Source: an uncultured Gemmatimonadales bacterium
Lineage (GTDB): Bacteria; Gemmatimonadota; Gemmatimonadetes; Longimicrobiales; RSA9
Direction: 5' to 3'
Assembly (NCBI GenBank): GCA_963741945.1
Contig: CAVUKA010000004.1
Location: 160,001-224,000 of the forward strand
DNA: 64,000 nucleotides
The notes under the pieces were generated by a model. It ran no database searches and had not been told where the DNA came from. It saw only the letters and a list, made by a program, of their open reading frames with translations. The position numbers were made by a program, and so were the translations under genes. Shown here piece by piece: positions 1 through 64,000 of the stretch (positions are counted from its first letter, which is position 1; every line of letters starts with the position of its first letter).

Positions 1-268
1 CGTCCGCGAGGTGATGGAGGCCCGGCCCGCCGCAGGCGAGGGACCCCTCCGCTACGCCATCGAGCTGGTGATGCCGGGCAGCGCGGTGGCTGCGGCCTTC
101 CCGGACGCCGACCCGTCCGCGCGCCCGCTGGTGGTGGAGGTCGCCGACGCCGCGGACCTGTCGCAGCGCATGGCCGCGCTCCTCCAGGGTGGCGCGGTCG
201 TGTCGGGAGTCACACCCCTGACCGAGGGACTCGAAGCGCGCGTGCGTCGCACGCTGGGGGACGGATGA
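1..268 (+). CDS. C-terminal fragment of probable ABC transporter ATP-binding protein (truncated by window start)
   Basis: Ends ...VVSGVTPLTEGLEARV, typical of ABC-2 ATPase tails; stop overlaps the start of the permease (ATGA); no Walker motifs in the window. Confidence 0.55.
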   Translation, partial: VREVMEARPAAGEGPLRYAIELVMPGSAVAAAFPDADPSARPLVVEVADAADLSQRMAALLQGGAVVSGVTPLTEGLEARVRRTLGDG

Positions 269-1035
269 GAGGGATCGCCGCCGCGGTCCGGCTGGCGCTG
301 CTCGATCTCCAGGCCCGTCGTCGCCGGATCCTGGCACTCCTGGCCTTTGCGGCCATCTTCCTCGCCGCGGCGGCCGCCGCCCACACGCTGGCCGCGGGGA
401 CAGGCCGCGTCGATCTCGGCACGCTGTATCAGCTCGGCGGCTACCCGCTGCTGTCCGGGCTTCTCGTCCTCGGCTGGCTCCTCGGGCGATTCCCCCTGGC
501 CGCGACCCTCGTCCTCATGAGCGGCGTGTTCTCCGGCGACCGTGAAACCGGGCTCGCCCGGCTCCTCGGCACACGGCCGGTGTCGCCGGGGCTGCTCTAC
601 GGGACCCGCTTTCTCGTCCTCTCGGCTCTGGCGTTCGCCATCAGCGCGGTCCTGATGCCCCTGTTCGACATCATCATCCTCGGCCAGTGGGCGGGGCCCG
701 CCACGCTCGTCCTCATTGCGGCGCACGTGCTGGTCTGGGGAGGCCTGACCGCCCTCCTTTCCGTGGCCACGCGCCTGGATGCCTGGCTGACCCTGCTCCT
801 CGCTCTCTTTTCCATGGTCTGGGCTTCCCTGGGGAGCGCCGGACTCCTCCCGCTGGCGCCGCCCGTGGCGCGGGCCGTGGCCTTCGTGCTGCCGCCGCAA
901 GCGCAGCTGTTCGCTCTCGAGGGGGCGTTCGTCGACGTGCAGGGCATCCCGTGGCCCGCTTTCTGGTTCGCGGCCGGATACGGCGGCGTGACGCTGCTTC
1001 TGGCGGCCGTCCTCGTCCGCCACCGGGAGATCTGA
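265..1035 (+). CDS. ABC-2 type transporter permease
   Basis: About 6 hydrophobic segments; DRETGLARLLGTRPVS motif typical of ABC-2 permeases; ends RHREI. Confidence 0.75.
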   Translation: MRGIAAAVRLALLDLQARRRRILALLAFAAIFLAAAAAAHTLAAGTGRVDLGTLYQLGGYPLLSGLLVLGWLLGRFPLAATLVLMSGVFSGDRETGLARLLGTRPVSPGLLYGTRFLVLSALAFAISAVLMPLFDIIILGQWAGPATLVLIAAHVLVWGGLTALLSVATRLDAWLTLLLALFSMVWASLGSAGLLPLAPPVARAVAFVLPPQAQLFALEGAFVDVQGIPWPAFWFAAGYGGVTLLLAAVLVRHREI

Positions 1036-1041
1036 ACGGCG

Positions 1042-2118
1042 CTACACCCCCGCGGCCCGGAGCGCCGCGCCGGCCACGTCCCGCAGATCGCCGAGCGACG
1101 CCGCCAGTTCTCCATGCCCGCGTCCGACGACCAGGCCGAGCGCCGGATTGCGCGTGTGCGCACGGCCCGTGTCCTCGATGTTGCCGTGGTCGCTCACCAC
1201 GAGCACCGTGGCATCCGCCGACAGGGCGTCCAGAACACCGCCCAGAAACGCGTCCACGCGCTCCAGCGCGGCCACCGCCTCTTGCATCGTTCCACGGTGC
1301 CCTACCAGGTCCGTGCTGTAGTGGGCGAACAGCGTCAGGTCGGTACGGCCCACGATCCGCGCCAGCACGGCGCCGGCCTCGGCGGGCGTCGGCTCGGGCA
1401 GGGAGCGCCCCAGGTGACGGATCCAGCCGCCGTTGGTGATCTCGCTGGCCACCGCATCGCCCGCGGCGAGCTCGGCCGTGTGGCGCGTGAGCGCGCCCGC
1501 ACCGATGGCGGCCAGGGGCGGACCCGCGCGCAGCGGACCGAGCCGGCGGCTCGACAGGAGCCGGTCCATGGGCCGTTCCACCTGGTCGGCCCGGTCCCGG
1601 CTTCCCCCCTGCCCGGCTAGGGCACCCGGGGCCTCCATCCCGTGGCCGACCTCGCGCTCCGGGCGGAGGGCTCGCCTCACCAGCTCTTCCGGGTACGCGT
1701 TCGCGAATGCGACCCGGCGTCCCGCCGCCTTCGCCAGCGCCAGCACGCTCCGCCCCGCGACGAGCGGCCGCAGCGCCGTCGGCACCCAGGGACCCTGATG
1801 GCGCCCGAAGCGGCGAACGGCGTCGTCGCCCGTGAGAAGCGTTGCCTGGCCCGTACCGCTCTGGGGCAGGCCGGGCACTCCGAGAGTGGCGTCCACCCCC
1901 ACGAGGCTGGCGTCGGCGCCATGGTACGGAGCGGCCTGGAGCGTGGGCCTGCGCCCGCCGAGGAGCGCATCGAGCGTGGGAAGACGGGCCGCCATGAACG
2001 GGTTGTCTGATGTGGCGGGGCCCAGCCCCACGCCGTCCACGAACAGGAGCAGCGCGCGACCGGGCCCCGCCGGAGCGCCGTCGGCGGCGACGCTCCGGTT
2101 CGGCCAGCGGGTGTTCAG
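1042..2118 (-). CDS. Alkaline phosphatase superfamily metalloenzyme (phosphoglycerate mutase/phosphopentomutase-like)
   Basis: LLLFVDGVGLG, PQSGTGQ, TDLVGH, SDHGNIED and HTRNP metal-binding motifs; frame open upstream of the 2040 GTG; probable CTG start at 2118. Confidence 0.75.
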   Translation of the reverse strand: MNTRWPNRSVAADGAPAGPGRALLLFVDGVGLGPATSDNPFMAARLPTLDALLGGRRPTLQAAPYHGADASLVGVDATLGVPGLPQSGTGQATLLTGDDAVRRFGRHQGPWVPTALRPLVAGRSVLALAKAAGRRVAFANAYPEELVRRALRPEREVGHGMEAPGALAGQGGSRDRADQVERPMDRLLSSRRLGPLRAGPPLAAIGAGALTRHTAELAAGDAVASEITNGGWIRHLGRSLPEPTPAEAGAVLARIVGRTDLTLFAHYSTDLVGHRGTMQEAVAALERVDAFLGGVLDALSADATVLVVSDHGNIEDTGRAHTRNPALGLVVGRGHGELAASLGDLRDVAGAALRAAGV

Positions 2119-5100
2119 CCTTCCGCCTCCTCTTCCGCTGCCGTCTCCGGGATCATGGTGCGATCCACCGGTTTCATGTCGCGGGCCTCGAGCTGCTGGT
2201 TGAACGCCACCAGGTCCTGCGCCAGGATGGCGTCCAACCGATCCAGCTGCCGCCCCAGCTCCCCCGAGAGCTGCTCGTAAACATCATAGCTCTGCCGTGT
2301 CGGACGGCCTTCCGCACCCTCCACCACGCCCATGAGCGCGGCCAGCTTGTTGTTCAGCTTGATCGGGAAGTTCAGCGGGTCCTGGCCGCTCCGGTTCCTG
2401 ACCTGGTAGAGCTCGCCCTCCACGTCCGCCATGGACGCCAGCAGCCCGTTCCCCGCCGCCTTCAGCTCCGCATCGTCCGGCTTCGCTTCCAGCCTGGACT
2501 CCACCTGCTCCCGGATCCCGCGGATCAGCCGGACGGCGTCGTTCGCCGCGCTGACCCGGTCGCGGATCTGCATCCCGAGCCGGAACTGCTCCGTCAGATC
2601 TTCACCCGTGACGTTCGGCAGCCGCGGGTCGGCGAGGATCCGGAACGTGCGAGTCTGCGTTTTCCCGCCCGACGTCAGCCGCACGCTGTATTCGCCGGGA
2701 GGGGCGGTGGGGCCGTAACGCACGGAGCCGGCCCACAGGATGATGCCCGGGAACGTCGTGGGGCCGGGGTAGCGGAGCGGCCACGTGAACGTGTTCATCC
2801 CCTCCGTCATCGGGGGCGACGACGGCCCGGCCGGACGGCGCGGCCCTTCGTCCTCCTCCTCCCCGGCCGCCGCTTCCTTCTTCGTGGAGTCCGCCGGCGG
2901 CTCCCCCTGCCACGACTGGATCACCGTCCCGTCCGGCCCGAGGATCGCCAGCTCCAGAGACTTGGCCGGGGCGGCCAGGTGGTAGGCGATGCGGAGCGGC
3001 CCGCTCACGCCGAGCACCGCGTCGTCCGGCTGGAACAGGTGGACATCCTCGGCCGCGACCCGGGGCGTGAGCTGCCGCAGCGGCGAGATGTCGTCCATGA
3101 TCCAGAAGCCGCGACCATGCGTGGCGATCACGAGATCGTTCCCCTGGACCACGAGGTCCGCCACCTGCGTCACCGGCAGGTTCCGCGACAGCGATTGCCA
3201 GCGCGCCCCGTCATCCCAGCTCACGTACACGCCCGTCTCCGTGCCCGCGTACAGCAGCCCGGGGCGCACCGGGTCCTCCCGAACTGCGCGGGTGAAGGCG
3301 CCCTCCGGCATCCCGGCGGAGATGTCCGTCCACGTCTTCCCGCAGTCGCTGGTCCGGAAGGCATACGGCTTCTGATCGCCGAGCAGGTAGCGGTTCGCGG
3401 CGACATAGGCCCGGCACGCGTCGTGGGGCGACGCATCGATGAGGCTGATCCGGCTCAGACGCGGCAGCTGCGGCGGCGTGATGTCCGTCCAGTGGGCGCC
3501 GCCGTCCCGGGTGATGTGCACGAGCCCGTCATCGGACCCCGCCCAGAGCGTGAGCGAGTCCTGGAGCGACGGCGCCAGCGTGAACACCGTGGCGAACGTC
3601 TCCACGCCCGTCTGGTCCTTGGTGATGGGTCCGCCGCTGGGACCGAGCGTGGCCGTGTCGGCCAGCGTCAGGTCCGGGCTTATCTTCTCCCAGCTCCGGC
3701 CTTCCGTGCTCGTCTTCCACACGTGCTGCGACGTGGCGAACAGGACGTTCGGGTTCTGCGGCGAGAATACGATCGGGAACGTCCACTGGAATCGTTCCGC
3801 GATGTCTTCGGCCGAGTAGCCCATCGGGTTGTCCGGCCAGGGGTTCACCATCGTGCTGATCCCCGTGTCACGGTCATAGCGCTCCAGATACCCGCCGTAG
3901 CTGCCGCCGTACGTGACGTCCGGGTCCTCCGGGTCCACCGCGATGTAGCCGCTCTCACCCCCCGCCACGCGATAGAAGCTCGCCGGGCCGCCATCGCTCG
4001 GCATGCACAGCGTGCTGTTGTCCTGCTGCGCCCCGCACACGTGATACGGGATGTCGCTCGTCGTGGTGACGTGATAGATCTGCGCCGTGGAGAAGTCCTG
4101 GTCCGTCCATGTCTCCCCGCCGTTCACGCTCACGTTCCCGCCACCGTCGTTCCCGTTGACCATCCGCCGGTCGTTCCCGGGCGCGACCCACAGGTCGTGA
4201 TTGTCACCGTGCGGCACACGGAAGCGCGTCGGGAACGTCTCGCCCCCGTCCGTCGACTTGTAGAAGGCCGTGTTCAGGACGTACACCACGTCCTTCTCCT
4301 GCGGGTCGGCATAGATGCGCGTGTAGTAGAACGCCCGCTGGCGCAGCTTTCGCTCCTCGTTCGTCTTGGTCCATGTCGCCCCGCCATCATCGCTCCGGAA
4401 GACACCGCCTTCCGCCGCCTCCACGATGGCATAGACCCGCTGCGGGTCCACCGGCGATACGCTGACGCCGATCTTGCCGAGAGGCCCCGCCGGCATCCCG
4501 GGGTTGTCGCTCAGGAGGTCCCACGTCTCTCCGCCATCAGTGGTCCTGTACAGCCCGCTGCCCGCCCCGCCGCTCGACATCCCCCACGGCTTCCGCCAGA
4601 CCTGCCACATCGCGGCATAGACGGTGTTCGGGTCGCGGGGGTCCAGGCTCAGCTCCACCGCGCCCGTCGTGTCGTTGACGCTCAGGAGCTGCTGCCACGT
4701 CTTGCCGCCGTCCCTGCTACGGTACACGCCGCGCTCCGGGTTCGCATCGCCGTAGTGGCCCAGCGCCGCGACCCACACGTCGTCGCAGTCCTTCGGGTTG
4801 GACCGCACCTTGGCGATGTTCCTCGCCGCTTCCAGGCCGATGTGCTGCCAGCTCTCGCCCGCGTCCGCGCTGCGGTAGACGCCATCCCCCGGCATCACGT
4901 TCCCCCGCAGGTCGGACTCCCCCATGCCGATGTAGACGACGTCCGGATCCGCCGCGCACACGTCCACCGCCCCCACGCTCGAGCTGCCGATCTGGCCGTC
5001 CGTCACGGGGCGCCACGTCGTGCCACCATCCGTGGTCTTCCACAGCCCGCCGCCCGTGGCGCCGAAGTAGTACTCGTTCGGCCGCGCATCACTCCCGGCC

Positions 5101-5288
5101 ACCGCGATCGAGCGCCCGCCCCGCGCCGGGCCCAGGTTCCGCCAGCGGAACGGCTGGAGCAGCTCCTCCGCGTAGACGGGCCTTGGCGCCTCCGGTCCCT
5201 GCGCGGACGTCGCGGCCGGGGCACAGCCGGCGGTGGCGAGCGCGAGGAGTCCGGCGGCTCGCAGTCGGATACGGCGGCTTCGGCGCAT
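2115..5288 (-). CDS. VPS10/BNR-repeat glycosyl hydrolase-like lipoprotein
   Basis: Signal peptide with TAGC; many S/TxDGGxTW Asp-box repeats; WRNLGPARGGR N-terminal motif; PHGDNHDLW. Confidence 0.85.
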   Translation of the reverse strand: MRRSRRIRLRAAGLLALATAGCAPAATSAQGPEAPRPVYAEELLQPFRWRNLGPARGGRSIAVAGSDARPNEYYFGATGGGLWKTTDGGTTWRPVTDGQIGSSSVGAVDVCAADPDVVYIGMGESDLRGNVMPGDGVYRSADAGESWQHIGLEAARNIAKVRSNPKDCDDVWVAALGHYGDANPERGVYRSRDGGKTWQQLLSVNDTTGAVELSLDPRDPNTVYAAMWQVWRKPWGMSSGGAGSGLYRTTDGGETWDLLSDNPGMPAGPLGKIGVSVSPVDPQRVYAIVEAAEGGVFRSDDGGATWTKTNEERKLRQRAFYYTRIYADPQEKDVVYVLNTAFYKSTDGGETFPTRFRVPHGDNHDLWVAPGNDRRMVNGNDGGGNVSVNGGETWTDQDFSTAQIYHVTTTSDIPYHVCGAQQDNSTLCMPSDGGPASFYRVAGGESGYIAVDPEDPDVTYGGSYGGYLERYDRDTGISTMVNPWPDNPMGYSAEDIAERFQWTFPIVFSPQNPNVLFATSQHVWKTSTEGRSWEKISPDLTLADTATLGPSGGPITKDQTGVETFATVFTLAPSLQDSLTLWAGSDDGLVHITRDGGAHWTDITPPQLPRLSRISLIDASPHDACRAYVAANRYLLGDQKPYAFRTSDCGKTWTDISAGMPEGAFTRAVREDPVRPGLLYAGTETGVYVSWDDGARWQSLSRNLPVTQVADLVVQGNDLVIATHGRGFWIMDDISPLRQLTPRVAAEDVHLFQPDDAVLGVSGPLRIAYHLAAPAKSLELAILGPDGTVIQSWQGEPPADSTKKEAAAGEEEDEGPRRPAGPSSPPMTEGMNTFTWPLRYPGPTTFPGIILWAGSVRYGPTAPPGEYSVRLTSGGKTQTRTFRILADPRLPNVTGEDLTEQFRLGMQIRDRVSAANDAVRLIRGIREQVESRLEAKPDDAELKAAGNGLLASMADVEGELYQVRNRSGQDPLNFPIKLNNKLAALMGVVEGAEGRPTRQSYDVYEQLSGELGRQLDRLDAILAQDLVAFNQQLEARDMKPVDRTMIPETAAEEEAEG

Positions 5289-5529
5289 CCTTCTCTTCCT
5301 TTCGGTCGGGGTGTTTTCGGGTGGGGCGAGGTGGGTAGAGTGGCCGGCGGGTCACGACGGTGTCAAGCGGACCCCCGTCGCTCCCACGCGGAGCGGCTCC
5401 GGCGCCCGCGGTGCACGCGCACCTTGCCCTCCGACGTCTCAGCCGGCATTTCACCATCCCCGCCCGAACCCCGGCCACGTACCGGTGTACACGAGCGGGT
5501 CGGAAACACCGAGCAATGGGGAAGACGAG

Positions 5530-6105
5530 ATGTTGGAGTTTACCGATAAGGCGCGCGAGATGGTCCTCCATTACGCAGACGCCATGGAGAAGCCCGCGCT
5601 GAGGATCTCGGTCCACGGCAGCCCTTTCGCCCCGCAGTACGAGTTCGCTCTCGTCGAGGACGGCGCTCGTTCTGCCGATGAAGTGATCCAGCTCGAGGGC
5701 TTTCGCGTCCTCCTGGATCCGGAAAGCCTGGAGCGGATCAGGGGCTCCGTCGTGGAGTGGGTGGAAGAGGAGCACCGCACCGGCTTCGAGATCCGGAACC
5801 CGAACGTGCGCAACCTGGGAGAGGTCGCACCGCAAGGCGAGATGGCGGAGCGGGTGCGCCACGTGCTCGAGACGCAGGTGAACCCCGGCGTCGCATCCCA
5901 TGGCGGCCGCATCGAGCTGGTCGACGTCGACGGCAACGACGTCTACCTCGAGCTCGGCGGCGGGTGCCAGGGGTGCGGCATGGCCCGTGTCACGCTGAAG
6001 CAGGGCGTGGAGCGGATGCTCCGGGAGGCCATCCCCGACCTCGGACAGGTGATCGACGCAACCGATCACGCGGCCGGCTCGAACCCGTATTACGCCCGCA
6101 CCTGA
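5530..6105 (+). CDS. nfuA: Fe-S biogenesis protein NfuA
   Basis: N-terminal degenerate A-type carrier domain plus NifU C-terminal domain VNPGVASHGG...GGGCQGC; ends TDHAAGSNPYY. Confidence 0.85.
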   Translation: MLEFTDKAREMVLHYADAMEKPALRISVHGSPFAPQYEFALVEDGARSADEVIQLEGFRVLLDPESLERIRGSVVEWVEEEHRTGFEIRNPNVRNLGEVAPQGEMAERVRHVLETQVNPGVASHGGRIELVDVDGNDVYLELGGGCQGCGMARVTLKQGVERMLREAIPDLGQVIDATDHAAGSNPYYART

Positions 6106-6219
6106 GCTCTGGCCCGACCGCGCCCCTGATCCGCGCCCCCGCCGCGCGGGCCGGGGCCGGCCGGGCGAGCTCGACCGCGCCCCCGAGATCATGGACATCC
6201 GCTGCCAGAGTGCCCGCCA

Positions 6220-7794
6220 GTGACGCTTCGCGGCGGCTCTCTCGTCCAGTGGTTCCGTGAGCAGGAGCTGCTCCGGGGGCCATTCCTTTTCGTCGACTAC
6301 TGGGCCAACGTCCTCAGCCTCGACGGCGTGATCCCGGACGAGCACACCGAGCGCCGGTTCATCGATCTCCCGCTCTTCAGGCTCGGGATCGACCGGCCGG
6401 ACCTCGAAACGCCCCGGCTCTGGTCATACTTCCTCCTGTTCCTGCTCGGGCCGTTCCTCTTCGCGTTCCGGTCGTTCCGCCGACTGGGACGCTACCGCCT
6501 GCGCTTCGCCAACCGGCACGCCACAGAGGTCCAGGAGGCCCTCGGCGCCTACCGGCTCCGACTGGATCCCGCCGGCCACCCGCCGGATCCGGAGGGCGAC
6601 CCCGGCCTCGGACCACGCTGCGACGTCTTCATCGGTGACACCCTGCTCGCCCGCGACCTCCTCGATCCCTACCGCGTCGCGGGGTTCAGCTCCCTGTTCT
6701 GGGCCACCAACAAGCTTCCGGTGGCCTCGTTCGCGGGTCTCCTGGTGGTGGGCGTGTCTGCGCCACTGCTCGCGGCCACGCACCTCCTGGGCATCACGGC
6801 CCATTACTGGATCCCGGTGGGATTCCCGCTCCTGGTCCTGGTGCTACACGCCGTGTTTCGCGAGTGGGCCACCGCTATCCTCGGAGGCCTGCCCATCCTC
6901 CTCGGCACGTTGCTCGTGGGCGTGTTGAACCCGTCCACGCCCGTGGACTGGTCCGTGTTCTTCACCGTTCTGGTCGGCATTTACGTCCTGTACCTCCTGG
7001 CGGACGCGTTCTTTCTCCCCCGGCCCGTGCCGCCCGTCCTGCTCCTCTACACCCGCAGCGGACCCGGCCGCCCATACGCCAGGGACCAGGACGAGCCATG
7101 GTGGCTGGAGGGGGAGGCCTACTGGGTCTGGCGCTACCTCCTCCTTTCGCCCGCCGAAGTCAACAAGTTCTGGGAGCGGGACTGGGAGCGCGTCGACCTC
7201 TGGATCCGGGCCGACGGCCCCGACGCCGGGCGGCTCGAATGGGTGGTCACGGACCTGCACTATCGCGAGCTCTGGGTGCCGTACCACCGGCTCGGCGACC
7301 CGGCCACGCTCGAGCGCCAGCGCGAAAAGGCGGCCGCCGCTGCTGCCGGAGACGGGGCGGGAATCTGGCTGGTCGAGGTGGATGCCGACCTGATCTTCCA
7401 CTCACCGGTCTTCCGTGCCGTTTCCTTCCTGACGGACCGCGGCGGCGTTCCCGTGCGCGGGTTCATCCACGTCCTGCGCTCGCTCTGGAAACGGGTGCGC
7501 GATGACGACGTCGCCGCCCCGATGCGCGCCCTGCAGCGGATCCGAATGGAGGAGGGCGTGGACGTGCTCGGGGACATTCCCGAGATCATCAGCCAGCGAG
7601 CGGAGGAGCGCATCCTGGCGGAGCCATGGATATACTGGCGGTATCCGCTCGGTGCCGCACGCCTGCGCACCCCGCGGCTCTACGAGCCGCTCCGCCCCCT
7701 GACAGCGCCCGCCGCCGCCGATCCCGGGCTTCAGGTCAAGGCGCCCGCGGCGCGGGACGCGCCCCCGATGCGGAAGCCTCCCCCGCAGGCGTAG
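6220..7794 (+). CDS. Hypothetical integral membrane protein
   Basis: 524 aa ORF with high-GC codon usage, about 5 TM segments and a Trp-rich soluble C-terminal domain. Confidence 0.6.
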   Translation: MTLRGGSLVQWFREQELLRGPFLFVDYWANVLSLDGVIPDEHTERRFIDLPLFRLGIDRPDLETPRLWSYFLLFLLGPFLFAFRSFRRLGRYRLRFANRHATEVQEALGAYRLRLDPAGHPPDPEGDPGLGPRCDVFIGDTLLARDLLDPYRVAGFSSLFWATNKLPVASFAGLLVVGVSAPLLAATHLLGITAHYWIPVGFPLLVLVLHAVFREWATAILGGLPILLGTLLVGVLNPSTPVDWSVFFTVLVGIYVLYLLADAFFLPRPVPPVLLLYTRSGPGRPYARDQDEPWWLEGEAYWVWRYLLLSPAEVNKFWERDWERVDLWIRADGPDAGRLEWVVTDLHYRELWVPYHRLGDPATLERQREKAAAAAAGDGAGIWLVEVDADLIFHSPVFRAVSFLTDRGGVPVRGFIHVLRSLWKRVRDDDVAAPMRALQRIRMEEGVDVLGDIPEIISQRAEERILAEPWIYWRYPLGAARLRTPRLYEPLRPLTAPAAADPGLQVKAPAARDAPPMRKPPPQA

Positions 7795-7961
7795 GCGCCA
7801 CCGCGCCACTGTCCGGTGCGGCCGTTTCGGTGGGGATCGGTGCATGGCTTCGAGCGGCCCCGGCGACGAGTGCCACCACCACGAGTACTGGCACGGCCAG
7901 CAGCGGCGCGAGCGCCGGCCAACCCGCGCGCCTCACCCCGCACCCCGTTCCGCACCGGCCA

Positions 7962-8723
7962 TCAGCGTGCGGCAGGGGACGCCTCCCTGTCGCGCCGGTC
8001 CGGCGCAGCGACTTCCTCGATGTGGAGCTTGAGCCCCTCGGCCTGGAGTACCTGCATGGCCACGTTGTACACCGGGATCCCCGAAGGGGTCTGGCCCCGA
8101 TAGCGCCCGTGGTGCGCGTGCCCGTGCAGGACCACGTCGGCACCCATCGTCTCGATCGGGTCCAGCAGCCTGGACGAGCCGAGATAGGGAAAGATCTGCT
8201 CTGGCTCTCCCCGCAGCGTCTCGGAGATCGGAGCATAGTGGACCAGCACCACCCGGTGCTGCGACCGCAGCTCCCGCAGCCCCCGCTCCAGCTTCAGCGC
8301 TTCGTCCACCGCCGCCTGGACGAAGTCCTTGATGAGCCGCTCCCCGAAAGGACCGAGCGCGGAGCGGCCGAAGCCGCCCGCGAACCCTTTCACGCCCGTG
8401 AACCCGATCCCCTCGATCTCGACCGCGTTCCCATCGAGAACCACCACGCCGGCGTCGCTCAGCATGCCGCAGATCGCATCCTGGGCGTCCGATTCGAATT
8501 CGTGGTTCCCGAGCACCGCCACAATGGGCATGTCGAGCCCCCGCATCTCCTCGAGCAGCGCCTCCATCTGCTCTGGGCGCCCGTGCGTGGTCAGGTCGCC
8601 CAGCAGCGCCAGAATGTCCGCTTCGCGACGCGCCTCCTCGAAATGCTCCGTCAGTGATCCCCGGGCACGCTCGTCGAAATGGACGTCCCCCACTGCCGCG
8701 ATCCGCACGGTCCGCTCACCCAT
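7962..8723 (-). CDS. Calcineurin-like metallophosphoesterase
   Basis: GDVH, GDLT, GNHE, VHY and HGHAH motifs. Confidence 0.85.
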   Translation of the reverse strand: MGERTVRIAAVGDVHFDERARGSLTEHFEEARREADILALLGDLTTHGRPEQMEALLEEMRGLDMPIVAVLGNHEFESDAQDAICGMLSDAGVVVLDGNAVEIEGIGFTGVKGFAGGFGRSALGPFGERLIKDFVQAAVDEALKLERGLRELRSQHRVVLVHYAPISETLRGEPEQIFPYLGSSRLLDPIETMGADVVLHGHAHHGRYRGQTPSGIPVYNVAMQVLQAEGLKLHIEEVAAPDRRDREASPAAR

Positions 8724-9624
8724 CCCACACCCCCGCGCTGCGGATCTCCTCCACCACGGGCGATGCCTGTCTGGCCGCGACATGGCGCAGACGCTCGTCC
8801 GCGAAGCCCCACTCGTTCACGTCGATGGCGAAGGAGAAGAGGGAGAGCATGGTTCCCCGGCAGACGGGGCGCTCTTCACTTCCGCGATCGCCGGCGGGCG
8901 CGCCACCACCCCCGCTGTCGCCGAAGGCTTCTTCCTCCATCCGACGCAATCGCTGCCGCACCCTGGCCGGAATCGCCGCGCCATGGCCCGGATACACGTA
9001 GTCGAAGAAGTGCAGCTGCAAGGCAAGAAGTCGCCAGTGCCGCCCCGCCCGCTCGAGCAGCCGGTCCCAGTCCAGCTCGCTCCCGCGGTGCAGGATGAGA
9101 TGCACCACGTCCGCCATGTCGAACCGGTGACGCTCGCCGATGAAGAGCCGGTGCCAGATCAGCTCTTCAGGAGGGGCCACACGAACCGGCGTCCCGGCCA
9201 GGATCGCCGGACGGGAGTTGTCGTACCACGCCCGATCGATGAACCCCACGCCGTTCGCCATCCCGAAGATCAGGTCGACCTGCGCCCCTTTCAGCGCTTT
9301 CGCCAGCCAGTGGAGCTCCTCCAGCCGCGTCCGGAAGCCGGCCGCGCTCAGCGCCTCTGCGGCAGCCACCACCTGCTCCGGCTCCAGCAGCAGGTCCAGG
9401 TCCTTGGTCTCCCGATAGATGCCCGTGTAGGAATGGATCGCGTAAAGGCCGCTGACCACGTACGGCACCCCGGCACGGTTCAGCGTCTCCAGCGCCTCGC
9501 GGTATACCTCGCGCTCCGCTTCCGGAATCCAGAACTCCCCGTGCGTGAGCGACTTGCGCTCATTCACGCTGAGGCGCCGCGTTCCCCGCGGGATTGCTCC
9601 CGCTCCATTCGCTTCATGGGTCAT
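8716..9624 (-). CDS. Nucleotidyltransferase (Pol-beta superfamily)
   Basis: VVSGLYAI...RETKDLDLLL (G-x-DxD) motif; overlaps the phosphoesterase gene by 8 nt. Confidence 0.75.
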   Translation of the reverse strand: MTHEANGAGAIPRGTRRLSVNERKSLTHGEFWIPEAEREVYREALETLNRAGVPYVVSGLYAIHSYTGIYRETKDLDLLLEPEQVVAAAEALSAAGFRTRLEELHWLAKALKGAQVDLIFGMANGVGFIDRAWYDNSRPAILAGTPVRVAPPEELIWHRLFIGERHRFDMADVVHLILHRGSELDWDRLLERAGRHWRLLALQLHFFDYVYPGHGAAIPARVRQRLRRMEEEAFGDSGGGGAPAGDRGSEERPVCRGTMLSLFSFAIDVNEWGFADERLRHVAARQASPVVEEIRSAGVWDG

Positions 9625-9674
9625 TGGCTCCCCACCGTGCAAGCGGCGTTCCCCGTTTCTGCTATATTTCCCTC

Positions 9675-10076
9675 ATGCTTGCCAGGTTGATCGCGATCTT
9701 CGTGCTCCTCCCCATCGTGGAGTTGGCCCTCCTCATCCAGATCGGTGACTGGATGGGACTCGGCCCCACTCTCCTCCTCGTCGTTGCCACGGGCGTCCTC
9801 GGCGGCCTGCTGGCCAGACGACAGGGCCTCCGCGCCTGGCTCGCCATCCAGCACGAGCTCCGCGATGGACGCGTCCCGGGCACCGCCCTCGTCGATGGGC
9901 TGCTCATCCTGATCGGTGGGATCCTCCTGCTGACGCCCGGCGTGCTCACCGACCTCTTCGGCCTCTCGCTCCTCGTTCCGCTCTCACGAACGGCCATCAA
10001 GCGCTCGCTCCGACGACGCTTCGAGCGCGCCGTGCAGCGAGGCGATTCCGGCGTTACGGTCTTCTTCCTCCGCTGA
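9675..10076 (+). CDS. fxsA: FxsA family membrane protein
   Basis: PIVELALLIQIG and GILLLTPGVLTDLFG signature. Confidence 0.9.
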   Translation: MLARLIAIFVLLPIVELALLIQIGDWMGLGPTLLLVVATGVLGGLLARRQGLRAWLAIQHELRDGRVPGTALVDGLLILIGGILLLTPGVLTDLFGLSLLVPLSRTAIKRSLRRRFERAVQRGDSGVTVFFLR

Positions 10077-10089
10077 CTCCACGGGCGCC

Positions 10090-11064
10090 CTACTCCAGCG
10101 AGGACACCGCAACCGTCTCTCGCACCCTTGCCGCGTCGGCCGCAGTCACCAGATCGACGCCGCGCCCGAGCAGCGCCGCCGTGCCCGCGGCTACGGCATT
10201 CGCCAGCGCCTTCGCCATGTCGGCACCTGCGCCCGCCGACAGGAGGAACGCCGCGAGGAACGCGTCGCCGGCCCCGACGGCGCTTCCCGCTGCGATCTCG
10301 CTCGCGAGCGCGTCATCCGGTCGCGCGACCGCCCAGACCGCGCCGGCCCCATCCGCCGCCACGGCGCCGTCGGCCCCGAGCGTCACGACCACCTGGTCGG
10401 TGCCGCGGGCCACGAGCGCGCGAGCCGCCGCGGCCGCTTCCCGGGGGGTTCGGATCGATCGGTTGAGCAGCCGCTCCGCCTCGTGGGCGTTGGGGACCAG
10501 GATGTCGCACCCGGCCGATTCGGCCACGCGGAGCGCTTCGCCATCGCAGTCCGGGACGAAGCGATGCCCGCGCCCGCGAGCCATGCGACCCAGCGCGGCG
10601 TACAGGCCGGACGGAAGCCCCGGGGGCAGGCTGCCACAGCACGCCAGCCAGGCCCGATCGCCCGCGGCCTCGGCGTCGCCCAGCGCCGCGTCCACCGCCG
10701 CCAGCACGGCCCGCTCCTCGGCCGCACCCACGGCCGCCCCCCGCGGGTTGAGCAGCAGGGACCGGCCATCCGCCTGGCGCGCACCGACGAACACCCGCGT
10801 CTCCCCCGCCGATGGGATCGCCGTGAGCGGCGTCCCCTCGGCCTCCAGCATCTCCTCCAGCTCGCGCCCCACCGCTCCTCCCAGCAGGGCCAGCGCCCGC
10901 GCCGACGCGGTCGGGTCCAGCGCCCGCGCCGCCCGCACCACGTTCACCCCCTGGCCGCCCGCGCGACGGCGGGGCGGCGGGACGCGGTTGGCATCATCCC
11001 ACACCAGCCGATCGGCAGTGAAGAGCAGGTCGAGCGATGGGTTGGGCGTGAGCGTGATCAGCAC
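10090..11064 (-). CDS. PfkB-family 1-phosphofructokinase-like hexose kinase
   Basis: ITLTPNPSLD, AGGQGVNV, PNAHEA and AVGAGDAF motifs. Confidence 0.85.
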   Translation of the reverse strand: MLITLTPNPSLDLLFTADRLVWDDANRVPPPRRRAGGQGVNVVRAARALDPTASARALALLGGAVGRELEEMLEAEGTPLTAIPSAGETRVFVGARQADGRSLLLNPRGAAVGAAEERAVLAAVDAALGDAEAAGDRAWLACCGSLPPGLPSGLYAALGRMARGRGHRFVPDCDGEALRVAESAGCDILVPNAHEAERLLNRSIRTPREAAAAARALVARGTDQVVVTLGADGAVAADGAGAVWAVARPDDALASEIAAGSAVGAGDAFLAAFLLSAGAGADMAKALANAVAAGTAALLGRGVDLVTAADAARVRETVAVSSLE

Positions 11065-11101
11065 GGGGATTCCGCTACGCCCGCCGAGCGCCCGGTCTCG
11101 C

Positions 11102-12142
11102 TCACGCGTCCAGCTGTTTCCGCAGCCGGTCCGCGAACGCCCGGCTGGGCCCATCGGCAGCCACGATCTCGATTCCCTCGGGGCCGCGCACACCAACGCC
11201 CAGCTCCACCGCCCGCGCCACCTGCTCCTGCTCGAAGATGCCCCGGCCCATGATGGCCTCGTTCGCGCCCAGCTCCTTCAGCACGGCCAGCCCCACTGCG
11301 TCGATGGCCACCCGGTCGCTCCCGGCCAGGACCACGTTCCCCTGCTTCAGCTCGCCCTGGGATGGACCGCCGTCGGTGAACGCGTCCACGCCGTCCAGCA
11401 CGATCAGCTGCGGCCGGTACCCGGTGTTCAGCTCGGCGATCATGCGCCGCATGTCCGGCGAGCGGTGCATCTCCCGCCGGATCCGCTTCGGCGTCAGGCC
11501 CACCGACAGCTTCAGCGACATGGTGAACACGCCGCCGTACGCATGGGTCTTCAGACACGCGGTCGAAACGTTGTAATCCGCATCCACCACGTGGCGCGGG
11601 AGCCAGAAGCCCGCCGGCCAGTGCGTGCCCGATGGGCCGAACTGGACCCAGTCGGCGTCGGCGATCTCCTCATAGTTCACCACGTCGAAGCGAAGGTCCC
11701 GGGCCATGTCGAACACGCCCTTCTGCTCCATCACGCGGCGCGTGTCCGGCGGCCCGCTCGACTCGCCCAGCGTCACCGAGCGCGCCCCTCGCTCGTGCAG
11801 CTCCTGCACCAGCTGTGACAGCGTGTCCGGGTGCGTCGACCCGGGAGACGGGTCCGCCGTGTTGAAGTTCGGCTTCACCACGACACGCCGACCGCTGACG
11901 CCGCCCAGGTCCAGCAGCTTCAACGCCCGTGTCACCCCGTCCTTCCGGTCCGACGTCCGGACCAGCGCCACCCGCGCCTGCGCCGGGGGCCGCAGCGCCC
12001 CATCGGCAGTCCCCGTCCATGGCCGTGCGGAGGCGCCCGCAATCGGGAAAGCGCCCGCCCCAAGGGCGGGGAGGGTGGGAAGGGCGGCCAGCCCCAGCCC
12101 CGCGGTGCGCAGAAATCTGCGGCGGTCGATCCGGTCCGGCAT
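11102..12142 (-). CDS. DUF362 domain protein with Tat signal peptide
   Basis: DRRRFLR twin-arginine leader; VVVKPNFN, LKTH, SLKLSVG and DRVAID motifs. Confidence 0.8.
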   Translation of the reverse strand: MPDRIDRRRFLRTAGLGLAALPTLPALGAGAFPIAGASARPWTGTADGALRPPAQARVALVRTSDRKDGVTRALKLLDLGGVSGRRVVVKPNFNTADPSPGSTHPDTLSQLVQELHERGARSVTLGESSGPPDTRRVMEQKGVFDMARDLRFDVVNYEEIADADWVQFGPSGTHWPAGFWLPRHVVDADYNVSTACLKTHAYGGVFTMSLKLSVGLTPKRIRREMHRSPDMRRMIAELNTGYRPQLIVLDGVDAFTDGGPSQGELKQGNVVLAGSDRVAIDAVGLAVLKELGANEAIMGRGIFEQEQVARAVELGVGVRGPEGIEIVAADGPSRAFADRLRKQLDA

Positions 12143-12355
12143 GATGGGCCTCCACGACATGGGTCGTGCGGGCCGGGGCTCCCTGCATGATGCCAGCGCC
12201 CGCGCAGGCCGGCAACAGCGACGCGCGCTCGCGGTGAAATCGTCGCCCGCCGCGGCATGGACCACCGGGGGTCGGTTGCGCCCCCCGCGCCCATCGGCAC
12301 ACATTGCTCACCTTTCGGTATCAAATGCAGGACGCCCTTCCGCGAGGACACCGCA

Positions 12356-14417
12356 ATGGACTCAGACATCCGCAGCATCCGGGTCGAAAAGAGACCCGAC
12401 ACCCTCCGCTTCGACGGGCGGGTGCTCTTCCTCGTGGACGATGCCGACCTGATCCGACGGCAGCTGAACGGCGAGGACCTGGAGCTCACGCCGCAGCTGC
12501 GCGAGATGCTCCGGGATCAGATCTCCACGGACGAGATCACGCCCGCCTACATCTGCTACTACTTCGACGAGACGCTGGGTGAGTTCCCGTACCTGGGGCT
12601 GCGCGCGGGTGGGGAAGCGCCGGTCACGCGCGGCAGCGTCAGGAAGGGCGGGTTCGTCTGCTCGGTCGCCGGGAAGCGACGCGGCAAGGGAAGCTCCCGG
12701 GAGCAGTCGCCCTACGCGGAGATGATGGCGGGGATCCGCGTCGTCATCGCGGAGAACATCGAGCGGATCTACAACGAGAACTGTCAGAACCTGGGCATCC
12801 TGACCTCGACGGACTTCTCGCTCATTGACCGGATCCGCGGCGGCGAGGAGATCGCTCTGCGCGAGTTCACGGACGGCAAGGACGCGATCACGCGTCAGAT
12901 CATCGAGTACGGCGGCCTGTTCGAGTTCAATGTGGCGCGCCTCCAGGGGAAGGTGGAGATCCCGGAGCTAGAGTCGCAGCAGCCGAACGCGCCTGCCCGG
13001 CCCATGACCGTGGCCGAGAAGATCTTCGCCCGCAACTGGGTGGTGGACGCGGCGGCCGGCGACTACGGCGTCCCCTGGGTCCGGCCGGGCGACAGCGGGT
13101 TCGTCCGCACCGATTACCGCTTCAGCCACGAGTACGTCACCCCCATGGCGGCTATCTTCTTCGAGGAGAAGCTCGGCCCCGACGCGAAGGTCACGGACCC
13201 ATCCAGCATCATCATGTTCCGCGACCACCTGACCTACCTCCACGAGGTCATGCCGCAGGAGCGCGTCCAGCTCGGGCTCCTCGATGTCGCGCGTCAGCTG
13301 AAGGACAAGCAGCAGCAGTTCTCGGAGAAACAGGGCATCAGGCTGTACGGTGAGCGCATCGGCGCTCGACTGGGCTCGGAGGCGATCTGCCATTCCAAGA
13401 TGCTGGAGGAGTACGCGGAGCCAGGTCAGCTCATCGTCGGAACCGATTCCCATACCCCCCATTCCGGCGCCATCGGGGCGATCGCGTTCGGCGTCGGCAC
13501 CACCGCCATCTTCAACTCCTGGATCACGAAAGACGTGCGCGTCAGCGTGCCGCCGTCGTTCAAGGTGGTGATCAACGGCAGGAAGCCGGACAACGTCACG
13601 GCCAAGGATTTCATGCTGGAGATCCTGCGCCACCCGTATATCCGGGACGGCCACGCCATCGGCCAGATCGTCGAGTACGCGGGAGAGGCCGTGGAAGCGC
13701 TCAGCATCGACGAGCGGGCCACCATGACGAACATGGCCGCGGAAGTGGGCGCATTCACCGGGATCGTCGCCCCGGACGGGAAGGCGGCTCAATACCTCGT
13801 CGCCGAACGGGGTATGGACCCGACCCGCGCGGAGCAGCTCGTTGACGGCCTGCGCTCGGACGCGGAAGCCGAGTACGTGAAGGTGATCGAGCTGGACGCG
13901 TCGGAGATCCGCCCCATGGTGGCGCTCCCGGGCGACCCGGGGAACGGCCTCCACATGGACGAGCTCGCCGATGAGCCCATCCGCATCGACGCCGCGTACG
14001 CCGGCTCCTGCACCGCGGGCAAGAAGGAGGACATGGACATGTACGCCCGCGTCCTCCGCGAAGCCCGGGACCAGGGCCTGAAAGTCGCCCCCGGTGTGCG
14101 CATGTACATCCAGTGCGGTTCGCAGGAAGTGAAGGAGTACTGCCGACAGCAGGGGTATCTCGAGCTCTTCGACGAGATCGGCGCCAGCTTCATCGAGCCA
14201 GGCTGCGGCGCGTGCATCGCCGCTGGCCCGGGCACCAGCGCGTCTCCGGACGAGGTCACGATCTCCAGCCAGAACCGGAATTTCCCCGGCCGGTCTGGTC
14301 CAGGGCAGCTCTACCTCGCTTCGCCCTATCGCCGTGGCCGCGTCCGCGATCGCGGGCTGCGTGACTGCGTGGGAGCCCGGGATGCCGATCCGGCAGCTGG
14401 AGCCCGTCCGCGGCTGA
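12356..14417 (+). CDS. Aconitase-family hydratase, LeuD(small)-LeuC(large) fused; apparent +1 frameshift at about 14330
   Basis: ISTDEITP and GKGSSREQ (swivel domain) precede DSHT, GSCTAG, PGCGAC and NRNFPGR; YLASPY continues as AVAASAIAG only after skipping one base, with stop at 14415-14417. Confidence 0.8.
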
Positions 14418-14550
14418 GCGCGGCAGCCGCATGCGCGGCGGCGAGCGGAACCCGGGCGCGAGCAGCGCTCGTGTTGGCGAGCCGCTCCTGCCACGCTACC
14501 ATCCGGGAGGGGCGAGGCCTTCATGAGCGCCCACTCACCCGGAGATCACC

Positions 14551-15087
14551 GTGCTTCCTTGGCCCAGTTCGCCAGCAACGGCTGTCGCTGCTTTCGTAGC
14601 GGCGCTCCTCCCGCTCGCCGCACCCGCTCCCGCCCGTGCGCAGGCGCACCTCTTCAGCCGGGACCGTGACAGCCGCAGCCAGCAGGAGCAGATCTACGAG
14701 ATGACCGTCCGGAAGGGCGTCAACGCCACGCTCGCCGCCTGGCATGACGCCTGGGATCGCGACGCCGCCGACCGCCTCGCCGCCCTCTACCTCGAGGACG
14801 CGACGCTGTTCACGCCAGAGGGGACCGTCCAGGGGCGCGACGCCATTGCCGCCTTCTTCCGCCGGCTGCTCCCATCCCGCTCGGAGCTCCAGAGCTTCCC
14901 GCTCCATTTCAATGCGAGCGGCATCCTGGCCTACAGCCTCGAGCTGCAGACCTCGCGCACCGAAGATGAAGCTGCGCAGCCGCGGGCGCTCCGCAGCTTC
15001 ATGGTGCTGCGGCAGCAGTGGGGTGACACCTGGCTGATCGAGTCTCAGCTGCTGGCCGAGGTCCAGGGCGACGCCGCAGCGCAGTGA
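14551..15087 (+). CDS. Secreted SnoaL/NTF2-like (DUF4440-type) protein
   Basis: Signal-like N-terminus; AWDRDAADRLAALYLEDA...QGRDAIAAFF pattern. Confidence 0.65.
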   Translation: MLPWPSSPATAVAAFVAALLPLAAPAPARAQAHLFSRDRDSRSQQEQIYEMTVRKGVNATLAAWHDAWDRDAADRLAALYLEDATLFTPEGTVQGRDAIAAFFRRLLPSRSELQSFPLHFNASGILAYSLELQTSRTEDEAAQPRALRSFMVLRQQWGDTWLIESQLLAEVQGDAAAQ

Positions 15088-15094
15088 TCCGGGC

Positions 15095-15877
15095 GTGAGC
15101 CGCATCCGCGTGGAGCTGCCCGCCGGGCTGCGCGAGGCCCGGTTCGTGGAACGACCCAACCGGTTCCTCCTGCGTTGCGAGCTGGCCGCGCACCAGGAGA
15201 ACGGACAGCCGGCACCCACTCCACCCGGTCTGCGGGAGCCACCGCACGGGTCCGGGCCGCGCGTCGTCGATGTCCACATGGCCGATCCCGGACGCTTGAA
15301 TGAGCTCCTCCTCCCGGGCCGACGCGTCTGGATCCGATATGCCGCCTCACCCACGCGCCGCACCGACTGGTCCGCCGTTCTCGTGGAAGCACCGCACGGC
15401 AACGGCCTCGTATCCGTCGATACCACGCTCCCGAATCGCCTCGTGCGCCGCGCCCTCGAGGCCCACGCCCTCGAGGAGCTCGCCGGGTGGTCGCTCCTGC
15501 GCCCGGAATTCACGCTCGGCCGCTCACGCATTGATTTCCTCCTCGCCTGCGACCACCGCCAGCTCGCCCTCGAGGTCAAGAGCGTCACGCTCGTCGGCGA
15601 CGACGGCGTCGCCCGCTTCCCGGACGCCGTGACTGCGCGCGGGGCCCGTCACGTCCGCGAACTGGCAGCTGTCGCCCGACGGCCCGGCTGGGAAGCCGCC
15701 ATCCTCTTCGTGCTCCAGCGAGACGACGCCCACCGCATCGAGGCCGCACGCTCCATCGACCCCGCCTTCGCCGACGCCCTTGCCGAAGCGGAGGAGGCTG
15801 GCGTGCGCGTCCTCGGCCGCCGCTGCCAGGTCAGTCGGCAGAGCCTCGTCCTCGGAGACGCCGTGCCCGCCAGCTGA
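15095..15877 (+). CDS. sfsA: DNA/RNA nuclease SfsA (sugar fermentation stimulation protein)
   Basis: RPNRF, HMADPGRL, SRIDF, EVKSVTL and FPDAVTARGARH motifs. Confidence 0.9.
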   Translation: MSRIRVELPAGLREARFVERPNRFLLRCELAAHQENGQPAPTPPGLREPPHGSGPRVVDVHMADPGRLNELLLPGRRVWIRYAASPTRRTDWSAVLVEAPHGNGLVSVDTTLPNRLVRRALEAHALEELAGWSLLRPEFTLGRSRIDFLLACDHRQLALEVKSVTLVGDDGVARFPDAVTARGARHVRELAAVARRPGWEAAILFVLQRDDAHRIEAARSIDPAFADALAEAEEAGVRVLGRRCQVSRQSLVLGDAVPAS

Positions 15878-15965
15878 TGCGGCCCGCTCCGGCGCCCGGC
15901 CTCCGACCACGGTGAAACGCATGCATGGGGTGGAAAAAGGGCCCGCTCCCTTCTACCTTCTGCGG

Positions 15966-18755
15966 ATGCCATCCCGTTGGACCTTCCACAGATTCATTGT
16001 CGTGACTGCGCTCCTGCTCTTCGCGGGGCAGCTGCAGGCGCAGGCTCGCGTCACCGGGTACGCCGGCGCCGCGGCCACCGGCCTCGACCTGCGCCGACTC
16101 GGCACCACGGCGCGCCTGCTCATGATCGGCGCGCACCCCGACGATGAGAACACGGCCCTGGTTGCCCCGCTCGCGCTCGGCGAGGGTGCGGACGTCGCCT
16201 ACCTCTCGCTGACCCGGGGAGAGGGAGGCCAGAACGGCATCGGTCCGGAGCTGGGCACCGCGCTCGGAATCCTTCGCTCCGAAGAGCTCCTCGCCGCCCG
16301 AAGGCTGGACGGCGGCACTCAGCTCTTCAGCCGCGCCATCGATTACGGGTTCTCCAAGAGCGCCGACGAAGCGTTCAGCCACTGGCCCCGGGACTCGCTG
16401 GTGGCGGATGTCGTCGCGGCCATTCGTCGCTATCGCCCCGATGTGGTGGTCTCGGTGTGGAGCGGGACGCCGCTGGATGGTCACGGACAGCACCAGGCTT
16501 CCGGAATCGTCGCCCGCGAGGCCGTGCTCGCCGCCGGCGACCCGTCCCGGTTCCCGGAGCAGATCGCCGCCGGGCTGCGCCCGTTCACCCCGAGTCTCTT
16601 CTACCGCTCCGCCGGATTCGGCGGCCCGGGGGAAATCGTCGAAGTGAACACCGGCCGGCTCGACCCGCTCCTCGGCCGCTCCTATCAACAGGTGGCCATG
16701 GCCAGCCGCAGCCGCCACCGCAGCCAGGACCAGGGGACCCGGCAGCCGCCCGGCCCCCGGCGCACGGCCATCCAGCGGATCGACCCGGCAGCGCCCGTGA
16801 CCGTGGCGCCGGACCGCCGCTTCGGTTGGGCCATGGAGGGCGCCCCGGCCCGGGACGTCTCGATCTTCAGTGGCGTCGACACGCTCCTGTCGCAGCGAGC
16901 TCGCAGCGCCGCCGCCCGCGCCCGGCCCGATGCGGTGCACGGGCTCGCGACGTCCGCGGCCCTGCTTGCCCGGTACGAGGCGCTCGTGGATTCGGCCCGC
17001 GCCAGCTTCGACCCGCTGCGCCCTGGCCGGATCCTCGGCATCCTCGTGCGTGCCGACGAGCGGCTCCGCGCAGCCGCCGCCGCGCTTCCGCCCCCGACGA
17101 CCACCGCCGCCTCGCCCGCCGCCGACGCGCTGGCGGACCTGCGGTTCAATTTCGCCGCCGAAGCGAAGGACCTGCGAGCGGCCATTCTCGACGTGGCGAA
17201 CGTCCAGCTCGACGCCATCGCGGATCATGAGGATGTCGTCCGGGGCCAGAGCTTCGCGCTCGAGCTGTCAGTCTGGAATGGCGGAGCCGACACGGTCCGC
17301 GCCCGCGTCGCACCGCTCCTCCCCGCTGGCTGGATCGCCACCACGGGGAGCGCAGGTCAGGTGTCGGCCCGGCCGGATGGTGCGACGAACGATGGTTCCG
17401 GCACACCGCTCCAGGCTACGCGCATGCCCGCGGCCCGGGAGGCCATCCTCTCGGTCGCGCCGGGGGAGCGGGCCACGGCCACGTTCCAGGTCACCGTCCC
17501 GGAAGACGCCCAGCTCACCACGCCGTACTACCTCGATCCGGCGCACCCCGCCACGGGCGACTTCTACCACTGGCCGCCTGACCCGCAGACCTGGGGGCTG
17601 CCGTTCGCACCGGCGCCGGTGCGCGCCTCCTTCGCCCTGGATCTCCGCGGTGACGCCGACCTGACCTTCCAGCGCAGCGCAGCCATGGTGGGCGTGGACA
17701 GGCGAAGCGGTGAGTTCCGCCGACCCGTCAAGGTGGTGCCGGAGGTCTCCGTCGCCATTGCCCCGGAGCTGGCGGTCTTCTCCCTCGACGCCCCCCGGAC
17801 CCTCCATTTCACGGCGACGCTCCGGTCCAATGCCAGCTCGCCCATCACTGGCTGGCTCCATGCCACGATTCCACCGGGATGGCGCGCGGACCCGGACAGC
17901 GTGGCCGTCTCCATGGCCGCTGGTGGGCCCGAGTTGTCCACGACGTTCGATCTGACCCCACCCGACGGGGTCGCCCCGGGCGAGTACGATGTGGGCGTCT
18001 CTCTCGCGACCGCCGGTGATACGTTCGACCTGGGCTACCAGGTCATCGATTATCCGCACATCCGTCCGCACCACCTCTACCGGCCGGCCACTGCACGGGT
18101 CCGCGCGCTCGACGTGCGCGTGGCCGACGTCCGCGTGGGCTACGTCCCCGGCGCCGGCGACGATATCCCCGCGGCCCTCGACCAGCTCGGGCTGTCCTGG
18201 GGCCGCATCGATGCCCCGGACCTCGCCAGCGGAGACCTCGGGCGCTTCGACGTCATCGTCACCGGGATCCGCGCCTACGAGGTGAACGACGGCCTCGTCG
18301 CCCACAACCAGCGGCTGCTGGACTGGGTGCGCCACGGTGGCACGCTCATCGTCCAGTACAACAAGTACCCGGCCCTCGAGCGCGATTACACGCCATGGCC
18401 GGTCACGATCGCACGCCCGCACGGACGCGTCACGGACCCCGCCGCTCCCGTGACGGTGCTCCAGCCGGACAACCCGATCTTCACCACCCCCAACCGCATC
18501 GGCCCCGCCGATTGGGCCGGGTGGGTGCAGGAGCGCGGACTCTATTTCTGGGATACCTGGCAGGGCCCGTTCACGCCCCTGCTCGCCATGAGCGACCCCG
18601 GCGAGGCACCGCTCGAGGGCTCGCTGCTCGTAGCGCCCCTCGGCGACGGGACGTACGTCTACGCGGCTCTCGCCTTCTTCCGCCAGCTCCCCGCCGGCGT
18701 CCCCGGGGCGTACCGGCTTTTCGCTAACTTGCTCTCCCTCGGCGCCCCCCGGTGA
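15966..18755 (+). CDS. Secreted PIG-L/LmbE family deacetylase with Ig-like and C-terminal glutamine-amidotransferase-like domains
   Basis: Signal peptide; AHPDDE, TRGEGGQN, RSEEL and GHGQH; C-terminal WVQERGLYF...FFRQLPAGVPGAYRLFANL. Confidence 0.85.
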   Translation: MPSRWTFHRFIVVTALLLFAGQLQAQARVTGYAGAAATGLDLRRLGTTARLLMIGAHPDDENTALVAPLALGEGADVAYLSLTRGEGGQNGIGPELGTALGILRSEELLAARRLDGGTQLFSRAIDYGFSKSADEAFSHWPRDSLVADVVAAIRRYRPDVVVSVWSGTPLDGHGQHQASGIVAREAVLAAGDPSRFPEQIAAGLRPFTPSLFYRSAGFGGPGEIVEVNTGRLDPLLGRSYQQVAMASRSRHRSQDQGTRQPPGPRRTAIQRIDPAAPVTVAPDRRFGWAMEGAPARDVSIFSGVDTLLSQRARSAAARARPDAVHGLATSAALLARYEALVDSARASFDPLRPGRILGILVRADERLRAAAAALPPPTTTAASPAADALADLRFNFAAEAKDLRAAILDVANVQLDAIADHEDVVRGQSFALELSVWNGGADTVRARVAPLLPAGWIATTGSAGQVSARPDGATNDGSGTPLQATRMPAAREAILSVAPGERATATFQVTVPEDAQLTTPYYLDPAHPATGDFYHWPPDPQTWGLPFAPAPVRASFALDLRGDADLTFQRSAAMVGVDRRSGEFRRPVKVVPEVSVAIAPELAVFSLDAPRTLHFTATLRSNASSPITGWLHATIPPGWRADPDSVAVSMAAGGPELSTTFDLTPPDGVAPGEYDVGVSLATAGDTFDLGYQVIDYPHIRPHHLYRPATARVRALDVRVADVRVGYVPGAGDDIPAALDQLGLSWGRIDAPDLASGDLGRFDVIVTGIRAYEVNDGLVAHNQRLLDWVRHGGTLIVQYNKYPALERDYTPWPVTIARPHGRVTDPAAPVTVLQPDNPIFTTPNRIGPADWAGWVQERGLYFWDTWQGPFTPLLAMSDPGEAPLEGSLLVAPLGDGTYVYAALAFFRQLPAGVPGAYRLFANLLSLGAPR

Positions 18756-18841
18756 GCCGGCCGGACGACTCCTCTGAGGCGGGTTCGGAACGGACCGCCG
18801 CCGAGGGTCCGGGGCCCGCGCCCCGCCGCGCCCCGCGCTCC

Positions 18842-18928
18842 ATGCGAACCCTCTACATCCGGGTCCTCCTCGTCCAGGTCCTGGCACTCCTCGCCCTCTG
18901 GGCGCTCCAGGCCCGCTTCGCCGGATGA
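18842..18928 (+). CDS. 28-aa single-TM small protein (MRTLYIRVLLVQVLALLALWALQARFAG), absent from the ORF track
   Basis: ATG 18842 to TGA 18926-18928; one hydrophobic helix; ends 14 nt before the SSS transporter; GC3-rich codons. Confidence 0.65.
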   Translation: MRTLYIRVLLVQVLALLALWALQARFAG

Positions 18929-18942
18929 GCCGCCGCTAGCCG

Positions 18943-20673
18943 ATGCACTGGATCGACTGGCTGATCGTCGCCGGATACCTCGGCTACGTGCTGTGGGACG
19001 GGCTCCGCCGCGCTCGCGGCATGGACCGCATCGAGGGCTACTTCCTCGCCAACCGCAGCCTCCCCTGGTGGGCCGTCGGACTCTCTGTCATGGCCACCCA
19101 GCTCTCCGCGATCACGCTCGTGGGCACCACCGGCCAGGGCGCCACGGACGGGATGCGCTTCGTCCAGTTCTATTTCGGGCTCCCCCTGGCGATGCTCATC
19201 CTCTCCGTCACCCTGGTCCCGTTCTTCCACCGGGCGAAGGTATACACGGCCTACGAGTACCTGGAGAAGCGCTTCGACAGCCGTACACGGAGCCTCACCA
19301 GCGCACTGTTTCTCGTCTCCCGCGGCATGTCCGTGGGGGTCATCATCTCCGCGCCGGCCGTGATCCTGTCCGCTACGCTCGGCCTCGGCCTCCCTCTCTC
19401 CGTCGTGATCATCGGCGCCCCCGCCGTTCTCTACACCATGTTCGGCGGCGTCCAGGCCGTGACCTGGATCGACGTCAAGCAGATGGTGCTGATCATCACC
19501 GGGCTTGGAGCGCTCCTGGTCGTTCTCTTCCTCGGCCTTCCCGGCGACGTGGGCGTCGGCAGCGCCCTGCGGCTCGCCGGCACCACCGGCCGGCTTCGCA
19601 CGTTCGACTTCAGCTTCGACCTGCACGAGACCTACACGTTCTGGTCCGGGCTCATCGGCGGGACCTTCCTCATGCTCTCGTATTTCGGGACCGACCAGAG
19701 CCAGGTCCAGCGGTATCTGACCGCCCGCTCGGTCGACGAGGCCCGCAGCTCACTGCTCATGAGCGCGTACTGGAAGATCCCCCTCCAGGCCCTCGTCCTC
19801 ATGGTCGGCGTCATGGTCTTCGTCTTCTACCTGTTCAACCAGCCGCCGCTGCTCTTCAATACCGACCATGACCAGCGCGTCCGTGAGGCCGCGAGCACCG
19901 AGTATCGCCAGCTCCAGGACCGCTACACCGCCTCCTTCCAGCAGCGACGTGGCGCCGCCCTCGAGTATGCTCAGGCCCGTGAGGCCGGTCGCCTGGATCT
20001 CGCCCGCGCCGCTGCCGCCGAATTCACCGACGACAATACCCGCCTCCAGGCCGTCCGCGCGGACGCCCTGAGCCTCGCCGAGCGCACCACGGGCGAGAAC
20101 CCGCGGGACGTCAACTACATCATCCCCTCGTTCGTCCTCGGTGAGCTCCCCCCGATCATCCCGGGTCTCTTCATCGCCGCCGTGCTCGCAGCCGCAATGT
20201 CGTCCATCGCGGCGGAGCTCAACTCCCTCTCCACCGCCACCATCATCGATTTCTACCGGCGACACATCCGGACGTCCGCCTCTGACGCCCACTATCTCTC
20301 CGTCTCCAAGCTGGCCACCGGCATCTGGGGGATCTTCGCATGTGTCGTGGCGGTCTACGCCGTGGCGCTCGGCTCACTCATCGAGGTGGTCAACCGCTTC
20401 GGCTCGTTCTTCTACGGGTCCATCCTCGGCGTCTTCGTCCTCGCACTCATTCCGCGCGCTCGGCCACGCGGCGCGTTCTTCGGCCTCATCGCCGGAATGG
20501 TCAGCGTTGCACTCGTCGACCGTCTCACCGGCATCGCGTTCCTGTGGCTCAACGTGGTCGGCGCCGTGGCGGTCGTGACCGTGGGAATGGCGCTCAGCTG
20601 GACGGTGCCCGGCGGCGCGGCGCCTCGAACCGCCGCCGAGCCGACCTCCCCGCCCGCCCTCGACGGGGGGTGA
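18943..20673 (+). CDS. Sodium:solute symporter (SSS family)
   Basis: [37 protein letters not shown] and AAAMSS motifs; many TM segments. Confidence 0.92.
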
Positions 20674-20811
20674 CGCTGCCCCCGGAGAACGGGTCACCGC
20701 CTTCGCCGCCTTCGCCGTCGCCGGCACCGCCGCGGCTGTCGCCGTTCTGGCCGCCGCGCCCGCCGAACGGCGGCGGGCCACCATTCACCGCTCATGAGGG
20801 AAAGGAGAGCC

Positions 20812-21753
20812 ATGAACCCGCCCCGCGCCTCTCGCCCATCGGCTTCCGCGATCCGGATCGGGATCTCGGGATGGCGCTACGCCGGCTGGCGCGGAGATTT
20901 CTATCCGGATTCCCTCCCGCAGCGCGCGGAGATGGAGTACGCATGCAGCCGCTTCTCCACGATCGAGCTCAACGGGACCTTCTACTCGCTTCAGCGGTCG
21001 GCCTATTTCGACAGGTGGCGGGGTGCCACCGCCGATGACTTCGTCTTCGCGATCAAGGGAAGCCGGTTCATCACCCACATGCTCCAGCTGAACGAGCCGG
21101 AAGGCGCGCTCGCCAACTTCTTCGCCCAGGGCCTGCTCCGCCTCGGGCCGAAGCTCGGACCCGTGCTCTGGCAGTTCTCTCAGCGCTTTCGCTTCCGGGA
21201 GGAGAAGCTCCGCCCCTTTCTTGCCCTCCTCCCCCACGACCACGCCGCCGCCGCCCGCCTCGCCCGCAGCCACGACCATCGCGTCAGGGACCCCGCCACC
21301 GACCCGCTGGAAGAGGGGCTGGCCAGCACGCCGATCCGCCACGCGCTCGAAGTCCGACACGAGAGTTTTCTCACGCCTCCGTTCCTCGACCTCCTGCGCG
21401 AGTACCGGGCCGCCGCGGTCGTCTCCGACAACCCCGGCCTGTACCCCATCCTCGAACAGCCCACGACCGACTTCATGTACCTCCGCCTCCACGGCACCGA
21501 GGCCATGTACGCCGGCAGCTATTCGGACCATGACCTCGACCACTGGGCCCGCCGCATCCGCCGCTGGCACCGCCCCGGCACAGGACACGGACACGACCAA
21601 GCATGCGCTGCGAACGGGACCCGCGGTGTCTTCGTCTACTTCGACAACGACCAGAAGGCCCGCGCACCTTTCGACGCGCGACGCCTCATGGAACGCCTCG
21701 ACCTCCACTCCACCTTCCCCCTCCCCGGCTCCGAAGACCGCATGCCCTCCTGA
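20812..21753 (+). CDS. DUF72 (YecE-like) protein
   Basis: IGISGWRY, IELNGTFY, KGSRFITH, YLRLHG and YFDND motifs; AAAGGAG SD. Confidence 0.9.
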   Translation: MNPPRASRPSASAIRIGISGWRYAGWRGDFYPDSLPQRAEMEYACSRFSTIELNGTFYSLQRSAYFDRWRGATADDFVFAIKGSRFITHMLQLNEPEGALANFFAQGLLRLGPKLGPVLWQFSQRFRFREEKLRPFLALLPHDHAAAARLARSHDHRVRDPATDPLEEGLASTPIRHALEVRHESFLTPPFLDLLREYRAAAVVSDNPGLYPILEQPTTDFMYLRLHGTEAMYAGSYSDHDLDHWARRIRRWHRPGTGHGHDQACAANGTRGVFVYFDNDQKARAPFDARRLMERLDLHSTFPLPGSEDRMPS

Positions 21754-21854
21754 TCACTGACCCCAGCCGCGAACGGTTCCCGGTTCGCCGTTCACCGGCC
21801 CCGAAGCTCGATTCCGGGTTTCCCCTTCCCCGGCTTTTCCCCTACCTTTCCCCC

Positions 21855-22166
21855 ATGAACAACCCGCGAATCCAGAGCCTCCGGCACATGCTGGAGAAGC
21901 ACCCGTCCGACGCGCGCCTCCACTTCGGCCTCGCCCTCGAACACGAAAAGCTCGAGCAGTGGGAGGAGGCCGCGGTTCAGCTCCGCCGCTATCTGGAGCT
22001 GACCGAGGACGAGGGGAATGCGTGGGGCCGGCTCGGGGCCGCACTGCGGCGCCTCGGCAGGGACGAGGAAGCCAGGGAGGCCTACCGGACGGGGGCCGAG
22101 GCCGCCCGTCGCCATCATCACCCCTCCATGGCCGAGGAGTTCGACGAGATCCTGGATGAGTGGTAG
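21855..22166 (+). CDS. Small TPR protein
   Basis: RIQSLRHMLEKHPSDARLHFGLALE, TPR-like helices. Confidence 0.75.
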   Translation: MNNPRIQSLRHMLEKHPSDARLHFGLALEHEKLEQWEEAAVQLRRYLELTEDEGNAWGRLGAALRRLGRDEEAREAYRTGAEAARRHHHPSMAEEFDEILDEW

Positions 22167-22199
22167 GACTCGACCCGATAGGCGGGGAGGCGGGAGGCG

Positions 22200-22859
22200 A
22201 TGATCTCCGCCGCCCTTGTCCTATTCGCCTCAATGGGGCTCCAGCAGGGTACGATAGCCGCCGCCCCGGTGCCGACAGAGCCCGACACCGGCACCTATTA
22301 CCTGCTCCGCGGCGAGGTTGTGATCGCCCGGGAGCGGTACGCGCGTAGCGACACCCTGCTCGATGCCGAGCTGGTCTTCGCCGACCAGCCACGGCTGAAG
22401 GTGCGAGCGACGATCGGCCCCGACGCCAGCATCACCCGGATCGAGCTCCGCGTCTTTCCCCCGGACGCCGCCGACACGACGCTGATCCAGTCTTCAGCCG
22501 CAGTCCTGGACGGGCGCACCATCCGCCTCGAGCAGCCCATTGGCACGCCCGTTGGCGATCCCATCACGGTACCCGCCGGAACGCTGCCCTACCTGAACCC
22601 CAGCCCGTCGTTCATGGAGCAGATCGTCCGCAGGGCACGCACGCTCGGCGACGACAGCACCAGCGTAGACGTTTGGATCCCGGGTGTAGGGGGCGGGCGC
22701 GTGGTGCCGGTGGACGTGCTCCTCGCTCGGGATGGCCGCGCCACCCTCGCGTTCCCCGACGGTCGGATCGAGCTCGCCCTCACCGCCGATAGACGATTGA
22801 TCGGCGCCTCCATTCCCGGTGAGGACCTCCGCATTCACCGCGTGCGCGCTCCCGAGTAG
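22200..22859 (+). CDS. Hypothetical exported protein
   Basis: Signal-like N-terminus; GGAGG SD; coding-like codon usage. Confidence 0.55.
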   Translation: MISAALVLFASMGLQQGTIAAAPVPTEPDTGTYYLLRGEVVIARERYARSDTLLDAELVFADQPRLKVRATIGPDASITRIELRVFPPDAADTTLIQSSAAVLDGRTIRLEQPIGTPVGDPITVPAGTLPYLNPSPSFMEQIVRRARTLGDDSTSVDVWIPGVGGGRVVPVDVLLARDGRATLAFPDGRIELALTADRRLIGASIPGEDLRIHRVRAPE

Positions 22860-22865
22860 CGCCCT

Positions 22866-23468
22866 CTACTCCAGAAGGCTCCCCTGCCCACCCACCGGGG
22901 GAACCTCGTGGCATGACCGGCATCGCGCCTCGTACGACTCCAGTCCGCCTACCTGGATCGTCGGCCCCTCCGCTGGCGCCGGACGCCCGTCGATCAGACG
23001 CTGGTTCCGCGTCGCGAGATCTCCACAGCGCACGCAGATCGCGTTCAGCTTGTCCACCTTCTCCGCAATGGCCAGCAACGCCCCGATCGGGCCGAAGGGG
23101 CGGCCCCGGAAGTCCATGTCCGTCCCCGCTACGATCACCCGCACGCCCCGATTCGCCAGCGCGTTCACTACCCCCACCACCCCGTCATCCAGGAACTGCA
23201 CCTCGTCCACGACCACTACTTCCGTGTCCGCCCGCACCCGCGCCATCAGCTCCGCCGATGTCGAGATCGGCTCCGCTTCCACCCGCCCCCGATCGTGCGA
23301 GATCACTTCACGGATACCGTACCGATCATCCAGCTGAGACTTGAATACCTGCACCCGCTTCCGCGCCAGTGTCGCACGCCGGACACGCCGGATCACCTCC
23401 TCGGATTTCCCCGAGAACATGACCCCGCTGACGACTTCCACCCACCCCGCTCGCTTCGCTGCCTCCAT
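22866..23468 (-). CDS. tdk: Thymidine kinase
   Basis: GVMFSGKSEE P-loop, DEVQF, GTDMDFRG, CVRC and YEARCRSC zinc site. Confidence 0.95.
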   Translation of the reverse strand: MEAAKRAGWVEVVSGVMFSGKSEEVIRRVRRATLARKRVQVFKSQLDDRYGIREVISHDRGRVEAEPISTSAELMARVRADTEVVVVDEVQFLDDGVVGVVNALANRGVRVIVAGTDMDFRGRPFGPIGALLAIAEKVDKLNAICVRCGDLATRNQRLIDGRPAPAEGPTIQVGGLESYEARCRSCHEVPPVGGQGSLLE

Positions 23469-23605
23469 GGCCGCCAACCTACCCGCACCTCCCTCCCGTC
23501 GTCCACCCCCGGGCCCCTTGGGAACGCCCCCCGCCGGCCCTCTCCGTAGGGCAATCCCCCACAATCCACCTCCCCCATTTCATCCCTTTCCCCACTTACA
23601 CCCGC

Positions 23606-23643
23606 CTTAAAACAACATATCCTTATGCACAAATATTGAATAG
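23606..23643. promoter_or_regulatory. AT-rich promoter/operator patch between divergent tdk and Rrf2-nirK
   Basis: CTTAAAACAACATATCCTTATGCACAAATATTGAATAG stands out in GC-rich DNA just upstream of the Rrf2 gene; specific site not resolved. Confidence 0.45.
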
Positions 23644-23653
23644 CGAGCACCCC

Positions 23654-24124
23654 ATGCCCCTGTCTCAGACCGCTGAACACGCCCTGCGCGCCACCCTCTT
23701 CCTGGCCCGGCAGCCGGAAGGGAGCCGCGTTCCCGCCGAAGCCATCGCCGAGGCGTTGGACGCGCCGAGGAACTACCTCGCCAAGACACTGGGGATCCTG
23801 GCGAAGGCGGGGGTGATCGACGGGATGCGGGGGCCCACGGGTGGCTACCGGCTGCGCGTGGCCGCTTCGGAGTTGACGCTGGCGCGGGTGGTACTGGCGT
23901 TCGATGAGCCGTCGTCGTCCCGGATGTGTCTTGTGGGCGGGCGGCAGTGCGACAGCAGGACCCCGTGCGTGGCGCACGGGCGATGGACGTCGGTGCGGGC
24001 GGCCACGCGCGCACCGATGGAGCAGACGACGATTGCGGATCTTCTGGATTCCACGGCCGGTGCCGGGAGTCCGGAGCCGGGCCCTGCGGCCCCGAAACGT
24101 ATAGCGGAGGAGGAGGAGCGATGA
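23654..24124 (+). CDS. Rrf2 family transcriptional regulator with three Cys (probable Fe-S)
   Basis: [26 protein letters not shown]-x6-C-x5-C ([14 protein letters not shown]). Confidence 0.9.
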
Positions 24125-25245
24125 GTGAGATCGAGAGCTCGGGAAAGGTCCGGTGGATGGTCATGGGCGGGGTAGGCGCGCTCCTGGCGATCAGTGCAGT
24201 GGCGTTCAGCCTGGGTACGTCGGAGCAGGCCGCGCCCATGAGCGCGGCGGTGCCCGTGACGCCGCCCCTGCCTGCGATCAGGGGCGAGGAGCACGCGCAG
24301 CTGACGGAGCCGCCATTCGTTCCGGCGCCGATCACCCGGGATTACGCGACGAAGGTGATCGTGAACCTGGAAGTGATCGAGAAGCCGATGAAGCTGGCGG
24401 ACGGCGTCGAATACACCATGTGGACGTTCGGTGGTACCGTCCCCGGGCGCTTCATCCGGGTGCGGGAGGGTGACCTGGTCCAGTTCCATCTCCAGAACGC
24501 GCCGGACAACATGATGCCTCACAACATCGATCTGCATGCGGTGACGGGGCCGGGCGGGGGCGCGAAGGCGAGCATGACGATGCCCGGCAAGGAGACGTCG
24601 TTCGAGTTCCGCGCGCTGAAGCCCGGCCTGTACGTCTATCACTGCGCCACGGCGCCGGTCGGGATCCACATGGCCAACGGGATGTACGGCCTGATCCTGG
24701 TGGAGCCGAAGGAGGGGCTGCCGAAGGTGGACCGGGAATACTATGTGATGCAGGGCGAGTTCTACACGAAGGGGAAGTATGGCGAGAAGGGCCTGCAGTC
24801 CTTCGACATGGACAAGGCGCTCTCCGAGACCCCCGACTACGTGGTCTTCAACGGCGCCGTCGGCGCGCTTACGGGCGAGAATGCCCTCAAGGCCAGCACG
24901 GGTGAGACCGTCCGCCTCTTCGTCGGGGATGCGGGGCCCAACCTGGTGAGCTCGTTCCACGTCATCGGCGAGATTTTCGACAACGTATACCGCGAGGGCG
25001 GAATCACGCCGGACCACAACGTCCAGACCACGCTGATCCCCGCCGGCTCCGCCAGCATGGTCGAGTTCCGCGTGGAGGTCCCGGGCGACTACATCCTCGT
25101 GGACCACGCGATCTTCCGCGCCTTCAACAAGGGCGCCCTGGGGATCCTTTCCGTCTCCGGTGACAAGAACCTGGCGGTGTTCAGCGGACAGACAGCGGAG
25201 AAGGACTACGACCCGACTGCCACGGCCGCTGCCAACGAAGACTGA
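24121..25245 (+). CDS. nirK: Copper-containing nitrite reductase (AniA-like)
   Basis: [38 protein letters not shown] and LVDHAIFRA copper-ligand motifs; N-terminal TM/signal; ATGA overlap with Rrf2. Confidence 0.93.
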
Positions 25246-25367
25246 TCCCTGGCGGCACCGATCCGCGGACCCATGCCCGATGCCATCCGGTCTCTCTCCG
25301 GCTGACCATTGACGCCGACGCCCCGCCTGGTGCACCATCTTCACCCCTGCCCCGCACCTGGAGCGCC

Positions 25368-26696
25368 GTGCAACTCGTCTGGCACAGGGATGACCTGCGG
25401 ATCCACGATCACCCGGGGCTCGCCGCCGCCGTATCGGAGGGGCCGACGGTCGGGCTGGTGATCCTGGACGCGGGGGCACAGGCGAGTAGCGTGCGCCCCC
25501 GCGATGCCTTCTTTCTTCAGTGCGTCTCGGCGCTCCGCGACCAGTACCGCGACCGCGGGAGCACGGTCCTCGTGCGTTCCGGGAAGGTGCAGGACGTGCT
25601 CCCGGCCGTGGTCCGGGAGCTCGGTGACGTGGAAGCCGTGCACATTCTCGCCGCCGTCGCCCCGTCCGACAGGCGGGATGAGGACGTGGCCGGCCGCACC
25701 CTCACGTCGGTCGGCGTTCCTCTCAGGCTGTACCCGGGCGCCTACGTGCACCCCCCCGGCGTGGTCCGCACCGCCGCGGACACGTTCTACACCGTCTTTG
25801 CGCCCTATTTCCGCCGCTGGCGCGCGGTCGGCGCGGCCACGCCTCTCACGCCACCGGGTCGGATCCCCACCCCCGGGAACCTCGAGCACGTGGAGCCCGG
25901 AGCCGTGCCTGCCCCGCGCACCGGCGTTCAGCTGCCAGCGGCCGGGGAGACGGCCGCCCTCCATGCCCTCGAAATGTTCGTTTCGGAACGCCTCGCCGAC
26001 TACCCGCGTCAGCGCGACCGCCTCGATGGGAGGGGCACCTCCCATCTCTCCCCCTGGCTCGCGGTCGGCGCTCTCTCTGCCCGCACGGCGGCCGCCCGGG
26101 CGGAAGACGGTCCGGAGCGTGGCCCGGCCGCCGAGAAGTGGCTTTCCGAGCTCGCCTGGCGGGACTTCCTCGCCGACCTGCTCTATCACCGCCCCCACCT
26201 TCTGGAATCGCCGTTCGATCCGCGTTGGCATGCCCTCGAATGGCCGGGCGGTGAGGAGCGTTTCGCCGCGTGGCGCGACGGCCGGACCGGCGTGGCGGCG
26301 GTGGACGCGGCCATGCGACAGCTGGCCCGCACCGGCTGGATCTCGAACCGTGCACGCATGGTCGCCGCCCAGTTCCTGGCGAAGAACCTGCGCGTGGACT
26401 GGCGCCGGGGTGCCGCACTGTTCGAGCGCCGCTTGGTCGACGCAGACACCGCTTCCAACACCGGCAACTGGCAGTGGGCCGCTGGACTGGGAATCGACAA
26501 CGCTCCCTATTTCCGCGTCATGAACCCGAATAGCCAGGCGCGAACGCACGATCCCGACGGCGAGTGGGTCCGCCGCTGGGCGCCCGATTCTGCTGGCGCT
26601 GACGCACGGCTGAAACCCATCGTGGACCTTGCCGCTTCCCGCGCCGCGTACATCGAAGCGGCCCGGACGGCGCACTCGAGCGGGCCCCCGGTGTAG
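25368..26696 (+). CDS. phr: Deoxyribodipyrimidine photolyase
   Basis: WHRDDLRIHDHP, TSHLSPWL, ELAWRDF, VDAAMRQL, NRARM and NTGNWQW motifs. Confidence 0.9.
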   Translation: MQLVWHRDDLRIHDHPGLAAAVSEGPTVGLVILDAGAQASSVRPRDAFFLQCVSALRDQYRDRGSTVLVRSGKVQDVLPAVVRELGDVEAVHILAAVAPSDRRDEDVAGRTLTSVGVPLRLYPGAYVHPPGVVRTAADTFYTVFAPYFRRWRAVGAATPLTPPGRIPTPGNLEHVEPGAVPAPRTGVQLPAAGETAALHALEMFVSERLADYPRQRDRLDGRGTSHLSPWLAVGALSARTAAARAEDGPERGPAAEKWLSELAWRDFLADLLYHRPHLLESPFDPRWHALEWPGGEERFAAWRDGRTGVAAVDAAMRQLARTGWISNRARMVAAQFLAKNLRVDWRRGAALFERRLVDADTASNTGNWQWAAGLGIDNAPYFRVMNPNSQARTHDPDGEWVRRWAPDSAGADARLKPIVDLAASRAAYIEAARTAHSSGPPV

Positions 26697-26748
26697 CATG
26701 GACTGTCCGAATTCCCGGCGCTCGCGCGTTCAACGGCTGGAGCCATCA

Positions 26749-27594
26749 ATGAGGACCACCAGGCTGTCTCTCGCATTCGTCGTCGTCTCGACCCTCGCCC
26801 TCCTCCCGGGCGCGGCTCGGGCTCAGGGCCAGTTCATCACCGGCCTGGTGATCGACGACACTTCCGAGGAGCCTCTCGACGGCGTCCACCTGGTGCTCCT
26901 GGACCGTGACGGCGTCCAGCGCTCCGAAACCCTCTCCGATTCCGCCGGCGCGTTCGCCCTCACTGCACCGGCGCCGGGGGATTGGACGCTCTCCGCGGAC
27001 ATCATTGGCCACGCACCGGTCCACTCCGAGCCTCTCGGCCTGGGACTCGGCGAACGGATCTCGGTCGAGGTCCGCATGGCCGTCGCCGCCGTCCCCCTCG
27101 AGCCGATCGTCGTCAAGGGGCGTGCGAACCTGAGCCCCGACATCCGGGAATTCTACGAGCGACGGAAGAAGGGCGAGCGCTCGGGCTTCGGACGCTATTT
27201 GACGGCCGCCGATATCGATGAACGCCGGCCCATGGAGGCTACGGACCTCTTCTACGCCATCCCTGGCGTGCGCGTCGTTTCCGGTGCGACCGGCGCCGGC
27301 CGCAGCCTGCGCATGACCGCCGGCTGCATCCCCGCCGTCTTCATCGACGGGATGCAGATCAACCGTTTTCGCGCCAACGAATCCATCGACGACTACCTCC
27401 CCGTGTTCTCCATCGAGGGGATCGAGGTCTACCGCGGCGCCGGCTACCAGGTGGGTCGCTTCGTCGACCCGAATGGGTGCGGGCTCGTGCTCATCTGGAC
27501 GAAGCGCGGCGAGATGGATCCGGGCGGACACTTCTCCTGGAAGAAGCTCGCCGTCGGCCTCGGCCTCGTGGCCGCCGTCTTCCTGATCCTCTGA
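26749..27594 (+). CDS. Carboxypeptidase-regulatory-like plus TonB plug-like domain protein with C-terminal TM, no barrel
   Basis: Signal peptide; ITGLVIDD...[14 protein letters not shown]...VFIDG...IEGIEVYRG...GLVLIWTK plug pattern; ends in a hydrophobic helix. Confidence 0.7.
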
Positions 27595-27673
27595 CCCGCC
27601 ACGCCTTGGTCCCCGCCACCGTCGGCCCTACATTGTCGCCCCGTTCACGACGCAACCGCAGGGAGGCGAACCC

Positions 27674-27880
27674 ATGCCGGACCACGTGTACAAGAAGGTC
27701 GAGCTCACCGGATCCTCCTCCAATGGCATCGACGACGCTGTCCGCAGCGCGGTGGCCAAGGCCAGCGAGACCATCCACAACCTGCGCTGGTTCGAGGTGG
27801 ACGAGATCCGCGGGCACATCGAGAATGGACGGGTGGCTCACTGGCAGGTCACCGTGAAGATCGGGTTCACGGTGGACTGA
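27674..27880 (+). CDS. Dodecin (flavin-binding)
   Basis: [12 protein letters not shown]...LRWFEV...[16 protein letters not shown]. Confidence 0.95.
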
Positions 27881-27941
27881 GTTCAGGCCGGGCGATCACC
27901 TACCCGGTCGGCGCCCCGGGTCGCGCGACCGATCGCCGGCC

Positions 27942-28856
27942 TCAGGGGGCGAGGCGCTCGAGCAGCTCCCGCATCGCCACATCGTTCGGGTCCGGCGACG
28001 GATCGTCATCCGCGATATCGCCCCTTCGCTGGGGCGTTTCGAGGATCAGCGGGATGCCCTTGCTCCGCGGGTCCGCCAGCAGCCACCGGAACGGCTCCTC
28101 GCCGATCTCCCCTTCCCCGATCAGCGCGTGGCGGTCCCGGTTCGTCCCCGGTCCGTACTGACTGTCGTTCAGGTGGAAGAAAGCCGGCGGCTTCCCCGTG
28201 GCCGTCTCGAACGCGTCCAGCGTCTCCCGCAACGCCGCCTCCGAGCTGGCGATGTCATGGCCCGCGCTGAACAGGTGGCACGTATCCAGCCCGTATCCCG
28301 TCCGCCCCCGGAGCGACGACGGCACGCCGTCGAGGATCGTCCCGATTTCCTCCGCCGTCCGGCCTATGGTGTTTCCGGCCCCCGCCGTGTTCTCCACCCA
28401 CACGCGGGTCTCGGAGTCCACGCTCTCCAGCGCCGCCGTGATCGCTTCACTCACCCACTCCAGCGCCTGCTCCACGTCTCCCTTTCCCGCGCTCCCCGGG
28501 TGGAAACACACGCCCCGGGCACCGATGGCGCTCGATCGCTCCAGCTCCTTGCGGAGCCCCGCGTGCGCCCGGCCCCGCTTCTCCGCGTCCAGGTTCGCCG
28601 TGTTCAGCACGTACGCCGCGTGCACCACCACGTTCCCGGCAGCGAGACCGGTCTCATCCAGAGCGGCGCGAAAGCGCTCCACCCGCTCTTCCCGGATGCC
28701 GGAACGGTCCCCGTAGAACCGCGGGATGGTCGTGAACAGCTGAAGGGCCTCGAAACCGGCCGCCTTCGCACGGCGGACTGCCATCTCGATGCCGCCATTG
28801 TCGATCGTGTGCGCCCCGAAGATGTAGTGACTCGCCATCCGCTTCTTCGCCTCCAT
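27942..28856 (-). CDS. nfo: Endonuclease IV (AP endonuclease)
   Basis: GAH, HAAYVLN, FHPGS, ENTAG, DTCHLF, HLNDS, DRHALIG and ILETP motifs; start may be 28838. Confidence 0.92.
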   Translation of the reverse strand: MEAKKRMASHYIFGAHTIDNGGIEMAVRRAKAAGFEALQLFTTIPRFYGDRSGIREERVERFRAALDETGLAAGNVVVHAAYVLNTANLDAEKRGRAHAGLRKELERSSAIGARGVCFHPGSAGKGDVEQALEWVSEAITAALESVDSETRVWVENTAGAGNTIGRTAEEIGTILDGVPSSLRGRTGYGLDTCHLFSAGHDIASSEAALRETLDAFETATGKPPAFFHLNDSQYGPGTNRDRHALIGEGEIGEEPFRWLLADPRSKGIPLILETPQRRGDIADDDPSPDPNDVAMRELLERLAP

Positions 28857-28903
28857 GGCCTCGAGCGCCTCCGCCCGCCACACCCCCGCGAGCGCGGCCG
28901 TTC

Positions 28904-30700
28904 CTAGTGGTCCTGCCTCACCGTCGTGATCCCCGGCAGGCCCGGGAGCACCAGCCCCGTGCCCACACCGTAGCCGCCCGGGAGGTCGATCGGAAGTCGC
29001 CCCGTTATGGGCGCCGCTCCCGACAGCGCCGCCGCCGCGGCCTCCTGGCTCGCCGCTTCCCTGTCCCACGCCAGCAGGTACGTCCCGGCGTGCGGGAGCT
29101 GGCGCAGCAGGTACGGGTCCCCGAACGAGACCACCACGGCGCCCGCGCCGGCAAGCTCGTCGGCCAGTGCTCCGACCGGATCCGGTAGTCCCAGTCCGCC
29201 CTTCCCCGGCACCGCACGGACGAAGCTGGTGAAAAGGACCACGTCCGCACCGCCCGACAGACGGCGCACCCTGGTCAGATCTCCCGCGTCGGAGGTTCGC
29301 GAGAGGCGCATCGTCAGCACACGGGCACCGCGGCCGGCGAGCGCCCGCTCCAGCTCCAGCCCGGTGTCCCTGCGCACGCGGTCGTCGTAGACAACGAGCA
29401 GGACGGCCCGGCCTTTCAGGGACAACGGCAGGGAGCCGGCCTCCCCACGCACCAGCGTCATCGAGCGCTCCGTCACATGCCGGCTCCACGCCTGGCGAGC
29501 TGCGCTCCCCTCGTCGGGCAGGAGCGCGTCCGGATCCACCAGTCGTCGCTCCCTGAGTCCCGCGGCCGCTTTCGCGCGCAGGACGCGCCGCACGGACTCA
29601 TCGAGCCTCTCCTCCGACAGCCGCCCCCTTCGCACCGCTCGTACCACCGCGTCGATGGCCCTGGCCTCGCCCCGCGGCATGAGCAGCAGGTCCGCCCCTG
29701 CCTGAATTGCTGCGACCGCCACTGCGCCCGTCGAGCCCTGGCGCGTCACCGCGTCCATGTACAGCGCATCCGTGACCACCAGTCCGCCGAACCCCAGTTC
29801 CCCACGCAGCACCCCGGTGATGATCGGCCGTGAGAGCGTGGCCGGCCTCAGCCCACCCGCCGGATCGAGCGCTGGCACCGCCAGGTGTGCCGTCATTACA
29901 CCGGCGACGCCCGCCGCGATCGCCGCACGGAACGGCGCAAGCTCCACACGGTCCAGCCGCGCTCGGTCCGCCCGCAGCACCGGAAGCGCGATGTGGGAGT
30001 CAAGCTCCGTGTCCCCGTGTCCCGGGAAGTGCTTCGCCACGGTCAGGAGCCCGGCCGCCCGCGCACCCTCGATGAACGCAGCCACGCGCTCCGACACCGC
30101 CGCCGGGTCGCTCCCGTACGAGCGCGTGTTGATTACCGGATTGTCGGGATTCACGTTCACGTCCGCCACCGGCGCGAACGCCACGTGCACGCCCGCAGCC
30201 CGGGCCTCCACTCCTGTGATGAACCCCGCCTCCCGCGCGTACGCGGCCGGCCCGGCCGCGGCCAGCGCCATGTTGATCGGAAGGACCGTCGCTCCCTTCA
30301 GTCTCGTCCCCGCCCCCCATTCCAGGTCCGCTGCGACCAGGAGTGGAATGCGAGACGCCTGCTGAAGCTCGTTCAGCCACGCGGCCGTCTCGGCCGCGGC
30401 CCCGTTCCCCACGATCATCGCCCCCACACCCTCTTCGCGGACCAGCCGCAGCGCCCGCTCCCTTTCCGCACTGCCTTCGGCAGGCCGGCCGCCTTCGAGC
30501 CACGCCACCACCACCTGTGCCGCCTTCTCTCGCAGCGTCAGCGCCGAGGCGATCGAATCGACCCACGCATCGTCTTCCGGCGACAGGGACTCCCCGATCA
30601 CGGTCCCCCGGTGGTACGCCGCCGGTATCGACCGCGACGGCGTACCGGCAAGCTGCGCGAATATCATGACCAGGGAGAACACAATTTCGGCCAGAATCAT
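28904..30700 (-). CDS. GH3 beta-N-acetylhexosaminidase (NagZ-like, with C-terminal domain)
   Basis: FAPVADV, RSYG, KHFPGHGDTELDSH and VTDAL motifs. Confidence 0.88.
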   Translation of the reverse strand: MILAEIVFSLVMIFAQLAGTPSRSIPAAYHRGTVIGESLSPEDDAWVDSIASALTLREKAAQVVVAWLEGGRPAEGSAERERALRLVREEGVGAMIVGNGAAAETAAWLNELQQASRIPLLVAADLEWGAGTRLKGATVLPINMALAAAGPAAYAREAGFITGVEARAAGVHVAFAPVADVNVNPDNPVINTRSYGSDPAAVSERVAAFIEGARAAGLLTVAKHFPGHGDTELDSHIALPVLRADRARLDRVELAPFRAAIAAGVAGVMTAHLAVPALDPAGGLRPATLSRPIITGVLRGELGFGGLVVTDALYMDAVTRQGSTGAVAVAAIQAGADLLLMPRGEARAIDAVVRAVRRGRLSEERLDESVRRVLRAKAAAGLRERRLVDPDALLPDEGSAARQAWSRHVTERSMTLVRGEAGSLPLSLKGRAVLLVVYDDRVRRDTGLELERALAGRGARVLTMRLSRTSDAGDLTRVRRLSGGADVVLFTSFVRAVPGKGGLGLPDPVGALADELAGAGAVVVSFGDPYLLRQLPHAGTYLLAWDREAASQEAAAAALSGAAPITGRLPIDLPGGYGVGTGLVLPGLPGITTVRQDH

Positions 30701-30815
30701 CGGCCCATTTCACTTCCGGGATGGATGGAGGCGACACGATCAGAGCCTGCCTCCGTCAATTGTTGCTAACGCATTGCCCGCCCGCAAGTTCCTGTTTCCG
30801 CCGACGCCCGGTCAG

Positions 30816-30864
30816 TCAATGATGATTGAATCCTCTTGACACTCCGCTCTCCATAGTCCACTTT
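30816..30864 (+). promoter_or_regulatory. Putative sigma70 promoter with upstream palindromic operator
   Basis: Perfect TTGACA at 30836-30841, 17 nt spacer, weak -10 CACTTT (30859-30864); inverted repeat TCAAT-gatg-ATTGA at 30816-30829. Confidence 0.5.
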
Positions 30865-30907
30865 TGCTCGCGACCTCCCAGACAGCCACTCATCGCCCGC
30901 TGGCCGG

Positions 30908-31777
30908 GTGAAGCGGCGGCTGCCCGCCGGCTTGCACCCGTCCGGTGGTGTTCCTTTACGGAGTACGGACACGAGCGTGGACGGCACGACCACGAGGCCG
31001 ATCGGCACCTACGACGTGGCCCGCGAGGCGGAGGCCCTTATCCGCTGCCTTTCGGGCGTCCTGCACGCTTCCGTCCACGCGGGCCTCGGCGGGATCGACG
31101 CGATCCACGTCACCGCAATGGACGCCGAGGACGCCCGCGGCATGCCCGCCCGCATTCGCTCCGCTCTCCTCGCCGGCCTCGCGACCCCCGTCCTCCCCGC
31201 CCGGATCCACGTCCGGACGGCCGAAGCTGGCGACCCCGTGGACACCACCCTCGGCGCACCCACCCCACAGCCCCGGGCGACCCCTCACACCGGCCGACCG
31301 CTGCGCCTGCTCGGTTCGCCCCCGGCGGAGCACGCCCACGAGCCGATCCACCAGCGGGATGCCGATCCCGGCAAGGTCGCTCAGGAAGACCAGCGCAGGG
31401 AACCGACCTACACCGGCACCCCTCACCTCGTCGCCGTGGACCTCGATCGCCCCGGCGACGGACGCGTGCTCTGTCGCGTCTCTGTCGCCTTCGACGCACA
31501 CGTCCACCGCGCCGAGGCCGCCGCCATCGACCTCCCCGGGGCCGCCGCTCACGCTGCCGCCCAGGCCACCGTCGGCGCTCTCGTCGATGCCGGCCTCACC
31601 GGCCTCGAGCTCGGCGGCCTCCGGGAAGTCGAGATCGCCGGACGCGACTACGTCCTCGTCGCCCTGCGACGCACGGACACATGCATCCGACACCGCTCCG
31701 GGAGCGCTCCCGTCCTCGACGCCCCCGAGCGCGCCGCCGCCCGCGCCACCGTGGCCGCGGCCAACGATATCCTGTAA
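30908..31777 (+). CDS. Conserved hypothetical cytoplasmic protein upstream of the peptide/HD-GYP cassette
   Basis: Two domains with a Pro-rich linker: N-terminal IDAIHV...RIRSALLA and C-terminal RAAARATVAAAN, loosely like the LeuA regulatory-domain tail; start uncertain. Confidence 0.65.
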   Translation: MKRRLPAGLHPSGGVPLRSTDTSVDGTTTRPIGTYDVAREAEALIRCLSGVLHASVHAGLGGIDAIHVTAMDAEDARGMPARIRSALLAGLATPVLPARIHVRTAEAGDPVDTTLGAPTPQPRATPHTGRPLRLLGSPPAEHAHEPIHQRDADPGKVAQEDQRREPTYTGTPHLVAVDLDRPGDGRVLCRVSVAFDAHVHRAEAAAIDLPGAAAHAAAQATVGALVDAGLTGLELGGLREVEIAGRDYVLVALRRTDTCIRHRSGSAPVLDAPERAAARATVAAANDIL

Positions 31778-31986
31778 CCGCCGCCACGATGGCGCTGAAC
31801 GAAAACCGGACCTCGGTACACACGGCCCACGGGCCTGAGAGAACATGGCAAGGAGATAATCAGGACTAACGGAGCCCCCCGCCGGCGAAAACCAGTCAAG
31901 GTCTCAGCGGAGCCTGCAGTACCAGCGGAGCGTTCGCGGCCAATTAGCGGAATACGGCCGACGCCACGCGAAAGGAGGTGACGCTT

Positions 31987-32058
31987 ATGACCGAGATGAT
32001 GTTTCGGATGATCGGGGCTATTGTCGCGCTGTTTACCGCGGGATGGGTTAGCCTCTAG
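31987..32058 (+). CDS. 23-aa hydrophobic peptide MTEMMFRMIGAIVALFTAGWVSL, absent from the ORF track
   Basis: Strong SD AAAGGAGGTG at 31971-31980, 6 nt before ATG; tandem stops TAG-TAA; 27 nt upstream of the HD-GYP gene. Confidence 0.75.
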   Translation: MTEMMFRMIGAIVALFTAGWVSL

Positions 32059-32085
32059 TAAGTGGTGGGGGCTCCGCTTTCTTTT

Positions 32086-33438
32086 ATGCGTCAGCCTAAG
32101 GCTTGGTACCTGTACATTGCAGCTCTCGCTGCAGGCGGCGCTGTGCTGATTGCATTGCTCCCATGGGATGCTATATGGGCTTTGCAACGCGCAGATGTGG
32201 CTGGCATTCTCATTTTTGTCGCCCTCGCCGTGCTGTCACAAGCCCTCGCTGTGGATGCGGCCGTGGGTGGATCCCGGTCAGCAACGGTATCGGTTTCGTA
32301 TCTGCCGCTATTGGCGATGGCAATAATTTTCCCATCGCCGGCGGTGGCATGCGCCGCCGGGGCAATGGCCGCGATTACAGAGCTTTTCAAGGGGGAAGCT
32401 CGGCGCTGGCACACAGGTGTCTTCAACATATCGCAGGCCGTACTTTCATACGGACTCGGTGCTGTCGTGTTCAGGATCGTGTTGACGGCACTGGCCGGTC
32501 CGGAAGCACGCGGCCTTTCCGCGGGGCTCGCCGTAACATTCTTCCCCTTCTATTCTTTGGTTCTTGTCTTATTTGTTTTGAACATGTCGTTCGTAAGCGT
32601 AGCAATATCTATCCGGGAACAGAAGCCCCTTTGGGGTGTGATGCACGAGTTCAGCGGACGTGGCGGGGGAAATCTTTTTTATGATATCCTGGCCAGTCCC
32701 ATGGCCTTGGTGGCCGCCTACCTCTATGCAAATCTGCAGGCCGCAGGATTAGTTGCCGTTGTCTTGCCTCTCCTTCTCATTCGGAACACCTATCTCTCGA
32801 ATAGCCAATTACAGAAAGCAAACCGCGATTTATTGAATGTGCTTATAAAGGCCATCGAGACACGTGACCCTTACACGTCGGGTCACTCCCTGCGTGTGTC
32901 CACTTTGGCGCGAATGATTGCCGAGGACTTTGGGCTTCGCTCAAATGTCGTCGCTAGGATTGAGACGGCCGCATTGCTGCACGACATCGGCAAGATAGAC
33001 GCTCTTTTTGCTCAGATCATCTCTAAAGAGGGATCTCTGACAGAGCAAGAGCGAAATATTATTCGTACACACGCCACTAAAGGCGCGGATCTCCTCGCGA
33101 GTCTCACGTCCCTTGAAAAGGACATCATAGTTGGCGTCCGCCACCATCATGAGCGATTCGATGGTACTGGTTATCCCGATGGTTTGGCGGGGAAGGAAAT
33201 TCCCCTTCCTGCACGCATTATCATGATTTGCGACTCGTTGGATGCAATGTTGTCTGATCGGCCTTACCGGAATGCGCTACCATTACCTGAGGTGCGAGCG
33301 GAACTGCAGCGTTGCGGTGGCACTCAGTTCGATCCAGATCTTGTACGCACGATCCTGGAGCGCAACACACTTGAACGTGCGGAGTTGTTGGTCGATCGCT
33401 CTGGAGCCCGGAGCCCGATGCGAGCCGTGGTCGGATAG
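32086..33438 (+). CDS. Membrane-bound HD-GYP cyclic di-nucleotide phosphodiesterase
   Basis: About 7 TM segments, then RDPYTSGHS, LLHDIGKI, HHHERFDGTGYPDGL, DSLDAM..RPYR and QFDP; metal ligands intact. Confidence 0.9.
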   Translation: MRQPKAWYLYIAALAAGGAVLIALLPWDAIWALQRADVAGILIFVALAVLSQALAVDAAVGGSRSATVSVSYLPLLAMAIIFPSPAVACAAGAMAAITELFKGEARRWHTGVFNISQAVLSYGLGAVVFRIVLTALAGPEARGLSAGLAVTFFPFYSLVLVLFVLNMSFVSVAISIREQKPLWGVMHEFSGRGGGNLFYDILASPMALVAAYLYANLQAAGLVAVVLPLLLIRNTYLSNSQLQKANRDLLNVLIKAIETRDPYTSGHSLRVSTLARMIAEDFGLRSNVVARIETAALLHDIGKIDALFAQIISKEGSLTEQERNIIRTHATKGADLLASLTSLEKDIIVGVRHHHERFDGTGYPDGLAGKEIPLPARIIMICDSLDAMLSDRPYRNALPLPEVRAELQRCGGTQFDPDLVRTILERNTLERAELLVDRSGARSPMRAVVG

Positions 33439-33559
33439 CCTCCACGCCGCCGTTCATTGCTGGACTCCGAAGCGGCTTTCTACTTTGTCCAGCCGGTCCG
33501 TCCCAACGTGCCATTGTGTTACCTGCACGGTTCAGCAGATTTGAACAGCTACTTTGTAC

Positions 33560-33583
33560 AAAACGCCTTCTTGCGAGAAGGCG
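33560..33583 (-). terminator. Hairpin with T-tract on the minus strand (possible intrinsic terminator)
   Basis: Perfect 8-bp stem CGCCTTCT (33564-33571)/AGAAGGCG (33576-33583) preceded by AAAA on the + strand. Confidence 0.4.
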
Positions 33584-33687
33584 GAAGGATGCGGCACCGA
33601 CTTTAGTCTCCCGCATTCTCGCGATTGAGCCGGTTCGCTTACACACGCAGTTTTCGAATACGCCTGCCGATGATCGGGGAGTCGCCT

Positions 33688-36600
33688 ATGCCACGGTCGC
33701 TTCCATGCGCCTATCTTCTGGGCCCCATTTCCTCCGTTCAAGTTGAACCGCAGCGCGATTTGGCCGCGAAGGAGTGGGCCCTGCTCGTCCTCATTATTGT
33801 AGATGGGCCTCAGCACCGGCAGGCAGCCGCCGATACATTATGGACCGCCTCGCCGACATCGGCCCGCCATAGCCTAAGCCAAGCCCTATATCAGATCCGG
33901 AGAAAGCTAGGACCCGAAGTTCTGATCGGAGATTTCAACGTCGTCGGGCGTGGGGGTATCAGGTCAGACATTGAGATGTTCGATGAAATGATCGAAAGAG
34001 GCGACTGGGTTTCGGCGGCACGCCTGTATCGTGGCGATCTTGCCTTCGGGCTCGATCCTGCCCTTCCGGATGCCTTCCTTGATTGGTTGGCCATTGCGCG
34101 GGAGACTTATCGCCGACGTGCGCGTGAGGTTTTGGACCACCTCCTAGCAGGGGGTGAAGCGGAAGAGGCTTCACGTTTGGCCTCAGTTCTCCTGGACTAT
34201 GATCCGGCCGATCCCGTCGCCATAGCGGCCAGCCAGGTTCACTCCGACCCTAGGCCGAACCTCACTACCAGCCTTGGCTCTGACTTCCCGCCGAAGCTCT
34301 TCGTTCGGTTCGTCGGCAGGAGTTCAGAACTTGAGTTTCTCGAGCGAGCTGCAAATGCGTGCGCAGGGGGATCTGTAAGAGGTGTAGCCATCACGGGGGA
34401 AGCCGGTGTTGGAAAGACCGCGTTGCTGACTCGATTCCTTCGGCTTCAGGCCGTGCGAGGCTCAAAGGTTCTGACTGCGCGAGCGAGTGATGTAGAAAAC
34501 AACTTGCCATTCGGCGTTGTAACGCAATGGGCCCGCGATGCCATTGATCGCGATCCGCGTCGCGAAGCTAGCAGCGCCTCTCGCTGCGCGGATCACGAAG
34601 ACTACCTTGTTTCATTGCTGAGCGGCGAGGTGGGCGGTTCTTCTCCGGTTGAGGACTGGGACCAGTTCCGGTTTCTTGAGGCACTCCGAAGGCTCTTTCT
34701 CCAGACATCTCGGGATCGCCTCCTTATCCTCAGCGTAGATGACATGCAGTTCGCGGATGCAGCGTCGATCGGTTTCCTCCGGTACGTAGCACGCATTGGC
34801 ACTGACGCTCGCATCCTTTTTGTTGCAACCGTTAGGACTCAATTGGGGGCTTCTAACGTCCCGTTTTCCGACACGTTGCCGCTACAGCGGCTTGATCTCC
34901 TCCCCTTCTCGCTCGACGAAGTTGCAGAATTTATCGGGCGTCTCGCTGACGCCCGAGACCGGCAACGTTTCGACCCTTCGCAGGTGTTTTCGAAGACAGG
35001 TGGAAACCCTCTGTTGCTGACATCGCTAATGAGAGATCGGGGAAACGAAACTCTCCCAACTCATCCTTCACGCGGGTACGGCTTCTTCACAGAGCAAATC
35101 CACTCATTAAGCGGTAACGCTGAGAAGCTGCTGGCGGCAGCCTCAGTCGCCGGAGAACCTATCTCAATGGCCAACGCTGCGCTGATTGCCGGCATTCCCG
35201 AGAACGAGATGGGTGAGGCGGCGTTGGAGCTTGAATCATCTGGGCTGTTGCTACGGGACCAAAGAGGTGTCCGCCCTCGCCACGGGCTGGTCGCAGACGC
35301 GGCGTTGGAGGAGCTTTCCTCTTTTGACCGACGCTCTCTATACGGGCGTGCCGCAAGCATCTACTCACGGTTGCAGTTGTCCCCCGCAGTGTTGGCAGTC
35401 CGCCATGATATCGCCGGCGATCGCGGCTCGGCATTCTCTGCCGCATTGAGGGCGGCAGCGGCGAGCTCTGAGCTACATGCGTACCGTGAACACGAGTTCT
35501 TTCTGAAGCTTGCCTTGGACAGCGCGCCAAGCCAAGAAGAAGCTGCCCAGGTCAAGGTGGACTTAGCAGAACTCATGGTTCGTTCGGATAGAAGGCGAGA
35601 AGCTCACGACCTTCTCGACGGCATCACAACTGCCGACATTTCAGACAAAACTGCCGCGAAGTCGGAGTCTCTGAAGCTCTTGCTGGCGCTTTCGGCCGCT
35701 CGCGATGAATCTATTCTGGACCAGTCTCTGCCCTTAATCGAAGAGCTGCAGGGCCGAGTAACGCCCACACGACTTGCTGAGTTGTACGTAGAAGTGGGAG
35801 CGGTAGCTCACGATTACTCCCGCACCGGTATGGCCGTTGCGGCCGCACAAGCCACTTTGGGCGTGTGTCGGATGCATCCCGGTTCGGCTGTGCTTTCGAG
35901 AATCGCCGCGCGAGCAGCCACAATTCTGGGCACGTACGTTGGATATGAAGCAGGGCTCGAAGCGATTAGTGAATGGATGCGGCACGCTGAAGACGCACCC
36001 GAAAACAAGGCAGCGCTTCTGATTGCTAGAGGATCCATTCTCATGGGCGCTGGGCGATTGACAGAGGCGGTCGAAGCATTTGCCGAAGCGATGGAATTCG
36101 TGGAGCAGTTCGGACTGTACGATCTTCTTTTTTCTGTACACAACAACATCGGGGTTTGCTACCTAGAACGCGGGATGTACTCGCATGCCCGTGGTCATTT
36201 TGATCGCGCCTTGGCGTTGGCCAGAGACGGAATGGTTGCGAGCCATGCGGGCATCGCGGTAGATAACTATGCCGGTTTCCTTTACGAGGTTGGAGACCGA
36301 GAAGGAGCAATCAAATATTGCAGATCCGCGCTCGCAACCGAACAGATCACCTCCGTTCGCAGTCTATTGTCCCAGCATTCCATCATTGGTCTATGTTCGC
36401 TCGAGATAGGGCGGGTTTCTGCGGCACAGGCAGCCCGACGGGAAATTGCGCTGACATTGACAAACCAGGAATATCAGGGGAGCGATATCTCTTACATCGA
36501 GATATTTTTGGCGCGCATGTTGATGCTGGAGGGACAGGCGGATCGGGCGAAGGCGCGTCTGGCCACGGCCATCCGCGCCTATGCGCCGCGCGAGGAGCTC

Positions 36601-36768
36601 GCGTCCGCGCGGATGGAGCTCGAGCTGGCGCGCATCGAGCTCCGTGAGGATCCCGCGGCCGCGGGCGAGCGGGCGGAAGCGGTGCTCGCGCGGCTGGCTG
36701 GCTCGGGCGCCGTCCCGCTCATCGAGATGGCCGAGAGCCTGGTCCATCGGGCGCTCACCCGCGTCTAG
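33688..36768 (+). CDS. BTAD/SARP-like AAA ATPase-TPR transcriptional regulator (STAND-like)
   Basis: SLSQALYQIRRKLG and LYRGDLA..FLDWL (BTAD); FVGRSSEL; Walker A GEAGVGKT; Walker B LSVDDMQFAD; TGGNPL; C-terminal TPRs (HNNIGVCY). Confidence 0.85.
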   Translation: MPRSLPCAYLLGPISSVQVEPQRDLAAKEWALLVLIIVDGPQHRQAAADTLWTASPTSARHSLSQALYQIRRKLGPEVLIGDFNVVGRGGIRSDIEMFDEMIERGDWVSAARLYRGDLAFGLDPALPDAFLDWLAIARETYRRRAREVLDHLLAGGEAEEASRLASVLLDYDPADPVAIAASQVHSDPRPNLTTSLGSDFPPKLFVRFVGRSSELEFLERAANACAGGSVRGVAITGEAGVGKTALLTRFLRLQAVRGSKVLTARASDVENNLPFGVVTQWARDAIDRDPRREASSASRCADHEDYLVSLLSGEVGGSSPVEDWDQFRFLEALRRLFLQTSRDRLLILSVDDMQFADAASIGFLRYVARIGTDARILFVATVRTQLGASNVPFSDTLPLQRLDLLPFSLDEVAEFIGRLADARDRQRFDPSQVFSKTGGNPLLLTSLMRDRGNETLPTHPSRGYGFFTEQIHSLSGNAEKLLAAASVAGEPISMANAALIAGIPENEMGEAALELESSGLLLRDQRGVRPRHGLVADAALEELSSFDRRSLYGRAASIYSRLQLSPAVLAVRHDIAGDRGSAFSAALRAAAASSELHAYREHEFFLKLALDSAPSQEEAAQVKVDLAELMVRSDRRREAHDLLDGITTADISDKTAAKSESLKLLLALSAARDESILDQSLPLIEELQGRVTPTRLAELYVEVGAVAHDYSRTGMAVAAAQATLGVCRMHPGSAVLSRIAARAATILGTYVGYEAGLEAISEWMRHAEDAPENKAALLIARGSILMGAGRLTEAVEAFAEAMEFVEQFGLYDLLFSVHNNIGVCYLERGMYSHARGHFDRALALARDGMVASHAGIAVDNYAGFLYEVGDREGAIKYCRSALATEQITSVRSLLSQHSIIGLCSLEIGRVSAAQAARREIALTLTNQEYQGSDISYIEIFLARMLMLEGQADRAKARLATAIRAYAPREELASARMELELARIELREDPAAAGERAEAVLARLAGSGAVPLIEMAESLVHRALTRV

Positions 36769-37523
36769 ACCAGCCCCTCTCGCCGGAGCCACTCCTCGAC
36801 GATCCACTCCCATCCGAGATGATCCCGGACGAACAATGGCCGATAGCCAATGAGGCGGTTCATGGAATTGCTCATGGTGAAGCCATCCGGATACCCGAAG
36901 CGACCCGCTACGCGGTTGATGTTGGAGCGCGTGTTCTGGAGGTGCATGGACGCGTGCAGCAGGCGCGCGAACTGGAGCCAGTGCGACGGGACGGGCAGTT
37001 CGCGGTCACGGAAGAACCGGCCGAGTGTCCGACGTGACTGACAGAGCTCATCCGCCATCTGCTCGATGCTGTGCACCTGCGGCGCACGGGAGAAGATGGT
37101 GTAGACGCGGGCGCGGACGTCGGCCGCCGCGAGCAGTCCCACCAGGTCCAGGTAATCGGCCACTGCGAGCGCCAGCGATTGGGGAGGCGTGGCCAGGAGC
37201 GTGCGGAGCGCCGTCATTGTTCCGCGTCCGGCCGTCGGCAGCACGCCTCGCGGTCGAAGCTCGGGAACGTGCCGCAGGACGGGCACCACCGGCGCAATGT
37301 CCTCGGGCTCTGGCAGGACCACGAACAGGGGAAGCTCGCGCGGCTTCTCCATCACCCAGTCCAGCTCCGACCACACGGCCCCGACCGCAGCCATGAACCA
37401 TACCACCGCGGCGCCTGGCTGGGGCCCCGCCGCAGGCCCGAACGTGGGCTCGACCCGCTCGTAGGTGAAGTAGGGCGGCCGGAAGAGGTGCAAACCTGTC
37501 GGGAGCTTCGGCTGGACGGGCAT
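36765..37523 (-). CDS. AraC-type HTH domain protein
   Basis: MADELCQSRRTLGR..PSHWLQFARLL..VAGRFGYPDGFTMS double HTH; GGAGG SD. Confidence 0.8.
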   Translation of the reverse strand: MPVQPKLPTGLHLFRPPYFTYERVEPTFGPAAGPQPGAAVVWFMAAVGAVWSELDWVMEKPRELPLFVVLPEPEDIAPVVPVLRHVPELRPRGVLPTAGRGTMTALRTLLATPPQSLALAVADYLDLVGLLAAADVRARVYTIFSRAPQVHSIEQMADELCQSRRTLGRFFRDRELPVPSHWLQFARLLHASMHLQNTRSNINRVAGRFGYPDGFTMSNSMNRLIGYRPLFVRDHLGWEWIVEEWLRREGLV

Positions 37524-37711
37524 GGAATCCTCCTGAATGGGGTCCGGGTGCTGTAAGCAACCTCGCCCGCCGGTATCATCACAGCGTCAAAGGCCAGCAG
37601 CCGCGCGCCCGAACGCCTCCGTCACACCGCCTTCACACCGCTCGCAGTCAATGGAGTGGAACGGATCTTTCCACATCCATTTCCCCGGGCGAAACGTATG
37701 GCGGAGGTACG

Positions 37712-38128
37712 ATGGGTGGCTCGAGCGGGACGGAGGTCGGGGGGCATGGGATCCCCCTCAATGGCGATAGGCGGGGGCTGGATCTGGCCCCGCGAGAGCA
37801 GCGGCTGTTGGACCTCATCGAGGAGCTCCTGCGTCGGCAGAGGCGGCGACCGGACATGGTGGTCCGGCCGTGGTGGACGCCGACATCGGGTGTGGACGAC
37901 GTTTCGCGGGTGGGATTCGTGCTGGAGTACTGCCCCGGGGGCGTGGTCAGCGTCGAACTGGCCGTGCGCGGCGATCGTGTAACGGTGGACGGGCCGGGCG
38001 GCGCATCGGAGGTTCCACTTCGCCTGTCGGAGTGCTGGGAGATTGACGGAGTCGACGCCGGCTCACCGGAGATCCTGGCCAATCACCTGCTACGGCTGGC
38101 TGACAGGGCGCTCGAACGAGACGTCTGA
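37712..38128 (+). CDS. Hypothetical protein
   Basis: 138 aa ORF with plausible composition; start uncertain. Confidence 0.5.
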   Translation: MGGSSGTEVGGHGIPLNGDRRGLDLAPREQRLLDLIEELLRRQRRRPDMVVRPWWTPTSGVDDVSRVGFVLEYCPGGVVSVELAVRGDRVTVDGPGGASEVPLRLSECWEIDGVDAGSPEILANHLLRLADRALERDV

Positions 38129-38194
38129 GGAGGTGGCGGCCCGCGCCCCCGCGTCGCCGTCATTCGCGGCGGCGCGGGGTCACGGCCGAGCGGG

Positions 38195-41100
38195 TCAGCG
38201 GTCGAGGATTGTGGAGAGCTGCGCCTGCACCTCCCCGAGTTCGTCTTCGAGGGCCTGGCAACGCTCCGCTGCGTCCCGACCCGGGTCCTGCGGCGCGCCC
38301 GTGATCATGCCGTAGAGGTAGGCGATCTGCTCCAGCAGCATGGGCTGGGGGTACGCGATGCCTTCTTCCTCGGTCAGGCGGGCCCGGATCTCCCGCAGCC
38401 GCCCCACGTCCGGGGCGCTGTTCGCGGGCGCCTCTTCCATCGTCGACGGCGCGTCCGAGTCCTCGAGAGCCGAGTCCACGGCGGCGAGCGCCTGACGGGC
38501 CCGGCTGAGCAGGTCCCGCACGCGCAGCCCGAGGGCTTCCTGGCGCCGGAGCGCTTCGGCGGTCACGCCCGCAGCCGCCGTTCTTGGATCCATCCGGACT
38601 TCGAGCGGCCGGGTGTCCGACCAGTCGCCGGCACGGACCCGTACCGCATAGCTGCCGGGGGAAACCGCGGGCCCGGAATCGCCGCCGCGGCCGCGGCCCC
38701 CCGCATCCGGATTCTGCCACGGTCCGGGATGCTCGAGCGGGACCACGAAGCGCGTGTGGCCGGCCCGCGCGGAGACGATCGGTGAGCGGACTGGTGGCCG
38801 CGGCCCCTCCATCTCCCGGCCACGTTCCATCCCGGACCGAGCGTCACGATCGCTCGTCCACGCGTTTATGGTGGTGCCGGCGCTGTCCACCAGCTCCAGC
38901 GACACGCCACCCGCGGGCTCGGCTGGCAGGACCCAGTCGACCACGGCGCCGGGGCGGCCGTACTCCGGCATGGCCGCGTCGCCTGGGCGCGATGCCCGCC
39001 AGCTCGAGAGCACGGCATCGACTGGCTGGTACAGGAATCCCCTGTGGCCGGGTCCATCGCCGGTCAGCTGACGAAGCGGCGTCAGGTCGCGCAGCACCCA
39101 GAAGCCGCGCCCCATCGTGCTGACGATGAGGTCTTCGTCCTTGAAGGCGATGTCCGTGACCGGGACCACGGGAAGGTCGAGCTGAAGCGGTTGCCAGTGC
39201 CCGCCGTCGTCGAACGAGACGTAGAAGCCGAAGTCGCTTCCCGCGTACAGCAACCCACTCCGCACCGGGTCCTCCCTCACCACCCGGACGGGATAGTCCG
39301 CCGGAATCCCGTTGGCGCCGGTCGTGAGCAGGGTCCAGCTCCGGCCGTAGTCCCTGGTGCGATAGACCAGCGGCCGCCAGTCGTCCTGCATGAAGCGCAT
39401 GACCGAGAAGATGGCCGTGCCCGGCTCCCGGCTCGAAGCGTCGATCGACTGGACCCGGCCGCCCGGCGCCAGCCTGTCGGGCGTGACGTCCGTCCACGTC
39501 GCGCCGTCATCGCGCGTGACGTGGAACGCGCCGTCATAGGAGCCGGTCCAGATCACCCCCGGCTGCGCCGGGCTCTCCTCGATGGCATATAGTGTGGAAT
39601 AGACCTCTTCGCCCGTGACATCGCGCGTGATCGGCTCACCGGAGACGCCCTGCGTGCCCGCGGGGACGGCGGTAAGGTCCGGGCTGATGCGCTCCCAGTT
39701 GATGCCACCATCACGTGTCCGGTGAACATACTGCGACCCGTGATAGACCGTGTTCGGATCATGCGGGCTCACTTCCACCGGCGTGACCCGCTGGAATCGA
39801 TAGGGCAGGTCGCGCGGCGCCGTGCCGTACATGTTCACGCCTCCCACGGCGTGCTCCCTCGCCTCCCCCGTCCGCCAGTCCCAGACCATGAACCGGCCCT
39901 TGCACGCGGCATAGACCGCGTCCGGATCGTCAGGCTTGGGCTCGGCGGGGCCGGTTTCACACGTGCCACCGCCGAAGCTGACTTCCGCCAGCCCCGAGGC
40001 CGTGGGGCGTGTCGGGACACCGACGATCTCGCGGTCCTGCTGCCCGCCCCAGACCCAGTACGGGAACCGGTCTTCCACGGCCACCTGGTACATCTCGGCC
40101 GTGGGCTGGTTCATCTGCGACGACCACGTCCGTCCACCATCCCGACTCACGTTCGCGCCGCCGTCGTTCCCCTGGACGATCACACGGGGATCATCCGGGT
40201 CGAGCCAGATGTCGTGGTTGTCCCCGTGGGGAGTGCTCATCCGCGTCCAGCTCCGGCCACCATCACGCGAGCGGTACAGCCCCTCGTCGTTGACCCACAC
40301 CACGTTCGGGTCGGTGGGATCCACATCCACGTTCGTGTAGTAGAACGGCCGCGCCAGCAGACGATTGTCCGATGACACGTGCGTCCACCTCTCGCCGCCA
40401 TCCTCGCTCCGGTAGAGACCGTCGTCCGGTTCCGGCGCCTCGATAAGCGCGTAGACCACGCGGGGGTCCGAGCGGGCCACGGCGAGATCGATCTTCCCGA
40501 ACAGCCCACCACTGTCCGTGGGCAGGCCGCCGGCGAGCTTCGTCCAGCTCTCGCCCCCATCCGATGTCCTGAATACGCCGCCCTCCCTGCCCCCGCTGAT
40601 GATCGTCCACGGCTTCCGCTCCGCACGCCAGCTCGCGGCATAGACCACATCCGGATTCGACGGGTCGATCTCGACGTCCACGATCCCGGTGCTGTCGCTG
40701 ACGAACAGCACCTTCTTCCAGCTCTCGCCGCCGTTCCGAGTGCGATAGAGTCCGCGCCCGGGGTTCGGGCCGAACGGGTGTCCGATCACGGCGACATAGG
40801 CCACGTCGGGATCTCCGGGATCTATCTCCACGGCGCCCGTGTTCCCCGCGTCCCGCAGCCCCAGGAAGCGCCACGTCTGTCCCGCGTCCGTCGAGCGATA
40901 CACGCCGAGCCCCGTGATCACGTTGCTCCTGAGCCCATCACTCCCGGTCGCCACCCAGATCACATCGGGATTCGACGGCGCCACACGGAGCGCTCCGATG
41001 GAGGGCGTCTCGAGCCAGCCGTCGCTGAGGTTCTCCCAGTTCTGTCCGTAATCCCTCGTCCGCCACACACCGCTTCCAGACCCGCCGAAGTAGTATGTGC

Positions 41101-41398
41101 CGGGATGCCCCTCCACCCCCGTCACGGCCGTGACCCGCCCCCCACGGGCAGGACCGACCCAGTCCCAGCCGAGGCCGGCAAAGAGCGACGGGTCGCGAGT
41201 CAGGTTCTCCGCTGCGGGCGCCCGCCGCTCCGCCAGCGGCGTGGACGGCCGCATGGCCGCCCCAGCCGTCGGTGGGGGCGCGGCCCGGGCGGCAGTGGGA
41301 CGCACGGGTGACGAAGCACATGCGCCGAGTGCCGCGAACGTGAGGCCGGCCGCGAGGCCCATCAGGGAGCGGGACGTGGGGACCAGTATGCTCTTCAT
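38195..41398 (-). CDS. VPS10/BNR-repeat glycosyl hydrolase-like lipoprotein (paralog of 2115-5288)
   Basis: LGAC lipobox; VGPARGGR; repeated SxDGGxxW; PHGDNHDIW. Confidence 0.85.
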   Translation of the reverse strand: MKSILVPTSRSLMGLAAGLTFAALGACASSPVRPTAARAAPPPTAGAAMRPSTPLAERRAPAAENLTRDPSLFAGLGWDWVGPARGGRVTAVTGVEGHPGTYYFGGSGSGVWRTRDYGQNWENLSDGWLETPSIGALRVAPSNPDVIWVATGSDGLRSNVITGLGVYRSTDAGQTWRFLGLRDAGNTGAVEIDPGDPDVAYVAVIGHPFGPNPGRGLYRTRNGGESWKKVLFVSDSTGIVDVEIDPSNPDVVYAASWRAERKPWTIISGGREGGVFRTSDGGESWTKLAGGLPTDSGGLFGKIDLAVARSDPRVVYALIEAPEPDDGLYRSEDGGERWTHVSSDNRLLARPFYYTNVDVDPTDPNVVWVNDEGLYRSRDGGRSWTRMSTPHGDNHDIWLDPDDPRVIVQGNDGGANVSRDGGRTWSSQMNQPTAEMYQVAVEDRFPYWVWGGQQDREIVGVPTRPTASGLAEVSFGGGTCETGPAEPKPDDPDAVYAACKGRFMVWDWRTGEAREHAVGGVNMYGTAPRDLPYRFQRVTPVEVSPHDPNTVYHGSQYVHRTRDGGINWERISPDLTAVPAGTQGVSGEPITRDVTGEEVYSTLYAIEESPAQPGVIWTGSYDGAFHVTRDDGATWTDVTPDRLAPGGRVQSIDASSREPGTAIFSVMRFMQDDWRPLVYRTRDYGRSWTLLTTGANGIPADYPVRVVREDPVRSGLLYAGSDFGFYVSFDDGGHWQPLQLDLPVVPVTDIAFKDEDLIVSTMGRGFWVLRDLTPLRQLTGDGPGHRGFLYQPVDAVLSSWRASRPGDAAMPEYGRPGAVVDWVLPAEPAGGVSLELVDSAGTTINAWTSDRDARSGMERGREMEGPRPPVRSPIVSARAGHTRFVVPLEHPGPWQNPDAGGRGRGGDSGPAVSPGSYAVRVRAGDWSDTRPLEVRMDPRTAAAGVTAEALRRQEALGLRVRDLLSRARQALAAVDSALEDSDAPSTMEEAPANSAPDVGRLREIRARLTEEEGIAYPQPMLLEQIAYLYGMITGAPQDPGRDAAERCQALEDELGEVQAQLSTILDR

Positions 41399-41529
41399 GA
41401 TCCATTGGTTTGGGTCTGTGCCCGGGAAGGGTCGGGTAAGATGGGCCACCGGGTGCACACCGGCCAGTGGATGGGGCGGTGCCGCCCGCCGGTGTTCCCC
41501 GCTCCCTGCCCTGTCGCTACCTTCTCGCC

Positions 41530-41925
41530 ATGGTCTACTCAGACAGGATCTACGGTGAGCGCGTCCGGCGCTTCAGCCTCCGCATTGAGACGGTTCTCTA
41601 CGACGCCTATCGTCGGATGGACGCGGACCGCGAGCAGCGAGGCATGGACCCGCCCCGCCCGGGTGAGGTCCAATTGTTCTCCTGGCCGCAGGAATGGCCG
41701 GACTGGTCCTGCGGATTCGGCGGGGAAGCGCGTCGAGAGCCGTGCGTCGATCAGACCCATGTCGTGACCGATGATGGGGCCCGCACGGCATACGTGTATC
41801 ACGCCGCCCGGTTCGTACGGCGGCTCGACCACCCCGGCCGCGCGTTCTGGGTGGCCGTGCGCAAGCACGACCTGCCCGGCGCCCTCGACGAGGCGGCGTG
41901 GGATCGCCTGGACACAAAGGCGTAG
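41530..41925 (+). CDS. Hypothetical protein
   Basis: 131 aa ORF (FSWPQEWPDWSCGFGG) with coding-like codon usage. Confidence 0.55.
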   Translation: MVYSDRIYGERVRRFSLRIETVLYDAYRRMDADREQRGMDPPRPGEVQLFSWPQEWPDWSCGFGGEARREPCVDQTHVVTDDGARTAYVYHAARFVRRLDHPGRAFWVAVRKHDLPGALDEAAWDRLDTKA

Positions 41926-41938
41926 CATCCGGCAGTGA

Positions 41939-42694
41939 TCATTCCGGCGCCACTCCCGCCTTCCCCAGCCGCGGCAGCAGGAACCCCGTTCGGCCCCGCC
42001 ACGCCTCGTAGCCCGGGTAGCGGCTGAGGCTCGCCTCGATCGCGAGCATGTTCGGCAGGAAGTACAGCACCCACACAGCCGCCAGGATCACCCACGGCAG
42101 CCAGTGGTCCACGATCAGGGCATAGCTCCCGTAGATCAGCATCTCCCCGAGGTAGTTCGGATGCCGGATCCGGCGGTAGAAGCCGTCCGTGATGAGCCCC
42201 GGATCATTCGCATCCCGCCGCCTCCGCACGCGGAGCGCCGCGTACTTCTGTGCGTCCGCACCCACCATCATCAGGACGCCCACCGTGTGCACGGCCACCG
42301 CCAGCGCGAGCCCCCATGGCGGCGCAGGGGTCCAGCCACGGGCGGGGGGGCCCGCGATCAGGATCACGGGGGCCACCCAGTAGAGCGACAGGAAGGCCAG
42401 TGCGGCCATGGCGGAAGGCACCGTAACCGCCCGTCGCCACCGGCGATCGGGCACCACCACGTCCTTCACCACCCAGACGATGCCATACGATCCATGGAGA
42501 GCCAGGTAGACCCAGGCGGGGATCGTGAAGTTCCCGTACATCACCATCAGCGCGAGCACGAACGGACCGGTGGCGGCCTTGTGCAGGTCGACGCCCACAT
42601 TGAGGGGGATGCGGCCTCCGGGAGACGGCCGCACCACGGACTCCGTGACCCTGTGCAGCACCGCCGCCCAGCGCGGCATGGCCAGCCGGCTCAT
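41939..42694 (-). CDS. DUF1295/steroid 5-alpha reductase-like membrane protein
   Basis: YLALHGSYG, ADAQKY and GLITDGFYRRIRHPNYLGE motifs. Confidence 0.8.
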   Translation of the reverse strand: MSRLAMPRWAAVLHRVTESVVRPSPGGRIPLNVGVDLHKAATGPFVLALMVMYGNFTIPAWVYLALHGSYGIVWVVKDVVVPDRRWRRAVTVPSAMAALAFLSLYWVAPVILIAGPPARGWTPAPPWGLALAVAVHTVGVLMMVGADAQKYAALRVRRRRDANDPGLITDGFYRRIRHPNYLGEMLIYGSYALIVDHWLPWVILAAVWVLYFLPNMLAIEASLSRYPGYEAWRGRTGFLLPRLGKAGVAPE

Positions 42695-42935
42695 GCGGTC
42701 CGCTCCTGGAGTCCGCTCCGCACCAGCCCCGGGCCGGCTTCGTTCGGGTGCCACATTCTCTCTCTCCTGCCTCCACAGACGCGGTGCCCAACGTAGAGGG
42801 CCGCACGCGGCCGGACCAGTGCCGCGGCGGCTGCGCGCCGCCCCTCCGCTGCCCTGTCTGCCGGGCACGGCCGGAACTTCGCGTGCATCACGGGGCTGGC
42901 ACGATCATCCACTCCGAAGCGGAGGGGACGAGCGC

Positions 42936-43221
42936 GTGAGATGAATCGCGGACGCAATGCCCAGGCGACTCGGCCGATGGCTCAGGGCGCTGGGGTACGA
43001 CGTCATCTACGACGAGAGCCGTTCCGATGAGGATCTGGCCCGCCTCGCGCGGGATGAACGGACGCTCCTTCTCACCCGGGACCGTCGCCGATCAGGCCTG
43101 CCCCCGGTGTGGGCGCGTATACTGGGAAGGTAGCCATACGCGACGGATGCGACGGTGGCTCGAGGCAGTAGCGGAACACGGGGGAGCGGAACCAGCGCGG
43201 CCCCGCTCCCCGTTCTCCTAG
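42936..43221 (+). pseudogene. Mut7-C RNase (PIN-fold) domain pseudogene
   Basis: GTG-AGA-TGA then IADAMPRRLGRWLRALGYDV...LLLTRDR; C-terminal CPRCGRVYWEGSH in a different frame; middle of the domain missing. Confidence 0.75.
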
Positions 43222-43245
43222 CCTCGCCGTCGAGCAGTCAGGGGC

Positions 43246-43659
43246 TCAGAGACCCTTGTCCTCACCGGCGCCCGCTCGGTCCTCCGGCTCTTCACCTGCG
43301 GCGGCGGCGTCCGAGCCGGCCGACCTGGGCAGCGCCGCGGTGATTTCGCTCCGGTTCTGGCGCGCCGCACGCTCTTCCAGCTCCTTGCGCAGCTCGGTTA
43401 TCTTCGCCTGGATCCGCTCGAGCGCGGCGTCCAGCCTCGGCTGTGCGTCCGCCAGGAGCCGCGCCATCTTCGGCTTCACGTCGTCAACCGCACCTTCCAC
43501 TTTCGGCCGGATCTCGGCCATTGCGGCATCCACGCGGGCATCCAGCTGATCGAACGCCCGCTTGATCCTCGGGCGCGCTTCCTCGATCGCGGCTTCGATC
43601 CTCGACTCCAGGTCCGCGAGCGCATCCTTCTTCGTCCGGTTCTTGCCCTGTTCTTCCAC
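43246..43659 (-). CDS. Apolipoprotein-like 11-mer repeat helical protein
   Basis: GGAGG SD before GTG at 43659; tandem 11-residue amphipathic repeats with periodic Pro. Confidence 0.65.
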   Translation of the reverse strand: MEEQGKNRTKKDALADLESRIEAAIEEARPRIKRAFDQLDARVDAAMAEIRPKVEGAVDDVKPKMARLLADAQPRLDAALERIQAKITELRKELEERAARQNRSEITAALPRSAGSDAAAAGEEPEDRAGAGEDKGL

Positions 43660-43805
43660 CTCAGCCTCCCTCTCGTGCTCCACGTCCGCGTTCCACCCCT
43701 CACTCCCTACGGCCCGATCCACCACTGGTTTCGTCTGCGCTGCCACGGCTCTTGCATGGAAGAGCGGCTGGCTGTGCGGAAAAGCGAGACCTGAACCGCG
43801 GGATC

Positions 43806-44303
43806 ATGGACCTGCTCTCACTTTGCGAGACCATCAAGGCGAATGCCGGCGAGATCGGCGCCAACGTCATCAGCGACTGGGGCCACATCAGTGGAGCCGA
43901 GCCATGGCTCGTTCTTCCGGACCGGCTGGACCTCGATCATATCCCCCAGCTGGTCCGGCAGCTCGCCGCCGCCTCGCTCTGCACCGACTTCGACCGCGCG
44001 CTCTGTCAGGACGTGATTCGCACGGCCGCCGATCATGGCGACCGCCGCCGCGGTGAAGGGTACGAGGAAACGCTGCTTCACCGCGAGTATCACCTCCTCC
44101 GGCGGGCGCTTGCCGACCGGCTCCGTCGGATGCACGGTGAAGATACCACGGTCTTCCTGGCCATGATGCGGATCGATGCCCTGACAACGCTCGCCATCGC
44201 CGCCGCCCTCCACGGGTTCCACCGGAAGGAGCTGGAAGAGCGCGGACGCTGGCCCGCGGTGATCGAGCGCCTCCTCGACGACTGGCCGCTCCCCTCCACC
44301 TGA
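43806..44303 (+). CDS. Stand-alone RsbRD-N-like helical sensor domain protein
   Basis: AADHGDRRRGEGY...LHREYHLLR pattern like domains found N-terminal to histidine kinases. Confidence 0.55.
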   Translation: MDLLSLCETIKANAGEIGANVISDWGHISGAEPWLVLPDRLDLDHIPQLVRQLAAASLCTDFDRALCQDVIRTAADHGDRRRGEGYEETLLHREYHLLRRALADRLRRMHGEDTTVFLAMMRIDALTTLAIAAALHGFHRKELEERGRWPAVIERLLDDWPLPST

Positions 44304-44324
44304 AGCCGCCCCCCGGCTGCGCCA

Positions 44325-44879
44325 TCAGCGGAGTGCCAGCAGTGCCGCCCGGTAGACTTCGAGATCGTTCTCCGAGAACAGCACGAAGCGGATCTCGTCG
44401 AACTGCCCGGGATCGGCCTCAAGTACACTTCGAATCGCGCGGAGCGCCACGTCCGCCGCGTCATTCACCGGGTAGCCGTATATGCCCGTGCTCACGGACG
44501 GAAACGCCACGGTCCGGGAGCCCGTCCGAGCCGCTTCCTCCAGAGACCTCCGATACGCGGAGGCGAGCAGGTCCGCCTCACCGTAGCTGCCACCCCGCCA
44601 TCGCGGGCCCACCGTATGAACCACGTACTGCGCCGGAAGCTGTCCGGCGGTGGTCGCCACGGCGCCCCCGGTGGGCAGCCCGTCGGGATACTGATCGTGT
44701 CGCACCCGTTTGCACGCCTCCAGAATCGTGGGGCCACCCCGAAGATGGATGGCCCCATCGACGCCGCCGCCGCCCATGAGCGACGAGTTCGCGGCGTTCA
44801 CGATGGCGTCCGCGTCCTGTTCGGTGATGTCGCCCTGGACCAGACGCAGTCGTGTCCCGCCGAACTCTCGCTCACTCAT
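44325..44879 (-). CDS. Macrodomain O-acetyl-ADP-ribose deacetylase (YmdB-like)
   Basis: GDITEQ, IVNAANSSLMGGGGVDGAIH, HTVGP and SVSTGIYGYP motifs. Confidence 0.92.
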   Translation of the reverse strand: MSEREFGGTRLRLVQGDITEQDADAIVNAANSSLMGGGGVDGAIHLRGGPTILEACKRVRHDQYPDGLPTGGAVATTAGQLPAQYVVHTVGPRWRGGSYGEADLLASAYRRSLEEAARTGSRTVAFPSVSTGIYGYPVNDAADVALRAIRSVLEADPGQFDEIRFVLFSENDLEVYRAALLALR

Positions 44880-45550
44880 CGCCGCCTCTGGATCCGCGTC
44901 ACCGTGCGCGCCCGCGGCGTGCAGCCGACCCGCCTGGCCACCCGCCGCCACAGGCCGCCGTGGCCGCGATGCCCGTGCTTCAGCCACGCCTCCGCGTGCG
45001 CCATCTCGTGCAGCAATGTGTCTTCGAGCGCCGCGCGGTTCCCCGGCAGCAGCAGGTCCTCTGCGAGCGCGATCTCCCGTACACGGCGGCTTCCGTCCAC
45101 ACCGTCGTACGCGATGGTTCCCAGGGTCCGCTTCATGCGACGACTGAGCCGGAGGGGTATGTCCGGAAGCGAACCGCCGAAGCGCGTCCGATTGAGTTGC
45201 GCGAACAGCGCCCGCACCGGCGTGTTCTCTTCCGCGTCCCGGCGCGGCTGACGCCTGGGGCGGGATCGCTGCGACCGTCGCAGCCCCTCTCGCGCGCCTT
45301 CCCAGTTCCGGATCACGTCCAGCGCCCGTCCGTATTCTGCCGAGCCCCGGGACGCCGAGACGAACGACGCGATGGCCTGGACCACTCCTGGCGGCGCTTC
45401 GCGGAAGCAGGCGTGGCTGTTCAGCGTCCGTCCGTCGCGGGAGATGGAGAGGAGCACGGTGCGGTTCTCCCGATAGCGCACCGCCTCGATCTTCGACCCG
45501 GCAGCGTTGAGGGCTCGGAGCACGGGCTCCCGGGGGTCATCGGACATCAT
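44876..45550 (-). CDS. SprT-like zinc metalloprotease
   Basis: LNRTRFGG, SRRMKRTLG, TLLHEMAH and GHGGLWR motifs. Confidence 0.85.
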   Translation of the reverse strand: MMSDDPREPVLRALNAAGSKIEAVRYRENRTVLLSISRDGRTLNSHACFREAPPGVVQAIASFVSASRGSAEYGRALDVIRNWEGAREGLRRSQRSRPRRQPRRDAEENTPVRALFAQLNRTRFGGSLPDIPLRLSRRMKRTLGTIAYDGVDGSRRVREIALAEDLLLPGNRAALEDTLLHEMAHAEAWLKHGHRGHGGLWRRVARRVGCTPRARTVTRIQRRR

Positions 45551-45674
45551 GGCCACAAGATAGCCGGAGCCGACCGACGGCGGCCACCTCCTGCTCACCC
45601 AGGTTGCCGGTGCTCCCCCGGCCGATTACGCTGAACCCTGCATCGCGCTCTGGCCACAACGTGGAAGGAAATCG

Positions 45675-46445
45675 ATGACGCCCTGGGTGCTCCGGCTCCT
45701 GATCGCGAATATTGCGGCGTTTCTGCTCGCCCCACCCGGGTCCCCGCAGTACCACGCCCTCATGTTCGTCCCCATGTTGGTGCTGCAACGGCCGTGGACA
45801 CCACTGACGTACATGTTCCTCCACGCCAACCTGATGCACATCCTCTTCAACATGCTCGGGCTGTATTTCTTCGGACCGCGCCTGGAGCAGCGCATCGGGT
45901 CTCGCGACTTCCTCATCCTCTACTTCGTTTCCGGGCTCTCCGGTGCGGCCCTCTCGTACGTCTTTGCCTTCAACGCCGCCATCATCGGGGCCTCGGCCGC
46001 CGTCTTCGGCGTCCTCTACGGCTACGCCCACTACTGGCCGGACGAACGCATCTACCTCTGGTTCGTCCTGCCCGTTCCCGCCCGCCTCCTGATCGTCGGG
46101 CTCGTCGCCATCTCGCTCTTCAGCGGCTTCACGGGGAGCGGTGGGGGAGTCGCGCACTTCGCCCACCTCGGCGGCTTCGCCGGTGGCTTCCTTTACCTGA
46201 AGCTGCGCGAGCGGCGGTCGGGTGCGTTTCGCCGGAAGGCCACGCCCGGGGCGGATTCATCGGCCATCGACCGGCTCTCGGGCAAGGCCGCTCGTGACGA
46301 GAAGCGGTGGGACAGCATCGATACCTCGAGCCTCCACGAGATCAACCGGCTCGAAGTCGACCGGATTCGGAAGAAGATCCAGGATAGCGGAACGGGCAGC
46401 CTTACTCCGGACGAGCGGGCGTTCATGAACCGCATGGCCGGCTGA
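45675..46445 (+). CDS. Rhomboid intramembrane serine protease
   Basis: TYMFLHA..HILFNM, GASAA and AHFAHLGG motifs; C-terminal RIRKKI...SLTPDE tail. Confidence 0.9.
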   Translation: MTPWVLRLLIANIAAFLLAPPGSPQYHALMFVPMLVLQRPWTPLTYMFLHANLMHILFNMLGLYFFGPRLEQRIGSRDFLILYFVSGLSGAALSYVFAFNAAIIGASAAVFGVLYGYAHYWPDERIYLWFVLPVPARLLIVGLVAISLFSGFTGSGGGVAHFAHLGGFAGGFLYLKLRERRSGAFRRKATPGADSSAIDRLSGKAARDEKRWDSIDTSSLHEINRLEVDRIRKKIQDSGTGSLTPDERAFMNRMAG

Positions 46446-46464
46446 CCGCTGACGGTAGCGGCCG

Positions 46465-47214
46465 TCAGCCCCCACCTTCGTGCGGCCGCTCCCGTTCGTC
46501 CATGATGCGACGCGCCCGTTTCAGCCGATCGGGGTCGCCCACCTCCAGCCAGAGCGAGCTCCCGATGTCGAAGTGCGCGATCCTGTGGCCGGCGCCCGCC
46601 AGCCGCAGGTACGGCTCGAGGATGGAAAACGCGCCGGTCTCCTCGATCAGGTCGAAAAGCCGTGAAGAGATGACGTGGATGCCGGCGAACGCCCACTCCT
46701 GACCCCGTCCGGTCAGCGGGCGCGCCACTTCCTCCCGCCCCGTGCCGCGGTCAACCCGCGCCTGCAGCCCGGCATCGTCGAAACGCAAACGGCGGTTGGA
46801 GGCTCGATCGCTCACCGCCAGGGTCGCCAGCGCGTTCAACGCCAGGTGTGCCCTGTACATGGCGGCCAGGGGGGCGTCGGTGACAACGTCGACGTTGTGG
46901 AGGAAGAACGGGGCGTCTCCCCGGAACAGATCGCGCGCCCGGAGCAGGCCGCCCCCCGTTTCGAGCGGGGCCGTGGCTTCCTCGGAAATCCGCGTGTCGA
47001 CGCCGAATCCGTCCCGCTCATCGATGAACTTCCGGACCTGGTCTGCGTGGTGGTGGATGTTGACGATGAGGCGGTCGGCGCCCGCGTCGATCAGGCGACG
47101 CGCGATCCGCTCCAGCATCGGCACGCCAGCCACGGTCACCAGCGCCTTCGGTGTTGTTTCCGTCAGTGGCCGCAGCCGCGTGCCCATACCGGCGGCCAGG
47201 ATCATGGCGTCCAC
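46465..47214 (-). CDS. Sugar-1-phosphate nucleotidyltransferase (MurU-like)
   Basis: AMILAAGMGTRLRPLT..PKAL, LETGGG and HNVD motifs; downstream of the AmgK-like kinase. Confidence 0.85.
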   Translation of the reverse strand: MDAMILAAGMGTRLRPLTETTPKALVTVAGVPMLERIARRLIDAGADRLIVNIHHHADQVRKFIDERDGFGVDTRISEEATAPLETGGGLLRARDLFRGDAPFFLHNVDVVTDAPLAAMYRAHLALNALATLAVSDRASNRRLRFDDAGLQARVDRGTGREEVARPLTGRGQEWAFAGIHVISSRLFDLIEETGAFSILEPYLRLAGAGHRIAHFDIGSSLWLEVGDPDRLKRARRIMDERERPHEGGG

Positions 47215-47217
47215 GGC

Positions 47218-48696
47218 CTACTCCCCCGGCTGGCGCTCCGAGCCCGCCCCGGCCGTTCGCCGTGGCCGCGGCCAGGACTCGCGCTCCCGGTGCATCACGC
47301 GCACGTGGATGTGCGGGTAGCGCGAGCGGAGGTGACGTGCGAGCCGCTCGGTCATGTAAACGGACCGGTGCTGCCCGCCCGTGCACCCGAAGGAGACGGC
47401 GAGGCTCGAGAAGCCCCGGCGCAGGTACTCCTCCACCTGGGCGTCCACCATCTGCTGCACCCCTGTCCAGAACGCGTGCAGCTCGTCGCGGGCTTCCAGG
47501 TACTCGATCACCGGCTCGTCCATCCCGCACTGGTCGCTGTACTCGAGATGCCGTCCGGGGTTGGGGAGGGCACGGCAATCGAATACGAAGCCGCCCCCAT
47601 GCCCGCTGGCATCCTGTGGATAGCCGCGCTTGTAGCTGAAGCTCACCAGCCGCACCGTGAGCCCGGGTTGCTGCTCCTCTTCCGAGTCCCCGGCGAATCG
47701 GTCCGCGATCCGCCGGAACACGGACTCCAGCTCCGGCGCATCCACCGGCAGCCCCTCCACCAGGAGCTCGGCCAGGTTTCGCGCCGCATACGGGACGCTC
47801 TGCAGGAACCGGGGCTTCCGCTCGTAGAAGCCGCGATATCCGTAAGCCCCGAGGGCCTGGAGGACCCGGACCATCACGAACCCGCGATACAGCTCCCGGA
47901 ACGCCGCCACATCCACCGGGAGGTGGTGACCCAGCGCCTCGAGGTAATGCTCCAGCAGGTCCGCTCGCACCGGCGCGGGGATCGCCGCCTTCGCGTCATA
48001 CAGCAGCGACGCCACATCGTACTGGAGCGCTCCGCGTCGCCCTCCCTGGAAGTCGATGAACCACGGCTCCCCGTCCCTGAGCATGATGTTGCGGGACTGG
48101 AAGTCCCGGTAGAGAAAGTGCCGTGCATCCGCCCGCAGGAGGAACGCGGTCAGCGCGTCGAAATCATGCTCGAGCTGCTGCTCGCTGAAAGGCACGTGCG
48201 CGAGCTTGAGAAAATGGTATTTGAAATAGTTCAGGTCCCACCGGATCGACTGCTCATCGAATGCGCCGCGGGGATAGGCCGCTCCGAAATCGATGCGTCG
48301 TCCACCCTCGAGCTGAAAGCGCGGCAGCTCCGTCAGAACGCGCTCGTATACCGGCCGCATCGAGTCTGGAAAGTCACCGGGCTCGCGGCTCCGCGCCTGG
48401 ACCAGCGCGTCGAACAGCGTGGTGTCTCCCAGGTCTTCCTCGAGCCACATCGACGACTCTTCGTCATACTCGTACACGTCCGGCACGGGGAGCCCCGCCG
48501 CGCGGAACGTGTGCGCGAACGATACGAACGCCCGGTTCTCGTCCCGCTCGGGGCCATACGCGCCCACCGCCGTCTCCATGGCCGGTCCAACCATGCGGTA
48601 GTAGACCCGGGTCGATCCGTCGGCTCCGAGCTCCACCACCGAGGCCGGCTCGACGCCGAAGTGCCGCTCGAACATTCTCAGGAGTGGAGTACGCAT
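47218..48696 (-). CDS. AmgK-like anomeric sugar kinase fused to a RapZ C-terminal domain
   Basis: DGSTRVYYR, EDLGD, YRDFQSRNIM and IDFQG (APH fold); then SFSYKRG..VFDCRALPNP..GCTGGQHRSV. Confidence 0.85.
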   Translation of the reverse strand: MRTPLLRMFERHFGVEPASVVELGADGSTRVYYRMVGPAMETAVGAYGPERDENRAFVSFAHTFRAAGLPVPDVYEYDEESSMWLEEDLGDTTLFDALVQARSREPGDFPDSMRPVYERVLTELPRFQLEGGRRIDFGAAYPRGAFDEQSIRWDLNYFKYHFLKLAHVPFSEQQLEHDFDALTAFLLRADARHFLYRDFQSRNIMLRDGEPWFIDFQGGRRGALQYDVASLLYDAKAAIPAPVRADLLEHYLEALGHHLPVDVAAFRELYRGFVMVRVLQALGAYGYRGFYERKPRFLQSVPYAARNLAELLVEGLPVDAPELESVFRRIADRFAGDSEEEQQPGLTVRLVSFSYKRGYPQDASGHGGGFVFDCRALPNPGRHLEYSDQCGMDEPVIEYLEARDELHAFWTGVQQMVDAQVEEYLRRGFSSLAVSFGCTGGQHRSVYMTERLARHLRSRYPHIHVRVMHRERESWPRPRRTAGAGSERQPGE

Positions 48697-48876
48697 GTCA
48701 CCAGTATCGAAGGAAACCCACCCTCCTACAAGGCGCACACGGCGTGCCTCCGCCGACAGGGCGCAGGCCGGCCTCGCCTGCCCGCGGCGGCGATGCACGC
48801 CGCCCGGGGCAACCATGAAACACGGACGCTCCACGCCCGTATGGATGGCCAGGACACGAAACCAGGAGGAGGCAGC

Positions 48877-49116
48877 ATGTCGGAGAACAAGTCACTGCTC
48901 AACAAGATCCTCACCTGGACGATCATCGGGATCGTCGCGGTGATCGCCCTCAGGCTCGCGCTCCGGCTCCTCGCGTTCATCATGGGACTCGTGGGGTTCG
49001 TCTTCGGGTCCATCCTATTCCTGCTCTTCACCGTCGGCCCCATCCTGCTCCTCGGCTGGATCGCAGTGAAGGCATGGAAGGCCTTCACCCGACCCACCCC
49101 GCTCGGGACCGACTGA
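48877..49116 (+). CDS. Small two-TM membrane protein
   Basis: AGGAGG SD; 79 aa, almost entirely hydrophobic. Confidence 0.75.
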   Translation: MSENKSLLNKILTWTIIGIVAVIALRLALRLLAFIMGLVGFVFGSILFLLFTVGPILLLGWIAVKAWKAFTRPTPLGTD

Positions 49117-49122
49117 GAAAAC

Positions 49123-49155
49123 AACGCCGGCGGGCCGAAAAAGCCCGCCGGCGTT
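49123..49155. terminator. Intrinsic terminator between convergent genes
   Basis: Perfect 13-bp stem AACGCCGGCGGGC/GCCCGCCGGCGTT with 7-nt loop; GTTTT follows on the minus strand. Confidence 0.75.
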
Positions 49156-49406
49156 ACCCCGCGATCTATGTAATTCACGCAGCGGACGGCATGTCACCTT
49201 GTCCTCTGCGGTCGTCGGCCCCCCGCGGACCTCCGGTCCCTTTGTTCAGTGCGCCCTCCGGGCGCGTCCCGTGTGCGACTCCGCCGCACTGGTTCGGGAG
49301 GCCGTCGTATTGTCGGTATACGGAACATGGCGCCCGCCCCCCGTGCCCCGCAGTAGGGCAACGGCGGAAATTGGCGGACGCAAGGTGTGGGGAGTTGCCC
49401 GACAGG

Positions 49407-50648
49407 TCAGTACCGGCTCTCCAGCCCCATCACGATCCGCACCGTGTCCCGCGCGATGAGGAGCTCCTCGTCCGTGGGGATCACCCACGCCTCGAGGCGG
49501 GAGCCGTCGCGTGAGATGCGCCCGGAGGCGTCTCCGCGCGTGGTGCTGTTCGCGGCGTCGTCCATCTCGAGCCCGAGCCATTCCAGCCCTTCCATGATGC
49601 ATGCCCGGATCAACGGCGCATTCTGGCCGATCCCCCCCGTGAACACGATGGCATCCGCGCCACCCATCGCGGCCAGATAGGCGCCGACGTACTTGCGGGT
49701 GCGATAGCAGAAGATTTCGATGGCGAGGCGCGCGCGGCGATCATAGTGCTCATCCGCCTCTTCCAGCAGCTCACGCATGTCGTTGGTCAGTCCAGAGATC
49801 CCGAGCAGCCCGGACTGCTTGTTCAGGAGGTTCTCGACGCCGCGGAGATCGAGCCCTTCCTTCACCGAGATGTAGTCGAGAACCGCGGGGTCGACGTCGC
49901 CGGACCGGGTGCCCATGACCAGCCCTTCCAGGGGAGTGAAGCCCATGGAAGTGTCCACGCTGTTGCCCCCGCGGATGGCGCAGGCGGAGCAGCCGTTCCC
50001 CAGGTGCAGCGTGATGATGTTGACATCATCGCGGCTCTTCCCGGTCAGCTGCCGGTACCGGTAGGCCACATAGCGGTGGGACGTGCCATGAAACCCGTAC
50101 CGCCGGATCTTGTGGCGGCGGTAGAGGGAATACGGGATCGCGTAGAGATAGGAAGTCTCGGGCAGCGTATGGTGGAACGCCGTATCGAACACGGCCACCT
50201 GCGGCACGGCCCCGAGCGAGTCGCGCACGGCTCTCACGCCGGCGAGATTGTACGGCATGTGGAGCGGGGCCAGGTCGAGGTGCTCCTCGAGCTGCTTCAG
50301 GACGCGCTCATCGATGGCCACGGAATGGGAGAACGACTCGCCGCCGTGCACGACCCGGTGTCCCACGGCCTGGATCTCGGCGAGACTGGCGATATCCGCA
50401 CCGCTCGCGTCCGAGGTGAGCCACTTGAGGATCCAGTCGATGGAAGCCCGGATATCGCGGATCGAGGCGGTGGTGCGCGTGTCCCCCTTCGCCTCCGTCC
50501 ACAGTGACAGCACGGCTTCTCCACCGATCCGCTCGACCACCCCTCTGGCCAGCCGCTCGTCCCGGTCTCCCTCGATCCGTTCCTTGTCGGTCCGGATCAG
50601 CTGGAACTTCACGGTGGACGATCCCACGTTCAGCACCAGAACGTTCAT
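49407..50648 (-). CDS. ackA: Acetate kinase
   Basis: [42 protein letters not shown] and PTDEE motifs. Confidence 0.96.
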
Positions 50649-51094
50649 CTATTCCTCCAGCCCGCGTGGCGCCCGCCGTTGCCGGCGGCGCACGGGAATA
50701 TGATTGCCTCGTCGCGTCAAGATGAGCGCGCGCGCGCGGGGCGGCAATGTCGCTGGTCGAGCCGGGGAACGGCGCCCGAGCCCGCATGTATCCCGCGCTC
50801 ACGCAAGGAGATTTGGGAATTCTGCCATCTGCCATCGGGCGGTGTTGTCGGCTGGCGCAGAACGCCGGGGTCGGCTGTTCGGGGCCCTGATTGCCGCCAC
50901 TGGCCGGGCTCGCCTGCGAGCACGGCCTCCGGTTGCAGCCGGCCCACCCTGCGGGTATGATCGAGCATCCCGCACCCGCGTCTGGCCCCGAGCTTCCCCG
51001 AACTGTGCGCCCATGTTCATACGTGGACGGATGGCCTGTCCTCCGGTGATCCTCGCCACGTTGATCGTGGCGAGGCCAGCGTAGCCGACCGCTC

Positions 51095-52267
51095 ATGCGC
51101 TGCGCCCTGGTCTGGGAGAACAGGCTGGCGGGGTATCGCTTCCGTCCCGGGCACCCGATGGATCCCCGTCGCCTCGAGCTCACCGTCAGCCTGATCCGCG
51201 CACTGGGAATGGCGGGCGACGCGGACCGCCCCATCGTCGCTCCCAGGGATGCAACGGACGAAGAGCTCGCAACGGTCCACGACCCCGACTACATCGAAGC
51301 GGTGCGCGTGGTCTCCAGCGATCCGTGGGCGAGGGTCGATCGCCGCTTCGGACTGGGAACGGAGGACGTGCCCGTGATGGCACGGATGCACGAGATGTCC
51401 CGCGCCGTGGTGGGCGCCACCCTGACGGCGGCCGAGCTCGTGGCCTCCGGACAGGCCACCCGGGCGTTCGCCCCCGCCGGAGGGCTCCACCACGCCCACG
51501 CCGCGGCGGCGTCCGGCTTCTGCGTCTACAACGACCTTGCCGTGGCGATCCGCTGGCTGGAGCGTCAGAAGGGCATGCGGGTGATGTACATCGACTACGA
51601 CGGCCACCACGGCGACGGCGTCCAGTCGGTGTTCTACGACGATCCCGACGTCCTGACGGTCTCCATCCACGAGAGCGGCCTCTATCTTTTCCCCGCCTCC
51701 GGCTTCGTGGACGAGGTGGGCGATGGCGACGGTCACGGCTTCGCGGCGAACATTCCGTTGGAAGCGCAGACCGAGGACTCGTCGTTTCTGGCCGCGTTCG
51801 ACGCCGTGGTCCCGGACCTGGCGGCCGCGTTTCGGCCGGACATCATCGTCATGCAGGGCGGATGCGACGCCCACGCCCTGGACCCACTCACTCATCTCCG
51901 CTGCAGCACGGGCGTCTTCGAGGAGCTCGCGGGTCGGGTCTCCCGCCTCGCGGACCTGTACTGCGGCGGGCGCCTGGTGGCCACCGGTGGCGGGGGGTAC
52001 GCGATCCACGAAGTGGTGCCCCGGGCATGGACCCTGACCTGGGGGGCGCTGTGCGGGACGCCTGCGCCGGAAGAAGTGCCCGAGGAATGGCTCGCCGTGG
52101 TGCGCGCGGAAGCGAATCGCCCGATCCCCTCGACTCTCCGGGATCCGCCATCGCTGATCCCCGTGTCCCAGCGGCGCGATGAAGTGGAGAGATCCAATCA
52201 GCTCACAACTCAGGCGCTGCGGCGGCGGATCATGCCGCTCCTGACCGGATGGGGGCTCGCGTTTTGA
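51095..52267 (+). CDS. acuC: Zn-dependent HDAC-family protein deacetylase (AcuC-like)
   Basis: HPM, GGLHHA, GFCVYND, DYDGHHGDG, SIHE, DAHALDPL and GGGGY motifs. Confidence 0.9.
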   Translation: MRCALVWENRLAGYRFRPGHPMDPRRLELTVSLIRALGMAGDADRPIVAPRDATDEELATVHDPDYIEAVRVVSSDPWARVDRRFGLGTEDVPVMARMHEMSRAVVGATLTAAELVASGQATRAFAPAGGLHHAHAAAASGFCVYNDLAVAIRWLERQKGMRVMYIDYDGHHGDGVQSVFYDDPDVLTVSIHESGLYLFPASGFVDEVGDGDGHGFAANIPLEAQTEDSSFLAAFDAVVPDLAAAFRPDIIVMQGGCDAHALDPLTHLRCSTGVFEELAGRVSRLADLYCGGRLVATGGGGYAIHEVVPRAWTLTWGALCGTPAPEEVPEEWLAVVRAEANRPIPSTLRDPPSLIPVSQRRDEVERSNQLTTQALRRRIMPLLTGWGLAF

Positions 52268-52773
52268 GCGCATCCACCGACCCGCCATTGGTACGGAACC
52301 TCCGCGACAAGGAGGGGAGGCCGTTCACGATCCGCCCGTTCGAGTCTGCGGACAGGCCGGGTCTCGACGCGATGTACGCCGAGTTCGAGCCCAAGCGCTG
52401 CGCCCAGGGCCTCCCCGCCGTGGATCCGGGGCAGCGCACCCGCTGGCTGAACGACGTCCTCGCCATGGGGGTGCACCTGCTGGTGGAGGTGGACGGCAGC
52501 GTGACCGGGCACGGGATGCTGATTCCGCTCGACCACACCGCCGCCGAACTGGCGAATTTCCTGCACCAGTCCTGCCGCGATCGGGGGATCGGAACGGCCC
52601 TTAATCGCGCACTCCTGGACGCTGCGCGGCGCGACGCTTTCCATCGAGTCTGGCTATCCGTCGAGCATTCGAACCGGCGCGCCATCCGGTCGTATGAGAA
52701 AGTGGGGTTCAAGCAGCGGCCGGTCTCGGTGTGGGCACCCGAGCTGGAAATGGAGATCACGCTGGCGCCGTAG
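52264..52773 (+). CDS. GNAT family acetyltransferase
   Basis: RDRGIGTAL acetyl-CoA motif and NRRAIRSYEKVGF; probable TTG start overlapping the acuC stop. Confidence 0.85.
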   Translation: MSASTDPPLVRNLRDKEGRPFTIRPFESADRPGLDAMYAEFEPKRCAQGLPAVDPGQRTRWLNDVLAMGVHLLVEVDGSVTGHGMLIPLDHTAAELANFLHQSCRDRGIGTALNRALLDAARRDAFHRVWLSVEHSNRRAIRSYEKVGFKQRPVSVWAPELEMEITLAP

Positions 52774-52857
52774 GAGATGACCTCCTTGAATCCCGGCAGC
52801 GCGCCACCCTATCTTCGGGCGACCCTGGCAGCACCGCCCCTCCGCAAGGAGAATCGC

Positions 52858-53169
52858 ATGGCCACGAAGAAGACCGAGACGACGAAGTCGAAGTCCACCG
52901 CCAAGAAGCCCGCGGTCAAGAAGGCGGCGACGCCGAAGAAGGCGACGGGCAAGAAAGCAGCGGCGCCGAAGAAGGCAGCGGCCAAGAAAGCAGCGGCGCC
53001 GAAGAAGGCGACGGCCAGGAAGGCGGTCAAGCCCGCGGCCAAGAAGGCCACTGCGAAGAAGACTCCCGCCGGGAAGCCGGCCGCGAAGAAAGCGTCCGCG
53101 AAGAAGGTTGCGGTCGCGGCCAGGAGCGGTGTGGGGAAGGCCAAGGCGAAAATGTCGAAGAACCGCTGA
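52858..53169 (+). CDS. Histone H1-like Lys/Ala/Pro-rich DNA-binding protein
   Basis: AAGGAG SD; 103 aa with 33 Lys in AAKK/APKK repeats. Confidence 0.8.
   Translation: MATKKTETTKSKSTAKKPAVKKAATPKKATGKKAAAPKKAAAKKAAAPKKATARKAVKPAAKKATAKKTPAGKPAAKKASAKKVAVAARSGVGKAKAKMSKNR
52950..53009 (+). repeat. 27-bp direct repeat (33-bp period) inside the histone-like gene
   Basis: CAAGAAAGCAGCGGCGCCGAAGAAGGC at 52950-52976 and 52983-53009. Confidence 0.85.
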
Positions 53170-53232
53170 TCCTCAGCCGATCCCCGTGAACATGGGCGGC
53201 GCGGGGAAATGGCTTCCTACCGCGCGCCCGGC

Positions 53233-55104
53233 TCAGCGCGGTCGCGCCAGCCGCCGAGTCAGAGCCGCCAGCGTACCCTGCAGCTCCGCGTGGCGCACAC
53301 CGGGCGGGAAGCAGACGTCGGCTCCGCTCTCCAGCAAACGGACACGGAGCTCCGCCGCTGCGGCGTTCAGCACCAGGATCGGGAGTGTCTCGAGCTCGCG
53401 CTCGCGGCGCAACTCCTGGATCAACGAGAGCGCCCAATCTCCGCCCTCGGTGGCCCACAGAAGCACTCCGGCGACCTGACCGCGGCGGAGGCGCTCGCGG
53501 GCGCGATCCAGGTCCGCCGCCACCTCGGCCAGGTAACCGGCGGAACAGAGCTTGACCGCGGTGGCCACGGCTTCCGCCCGGAACGGGCTGACCAGGAGGA
53601 TCTGGTGATGGCCGGGAGAATCCAGGCGTGGAGGATCCCGGCGCCCCAGCACGGTCAGCAGCGCTTCAACGACGGCAGGGTCGTATTGAAGGCTCGCACC
53701 CGCCCGAAGCTCCTCTTGCGCCTCATCAAGCTCGAGCGGCAGGCGATACGGCCGGGGCGATATCATGGCCACGAAGGAATCCGTGGCCGCGAGCACGCGC
53801 GCGAGGACGGGAATCTCCTCACCAGCGAGACCATCGGGGTACCCGTCTCCGTCCCAGCGCTCGTGATGGTGCCGGATGGCCTGTCGCACGGCCCCCGGCA
53901 GTTCCACGCCATCGAGGAGATGCAGCGTGAGATCCACGTGCTGCTCGATCCGCCGTTGCTCTTCCTGTGTCGGACCACGGTGGACGGCGGGAATCAGTCG
54001 GCCACCCACGGCCAGTCGGGCCAGGTCGCGCAGCGGGGCCGAGAGCGCCAGGTCGTGCTGCGCCGCTTCGGGAAGCCCCAGCTCTTCGGCCACGGCCGTG
54101 GCCAGGATCCGGGTTAGGCTGCTGCCACCGCGGAAAAACGGGTCCCGGTATTCCAGAAGCCCCACCAGAAGGTCCGCGAGCGTCGTCTGAGACGCGCGCG
54201 GGGGCGGTGGGGCGGAGTCGCCGGATTCCGCCACTGCTCGCAGGCGGCGCTTCGCGAACGGCGGAACGCCTCCACCAGCGTCATCCGCTGGCGGCACTCC
54301 CGCGACCGGCGCCTTTGGCCGCCACCCGAGCAGCGTCTCGAGATGCTCGCGGATCGCGAAGGCCTGGTCGGGTCCGGAGACCGGAGCGGGCGGCGGATCC
54401 GGCGTCACCGACGGGCTCGGCCTCTCGGGGGTCGCCGGGGGAATGGCACGCTCCGGCGTCGCCGACGGGCTCGCACTCCCCGGCGCCGCCGCGGCTGTGG
54501 TGTCCGGCCCATCCCAGGCCTCCCGCTCCACGGCGGCCAGCCTCGCCCGCAGACGCGGGTCTTCGGGCGAACGCTCAAGCAGTTTCCTGTAGATCCCCGC
54601 GGCGGAAGCGTAGAGACCCTGCCGGGCATAGAGCTCCGCCACCGTCTCGGTCTCGACTTCGGGAGTGCCGGTCGATCGCGCCTCCGGAGAGTGGCCGTTC
54701 CGTTCCGCTTCCATGCGGAACGTGCCATTCCCGCCGTTCGCTGGCACAGCTCGCCGTTCGGGCTCACCGATGCGGGCCTCGGGATCGGGGCCGCCCTTGG
54801 TCACGGCCATGTGGGCAAGCTGCTCCAGGGCCACCTGGTTCTCGGGATCCAGCTCCAGCACCCGCCGGAACGCCTGTTCGGCGTCGTCCACCCGGCCCTG
54901 GTCCATGTGCACTCGTGCCAGGACCACGTAGGCGCTGGCGTAGTCGGTGTGCTGCCGCAGCCCCGCCTGCAGGACGGCTTCGGCCTGCACCAAGCGGCCC
55001 GCGCGGCGATACGCGTCGGCCAGGTGGGGGAATATGAGCCCCCTGGGATGAGCCGCGTGAAGTAGCTCGAGTCGACCGATCTCGTCGCGGTTGGGTGACG
55101 CCAT
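53233..55104 (-). CDS. TPR plus degenerate HD-GYP plus receiver-like domain protein
   Basis: N-terminal TPRs; HHHERWDGDGYPDGL and RPYR present but HD replaced by RD; C-terminal REC-like fold. Confidence 0.8.
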   Translation of the reverse strand: MASPNRDEIGRLELLHAAHPRGLIFPHLADAYRRAGRLVQAEAVLQAGLRQHTDYASAYVVLARVHMDQGRVDDAEQAFRRVLELDPENQVALEQLAHMAVTKGGPDPEARIGEPERRAVPANGGNGTFRMEAERNGHSPEARSTGTPEVETETVAELYARQGLYASAAGIYRKLLERSPEDPRLRARLAAVEREAWDGPDTTAAAAPGSASPSATPERAIPPATPERPSPSVTPDPPPAPVSGPDQAFAIREHLETLLGWRPKAPVAGVPPADDAGGGVPPFAKRRLRAVAESGDSAPPPPRASQTTLADLLVGLLEYRDPFFRGGSSLTRILATAVAEELGLPEAAQHDLALSAPLRDLARLAVGGRLIPAVHRGPTQEEQRRIEQHVDLTLHLLDGVELPGAVRQAIRHHHERWDGDGYPDGLAGEEIPVLARVLAATDSFVAMISPRPYRLPLELDEAQEELRAGASLQYDPAVVEALLTVLGRRDPPRLDSPGHHQILLVSPFRAEAVATAVKLCSAGYLAEVAADLDRARERLRRGQVAGVLLWATEGGDWALSLIQELRRERELETLPILVLNAAAAELRVRLLESGADVCFPPGVRHAELQGTLAALTRRLARPR

Positions 55105-55224
55105 ATGCCGGGTCAGTGGGACGATCACGCGGGTGTCAGTTTTCGGAATATGAGGGCGTCGCGCTGGTATTCACAAGCGCACCCGCACCGCGTCGCCTCC
55201 CACCGGGGCGCTGCGCCGGTCAGG

Positions 55225-56013
55225 TCAGAAGATGTAGACCGGCGTCCCTACCCCCACGAGCTTCGCCAGCTTGATCACGTCTTCGTTGTGCATCCGGATG
55301 CACCCGTGGCTGGCCGCATCGCCGACCGTGTTCTTGTCGTAGTAGTGCGTGCCATGGATGAGGTATCCGTCGCCGAGCGACAGCTTGACGGGTCCGAGCG
55401 CATTCGGGATGACACGCTGCGGACTGCCCAGGGGGGGGATGAAGATCTTGCCGTCGAAGATGATTTCGCTTCCCGGCGTGAACGGCCACCAGTTGCCCCA
55501 GCGGTTGGTGCGCCCCACCTGTTCGTCGCGGACCTCGATGCTGGTCCCGTCCGAGAGCTCGATGCGGTCCCCATCCTTCAGGTGAACCGGCTCCAGGTCA
55601 CGCGCCACTGCCTTTTCATAATAATGCCAGTCGGGCGGCACCCAGCTCGGGTCCTCGCGCTTGGCCAGCACGTGCCGCTCCCCCTTCGGCGTGTCAAAGC
55701 GGTACGTGCGATCCGCGAACCGGAACACCGTTCCCTTCCCGACCGCCACGGGGGCGGACAGGACGGTGTCTCCGTCCACCACCAGCCAGAGGCGACGCTG
55801 CTCCAGCGACACCAGGATCTTTCTCCCCGGATCCGCGCTCGCTACGCGCACCACGGCGCTGTCCACGCCAGTTCGCTGCTGGCTCGCTCGCGCAGCCGTC
55901 GGGCTGGCCGCCGCGAGCACCACCATCGCAAAAGTCGGCAAGCCCGCAAGGACCGCTTTCATCCGCGCCGTGCGCTGAAGCTTGTTCATCGATCCGGATT
56001 TCATCCCTTCCAC
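55225..56013 (-). CDS. L,D-transpeptidase (YkuD family)
   Basis: Signal peptide; LIHGT...ASHGCIRM catalytic motif; GTPVYI; start uncertain. Confidence 0.9.
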   Translation of the reverse strand: MEGMKSGSMNKLQRTARMKAVLAGLPTFAMVVLAAASPTAARASQQRTGVDSAVVRVASADPGRKILVSLEQRRLWLVVDGDTVLSAPVAVGKGTVFRFADRTYRFDTPKGERHVLAKREDPSWVPPDWHYYEKAVARDLEPVHLKDGDRIELSDGTSIEVRDEQVGRTNRWGNWWPFTPGSEIIFDGKIFIPPLGSPQRVIPNALGPVKLSLGDGYLIHGTHYYDKNTVGDAASHGCIRMHNEDVIKLAKLVGVGTPVYIF

Positions 56014-56168
56014 CCCGGTGCTGATCCGCCGATCTCAACCAAAATACTGCACAACACGGACCACGGAACAGCCCGGCGGAAGCGTCCATCTCCTTGCGCG
56101 ATGGGAAGTTCTCGGCTCCGGTCGCGACCGCGTGGGGGTCGACTCCCGGCTGTCCCGACATGGCCAGA

Positions 56169-57392
56169 TCAAGCCAGCTCCGGAATCGGGATCCCCCGCG
56201 TGGCCAGAACCCGCTCGAGCGTCTCGCCGACCTTGTTGTTCGGAGTCGAGGCACCCGCCGTGAATCCAATGGTCACGGGACCGGGCGGAAGCCATCCCGG
56301 CGCCTCCACCTCCGGCGTCTCCGGATCCAGGGCGGGCTTGTGACGGAGCGTGCCCGTGCCCGGATCGATGCAGCGCGCGTCGCTGATGTGGTACGTCGTG
56401 GTATACTCGCGACAGAGATGTGCGAGATGATTGGTGTTCGACGAGTTGTAGCCGCCTACGACGATCATGATGTCCGGCGGATCCTGCATCATCTCCCGTA
56501 CCGCGTCCTGCCGCTCCTGCGTTGCCGAGCAGATCGTGTCGAAGCTCCTGAAATGCTGGTCGAGGGCGTCCTCGCCATAGCGCCGAGCCAGGCTCTCTCC
56601 AATGGCGCGGGCAATGGCCAGGGACTCGTTGGCGAGCATCGTGGTCTGGTTGGCCGCGCCGATCCGGATCAGGTCCCGGTCCGGGTCGAAACCCGGCGAC
56701 GCCTTGTCGCGGAAATGCTCCACCAGGGCCGCGCGGCCCGGGGCGTGGTCGCTCGCCTCGATGTAGTCCATGAGAAGCTGGGCTTCCTCCATGTTCCGGA
56801 CGATCACGTAGCGGCCTCCATGGCGGTTCACCTGTGAGGCAGTGGCGCGCGTCTCCTCGTGACGATGCTTGCCATGGATCACGGCCGTGAAGCCATCGCG
56901 GGCGTACGAATCCACCCGCTTCCACACGTTCAGGACCGAGCCGCACGTGGTGTCCACCAGGATCGCCTCGCTGGCCTTCAGCGTCTCGAGGTCGTGCATC
57001 GTCACGCCGAACGCCGGAAGGATCACCACGTCGTCGGTGGTCACGCCCGAGAAGTCGAAGACTCCCTCCACGTCCGGATAGAGGAAGGCGATGCCCATTT
57101 CGCGCAGCCGCTCATTCACGTGCGGATTGTGGATGATCTCTCCCACGAGGAAGAGGCGACGATCCGGGAACTTCGCGGCCGCCTGATACGCATACTCCAC
57201 CGCGCGATCCACGCCGTAGCAGAACCCGAACTCCTCCGCGAGCTTCACTGTCACGTCGCCGTACCGCGCCGAGTGCCCTTCTGCCGCCTTGATCTGGGCG
57301 ACCATTGCGCTGTGGTACTCGGCATCCAGAACGGGCTGGACTTCCTGCTTCAGCCCCAGGCCGCGGCGGAAGTAGGTCTCGGATTCGGCCAT
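56169..57392 (-). CDS. ispH: 4-hydroxy-3-methylbut-2-enyl diphosphate reductase
   Basis: FGFCYGV, EIIHNP, DTTC, DTICSATQERQ, SSNT and TAGASTP motifs. Confidence 0.95.
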   Translation of the reverse strand: MAESETYFRRGLGLKQEVQPVLDAEYHSAMVAQIKAAEGHSARYGDVTVKLAEEFGFCYGVDRAVEYAYQAAAKFPDRRLFLVGEIIHNPHVNERLREMGIAFLYPDVEGVFDFSGVTTDDVVILPAFGVTMHDLETLKASEAILVDTTCGSVLNVWKRVDSYARDGFTAVIHGKHRHEETRATASQVNRHGGRYVIVRNMEEAQLLMDYIEASDHAPGRAALVEHFRDKASPGFDPDRDLIRIGAANQTTMLANESLAIARAIGESLARRYGEDALDQHFRSFDTICSATQERQDAVREMMQDPPDIMIVVGGYNSSNTNHLAHLCREYTTTYHISDARCIDPGTGTLRHKPALDPETPEVEAPGWLPPGPVTIGFTAGASTPNNKVGETLERVLATRGIPIPELA

Positions 57393-57759
57393 CGACGCTC
57401 GGCGCTCCTGCATGCGGGGGGACTTGCTCCGTTGCGCAGGGACGCGTCCCCTGCGCTCGATGTGTTGAACACCCCGCGACGCCGCCCGGGTTCCCGCGAG
57501 GTCCCGGTACGAACGAGGAGCGTACTGCCGTATCTCGTTGTCGGATCGACGTATCGCGACGTTTGGTCCGTGCGCGGCCGGTGCGCGCCACGAGCGGCGT
57601 TTGAGACATGGGCGGGTGGTGCGCGACCCTCGGGCGACGATGGGGGTGCCGGAGACCGGTCCGGCTCGGCCGGGGTCGTGGCCAGGGAAAGGACCGGGTC
57701 GCGCGCGTGGGCAGGATGGCTTAGCTTATGAGGCTTTAGGTGCTCGCTGGAGGTGACGT

Positions 57760-58830
57760 TTGGACGTACGATCGGTGGAATTCCTGAAGCGGCTCCTGGA
57801 CGCTCCGGGCCCGAGCGGGTTCGAGGCCAGGGCTGCGCGTGTGTGGCGGGACGAGGCCGCAGCGTTTGCTGACACGGTCGACGCGGACGTGAGCGGCAAC
57901 TCCATGGCCACAGTGAACCCGGCCGGTGCCCCGCGGGTCATGCTGGCGGGTCATATCGACGAGATCGGCCTCATGCTGACGCACATCGACGAGGACGGTT
58001 TCCTGTATTTCGAGGGGATCGGCGGGTGGGATCCGCAGGTCCTGGTGGGGCAGCGAATCCGTCTGATCACGCAGAGCGGCGATGTGGTCGGGGTGATCGG
58101 GAAGAAGCCGATCCACCTGATCAAGGGTGACGAGAAGGAGAAGGCCTCGAAGCTCGAAGATCTCTGGATCGATGTGGGCGCGGCGAACCGGGAGGCGGCC
58201 AAGCGTCTGGGCATCCGCGTGGGCGATCCGGCCGTGATCGATGCGCCGGTGGTCGAGCTCGATGATGATCGGATCGTGAGTCGAGCGATCGACAACCGGA
58301 TCGGCGCGTTCGTGGTTCTGGAAGCGCTGCGGCTGCTGGCGGCGAAGCCGCCGCGTGCCTCGGTGACTGCGGTCGCCACCTCCCAGGAGGAGATCGGCTA
58401 CAGCGGGGGCGGGGCGCGGACGAGCGCCTACACCGTGGATCCTGACGTGGCGCTCGTCGTGGATGTGACGTTCGCTTCGGATGCGCCCGGGCTCGAGAAG
58501 AAGGAGCTCGGCGAGCACAAGCTTGGCGGCGGGCCGGTCCTGGCGCGCGGCTCGGCCGCGCACCCGGTGGTGTTCGACCGCCTGGTTGCGGTGGCGGAGC
58601 AGGAAGGCATCCCGTACACGATAGCCGCGCAGGCGCGCTTCACGTCCACGGACGCGGATGCCATCTATCTATCGCGTGCGGGCGTCGCCACCGGGCTCAT
58701 CTCGGTGCCGAACCGCTACATGCATTCGCCGAACGAAATGGTGAGCCGGATGGACCTGGAGCACGCAGCGCGGCTGATCGCTGCGTTCGTCCGGGAGCTG
58801 AGCGTGGACACGGACTTCGTTCCGAGGTAA
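57760..58830 (+). CDS. M42 family aminopeptidase
   Basis: GPSGFE, GHIDEIG, DNRIG, QEEIG and RYMHSP motifs. Confidence 0.92.
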   Translation: MDVRSVEFLKRLLDAPGPSGFEARAARVWRDEAAAFADTVDADVSGNSMATVNPAGAPRVMLAGHIDEIGLMLTHIDEDGFLYFEGIGGWDPQVLVGQRIRLITQSGDVVGVIGKKPIHLIKGDEKEKASKLEDLWIDVGAANREAAKRLGIRVGDPAVIDAPVVELDDDRIVSRAIDNRIGAFVVLEALRLLAAKPPRASVTAVATSQEEIGYSGGGARTSAYTVDPDVALVVDVTFASDAPGLEKKELGEHKLGGGPVLARGSAAHPVVFDRLVAVAEQEGIPYTIAAQARFTSTDADAIYLSRAGVATGLISVPNRYMHSPNEMVSRMDLEHAARLIAAFVRELSVDTDFVPR

Positions 58831-58838
58831 CGACCCGC

Positions 58839-59471
58839 GTGCGCCTGATCGACATCTCGCAGCCGCTGGGCACGGGCACTGCCGTCTGGCCCGGGGATCG
58901 CCCCTTCGAGCTCGGCTGGAGCATGCAGCGTGAGCGCGGCGAGAGCGTGGACGTGGCGACGGTCGCCCTCAGCGTCCACACGGGAACGCACGTGGACGGC
59001 CCGAGGCACACGGGCGCTGGTCCGGCTGCGGGCGAGCTCGAGCTGGCGCCATTTTACGGTCCGTGCGTGGTGGTCGACGCGCGGCCGCAGGTGGTGGGGG
59101 ATCCGCCTCTCGTCGGGGCCGGTATTCTGGAAGGCGTGGACCCGGGATGCACACCCCGGCTCCTCCTCCGGACGCGGGACACAGTGGATCCCGGCCGCTT
59201 CCCCGACCGGTTCGCGGCGCTGTCCGTGGAACTGGCGCAGGCCCTGGCGGCGCGCGGGTTCGTCCTGGTGGGGACCGACGCCCCGTCGGTGGATCCCGCG
59301 GACTCCACCGTGCTCGCCGCGCACCGCGTGCTGGCTGAAGCGGGCATCCCGAACGTGGAGAACCTGTCGCTGTCCGGGGTAGCACCGGGCGGGTACACGT
59401 TCATCGGGCTCCCGCTCCGATTGATGGAGGCAGACAGCTCGCCGATCCGGGCAGTGCTGGTGGCGGAGTAG
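58839..59471 (+). CDS. Cyclase family protein/kynurenine formamidase-like
   Basis: IDISQPL, WPGD, HTGTHVDGPRH, GTDAPSVD, ENL and SPIRAV motifs. Confidence 0.85.
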   Translation: MRLIDISQPLGTGTAVWPGDRPFELGWSMQRERGESVDVATVALSVHTGTHVDGPRHTGAGPAAGELELAPFYGPCVVVDARPQVVGDPPLVGAGILEGVDPGCTPRLLLRTRDTVDPGRFPDRFAALSVELAQALAARGFVLVGTDAPSVDPADSTVLAAHRVLAEAGIPNVENLSLSGVAPGGYTFIGLPLRLMEADSSPIRAVLVAE

Positions 59472-59505
59472 GCGCGGTCCGGATTCGCGGCGGAAGGAAG
59501 ATCGT

Positions 59506-59973
59506 GTGACGGTACCGATCGTCATCCCGTGGGACCTCTACGAGGGGAAGCTCGTGGTCTGGTGTGAGGCGGTCGCGGCCGGTGCAAGGAAGGCCGTCCT
59601 GCTTCCACGGCTGGACACGATCTTCGCGCCCGCGGAGGAGGACCCGACACGGGAGCGGGAGTACGCGTCCCTGGACTGGCGGCTGGTCTCGCCGCGAGAG
59701 CAGGACTGGGACCGGTACGCCACGATGGTGGCGGGCCATGCGGCCCGCTATGGAATCCGCCACCGCATGCAGCGGGTGGAGAACGTCGGCGAGTGGGTGG
59801 CGGGGCGGAAGGTGGTGGTGCCCCAGTATCACCTGTGGCTGTTCGGGCGGGAAGAGACGGGTGAGGAAATCGACAGGCTGTATGCCGAGTCGGACGCCGG
59901 CGAGCGGCGGCGGCTCTGGCGTGACCTGCTGGCGTGGCGAGCGCCGGCACAACCGAGGACGGAGGACGACTGA
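59506..59973 (+). CDS. Hypothetical protein
   Basis: 155 aa ORF co-oriented within a tight operon. Confidence 0.6.
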   Translation: MTVPIVIPWDLYEGKLVVWCEAVAAGARKAVLLPRLDTIFAPAEEDPTREREYASLDWRLVSPREQDWDRYATMVAGHAARYGIRHRMQRVENVGEWVAGRKVVVPQYHLWLFGREETGEEIDRLYAESDAGERRRLWRDLLAWRAPAQPRTEDD

Positions 59974-59978
59974 GTCGA

Positions 59979-60449
59979 ATGGATACGACGACGCTTGTGA
60001 AGGAGATGCAGGGCATGCGCGAAGGCGGCTATCTGGCCGACCCGATTCTGCGCAAGGCCGTGAAGACGCTGGAAGCCGCGGACGACCGGTTCAACTGGGT
60101 GGGCATCTACCTGATGAAGGAGAACGAGGACAAGATCTGGCTGCACAACTATGTGGGCATGCCCACCGAGCATTCCCTGATCGAGGTGGGGCAGGGTGTC
60201 TGCGGCACGGCCGTAGCCGAGAAGGCGAACCAGGTCGTGCAGGACGTCAGCGAGGTGGAAAACTACCTGGCGTGCAGTCCCAAGGTGAAGTCCGAGATGG
60301 TGGTCCTGATCCGCGCGGGCGACGAGATCCTGGGGCAGATCGACATCGACAGCCACCAGAAGGCTGCATTCACGGAAGAGGATGAGGCTGCCGTGCAGCT
60401 CGTCGCCGACAAGCTCGCCGAAGTCATCATGCACGAGCGGCACAGCTGA
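59979..60449 (+). CDS. GAF domain protein, free methionine-R-sulfoxide reductase-like
   Basis: FNWVGIY, GQGVCGTA, YLAC, SEMVV and IDIDS motifs. Confidence 0.8.
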   Translation: MDTTTLVKEMQGMREGGYLADPILRKAVKTLEAADDRFNWVGIYLMKENEDKIWLHNYVGMPTEHSLIEVGQGVCGTAVAEKANQVVQDVSEVENYLACSPKVKSEMVVLIRAGDEILGQIDIDSHQKAAFTEEDEAAVQLVADKLAEVIMHERHS

Positions 60450-60456
60450 CGCGGCC

Positions 60457-61218
60457 ATGCTCAGGACGGTCCTTGCGCCGAATGCGTCAGCGCTGACGCT
60501 GGACGGCACCCGGACCTACATCGTGGGCCAGGTCCGGGTCGCGATCATTGATCCTGGCTCGGCCGGGTCCGGCCACCTCGAGGCCATTGTCCGGACCATC
60601 GGGGATGCGGAGGTCGTCGCCATCCTCGTGACGCACGCCCACTCCGACCACGTCGATGGTGCCGACGAGCTGGCGGAGCACTACGGCGCGCCCGTTCGCA
60701 TGGAGAAGCGGCGGACATTGTGCGACGGCGCGGCCACGGCCACCGACGCAGGGGGCCTCCTCGCCGTCGTGACACCCGGGCACACCACCGACCACGTGGC
60801 GTTCCACTGGCCGGCGGAGTCGGCCGTGTTTTGCGGCGACCTCATGATGGGGGGAGAGGACACGGCACTCGTGGCTCCGCCAGAAGGCCGTCTGGGGCCG
60901 TATCTCGCCTCGCTCGAGCGCATCCGGGCGCTGAAGCCGCGCGTGATCTATCCCGGCCATGGCCCGGCGTTCCAGAACCCGGACCAGGCGCTCGACCGTT
61001 ACGTCCGCCACCGCGAGCTTCGCCTGGAGCAGGTCATGCGCGCGCTCGGATCGGGCGCGGCGACGCCGGAGGAGCTGGTCACGGCCGTGTACGGCTCCGA
61101 GCTCGAGCCGGTCCTGCGTGCGGCGGCCGTGGCAGCGCTGAAAGCGTACCTGGAGTACCTGCAGGGGCAGGGCCGCATCCGGCGCTCGGGCGGTAGTTGG
61201 GAGCTGACGCGTCGATGA
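60457..61218 (+). CDS. MBL-fold metallo-hydrolase
   Basis: APNAS..TLDGT, THAHSDH, PGHT, GD and PGHG motifs. Confidence 0.9.
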   Translation: MLRTVLAPNASALTLDGTRTYIVGQVRVAIIDPGSAGSGHLEAIVRTIGDAEVVAILVTHAHSDHVDGADELAEHYGAPVRMEKRRTLCDGAATATDAGGLLAVVTPGHTTDHVAFHWPAESAVFCGDLMMGGEDTALVAPPEGRLGPYLASLERIRALKPRVIYPGHGPAFQNPDQALDRYVRHRELRLEQVMRALGSGAATPEELVTAVYGSELEPVLRAAAVAALKAYLEYLQGQGRIRRSGGSWELTRR

Positions 61219-62348
61219 CTGTGGCCGCCGGGCGACCGAGCGACGCAGACAGCGTCATCCTCGCCCGTCTGCGGACGCTCGTCGAGCTGGAATCGCCTTC
61301 CGGCGACGAGGCGCGGCTGCGTGCGCTCGCCGCCCACCTTGCCGGGGAGTTGCGCGCCGTGGGTGCCGAAGTGGAGCGGGTCGACGCACCCGGCGTGGGC
61401 GAGCACGTCGTCGCCCGAGTCCCCGGGGAGCAGGCCGAGCTCCCGCCAGTGATGATTCTCGGCCACTTCGACACCGTGCACCCCGTGGGCTCGTTCTCGC
61501 CCCTCTTTTCGGTGGCCGACGGCGTGGTCCGTGGCGCCGGCGTGTTCGACATGAAGGGGGGGATCGCGTGCGTGCTCGAAGCGCTCACCGCGCTCGCGAG
61601 ATCCGGACGGCGGCCCCGGCGCCCGGTCGTGCTGCTGCTCACGTGCGATGAGGAGACGGGATCGGATACTTCACGCGAGCTGATCGAGTCGCTGGGGCGC
61701 GCGGCGTCGGCCGTGCTGGTGCTGGAGCCTCCGCTCGAGGGCGGTGCCGCCAAGACGCGTCGGAAGGGCGTCTCCTGGTATCGCGTCGCCATCACCGGCA
61801 GGCAGGCCCACGCCGGGCTCGCCCCCGGGCGGGGCGTGAACGCCGCCGTGGAGCTGGCGCACCAGATCCTGGCCATGGCGGACCTGGCCGATCCGCGAGC
61901 CAGGACTACAGTTTCGGTGACGGAGATCGGAGGCGGCAGCGCGTCCAACGTCATCCCGGCCTCGGCGTGGGCGATTCTCGACGTCCGCTTCGACAGTGCG
62001 GCGGAAGCGGAGCGGGTGGAGGAATCGCTGATGGCCCTCGATCCCGTCCATCCGGAGGCACACGTGAGCGTTTCGGGCGGGGTGAACCGGCCGCCGCTGG
62101 AGCGCACCCCGGAGATTGCGGCGTTGCTGGAGCAGGCGCGCGCCCTGGCGGAAGAGGACGGCTGGACGCTCGGTGAAGGATCCGCCGGCGGTGCCAGCGA
62201 CGGCTGCTATACCGGCGCGCTAGGCGTCGCGACGCTGGATGGCCTGGGCCCGGCCGGCGGGGGTGCGCACACGCTCGAGGAGCACGTGGTGACCGCCGAC
62301 CTGGAACGCAGGGTGTCGCTGTATGCCGGCCTGCTGCGAGCGCTATGA
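61215..62348 (+). CDS. M20 family peptidase (glutamate carboxypeptidase-like)
   Basis: GHFDTV, DMKGG, DEETGS, AHAG, GASDG and GAH motifs. Confidence 0.9.
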   Translation: MTVAAGRPSDADSVILARLRTLVELESPSGDEARLRALAAHLAGELRAVGAEVERVDAPGVGEHVVARVPGEQAELPPVMILGHFDTVHPVGSFSPLFSVADGVVRGAGVFDMKGGIACVLEALTALARSGRRPRRPVVLLLTCDEETGSDTSRELIESLGRAASAVLVLEPPLEGGAAKTRRKGVSWYRVAITGRQAHAGLAPGRGVNAAVELAHQILAMADLADPRARTTVSVTEIGGGSASNVIPASAWAILDVRFDSAAEAERVEESLMALDPVHPEAHVSVSGGVNRPPLERTPEIAALLEQARALAEEDGWTLGEGSAGGASDGCYTGALGVATLDGLGPAGGGAHTLEEHVVTADLERRVSLYAGLLRAL

Positions 62349-63166
62349 AGGACCTGATGATCCGTCCGCTGGAAGGACTCGAGGAGCGGGAGGCGTGCGT
62401 CGAGCTGCAGCGCTGCACGTGGGGCCGCGACTTCTCCGACCGGGTTCCACCGTCGATCCTGATGCTGGCGCAGGAGCTGGGCGGTGTCGCCAGCGGGGCG
62501 TTCCTCGGCGACCGGCTGGTCGGATTCGTGTTCGGGATAACCGGCGTCCTGGACGGAGAGGTCACTCACTGGTCCGACATGCTCGCCGTGGATCCGGAAC
62601 TCCGTGGTCACGGCATCGGCCGGAAACTCAAGCTTCACCAGAGGGAGCTGTTGCTGGGGCGAGGGACCCGGCGGATGGTGTGGACCTTCGACCCGCTCGA
62701 GTCGAGGAACGCGCACCTGAATCTGCATCGACTCGGGGCTACCGCCCGTACGTATCGCCGCGACTTCTATGGCGCGTCCGACTCCCCGCTGCACGCGGGC
62801 ATCGGCACGGACCGGCTCCTGTGTGAATGGGACCTCGCCTCCGACCTCGTGACCAGCCGCCTGTCCGGCGACGCACCGCGCCCCGCCCGAAAGCCCGACG
62901 TGATCCTGAATCCCACAGCCGATTGCGCCGGCGCATTCCCGAACCCGGGGCGGGACCTGGATGGGCCACGAGGGGAGCGGATCGGTGTCCTCATCCCGCG
63001 GGACATCCAGGCGCTGAAAGCGGCGGATCCGTCCCTGGCTTTCGCGTGGCGGGAGAACGTCCGAGCCGCGCTGGAGCTGGCGTTTCGCGAAGGTTACGTC
63101 GCAGTGGACTTCGCTTCGTCCGGCGACGTGGGGGAGTTCGTGCTCGCCGCCGGCTTGTCCCTGTAG
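62345..63166 (+). CDS. GNAT family N-acyltransferase (D-amino acid N-succinyltransferase-like)
   Basis: WSDMLAV..RGHGIGRKLK..QRE, WTFDPLESRNAHLN and TDRL motifs. Confidence 0.75.
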   Translation: MKDLMIRPLEGLEEREACVELQRCTWGRDFSDRVPPSILMLAQELGGVASGAFLGDRLVGFVFGITGVLDGEVTHWSDMLAVDPELRGHGIGRKLKLHQRELLLGRGTRRMVWTFDPLESRNAHLNLHRLGATARTYRRDFYGASDSPLHAGIGTDRLLCEWDLASDLVTSRLSGDAPRPARKPDVILNPTADCAGAFPNPGRDLDGPRGERIGVLIPRDIQALKAADPSLAFAWRENVRAALELAFREGYVAVDFASSGDVGEFVLAAGLSL

Positions 63167-64000
63167 AGGGCGGCGTCGGCATTGCGCAGGAGCTCTTCGG
63201 CGTTGGCGAGGTGGTCGGCGTAGGGCGCGATGCCGGCCGAGACCAGGAGCTCACCCTGCCCGAGCTTGCGAAGCGCTTCGGCGAACCGCGAGCGCACACG
63301 CTCTACGAAGATTTCCGCACCTTCGGCGCTGCTGTCGGACAGCAGCGCCACGAACTCGTCCCCGCCATAGCGTGCGGCAAGGTTCATGGTCCGCGTCTCG
63401 TCGCGCAGCGCGCGACCGAAGGCGGCCAGTGCCTCATCGCCCGCGAGATGTCCATAGGTGTCGTTGTACGCCTTGAACGTGTCCAGGTCGAACATGACCG
63501 CCACCAGCCGACGTCCGCGCCGCGCCGCCGCAAACTCGCGTTCCATTTCACGTTGCAGCTGCCGTCGGTTCGCCAACCCCGTGAGCGGATCCGTGATGGA
63601 CAGCGTCCGAACCTGCTCGAACAGCCGCGCCGTCTTGATCCCTATGCCCGCCTGTTCCGCCATGGCCCCGAGGAGATGCAGCTCCTCCGGCTCGAACGGG
63701 TCGCTGCGGATGCAGGTGAACAGGGCCCCGAACGTCTGCTCCCGGAACTGGATCGGCGCCGCCGCCACGGGCCACCGCCCGAGGAAGGCCAGGCTCTCCG
63801 GCTGGATGTATGGGTCCCGCGTCGGATCCACCGTGGCACGCGGCTCCCCGTGAAGGACCACCCAACCGGTGAAGCTTCCCTCGAGCGGGAATCGGAGCCC
63901 GACCACGTCCTCGGGCATGCCCACCACGGCCCGCGTCTCGAGCGTTCGGCCGTCCTCGGTCAGCAGCTCGATCCCTGCCGCACGCGTGCCGAATACGCGC
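63094..64000 (-). CDS. GAF-GGDEF diguanylate cyclase (truncated by window end)
   Basis: TDPLTGLANRR, DLDTFKAYND..GHLAGD and RYGGDEF motifs; GAF domain upstream. Confidence 0.9.
   Translation of the reverse strand, partial: RVFGTRAAGIELLTEDGRTLETRAVVGMPEDVVGLRFPLEGSFTGWVVLHGEPRATVDPTRDPYIQPESLAFLGRWPVAAAPIQFREQTFGALFTCIRSDPFEPEELHLLGAMAEQAGIGIKTARLFEQVRTLSITDPLTGLANRRQLQREMEREFAAARRGRRLVAVMFDLDTFKAYNDTYGHLAGDEALAAFGRALRDETRTMNLAARYGGDEFVALLSDSSAEGAEIFVERVRSRFAEALRKLGQGELLVSAGIAPYADHLANAEELLRNADAALYRDKPAASTNSPTSPDEAKSTAT

What the first reader, a model, noticed from the sequence alone, without database searches (positions are those of the whole stretch)
30816..33438. Candidate peptide-sensing c-di-GMP system: hypothetical protein + unannotated 23-aa peptide + membrane HD-GYP receptor
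Seen: a tiny ORF missed by the ORF track (31987-32058, MTEMMFRMIGAIVALFTAGWVSL) has a strong SD (AAAGGAGGTG) and a double stop. It lies 27 nt upstream of a multi-TM protein with an intact HD-GYP domain and downstream of a hypothetical gene that has a TTGACA promoter. Established: HD-GYP domains hydrolyse cyclic di-nucleotides, and agr and comQXPA loci place a small peptide gene next to its membrane receptor. Inference: the peptide is a ligand or membrane-embedded modulator of the HD-GYP sensor, giving peptide signalling with a second-messenger output rather than a kinase output. I have an unverified recollection of a similar three-gene order in other phyla, but know of no characterised example.
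Basis: partly seen in the sequence, partly recalled or inferred. Interest (0 to 1): 0.9.

Follow-up and report, generated by a model that had tools for sequence, protein, structure and literature searches.

The report
Micro-gene in folded leader before HD-GYP
The 23-codon reading frame is a real, conserved small gene that sits inside a previously undescribed folded RNA leader and probably gates, and perhaps partners, a membrane enzyme that degrades the bacterial signal c-di-GMP.

Summary
ORF 31987-32058 has a strong SD, a TAG-TAA double stop and lies 27 nt before a multi-TM HD-GYP gene. A comparable SD-led hydrophobic micro-ORF precedes the orthologous HD-GYP gene in 78 of 79 usable Gemmatimonadota loci, against 0 of 510 control ORFs. 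It shows coding signatures, and the hypothetical gene / micro-ORF / HD-GYP order is conserved in 69 loci.

A covarying long-range helix (median 27 bp) pairs a C-run about 115 nt upstream of the ORF with the stretch from the ORF's stop codon through the HD-GYP SD and ATG. The leader also holds 2-5 AGCGRA repeats and a covarying hairpin. It matches no Rfam family and is single-copy in this genome.

Best reading: translating the micro-ORF melts the helix and so licenses HD-GYP translation. The peptide evolves in step with the sensor's TM domain and is probably a membrane partner, with only weak complex-model support (0.57 against 0.00 for controls). A purely cis-acting leader peptide is the main rival. 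An agr/com-like secreted signal is not supported.

Earlier notes of this scan describe the same or a closely related element on other genomes. Four of six full-text searches addressed it and listed no paper on it.

The parts
30908..31777 (+). Conserved uncharacterised gene ('up289' family). It has an N-terminal alpha-beta-beta-alpha-beta domain, a disordered linker and a C-terminal 2x(beta-beta-beta-alpha) domain.
   Evidence: A homolog ends 150-450 nt upstream of the HD-GYP start, on the same strand, in 69 loci. It has no Pfam or NCBIfam match. Of 354 homologs, none of the 120 listed has a Pfam domain, and those that carry a name are called 'hypothetical protein', apart from one uninformative MGnify label. 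The AF2 model has pLDDT 79.9. Foldseek matches the C-terminal domain to the LeuA/citramalate synthase regulatory domain (3fig_B E 2.6e-5; 3f6h_B TM 0.69).
31824..31835 (+). GC-rich hairpin (GGCCCACGGGCC) between the upstream gene and the leader.
   Evidence: Similar GC hairpins lie at this position in many loci. Its role was not tested.
31852..31884 (+). 5' arm of the long-range helix P1 (core GGAGCCCCCC at 31871-31880).
   Evidence: It pairs with 32063-32092 in the MFE fold of 31800-32100. The core covaries across 72 loci.
31906..31951 (+). Three AGCGGA repeats (31906-11, 31924-29, 31946-51). The last lies in the loop of hairpin P2.
   Evidence: AGCGRA occurs 2-5 times (mean 3.19) per 120-nt leader in 72 of 72 loci. 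The background is 0.077 per 120 nt. These are invariant columns in alignments A2 and A4.
31938..31959 (+). Hairpin P2 (GGCC 31938-41 pairs with GGCC 31956-59).
   Evidence: All 5 pairs show changes on both sides across 72 loci, and 93.9% of cells are paired.
31971..31980 (+). Shine-Dalgarno sequence AAAGGAGGTG of the micro-ORF.
   Evidence: A comparable strong SD-like core (mostly GGAGG, in a few loci GGGGG or GGGAG) with a 4-12 nt spacer was the detection criterion, and it is seen in the listed loci.
31987..32058 (+). Micro-ORF of 23 codons (MTEMMFRMIGAIVALFTAGWVSL) with stop TAG, followed by TAA at 32059-61.
   Evidence: It is present in 78 of 79 loci. Among 77 peptides, 69 are unique. Codon-position entropy is 1.44/0.84/1.68, and the other two frames hold stops in 76 and 45 of 77 loci.
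32063..32092 (+). 3' arm of P1. It covers the G-run 32067-32075 (presumed SD of the HD-GYP gene) and the HD-GYP start codon at 32086.
   Evidence: The arm starts -3 to +6 nt from the micro-ORF stop in 72 of 72 loci and covers the ATG in 59 of 72.
32086..33438 (+). Membrane HD-GYP phosphodiesterase with a MASE9-like multi-TM N-terminal domain and an HD_5 domain.
33625..36768 (+). AAA_16 (STAND-type) ATPase with TPR repeats. It is a conserved neighbour.
   Evidence: Pfam AAA_16 at 8e-19 plus TPR families. A relative lies downstream in 49 of 83 loci, on either strand.
36765..37523 (-). AraC-type (HTH_18) regulator. It is a conserved neighbour.
   Evidence: Pfam HTH_18 at 5.7e-10. A relative lies downstream in 51 of 83 loci, mostly 3.3-3.6 kb away on the - strand.

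Best explanation
This is a conserved bicistronic module of Gemmatimonadota. A structured mRNA leader encloses a translated micro-ORF for a hydrophobic peptide of 15-31 residues, usually ending in Trp (23 residues here). The leader is coupled to a MASE9-type membrane HD-GYP c-di-GMP phosphodiesterase.

Shown:
- The ORF is coding and conserved.
- A covarying long-range helix P1 pairs a C-rich segment far upstream with the whole stretch from the micro-ORF stop codon through the HD-GYP SD-like G-run and start codon.

Inferred:
- In the closed state the HD-GYP initiation region is masked.
- A ribosome finishing the strongly SD-led micro-ORF unwinds the 3' arm, so HD-GYP is made only together with, and in lower amount than, the peptide.
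- The AGCGRA repeats and hairpin P2 just 5' of the micro-ORF SD are a docking platform for an unidentified factor (protein or ligand) that sets how often the micro-ORF is translated.
- The released peptide inserts into the membrane and packs against the MASE9 domain as an accessory helix or modulator of the sensor.
For: ORF conservation: 78 of 79 loci have the ORF, against 0 of 510 control ORFs and 0 of 10 paralogs.

Coding signatures:
- Codon position 2 is the least variable and position 3 the most.
- Stops occur in the other two frames in 76 and 45 of 77 loci.
- 91 close pairs show 393 synonymous against 367 non-synonymous codon differences.

Helices P1 and P2:
- 93.5% of cells are paired against 82.8% in shuffles (0 of 500 shuffles reach it).
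- 142 cells show a change on both sides against 42.6 in shuffles (0 of 500).
- Slid controls give 31-60% paired.
- G-U wobbles far outnumber the unpaired 'other' cells, which fits RNA on the + strand.

Per-locus duplex:
- Mean dG is -41 kcal/mol and mean z is -4.2. z is below -2 in 67 of 72 loci and the median is 27 bp.
- The 3' arm starts -3 to +6 nt from the stop in 72 of 72 loci and covers the ATG in 59 of 72.
- P1 forms in the MFE fold of the window's own leader.

Specificity:
- The leader is single-copy in this genome.
- A covariance model finds it in 60 of 151 sampled genomes of the phylum, 58 of them with one copy.
- Of 20 loci checked, 15 have the HD-GYP homolog. In 4 the contig ends first, and 1 is a likely false hit.

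Peptide as a partner:
- Peptide identity tracks TM-domain identity. Across bins the peptide runs 0.30/0.42/0.51/0.78/0.95/0.99 and the TM domain 0.31/0.40/0.55/0.67/0.81/0.92.
- Polar and small residues fall on one helical face. This is my reading of the alignment.
- The authors who defined MASE9 propose that ligand binding occurs within the membrane (10.1101/2021.11.05.467447, passages read).
- Complex prediction gave weak support: score 0.57 (runs 0.59, 0.55, 0.57) against 0.00 for the best of 3 controls. Partner pLDDT was at least 66 and the runs agreed in at least 63% of contacts. The tool's counts: the mark was reached by 58 of 80 solved complexes and 2 of 110 mismatched pairs. A score of 0.60 or less was seen in only 7 of those solved complexes and in both mismatches.
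Against: - There is no expression or translation data.
- The whole-leader MFE is not more stable than shuffles (z -0.57).
- The peptide's mean hydropathy (0.8-1.9, main clade about 1.1) is below the usual threshold for an autonomous TM helix.
- Some family members are only 15-16 residues long, which is short for a membrane span.
- Peptide/HD-GYP column covariation gave nothing beyond clade structure. 28 of the top 50 pairs fall in the TM region, against 203 of 320 variable columns.
- The complex model's support is weak by the tool's own calibration. It also used a 36-residue frame with 13 non-native N-terminal residues.
- The G-run lies 10-17 nt before the ATG, which is long for a canonical SD.
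- Conservation of the peptide sequence fits a cis-acting nascent peptide equally well.
Confidence: 0.55

Rival explanations
1. The ORF is a purely cis-acting regulatory leader peptide. Its nascent chain, usually ending in Trp just before the stop, modulates termination or stalling at the base of P1 in response to a small molecule or tRNA supply. That sets how long the HD-GYP initiation region stays open. The released peptide has no function of its own.
For: - The stop codon is locked to the base of P1 in 72 of 72 loci.
- C-terminal Trp is the most widely kept residue. It is present in 54 of 77 loci and in most of the distant family members seen.
- Lengths of 15-31 aa would lie wholly inside the ribosome exit tunnel (recalled general knowledge).
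- Members of 15-16 aa are short for a TM span.
- An earlier scan note (e1-1368339) reached the same comparison with termination-stage arrest peptides.
Against: - Conservation runs along the whole peptide with a hydrophobic and amphipathic pattern. It is not confined to a C-terminal arrest motif.
- The window's own clade does not end in Trp (L, I or V in 3 of its 4 members).
- A ribosome stalled at the stop would partly cover the G-run 6-17 nt downstream. This is inference.
- No hairpin lies between the stop and the ATG. Mean z is 0.15, and 1 of 77 loci has z below -2.
- Peptide identity tracks the TM domain, and the complex model gave weak support.
Confidence: 0.27
2. The peptide is a secreted or diffusible signal, as in agr or comQXPA, that is sensed by the HD-GYP receptor, giving peptide quorum sensing with a c-di-GMP output.
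For: A small peptide gene lies next to a membrane sensor, and the pair is conserved.
Against: - No processing or export gene is in the conserved cluster. The neighbours are the up289 family without any Pfam match, an AAA_16/TPR protein and an AraC-type regulator.
- The peptide is 15-31 hydrophobic residues with no separable leader or cleavage motif.
- Tight translational coupling through P1 suits co-production of a subunit or cis control, not a population signal.
Confidence: 0.05
3. The element is an RNA-only switch, either a riboswitch or a protein-binding leader such as a CsrA target. The open frame would then be a by-product of RNA constraints.
For: - The structure covaries strongly.
- AGCGRA repeats are enriched about 40-fold.
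- Several repeats contain GGA, one of them in a hairpin loop near the SD, and the genome encodes CsrA at 63.8 bits.
Against: - The frame stays open in 78 of 79 loci, with 69 different peptides among 77 and a start codon at SD distance.
- The other two frames hold stops in 76 and 45 of 77 loci, and the codon-position pattern is that of coding sequence.
- Column-pair scanning found no covarying helix inside the ORF.
- The invariant core is AGCG-A, and many copies read GAA rather than GGA.
- A factor-binding leader and a translated ORF can also coexist. That combination is part of the best explanation.
Confidence: 0.06
4. The peptide is a type I toxin-like hydrophobic peptide whose mRNA is held in check by long-range pairing.
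For: The peptide is small and hydrophobic and lies within a highly structured mRNA that has a long-range 5'-3' helix.
Against: - The helix masks the downstream gene's initiation region, not that of the micro-ORF.
- The module is single-copy and strictly linked to one HD-GYP family.
- No antisense partner was looked for.
Confidence: 0.03

Closest known systems
Translational coupling or unmasking through a small upstream ORF before a membrane sensor, for example cbrX-cbrA of Pseudomonas putida (PMC6591292, abstract read)
   Same: A small ORF lies directly upstream of a multi-TM sensor gene, and production of the sensor depends on translating the small ORF.
   Different: Here the output is an HD-GYP phosphodiesterase, not a histidine kinase. 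The coupling element is a covarying long-range helix of median 27 bp that encloses the whole ORF. The leader carries AGCGRA repeats. No sequence relation was sought.
Small membrane proteins that modulate membrane sensors or transporters (MgrB-PhoQ, SafA-PhoQ, KdpF-KdpABC; recalled, no paper read here)
   Same: A hydrophobic peptide of a few dozen residues or fewer is proposed to pack against the TM domain of a larger membrane protein.
   Different: None of those partners is a c-di-GMP enzyme. They are not embedded in a leader that masks the partner's start codon. Binding here has only a weak model-based indication.
Leader-peptide switches in which a ribosome on a short ORF opens a structure masking the next gene (ermC/cat type), and termination-stage arrest peptides (TnaC type). 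Both are recalled and were also named in earlier scan notes.
   Same: A short SD-led ORF ends at the foot of a structure that hides the downstream initiation region. Trp is conserved at or near the C-terminus in most members.
   Different: The masking partner lies about 115 nt upstream of the ORF rather than in a local hairpin. No inducer is known, and the peptide is hydrophobic along its whole length.
MASE9-HD-GYP proteins (Galperin and Chou preprint 10.1101/2021.11.05.467447, passages read)
   Same: The architecture is the same: a multi-TM N-terminal sensor domain fused to HD-GYP. The authors propose that ligand binding occurs within the membrane.
   Different: The passages returned for the terms MASE9, MASE10 and Gemmatimon mention no associated small ORF or leader, and 'Gemmatimon' occurs 0 times in that text. 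The window's protein scores 23.3 bits against the 24.3-bit cut-off.

Membership tests
HD-GYP (Pfam HD_5, PF13487) | Profile score above the curated cut-off | tested here: met
   122.7 bits against a 27.2-bit cut-off, E 1.7e-35.
HD-GYP (Pfam HD_5, PF13487) | HD, HHExxDGxGYP metal- and c-di-GMP-binding motifs | tested here: met
   HD is at 299, HHHE at 353 and GYP at 362 of the 450-aa form. The same columns are invariant in 21 orthologs.
HD-GYP (Pfam HD_5, PF13487) | c-di-GMP phosphodiesterase activity | not testable with these tools
   This needs an enzyme assay.
MASE9 (PF20972) | Profile score above the curated cut-off over the N-terminal TM region | tested here: inconclusive
   The window's protein scores 23.3 bits against a 24.3-bit cut-off. 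Most of the 120 listed orthologs carry PF20972 in precomputed annotation.
agr / comQXPA-type peptide quorum sensing | A dedicated processing or export enzyme encoded beside the precursor peptide | tested here: not met
   Pfam and NCBIfam scans of the conserved neighbours show an unassigned protein, AAA_16/TPR and AraC HTH_18 only.
agr / comQXPA-type peptide quorum sensing | A precursor with a leader part that is removed, and a histidine-kinase receptor | tested here: not met
   The peptides are 15-31 residues with no separable leader. The receptor carries HD-GYP, not a kinase domain.
Leader ORF with ribosome-mediated unmasking / translational coupling | An SD-led short ORF upstream of the regulated gene | tested here: met
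   78 of 79 loci.
Leader ORF with ribosome-mediated unmasking / translational coupling | The downstream SD and start codon are sequestered in a conserved structure, and the ORF ends within ribosome reach of it | tested here: met
   Covariation. The 3' arm starts -3 to +6 nt from the stop in 72 of 72 loci and covers the ATG in 59 of 72.
Leader ORF with ribosome-mediated unmasking / translational coupling | Downstream expression depends on translation of the ORF | not testable with these tools
   This needs reporter fusions with start, stop and helix mutants.
Small membrane-protein modulators of sensors | The peptide is membrane-inserted and binds the sensor's TM domain | tested here: inconclusive
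   Complex prediction gave weak support: 0.57 against 0.00 for the best of 3 controls. The covariation test was uninformative. Hydropathy is moderate.
Any Rfam family | A covariance-model match | tested here: not met
   No match at E up to 1 in 30500-37800, on either strand.

The most novel reading that the evidence does not exclude
The leader is a new class of factor-responsive RNA switch. Its AGCGRA-repeat platform binds an unidentified ligand or protein, possibly the always-adjacent up289 protein with its LeuA-regulatory-like ligand-binding fold. Through a micro-ORF and a ~27-bp long-range helix, the switch licenses synthesis of a membrane HD-GYP sensor together with its own micropeptide subunit. 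That would be the first micropeptide-c-di-GMP-phosphodiesterase complex and a three-layer control of one second-messenger enzyme: RNA, translation and subunit.
Probability: 0.25. Interest if true: 0.85.

Novelty: new variant of a known kind. Interest (0 to 1): 0.7.

Why it matters
Membrane HD-GYP enzymes with MASE-type sensor domains are common, but what they sense and how they are controlled is largely unknown. This locus offers a concrete, testable control circuit conserved across a phylum:
- an unannotated micropeptide gene;
- a new structured RNA that is in neither Rfam nor the papers listed by the four topic-relevant full-text searches (listings only; a fifth, sought the RNA motif in structured-RNA surveys and returned only generic surveys);
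- a long-range helix that ties enzyme synthesis to peptide synthesis.

If the peptide binds the MASE9 domain, it would be the first small-protein subunit of a c-di-GMP enzyme. It would also give a handle on intramembrane sensing by MASE domains. The case further shows that standard annotation misses a gene conserved in dozens of genera.

Tried and rejected
- A local attenuator or terminator hairpin between the peptide stop and the HD-GYP ATG was rejected. Folding 77 loci gave mean z 0.15, and 1 of 77 had z below -2. The terminator-like hits at 32050-32081 are explained by the 3' arm of P1.
- The 'recently acquired low-GC island' reading was rejected. The HD-GYP gene is lower in GC than the adjacent up289 gene in all 69 loci compared (mean 0.567 against 0.670).
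- A DNA-level inverted repeat (invertible element) was rejected. G-U wobbles on the + strand are frequent, orientation is constant, and no recombinase is in the cluster.
- Peptide/HD-GYP co-variation by MI with APC over 77 pairs was dominated by the clade split and was uninformative.
- A scan of all column pairs for further helices found only P1 and P2. The AGCG:TGTT hits are G-U-rich and were judged spurious.
- A possible pairing of gUCGAc just 5' of the SD with uUCGAu in codons 6-7 was seen by eye. It was not recovered by the scan and was dropped.
- No other copy of the leader is in this genome by nhmmer. The leader is absent from 10 paralogous HD-GYP loci.
- RNA-seq evidence: no RNA holder was listed.
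- The PDB sequence search with the up289 profile gave 0 hits.
- The NCBIfam and Pfam scans of the peptide gave 0 families.
- The whole-leader MFE z-score was not significant.
- Complex prediction failed twice because the machine was busy and ran on the third, identical request.
- timed out and was rerun with 20 shuffles.
Full report
1. THE OBSERVATION

- ATG 31987 to TAG 32056-58, followed by TAA 32059-61, encodes MTEMMFRMIGAIVALFTAGWVSL.
- AAAGGAGGTG lies at 31971-31980, 6 nt upstream of the ATG.
- ATG 32086 of the next gene lies 27 nt after the TAG.

The next gene encodes a membrane HD-GYP protein.
- Its orthologs are 444-450 aa, so ATG 32086 rather than GTG 32062 is the likely start.
- It matches HD_5 at 1.7e-35.
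- HD is at residue 299, HHHE at 353 and GYP at 362, and about six hydrophobic segments lie in residues 7-237.
- The N-terminal region scores 23.3 bits on MASE9, just under the 24.3-bit cut-off. Most listed orthologs carry PF20972 in precomputed annotation.

The upstream gene 30908-31777 has no Pfam or NCBIfam match. TTGACA at 30836-41 exists, but the promoter scan finds no + strand promoter-like site there.

2. CONSERVATION OF THE MICRO-ORF

Orthologous HD-GYP genes came from two sources: 40 related genomes, and a scan of one genome per species that found 457 relatives, of which the best 80 were fetched.

The locus set was reduced as follows.
- Of the 93 loci examined, I dropped 9 duplicates and 1 locus without a start codon. 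That left 83 distinct loci.
- Four more had under 120 nt of upstream sequence, which left 79.
- An SD-led ORF of 20-27 codons ending 22-49 nt before the HD-GYP ATG was found in 77 of the 79.
- One frame, in L102, was corrected.
- L087 also starts the ORF but is then interrupted by a run of N. That makes 78 of 79.
- L033 is the only locus without the ORF.
- Two of the 79 loci (L014, L018) come from genomes flagged as unpublished. No claim depends on them.

Nearly all records are Gemmatimonadota MAGs (Longimicrobiales, Gemmatimonadales). A few bins carry other labels: Actinomycetales, Edaphobacter, Phycisphaerales and Anaerolineae, all of which have the ORF, and Chloroflexi (L033), which lacks it.

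Controls for the detector:
- 74 of 76 HD-GYP starts with at least 200 nt upstream were positive.
- 0 of 510 other ORFs of at least 250 aa in the same loci were positive.
- 0 of 10 paralogous HD-GYP genes were positive.

3. IS THE ORF CODING?

- 69 of the 77 peptides are different.
- Entropy by codon position is 1.44/0.84/1.68, and GC by position is 0.56/0.41/0.66. This is the pattern of a hydrophobic coding frame.
- The other two frames contain stops in 76 and 45 of 77 loci.
- Among 91 pairs whose HD-GYP proteins are at least 60% identical, codons differ synonymously 393 times and non-synonymously 367 times. I infer that this is far from the roughly 1:3 ratio expected without constraint.
- Peptide identity follows that of the sensor's TM domain through all divergence bins.

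A main-clade example is MFSSLFDFFGSLLSLLGNGVVGW (L062). Conserved positions are:
- Gly at the fourth position from the C-terminus in 74 of 77;
- Asp or Glu at position 7 in 63 of 77;
- C-terminal Trp in 54 of 77.

The window's own clade has Arg at the acidic position and does not end in Trp in 3 of its 4 members.

Right-aligned upstream sequences and a 72-locus alignment (A2) show several conserved elements.
- A C-run lies 100-175 nt before the micro-ORF. It is the reverse complement of a conserved G-run between the peptide stop and the HD-GYP ATG.
- The window has GGAGCCCCCC at 31871-80 and GGGGGCTCC at 32067-75. Most loci have CCCCCTCGGTC and GACCGAGGGGG.
- AGCGRA repeats number 2-5 in every leader, mean 3.19 per 120 nt, against a background of 0.077.
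- A hairpin P2 carries AGCGGA in its loop.

RNAalifold recovers the long-range helix P1 and P2. Counting these 12 pairs gives:

| Measure | Observed | Shuffled | Shuffles reaching observed |
|---|---|---|---|
| Cells paired | 93.5% | 82.8% | 0 of 500 |
| Cells with a change on both sides | 142 | 42.6 | 0 of 500 |
| Covariation score | 0.484 | 0.268 | 0 of 500 |

Slid controls give 31-60% paired. G-U wobbles are frequent, so the pairing is RNA on the + strand.

Locus by locus, the 5' region and the stretch from the peptide stop to ATG+6 form a duplex.
- The median is 27 bp (range 14-40).
- Mean dG is -41 kcal/mol and mean z is -4.2 against 20 shuffles. z is below -2 in 67 of 72 loci.
- The 3' arm begins -3 to +6 nt from the stop codon in 72 of 72 loci and runs past the A of the ATG in 59 of 72.

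In the window's own MFE fold, 31852-31884 pairs with 32063-32092. The total energy is not better than shuffles (z -0.57). No local hairpin lies between stop and ATG. No further covarying helix was found. Rfam gives nothing at E up to 1.

5. DISTRIBUTION AND SPECIFICITY

The leader is single-copy in this genome (nhmmer). A covariance model of its 5' part (R1) hits 60 of 151 sampled genomes of the phylum, in 38 of 83 genera. Of these, 58 have one copy and 2 have two.

I checked 20 loci.
- 15 have the HD-GYP homolog next to the hit.
- In 4 the contig ends first.
- 1 weak hit has neither a leader by nhmmer nor an HD-GYP gene.
- A small ORF was recognised in 16.

In these more distant families the peptides are 15-31 residues, hydrophobic, and end in Trp (or Trp-Gly) in 13 of the 14 complete ORFs.

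6. NEIGHBOURS

- A homolog of the upstream gene ends 150-450 nt before the HD-GYP start in 69 loci. The three-gene order is therefore conserved.
- The family has 354 members at E up to 1e-5. None of the 120 listed has a Pfam domain, and those that carry a name are called 'hypothetical protein', apart from one uninformative MGnify label.
- The AF2 model has mean pLDDT 79.9. It shows an alpha-beta-beta-alpha-beta N-domain, a disordered linker and a 2x(beta-beta-beta-alpha) C-domain.
- The C-domain resembles the amino-acid-binding regulatory domain of LeuA/citramalate synthase (3fig_B E 2.6e-5; 3f6h_B TM 0.69, rmsd 3.3 A). Tandem-dsRBD matches are weak and geometrically poor.
- An AAA_16/TPR protein recurs downstream in 49 of 83 loci and an AraC-type regulator in 51 of 83.

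7. MECHANISM

Shown:
- a translated-looking, conserved micro-ORF;
- a covarying helix that hides the HD-GYP SD-like G-run and start codon;
- a stop codon fixed at the foot of that helix.

Inferred:
- Ribosomes finishing the micro-ORF melt the 3' arm and allow initiation or re-initiation at the HD-GYP ATG. The enzyme is then made only with, and less abundantly than, the peptide.
- The AGCGRA/P2 platform next to the micro-ORF SD would be the regulated step. The factor is unknown. The genome has CsrA, but the invariant core AGCG-A does not match a GGA-centred site well.

Whether the peptide also acts in trans is open.
- For a trans role: conservation along the whole peptide in step with the TM domain, a one-sided small/polar face (my reading), the published proposal of intramembrane ligand binding by MASE9, and weak support from the complex model. 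The model scored 0.57 against 0.00 for the best of 3 controls. The tool warns that scores of 0.60 or less were seen in only 7 of 80 solved complexes and in both mismatches that passed. Partner pLDDT was at least 66 and the runs agreed in at least 63% of contacts. A 36-aa frame with 13 non-native residues was used.
- Against a trans role: moderate hydropathy, family members of 15-16 residues, and uninformative covariation.
- The main rival is a purely cis-acting, termination-stage leader peptide.
- The agr/com-like reading lacks its defining parts.

8. COMPARISON AND NOVELTY

The logic resembles two known kinds of system: small-ORF translational coupling before a membrane sensor (cbrX-cbrA; PMC6591292, abstract read), and small membrane-protein modulators (recalled).

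Neither the RNA nor the peptide belongs to a described family. Six full-text searches were run.
- One search found the MASE9 paper.
- Searches listed no paper on a small ORF or leader with an HD-GYP gene. I saw listings only.
- sought the RNA motif among structured-RNA surveys and returned only generic surveys.

Earlier notes of this scan describe the same or closely related elements on other genomes: e1-4061232, e1-927261, e1-1368339, e1-1374621 and e1-1497782. I saw them after my own analysis, and they agree with it.

Supplementary files of the MASE9 paper (its Figure S5) were not available. They could bear on MASE9 membership.

Noticed in passing
window 31800-36500; 69 related loci: The HD-GYP gene keeps a low GC content whatever its host. 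It is 0.547 here against 0.738 for the adjacent upstream gene, and the means are 0.567 against 0.670 in 69 loci, lower in every one of them. In the window GC3 is 0.57 for HD-GYP and 0.61 for the AAA_16/TPR gene, against 0.86 for the upstream gene. This may reflect rare-codon-limited expression or frequent exchange of the cassette. It is unexplained.
   Followed up: partly
window 31906-31951; leaders of 72 loci: AGCGRA repeats number 2-5 per leader, an enrichment of about 40-fold. The commonest spacings are 8, 10, 18 and 23 nt. The binding partner is unknown.
   Followed up: partly
window 30908-31777: The uncharacterised upstream protein has a C-terminal fold like the leucine/isoleucine-binding regulatory domain of LeuA/citramalate synthase. 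Its N-terminal alpha-beta-beta-alpha-beta domain resembles ring-building motifs. It could be a ligand-binding regulator of the module.
   Followed up: partly
L091 and L097: Two tandem copies of the upstream-gene family precede the leader in these two loci.
   Followed up: no
L033 (bin labelled Chloroflexi): This is the only ortholog locus without the leader and micro-ORF. The upstream-gene homolog lies 613 nt away, and unrelated sequence fills the gap.
   Followed up: partly
L087: This is the locus with the fullest synteny to the window (GH3, upstream gene, AAA_16/TPR, AraC, BNR-repeat protein). A run of N interrupts the end of its micro-ORF and the N-terminal part of its HD-GYP gene.
   Followed up: partly
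G000:C1:479765-479917 (-): The genome encodes a CsrA homolog at 63.8 bits.
   Followed up: no
window 36500-36768: The last 270 nt or so of the AAA_16/TPR gene return to about 72-75% GC, unlike the rest of the gene. The gene's stop codon overlaps the end of the convergent AraC-type gene by 4 nt.
   Followed up: no
G127 (L121, L122) and G078 (L119): G127 holds two copies of the leader plus micro-ORF with different peptides. One copy is followed by HD-GYP and the other is cut by a contig end. The second hit in G078 looks false.
   Followed up: partly

Follow-up and report, generated by a model that had tools for sequence, protein, structure and literature searches.

The locus described here raises the question of why a block of low-GC DNA in a high-GC genome ends inside a gene, and whether such a block is foreign, misassembled, or an exchangeable part of a resident locus. 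It lies in a 64,000-nt window, the whole stretch analysed, from an uncultured Gemmatimonadales bacterium (genome G000); positions are counted from the first letter of the window. The original prediction described a swapped low-GC cassette at ∼31800-36540, and the block is indeed there. Maximum-likelihood GC change points fall at 31763 (0.746 to 0.561) and 36525 (0.547 to 0.695), and the 4762 nt between them (31763-36524) have a GC content of 0.566, compared with 0.703 and 0.695 in the 5-kb flanks. On recount, the four hand counts of GC made earlier proved exact (27/60 at 32521 and at 36121, 47/60 at 31681, 45/60 at 36601). The 4.09-Mb genome has a mean GC of 0.700 (sd 0.030) per 1-kb window; just 61 of 8164 such windows are below 0.60. 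They group into 23 runs, and the run of the cassette has the lowest minimum (0.535). The block and its neighbours comprise the following features.

30908-31777, + strand: orf289, a high-GC gene (GC3 0.86) and left anchor, with the GC change point 31763 at its 3' end
31866-31990, + strand: conserved, single-copy leader (match to leader model R1, E 8.2e-15, C4:191866-191990)
31987-32058, + strand: hydrophobic micropeptide ORF of 23 aa, MTEMMFRMIGAIVALFTAGWVSL, with conserved ribosome-binding site (RBS), length and residue pattern
32062-33438, + strand: predicted membrane HD-GYP phosphodiesterase (HD_5, E 1.7e-35; GC 0.548, GC3 0.57)
33625-36524, + strand: STAND regulator gene up to ∼codon 966, low in GC (GC3 0.47-0.72) and including the SARP-type and AAA_16 domains and most of the TPR region
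36525-36768, + strand: host-like 3' end of the STAND gene, last ∼81 codons (GC3 0.88-0.90), the part of the right anchor that lies within the gene
36765-37523, − strand: AraC-type regulator (HTH_18, E 5.7e-10; GC3 0.84), part of the right anchor

As predicted, the right edge falls within the STAND gene, ∼80 codons before the stop and with the frame intact: GC3 stays low to ∼codon 960, steps from ∼0.55 to 0.90 within less than 100 nt at ∼codon 966 of 1047, and is host-like over the last ∼80 codons. The segment SDISYIEIFLARM corresponds to residues 953-965 (nt 36481-36519) and is followed by 82 codons, the frame being open to the stop at 36768. As GC3 is 0.57 in the HD-GYP gene and 0.61 in the STAND gene compared with 0.84-0.86 in four flanking genes, the shift sits at synonymous sites. 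Moreover, it affects every amino acid and all three codon positions, GC1 and GC2 being lowered too, and leaves the third positions near-uniform (A.18, C.30, G.28, T.24), as expected of an old difference in directional pressure. Low GC is specific to the module when compared with its paralogues in the same genome, as the five other HD_5 proteins have GC3 of 0.80-0.90 and the five other strong AAA_16 proteins 0.86-0.93. No paralogous source of the host-like 3' end of the STAND gene was found in the genome.

The first large gene of the block encodes a predicted MASE9-like HD-GYP phosphodiesterase of the c-di-GMP type, which probably starts at the ATG at 32086. The HD_5 domain (PF13487) covers residues 259-427 with 122.7 bits (cut-off 27.2), and the residues H307, D308, H361-H363, E364, G370, Y371, and P372, forming the HD and HHHE..G.GYP motifs, are invariant across 16 aligned orthologues. 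The protein resembles the described MASE9-HD-GYP proteins (TM1467 type; HdgA of Streptomyces venezuelae) in having an integral-membrane N-terminal domain fused to an HD-GYP domain with intact motifs. It differs from them in its MASE9 (PF20972) match, at residues 50-233 (E 7e-5), whose 23.3 bits are just under the cut-off of 24.3; and, as far as those proteins are described, the cassette adds an upstream micropeptide, a leader, and a linked SARP-STAND gene. In a preprint, MASE9 has been proposed to bind a ligand within the membrane (10.1101/2021.11.05.467447).

The second large gene, with candidate start codons at 33625, 33670, and 33688, has the domain layout of an AfsR-like regulator, with a predicted SARP-type DNA-binding domain, an AAA_16 NTPase, and a TPR region. 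AAA_16 matches residues 228-400 (E 8e-19, 69.2 bits, cut-off 32.6), with the Walker A motif GEAGVGKT at residue 258 and LLILSVDD downstream. TPR families match residues 795-1025; TPR_2, TPR_12, and TPR_1 exceed their cut-offs, and TPR_MalT, with 38.7 bits, is under its cut-off of 45. For the N-terminus, where a SARP combines an OmpR-type winged helix with BTAD, the single sequence matches only Trans_reg_C (E 0.12), and the Pfam cut-offs for Trans_reg_C and BTAD are not reached; a profile of 13 STAND N-termini (A2) matches EmbR (2fez, E 1.4e-12, positions 11-236) and AfsR (8hvr, 4.9e-10). The likeness to AfsR, the large SARP of Streptomyces (PDB 8hvr, 8jke, 8k60), and to EmbR, as these are described, extends to the same three-part SARP, NOD, and TPR layout, the profile aligning over ∼225 positions and being followed by the AAA_16 domain with Walker A and then by TPR. 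Unlike AfsR, the protein belongs to a different phylum, and neither a kinase partner nor an afsS-like target was seen with the cassette. When compared with PADLOC families, the STAND protein had no matches to antiviral STAND/Avs or other defence models, and the HD-GYP protein had generic HD-domain matches only.

Upstream of these genes, the leader carries a C-rich box, two to three direct GAGCGRAG repeats, a hairpin (CGRCC...GGYCG), and a strong ribosome-binding site, AAAGGAGGTGA; it could be either a cis-regulatory RNA or an operator. In an alignment of 39 leaders (A3), four of the five hairpin pairs have compensatory changes, and RNAalifold pairs the C-rich box with the Shine-Dalgarno sequence without covariation. 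GCGRAG motifs occur at a mean of 2.41 per leader compared with 0.26 in shuffled sequences. Model R1 has one match in this genome and was found in 36 of 151 sampled genomes of the phylum, G000 included; no Rfam family matched at E ≤ 1. SARPs are described as binding direct repeats near the −35 element (PMC10936776), and by likeness to such targets the leader repeats are candidate sites, which would link the SARP-type protein to the leader. Their spacings, mostly 7, 10-11, and 18-19 nt, differ from the 11 or 22 nt described for SARP repeats.

A hydrophobic ORF of ∼22-26 aa ends just upstream of the HD-GYP gene in 70 of 80 loci of the phylum, family loci included, and 7 of the 10 loci without it end at a contig end there. 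It has no Pfam match. The conserved RBS, length, and residue pattern suggest that the micropeptide is translated. A membrane enzyme begins within ∼27 nt of the ORF, which favours a role as a membrane subunit, possibly acting together with MASE9, over one as a secreted signal. Micropeptides of g1 and of the sister genus g5 have a common variant form with different C-termini.

Could the right edge be an artefact? An assembly chimera joining two organisms at ∼36525 would produce a sharp compositional step, and among the X1 contigs listed none spans 36525; one (31721-32165) spans the left edge. However, the step leaves the reading frame unbroken, the segment after it aligns with the STAND C-termini of G001 and G073, and the step recurs at the aligned position in an independent assembly, that of the sister species G001. 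As gene order in G001 matches that of G000 and both GC change points recur there at aligned positions (31763 in G000 and 31801 in G001 on the left, 36525 and 36510 on the right), a chimera is effectively excluded.

Atypical composition could also mark an island that a low-GC donor or a mobile element has recently brought in, and the other low-GC islands of this genome are classic variable loci with Dnd-type defence, Wzy/O-antigen-like, and EPS genes. This explanation is highly improbable, since the locus is syntenic and low-GC in the sister species, the sister genus, and the phylum, and viral contigs and plasmids yielded remote matches only. The expectation that no integrase, transposase, or tRNA flanks the block was also confirmed: there is no tRNA in 15000-50000, no integrase or transposase among the 15 neighbouring ORFs scanned, and no repeats, beyond short imperfect matches, bound the block. 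A mobile genomic island was rejected on these grounds. As both edges are also present in the sister species, there is no sign that this genome underwent a recent event.

The low GC itself had been taken as a mark of a swapped cassette, and this part of the original prediction was not supported, since the low GC marks neither a swap nor a low-GC donor. Among loci of the phylum with a full HD-GYP gene and at least 3 kb of flank, GC of the HD-GYP gene was below that of the flank in 64 of 64 (mean 0.563, sd 0.027), although the 80 phylum loci were picked by similarity to low-GC queries and a slight sample bias is possible. Over host GC from 59 to 76%, GC of this gene was independent of flank GC (slope −0.08, r −0.11). 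The STAND gene was below its flank in 38 of 41 loci, and module DNA is near 56% (HD-GYP) and 61% (STAND) whatever the host GC. In the family, all eight of the first loci (seven relatives and G001) dip to ∼0.52-0.60 at HD-GYP with flanks near 0.70, the dip extending over STAND where it occurs, and HD-GYP GC3 is at most 0.65 in 18 of 26 rows. Since GC is low in all these lineages whatever the host GC, it is a property of the module and not the mark of a donor.

Such a property might be maintained by selection at the nucleotide level: AT-richer DNA could be bound by a nucleoid-associated silencer, make the mRNA less stable, or slow the translation of a membrane sensor and regulator that are seldom required, and the GC edges would show how far such selection extends. 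The independence from host GC, the specificity among paralogues, and the persistence of the module across the phylum without adopting host GC are in agreement with this, as is G061, where high-GC genes lie between HD-GYP and STAND and both are still low-GC. On the other hand, so general a shift, reaching GC1 and GC2, looks like released pressure and not like selected codons. Moreover, the catalytic half of HD-GYP has host-like GC in G008, G066, G073, G011, G057, G058, and G067, as does the whole STAND gene in G057, which means that low GC is not obligatory and the module genes work without it. We consider such selection unlikely; it would be compatible both with exchange of alleles and with change in place. 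The low GC may reflect shielding from a recombination-linked force that raises GC.

Within the genus, G000 was compared with one genome, G001, and the two are collinear for 9.1 kb. G000, G001, and G071 of the sister genus have the gene order GH3-orf289-HD-GYP-STAND-AraC-BNR in common, and other genera keep parts of it. Orf289, which has no Pfam, NCBIfam, or PADLOC match, is kept upstream of the module across the family (67% identity in G001, 52% in G071), and the AraC-type gene, convergent with STAND and overlapping it by 4 nt, is a neighbour of HD-GYP or STAND throughout the phylum, in three different gene orders. Alignment of the relatives gave the expected contrast between anchors and interior, identity being far from uniform: between G000 and G001, amino-acid identity is 73% for GH3, 67% for orf289, 82% for AraC, and 73% for BNR, compared with 57-58% for HD-GYP and 44% for STAND residues 31-905 (44-48% over the low-GC part overall). 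It rises to 77% over STAND residues 917-1044 and 85% over 967-1044. Identity changes at 32044 and 36466, beside the GC change points, so the edges of divergence and of composition coincide in two species. As GH3 and BNR are themselves deeply diverged (0.73 within the genus, 0.59-0.68 to g5), it is chiefly AraC, orf289, and the STAND C-terminus that carry the contrast.

The reading that we prefer, with a probability of about 0.45, is that of a resident, ancient Gemmatimonadota signalling module which in this genus behaves as a replacement-island-type allele between recombination anchors. The module consists of the leader, the putative 23-aa membrane micropeptide, the MASE9-like HD-GYP protein, and the predicted AfsR-like SARP-NTPase-TPR activator, beside the AraC-type regulator. 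One locus would harbour long-diverged allele classes with conserved anchors on either side, the class-specific part extending from the leader or micropeptide to ∼codon 966 of STAND, and homologous recombination would resolve in the anchors. The last ∼81 STAND codons and AraC, with their high GC3 and 82-85% identity, would then track species history, and the rest of the cassette an older or faster allele history.

The same pattern could arise without exchange, by fast evolution in place, if selection on the MASE9 and STAND NTPase-TPR sensor parts were diversifying or relaxed in this clade and the last ∼80 STAND codons were constrained in this genus only, the edges being domain edges and not recombination edges. 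Several observations fit this. The STAND protein closest to that of G000 is still the one of G001 (31-34% identity between G000 and G071), as vertical descent with fast change would also give. For HD-GYP, the data do not reject a grouping of G000 with G001 (p-AU 0.151), and the tree of the g1+g5 clade is star-shaped, with long terminal branches (0.35-0.50). In addition, the G001 STAND gene lies in three frames, with at least two frameshifts, and relaxed constraint on it may inflate the divergence; and a single inherited state would likewise place both edges in two species. Yet conservation of STAND normally drops at the C-terminus: in 73 other pairs with at least 40% identity, the ratio of the last 81 residues to the rest has a median of 0.74 and a maximum of 1.15, compared with 0.85 against 0.46-0.48 identity in G000-G001, and between G000 and G071 this segment is just 28% identical. 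Protein constraint also leaves unexplained the abrupt synonymous GC3 jump. Finally, both species have an intact HD-GYP, and although this protein is usually better conserved than AraC, it is 25 points less conserved here. Among 48 pairs with AraC identity of at least 0.55, the median difference is +0.09, similarity in HD-GYP equals or exceeds that in AraC in 75%, and G000-G001 (0.82 for AraC, 0.57 for HD-GYP) is the second most discordant. In the g1+g5 clade, it is the least similar pair for HD-GYP and the most similar, or level, in four flanking genes. We regard evolution in place as rather doubtful and infer that the mosaic was made by recombination between allele classes.

Of the predicted allele block exchanged by homologous recombination, the interior diverged beyond its anchors and the coinciding edges hold; the exchange itself is not demonstrated, given saturated sites, the p-AU above, and the lack of a donor. 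In particular, between G000 and G001 saturation at 4-fold sites affects the flanks as well as the interior, identity being about the random expectation, so the interior cannot be dated. No donor-like allele was found in the protein search, where the best STAND match among 5.8 billion proteins was 38% identical, or in the metagenome scan with AraC, which yielded one locus at 42%. Breaks of the same kind are seen in two other pairs, with AraC/HD-GYP/STAND identities of 0.76/0.47/0.26 (L065-L069) and 0.64/0.68/0.24 (G010-G022).

In staphylococcal agr, the hypervariable region starts in agrB and ends in agrC. Like such pherotype cassettes, the locus has a variable block with edges in genes and with a small peptide gene and sensor parts between conserved ends. 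Unlike agr, there is no exporter or processing gene between 30908 and 37523, and the micropeptide is conserved phylum-wide in length and pattern, and therefore does not look like a variable pheromone. A pherotype cassette with an export or processing gene in the locus was thus rejected, and the analogy with pherotype cassettes, put forward originally, rests on shape only, as the exporter and processing genes are lacking.

The replacement islands of Pseudomonas aeruginosa, among them the O-antigen, pyoverdine, pilA, and flagellin-glycosylation loci, are described as having one version per genome at a fixed place in the conserved core, with substitution rates far above the core and sometimes different gene content, attributed to old diversifying selection, and were defined from many strains of one species (PMC7685784). 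Unlike the islands as described, the module is low-GC phylum-wide, independent of host GC, and its cargo is a signalling module and not a surface structure or siderophore system. Like them, it occupies one locus across genera (GH3-orf289-module-AraC-BNR in G001 and G071), and its interior is 44-58% identical to that of the one same-genus genome, compared with 67-82% in the flanks. Gene content at the site differs as well: in the sister genus g5, the place right of HD-GYP is taken by STAND in G071, by a type IIG methylase-like gene in G070, and by a DDE transposase and other genes in G072.

A low-GC block at 31763-36524 of the window comprises a leader, a micropeptide, a MASE9-like HD-GYP gene, and most of a gene for a STAND regulator. 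The original prediction placed it at 31800-36540, put its right edge inside the STAND gene, and interpreted it as an allele block swapped in the manner of a pherotype cassette. We reproduced its four 60-nt G+C counts with their coordinates (27, 27, 47, and 45), and found the motif named as the right edge within the STAND frame, at codons 953-965, with 82 more codons after it. Sliding GC and GC3 also bear out the low-GC block and the intragenic right edge. In 300-nt windows, GC is 0.50-0.61 over ~31850-36500, compared with 0.66-0.76 on either side; two-segment likelihood fits place the edges at 31763 and 36525. The GC content of the block is 0.566 over 4762 nt, and that of the 5-kb flanks is 0.703 and 0.695. 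Against the background of the genome under study, G000 (8 contigs, 4.09 Mb; mean GC of 1-kb windows 0.700, sd 0.030), 61 of 8164 windows fall below 0.60, forming 23 runs, and the run in the block has the lowest minimum, 0.535. The locus is composed of the following features.

30908-31777: orf289, which matches no family; left anchor
31866-31990: conserved leader upstream of the micropeptide, with a C-rich box, two to three GAGCGRAG direct repeats, and a covarying hairpin
31987-32058: hydrophobic 23-codon ORF with a strong ribosome-binding site upstream
next downstream: gene for a membrane HD-GYP protein of 458 aa (HD_5, E 1.7e-35; MASE9 match near the threshold)
ending at 36768: gene for a STAND protein of 1047 aa (AAA_16, E 8e-19; TPR matches; Walker A at residue 258), with its last ~81 codons (36525-36768) in the right anchor
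36765-37523, minus strand: AraC-type gene (HTH_18), convergent with the STAND gene; right anchor

Synonymous sites show the effect, with GC3 values of 0.57 for HD-GYP and 0.61 for STAND, as opposed to 0.84-0.86 in the flanking GH3, orf289, AraC, and BNR genes. Within the STAND frame, GC3 is 0.47-0.72 up to approximately codon 960 and 0.88-0.90 thereafter. The shift to A and T spans every amino-acid family, the third-position frequencies of A, C, G, and T being.18,.30,.28, and.24 in the block and.07,.42,.43, and.09 in the flanks; codon positions 1 and 2 and the amino-acid composition are shifted too. Since the five other HD_5 genes of the genome have GC3 of 0.80-0.90, and the five other strong AAA_16 genes, 0.86-0.93, the anomaly is specific to the module. 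The window contains a further HD_5 (HD-GYP) domain, at 53671-54168 on the minus strand; the 631-aa frame that encodes it resembles the host in GC3 (0.80).

The block had been reported to have no integrase, transposase, or tRNA beside it, and indeed the tRNA scan of 15000-50000 was empty. The 15 neighboring ORFs scanned encode neither an integrase nor a transposase; four have no Pfam family, and the non-mobile genes among the others include those for a symporter, a thymidine kinase, a photolyase, and a rhomboid. A search for bounding repeats around the block gave nothing beyond short imperfect matches. An assembly chimera is ruled out, as the same intragenic step is present in the independent assembly of G001, the sister species and the only other genome of the genus; moreover, one contig of the DNA sequencing run X1 bridges the left edge. 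This run contains 0.40 of the sampled words; its contigs are short, several bins have no cover, and among the contigs listed none spans 36525. No RNA run among those listed contains the sampled words.

Several searches were made for a donor or a close allele. In 5.8 billion proteins, STAND had 85 matches with E≤1e-10, the best one at 38% identity. Metagenome contigs scanned with AraC yielded one relative (42%) among 478 pattern matches, viral contigs yielded one partial HD-domain match (44%), and a plasmid search with STAND returned 33 records, none of which reached 60% identity or covered 80% of the query. A paralogue was rejected as the source of the high-GC STAND 3' end through gene conversion, because this end has no other match in the genome beyond chance.

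Over 9.1 kb, the window and the G001 locus are collinear, and the GC profiles of the two species, globally aligned, are nearly superimposed: GC changes on the right at 36525 (G000) and 36510 (aligned G001), and on the left at 31763 and 31801, respectively. The identity changes at 36466 (from 0.58 to 0.79) and at 32044 (from 0.73 to 0.57). By tblastn, the flanks are 73% (GH3), 67% (orf289), 82% (AraC), and 73% (BNR) identical, and the interior 57% (HD-GYP) and 44% (STAND residues 31-905), rising to 77% for residues 917-1044. Hence, in the alignment of relatives proposed originally, identity is not uniform and the interior is more divergent than the flanks. The G001 STAND gene (L014:8748-11955) lies in three reading frames, implying at least two frameshifts, while its four neighbors are intact; it is either a pseudogene or a product of assembly indels.

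In the sister genus, g5, genome G071 has the same six-gene order, with identities to G000 of 66% (GH3), 52% (orf289), 59% (HD-GYP), 32% (STAND), 59% (AraC), and 65% (BNR). To the right of HD-GYP, G071 carries STAND, AraC, and BNR, G070 has a 1011-aa type IIG methylase-like gene, and G072 has a DDE transposase (DDE_3) together with Lcl_C and F5/8-type-C genes. The genes replacing STAND in the two latter species (L023:287-3319, minus strand, and L024:93-3516) all lie in low-GC DNA. In all eight family loci fetched first, GC dips to ~0.52-0.60 over HD-GYP, and over STAND where present, with flanks near 0.70.

The reading that we rank as most likely, with a rough probability of 45%, is that the locus is of the replacement-island type, holding allele classes of an old resident module between conserved anchors, the right one starting inside STAND, with recombination resolved in the anchors. 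It would be paralleled by agr, whose variable block has its edges inside genes. The other low-GC islands of the genome are listed here.

C1, 666000-671000 (L122)
C2, 1-2500 (L123)
C3, 876000-892488 (L120)
C5, 341500-344000 (L121)

Their contents are Dnd-type phosphorothioation (defence) genes accompanied by helicase/PLD and SMC-like genes, a Wzy polymerase with GT1 and a methyltransferase, an EPS pair (pyruvyl transferase and GT2), and an SMC-like ATPase. Loci of these classes usually vary by replacement. Replacement islands as such have been described, for example, for P. aeruginosa (PMC7685784).

HD-GYP is usually better conserved than AraC: among 48 locus pairs with AraC identity of at least 0.55, its identity equals or exceeds that of AraC in 75% (median difference +0.09). 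The G000-G001 pair is the second most discordant (AraC 0.82, HD-GYP 0.57), and the remaining strong outliers all involve one locus, L069. AraC, HD-GYP, and STAND identities are 0.88/0.80/0.89, 0.78/0.91/0.74, and 0.78/0.85/0.72 in vertical-looking pairs, and 0.76/0.47/0.26 (L065-L069) and 0.64/0.68/0.24 (G010-G022) in discordant ones. In the clade of the two genera, G000-G001 is the least similar pair for HD-GYP (0.58), while for GH3, orf289, AraC, and BNR no pair is more similar. The ratios of within-genus to between-genera divergence are heterogeneous across genes, even among the flanks, and we do not count them as evidence.

The STAND 3' segment is 85% identical between G000 and G001, compared with 46-48% for the rest of the gene. 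In a control set of 73 STAND pairs with at least 40% identity, conservation of the segment corresponding to G000 residues 967-1047 is lower than that of the remaining protein (ratio: median 0.74, maximum 1.15), and between G000 and G071 these residues are 28% identical. Therefore, the domain does not in general come with a conserved, high-GC3 3' end. The main rival explanation is fast change in place, with a lineage-specific constraint on the STAND C-terminus. We consider this rival somewhat unlikely. Several observations count against replacement. The interior could not be dated by synonymous divergence, as four-fold sites are saturated throughout the G000-G001 alignment, flanks and interior alike, and the flanks are themselves deeply diverged. 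The HD-GYP tree groups G001 with G072 at weak support (88/88), and a G000+G001 clade survives the AU test (p 0.151). No closer allele is found in the protein, metagenome, viral, and plasmid collections, the nearest STAND relative of G000 still being G001, whose copy is split among three frames. The original swap interpretation is supported in part: the contrast in divergence stands, while exchange is not supported by topology, dating, or a donor.

HD-GYP has a strong match in 32 of 73 genomes of the family (22 of 44 high-quality ones), a tally that includes G000 and the unpublished G017 and G020, the latter two entering no other result. A scan with one genome per species gave 493 related stretches, of which 80 were kept; these are titled Gemmatimonadota, Longimicrobiales, or Gemmatimonadales MAGs, plus a few otherwise-labelled bins. 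L046 and L047 share 99.6% identity across 11.2 kb that takes in the flanks, and the G022 and G024 loci (L018 and L033), despite different genus codes, carry the same HD-GYP; each pair was counted once, and could represent one population binned as two MAGs or a very recent transfer. Three gene orders occur: HD-GYP and STAND followed by convergent AraC, as in G000; HD-GYP convergent with AraC, then STAND in the direction of HD-GYP; and HD-GYP facing STAND and AraC, both reversed.

HD-GYP is below flank GC in all 64 unique loci with a complete gene and at least 3 kb of upstream flank. Its mean GC is 0.563 (sd 0.027) with flanks at 0.59-0.76 (slope -0.08, r -0.11, p 0.4). STAND is below flank GC in 38 of 41 loci (slope -0.04), and AraC GC3 tracks the host weakly (slope +0.70, r 0.27, p 0.08). 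In G061, high-GC genes lie between HD-GYP and STAND, yet both genes have low GC. Family HD-GYP GC3 (26 rows) is at most 0.65 in 18, 0.71-0.78 in four, and at least 0.82 in four, the last being short or cut forms with the catalytic half only; STAND of G057 is an exception, with GC3 of 0.85. Intragenic GC3 steps are seen repeatedly: GC3 is high over the final 80-120 codons of STAND in G000, G061, and G043, and over the HD-GYP catalytic half in G008, G066, and G073. The module is resident, syntenic, and phylum-old, yet the GC-poorest stretch of the G000 genome, a caution against taking low GC for evidence of foreign origin.

Throughout the phylum, the GC of the module does not depend on that of its host, and neither replacement nor in-place change alone explains the persistent low GC. 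Within bacterial genomes, recombination and GC are reported to be positively linked, which has been read as GC-biased gene conversion (gBGC; PMC4450053). A conserved, vertically kept module could be exempt from the phylum-wide drive of hosts to 59-76% GC, and hold ~56-61% because long-lived, mutually non-recombining allele classes escape this process; in that case, recombination-competent homology would end where GC3 steps sharply inside genes. We regard such shielding as unlikely; it would account for the fixed GC, for third positions that are near-uniform, for the steps within genes, and for how the other variable islands are composed, but sits less easily with the well-conserved protein sequence of the HD-GYP catalytic half. 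The alternative, selection at the nucleotide level, is weakened by the lineages with host-like GC. The locus offers a concrete site for testing what sets bacterial GC, as the same orthologues keep a fixed GC in hosts differing by 17 GC points, and the sharp steps inside reading frames coincide with divergence steps. If shielding operates, the locus would be a natural internal reference free of gBGC, its GC, with near-uniform third positions, reading the mutation-selection baseline.

The HD and GYP residues of the HD-GYP protein are invariant across 16 orthologues. The single STAND sequence is below the Pfam cut-offs for a SARP domain, but a profile of 13 N-terminal sequences matches the SARP domains of EmbR (2fez, E 1.4e-12) and AfsR (8hvr, 4.9e-10) over ~225 positions. 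Given these matches, the regulator is predicted to be an AfsR-like 'large SARP', AfsR being described as SARP, NOD, and TPR (PMC10936776). The STAND protein matches no PADLOC model, and a defence system was rejected. We found no description of a module comprising the leader, the micropeptide, MASE9-like HD-GYP, SARP-STAND, and the AraC-type gene in the literature on Gemmatimonadota HD-GYP or on MASE9; it is a possible starting point for work on c-di-GMP signalling in this poorly studied phylum.

A hydrophobic ORF of ~22-26 codons ends ~30 nt upstream of HD-GYP in 70 of the 80 phylum loci, and seven of the other ten are cut by a contig end. Outside this family, Trp is the last residue of most such ORFs; a variant form is common to the two genera g1 and g5. 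Judged from these sequences, the putative micropeptide is conserved and membrane-sized, not a hypervariable signal. The preprint defining MASE9 (10.1101/2021.11.05.467447) proposes that it binds a ligand within the membrane, which makes the micropeptide a plausible candidate partner of MASE9.

The leader contains 2.41 GCGRAG motifs on average, compared with 0.26 in shuffles, and four of the five hairpin pairs have compensatory changes. RNAalifold also predicts a possible anti-SD pairing, between the C-box and the Shine-Dalgarno sequence, that shows no covariation. The leader covariance model has a single match in G000 (E 8.2e-15) and matches 36 of 151 sampled phylum genomes, G000 included, once per genome in all but one; an Rfam search of 31700-33700 at E≤1 gave only a chance-level miRNA match (E 0.88) and no family for the leader. 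SARPs are described as binding direct repeats 11 or 22 bp apart (PMC10936776), whereas the leader repeats are mostly spaced by 7, 10-11, or 18-19 nt; they may be an operator to which the STAND regulator binds or belong to an RNA. Searching the genome for the repeat motif by itself was uninformative, with hundreds of matches in its high-GC DNA, among them a tandem array with a 42-nt period and GCGGAG-type motifs (C1:92599-92877). We also observed a 17-nt inverted repeat, 31933-31949 and 33754-33770, with arms 88% complementary and 1.8 kb apart, in the leader hairpin arm and the 5' part of the STAND gene, maybe by chance.

Elsewhere in G000 (C5:367883-372544), one of the five other strong AAA_16 genes also encodes a SARP-like STAND protein (1230 aa) and is separated by 4 kb from another HD-GYP gene. 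Both have a normal GC3 of 0.89, and they may pair the two functions of the module as paralogues.
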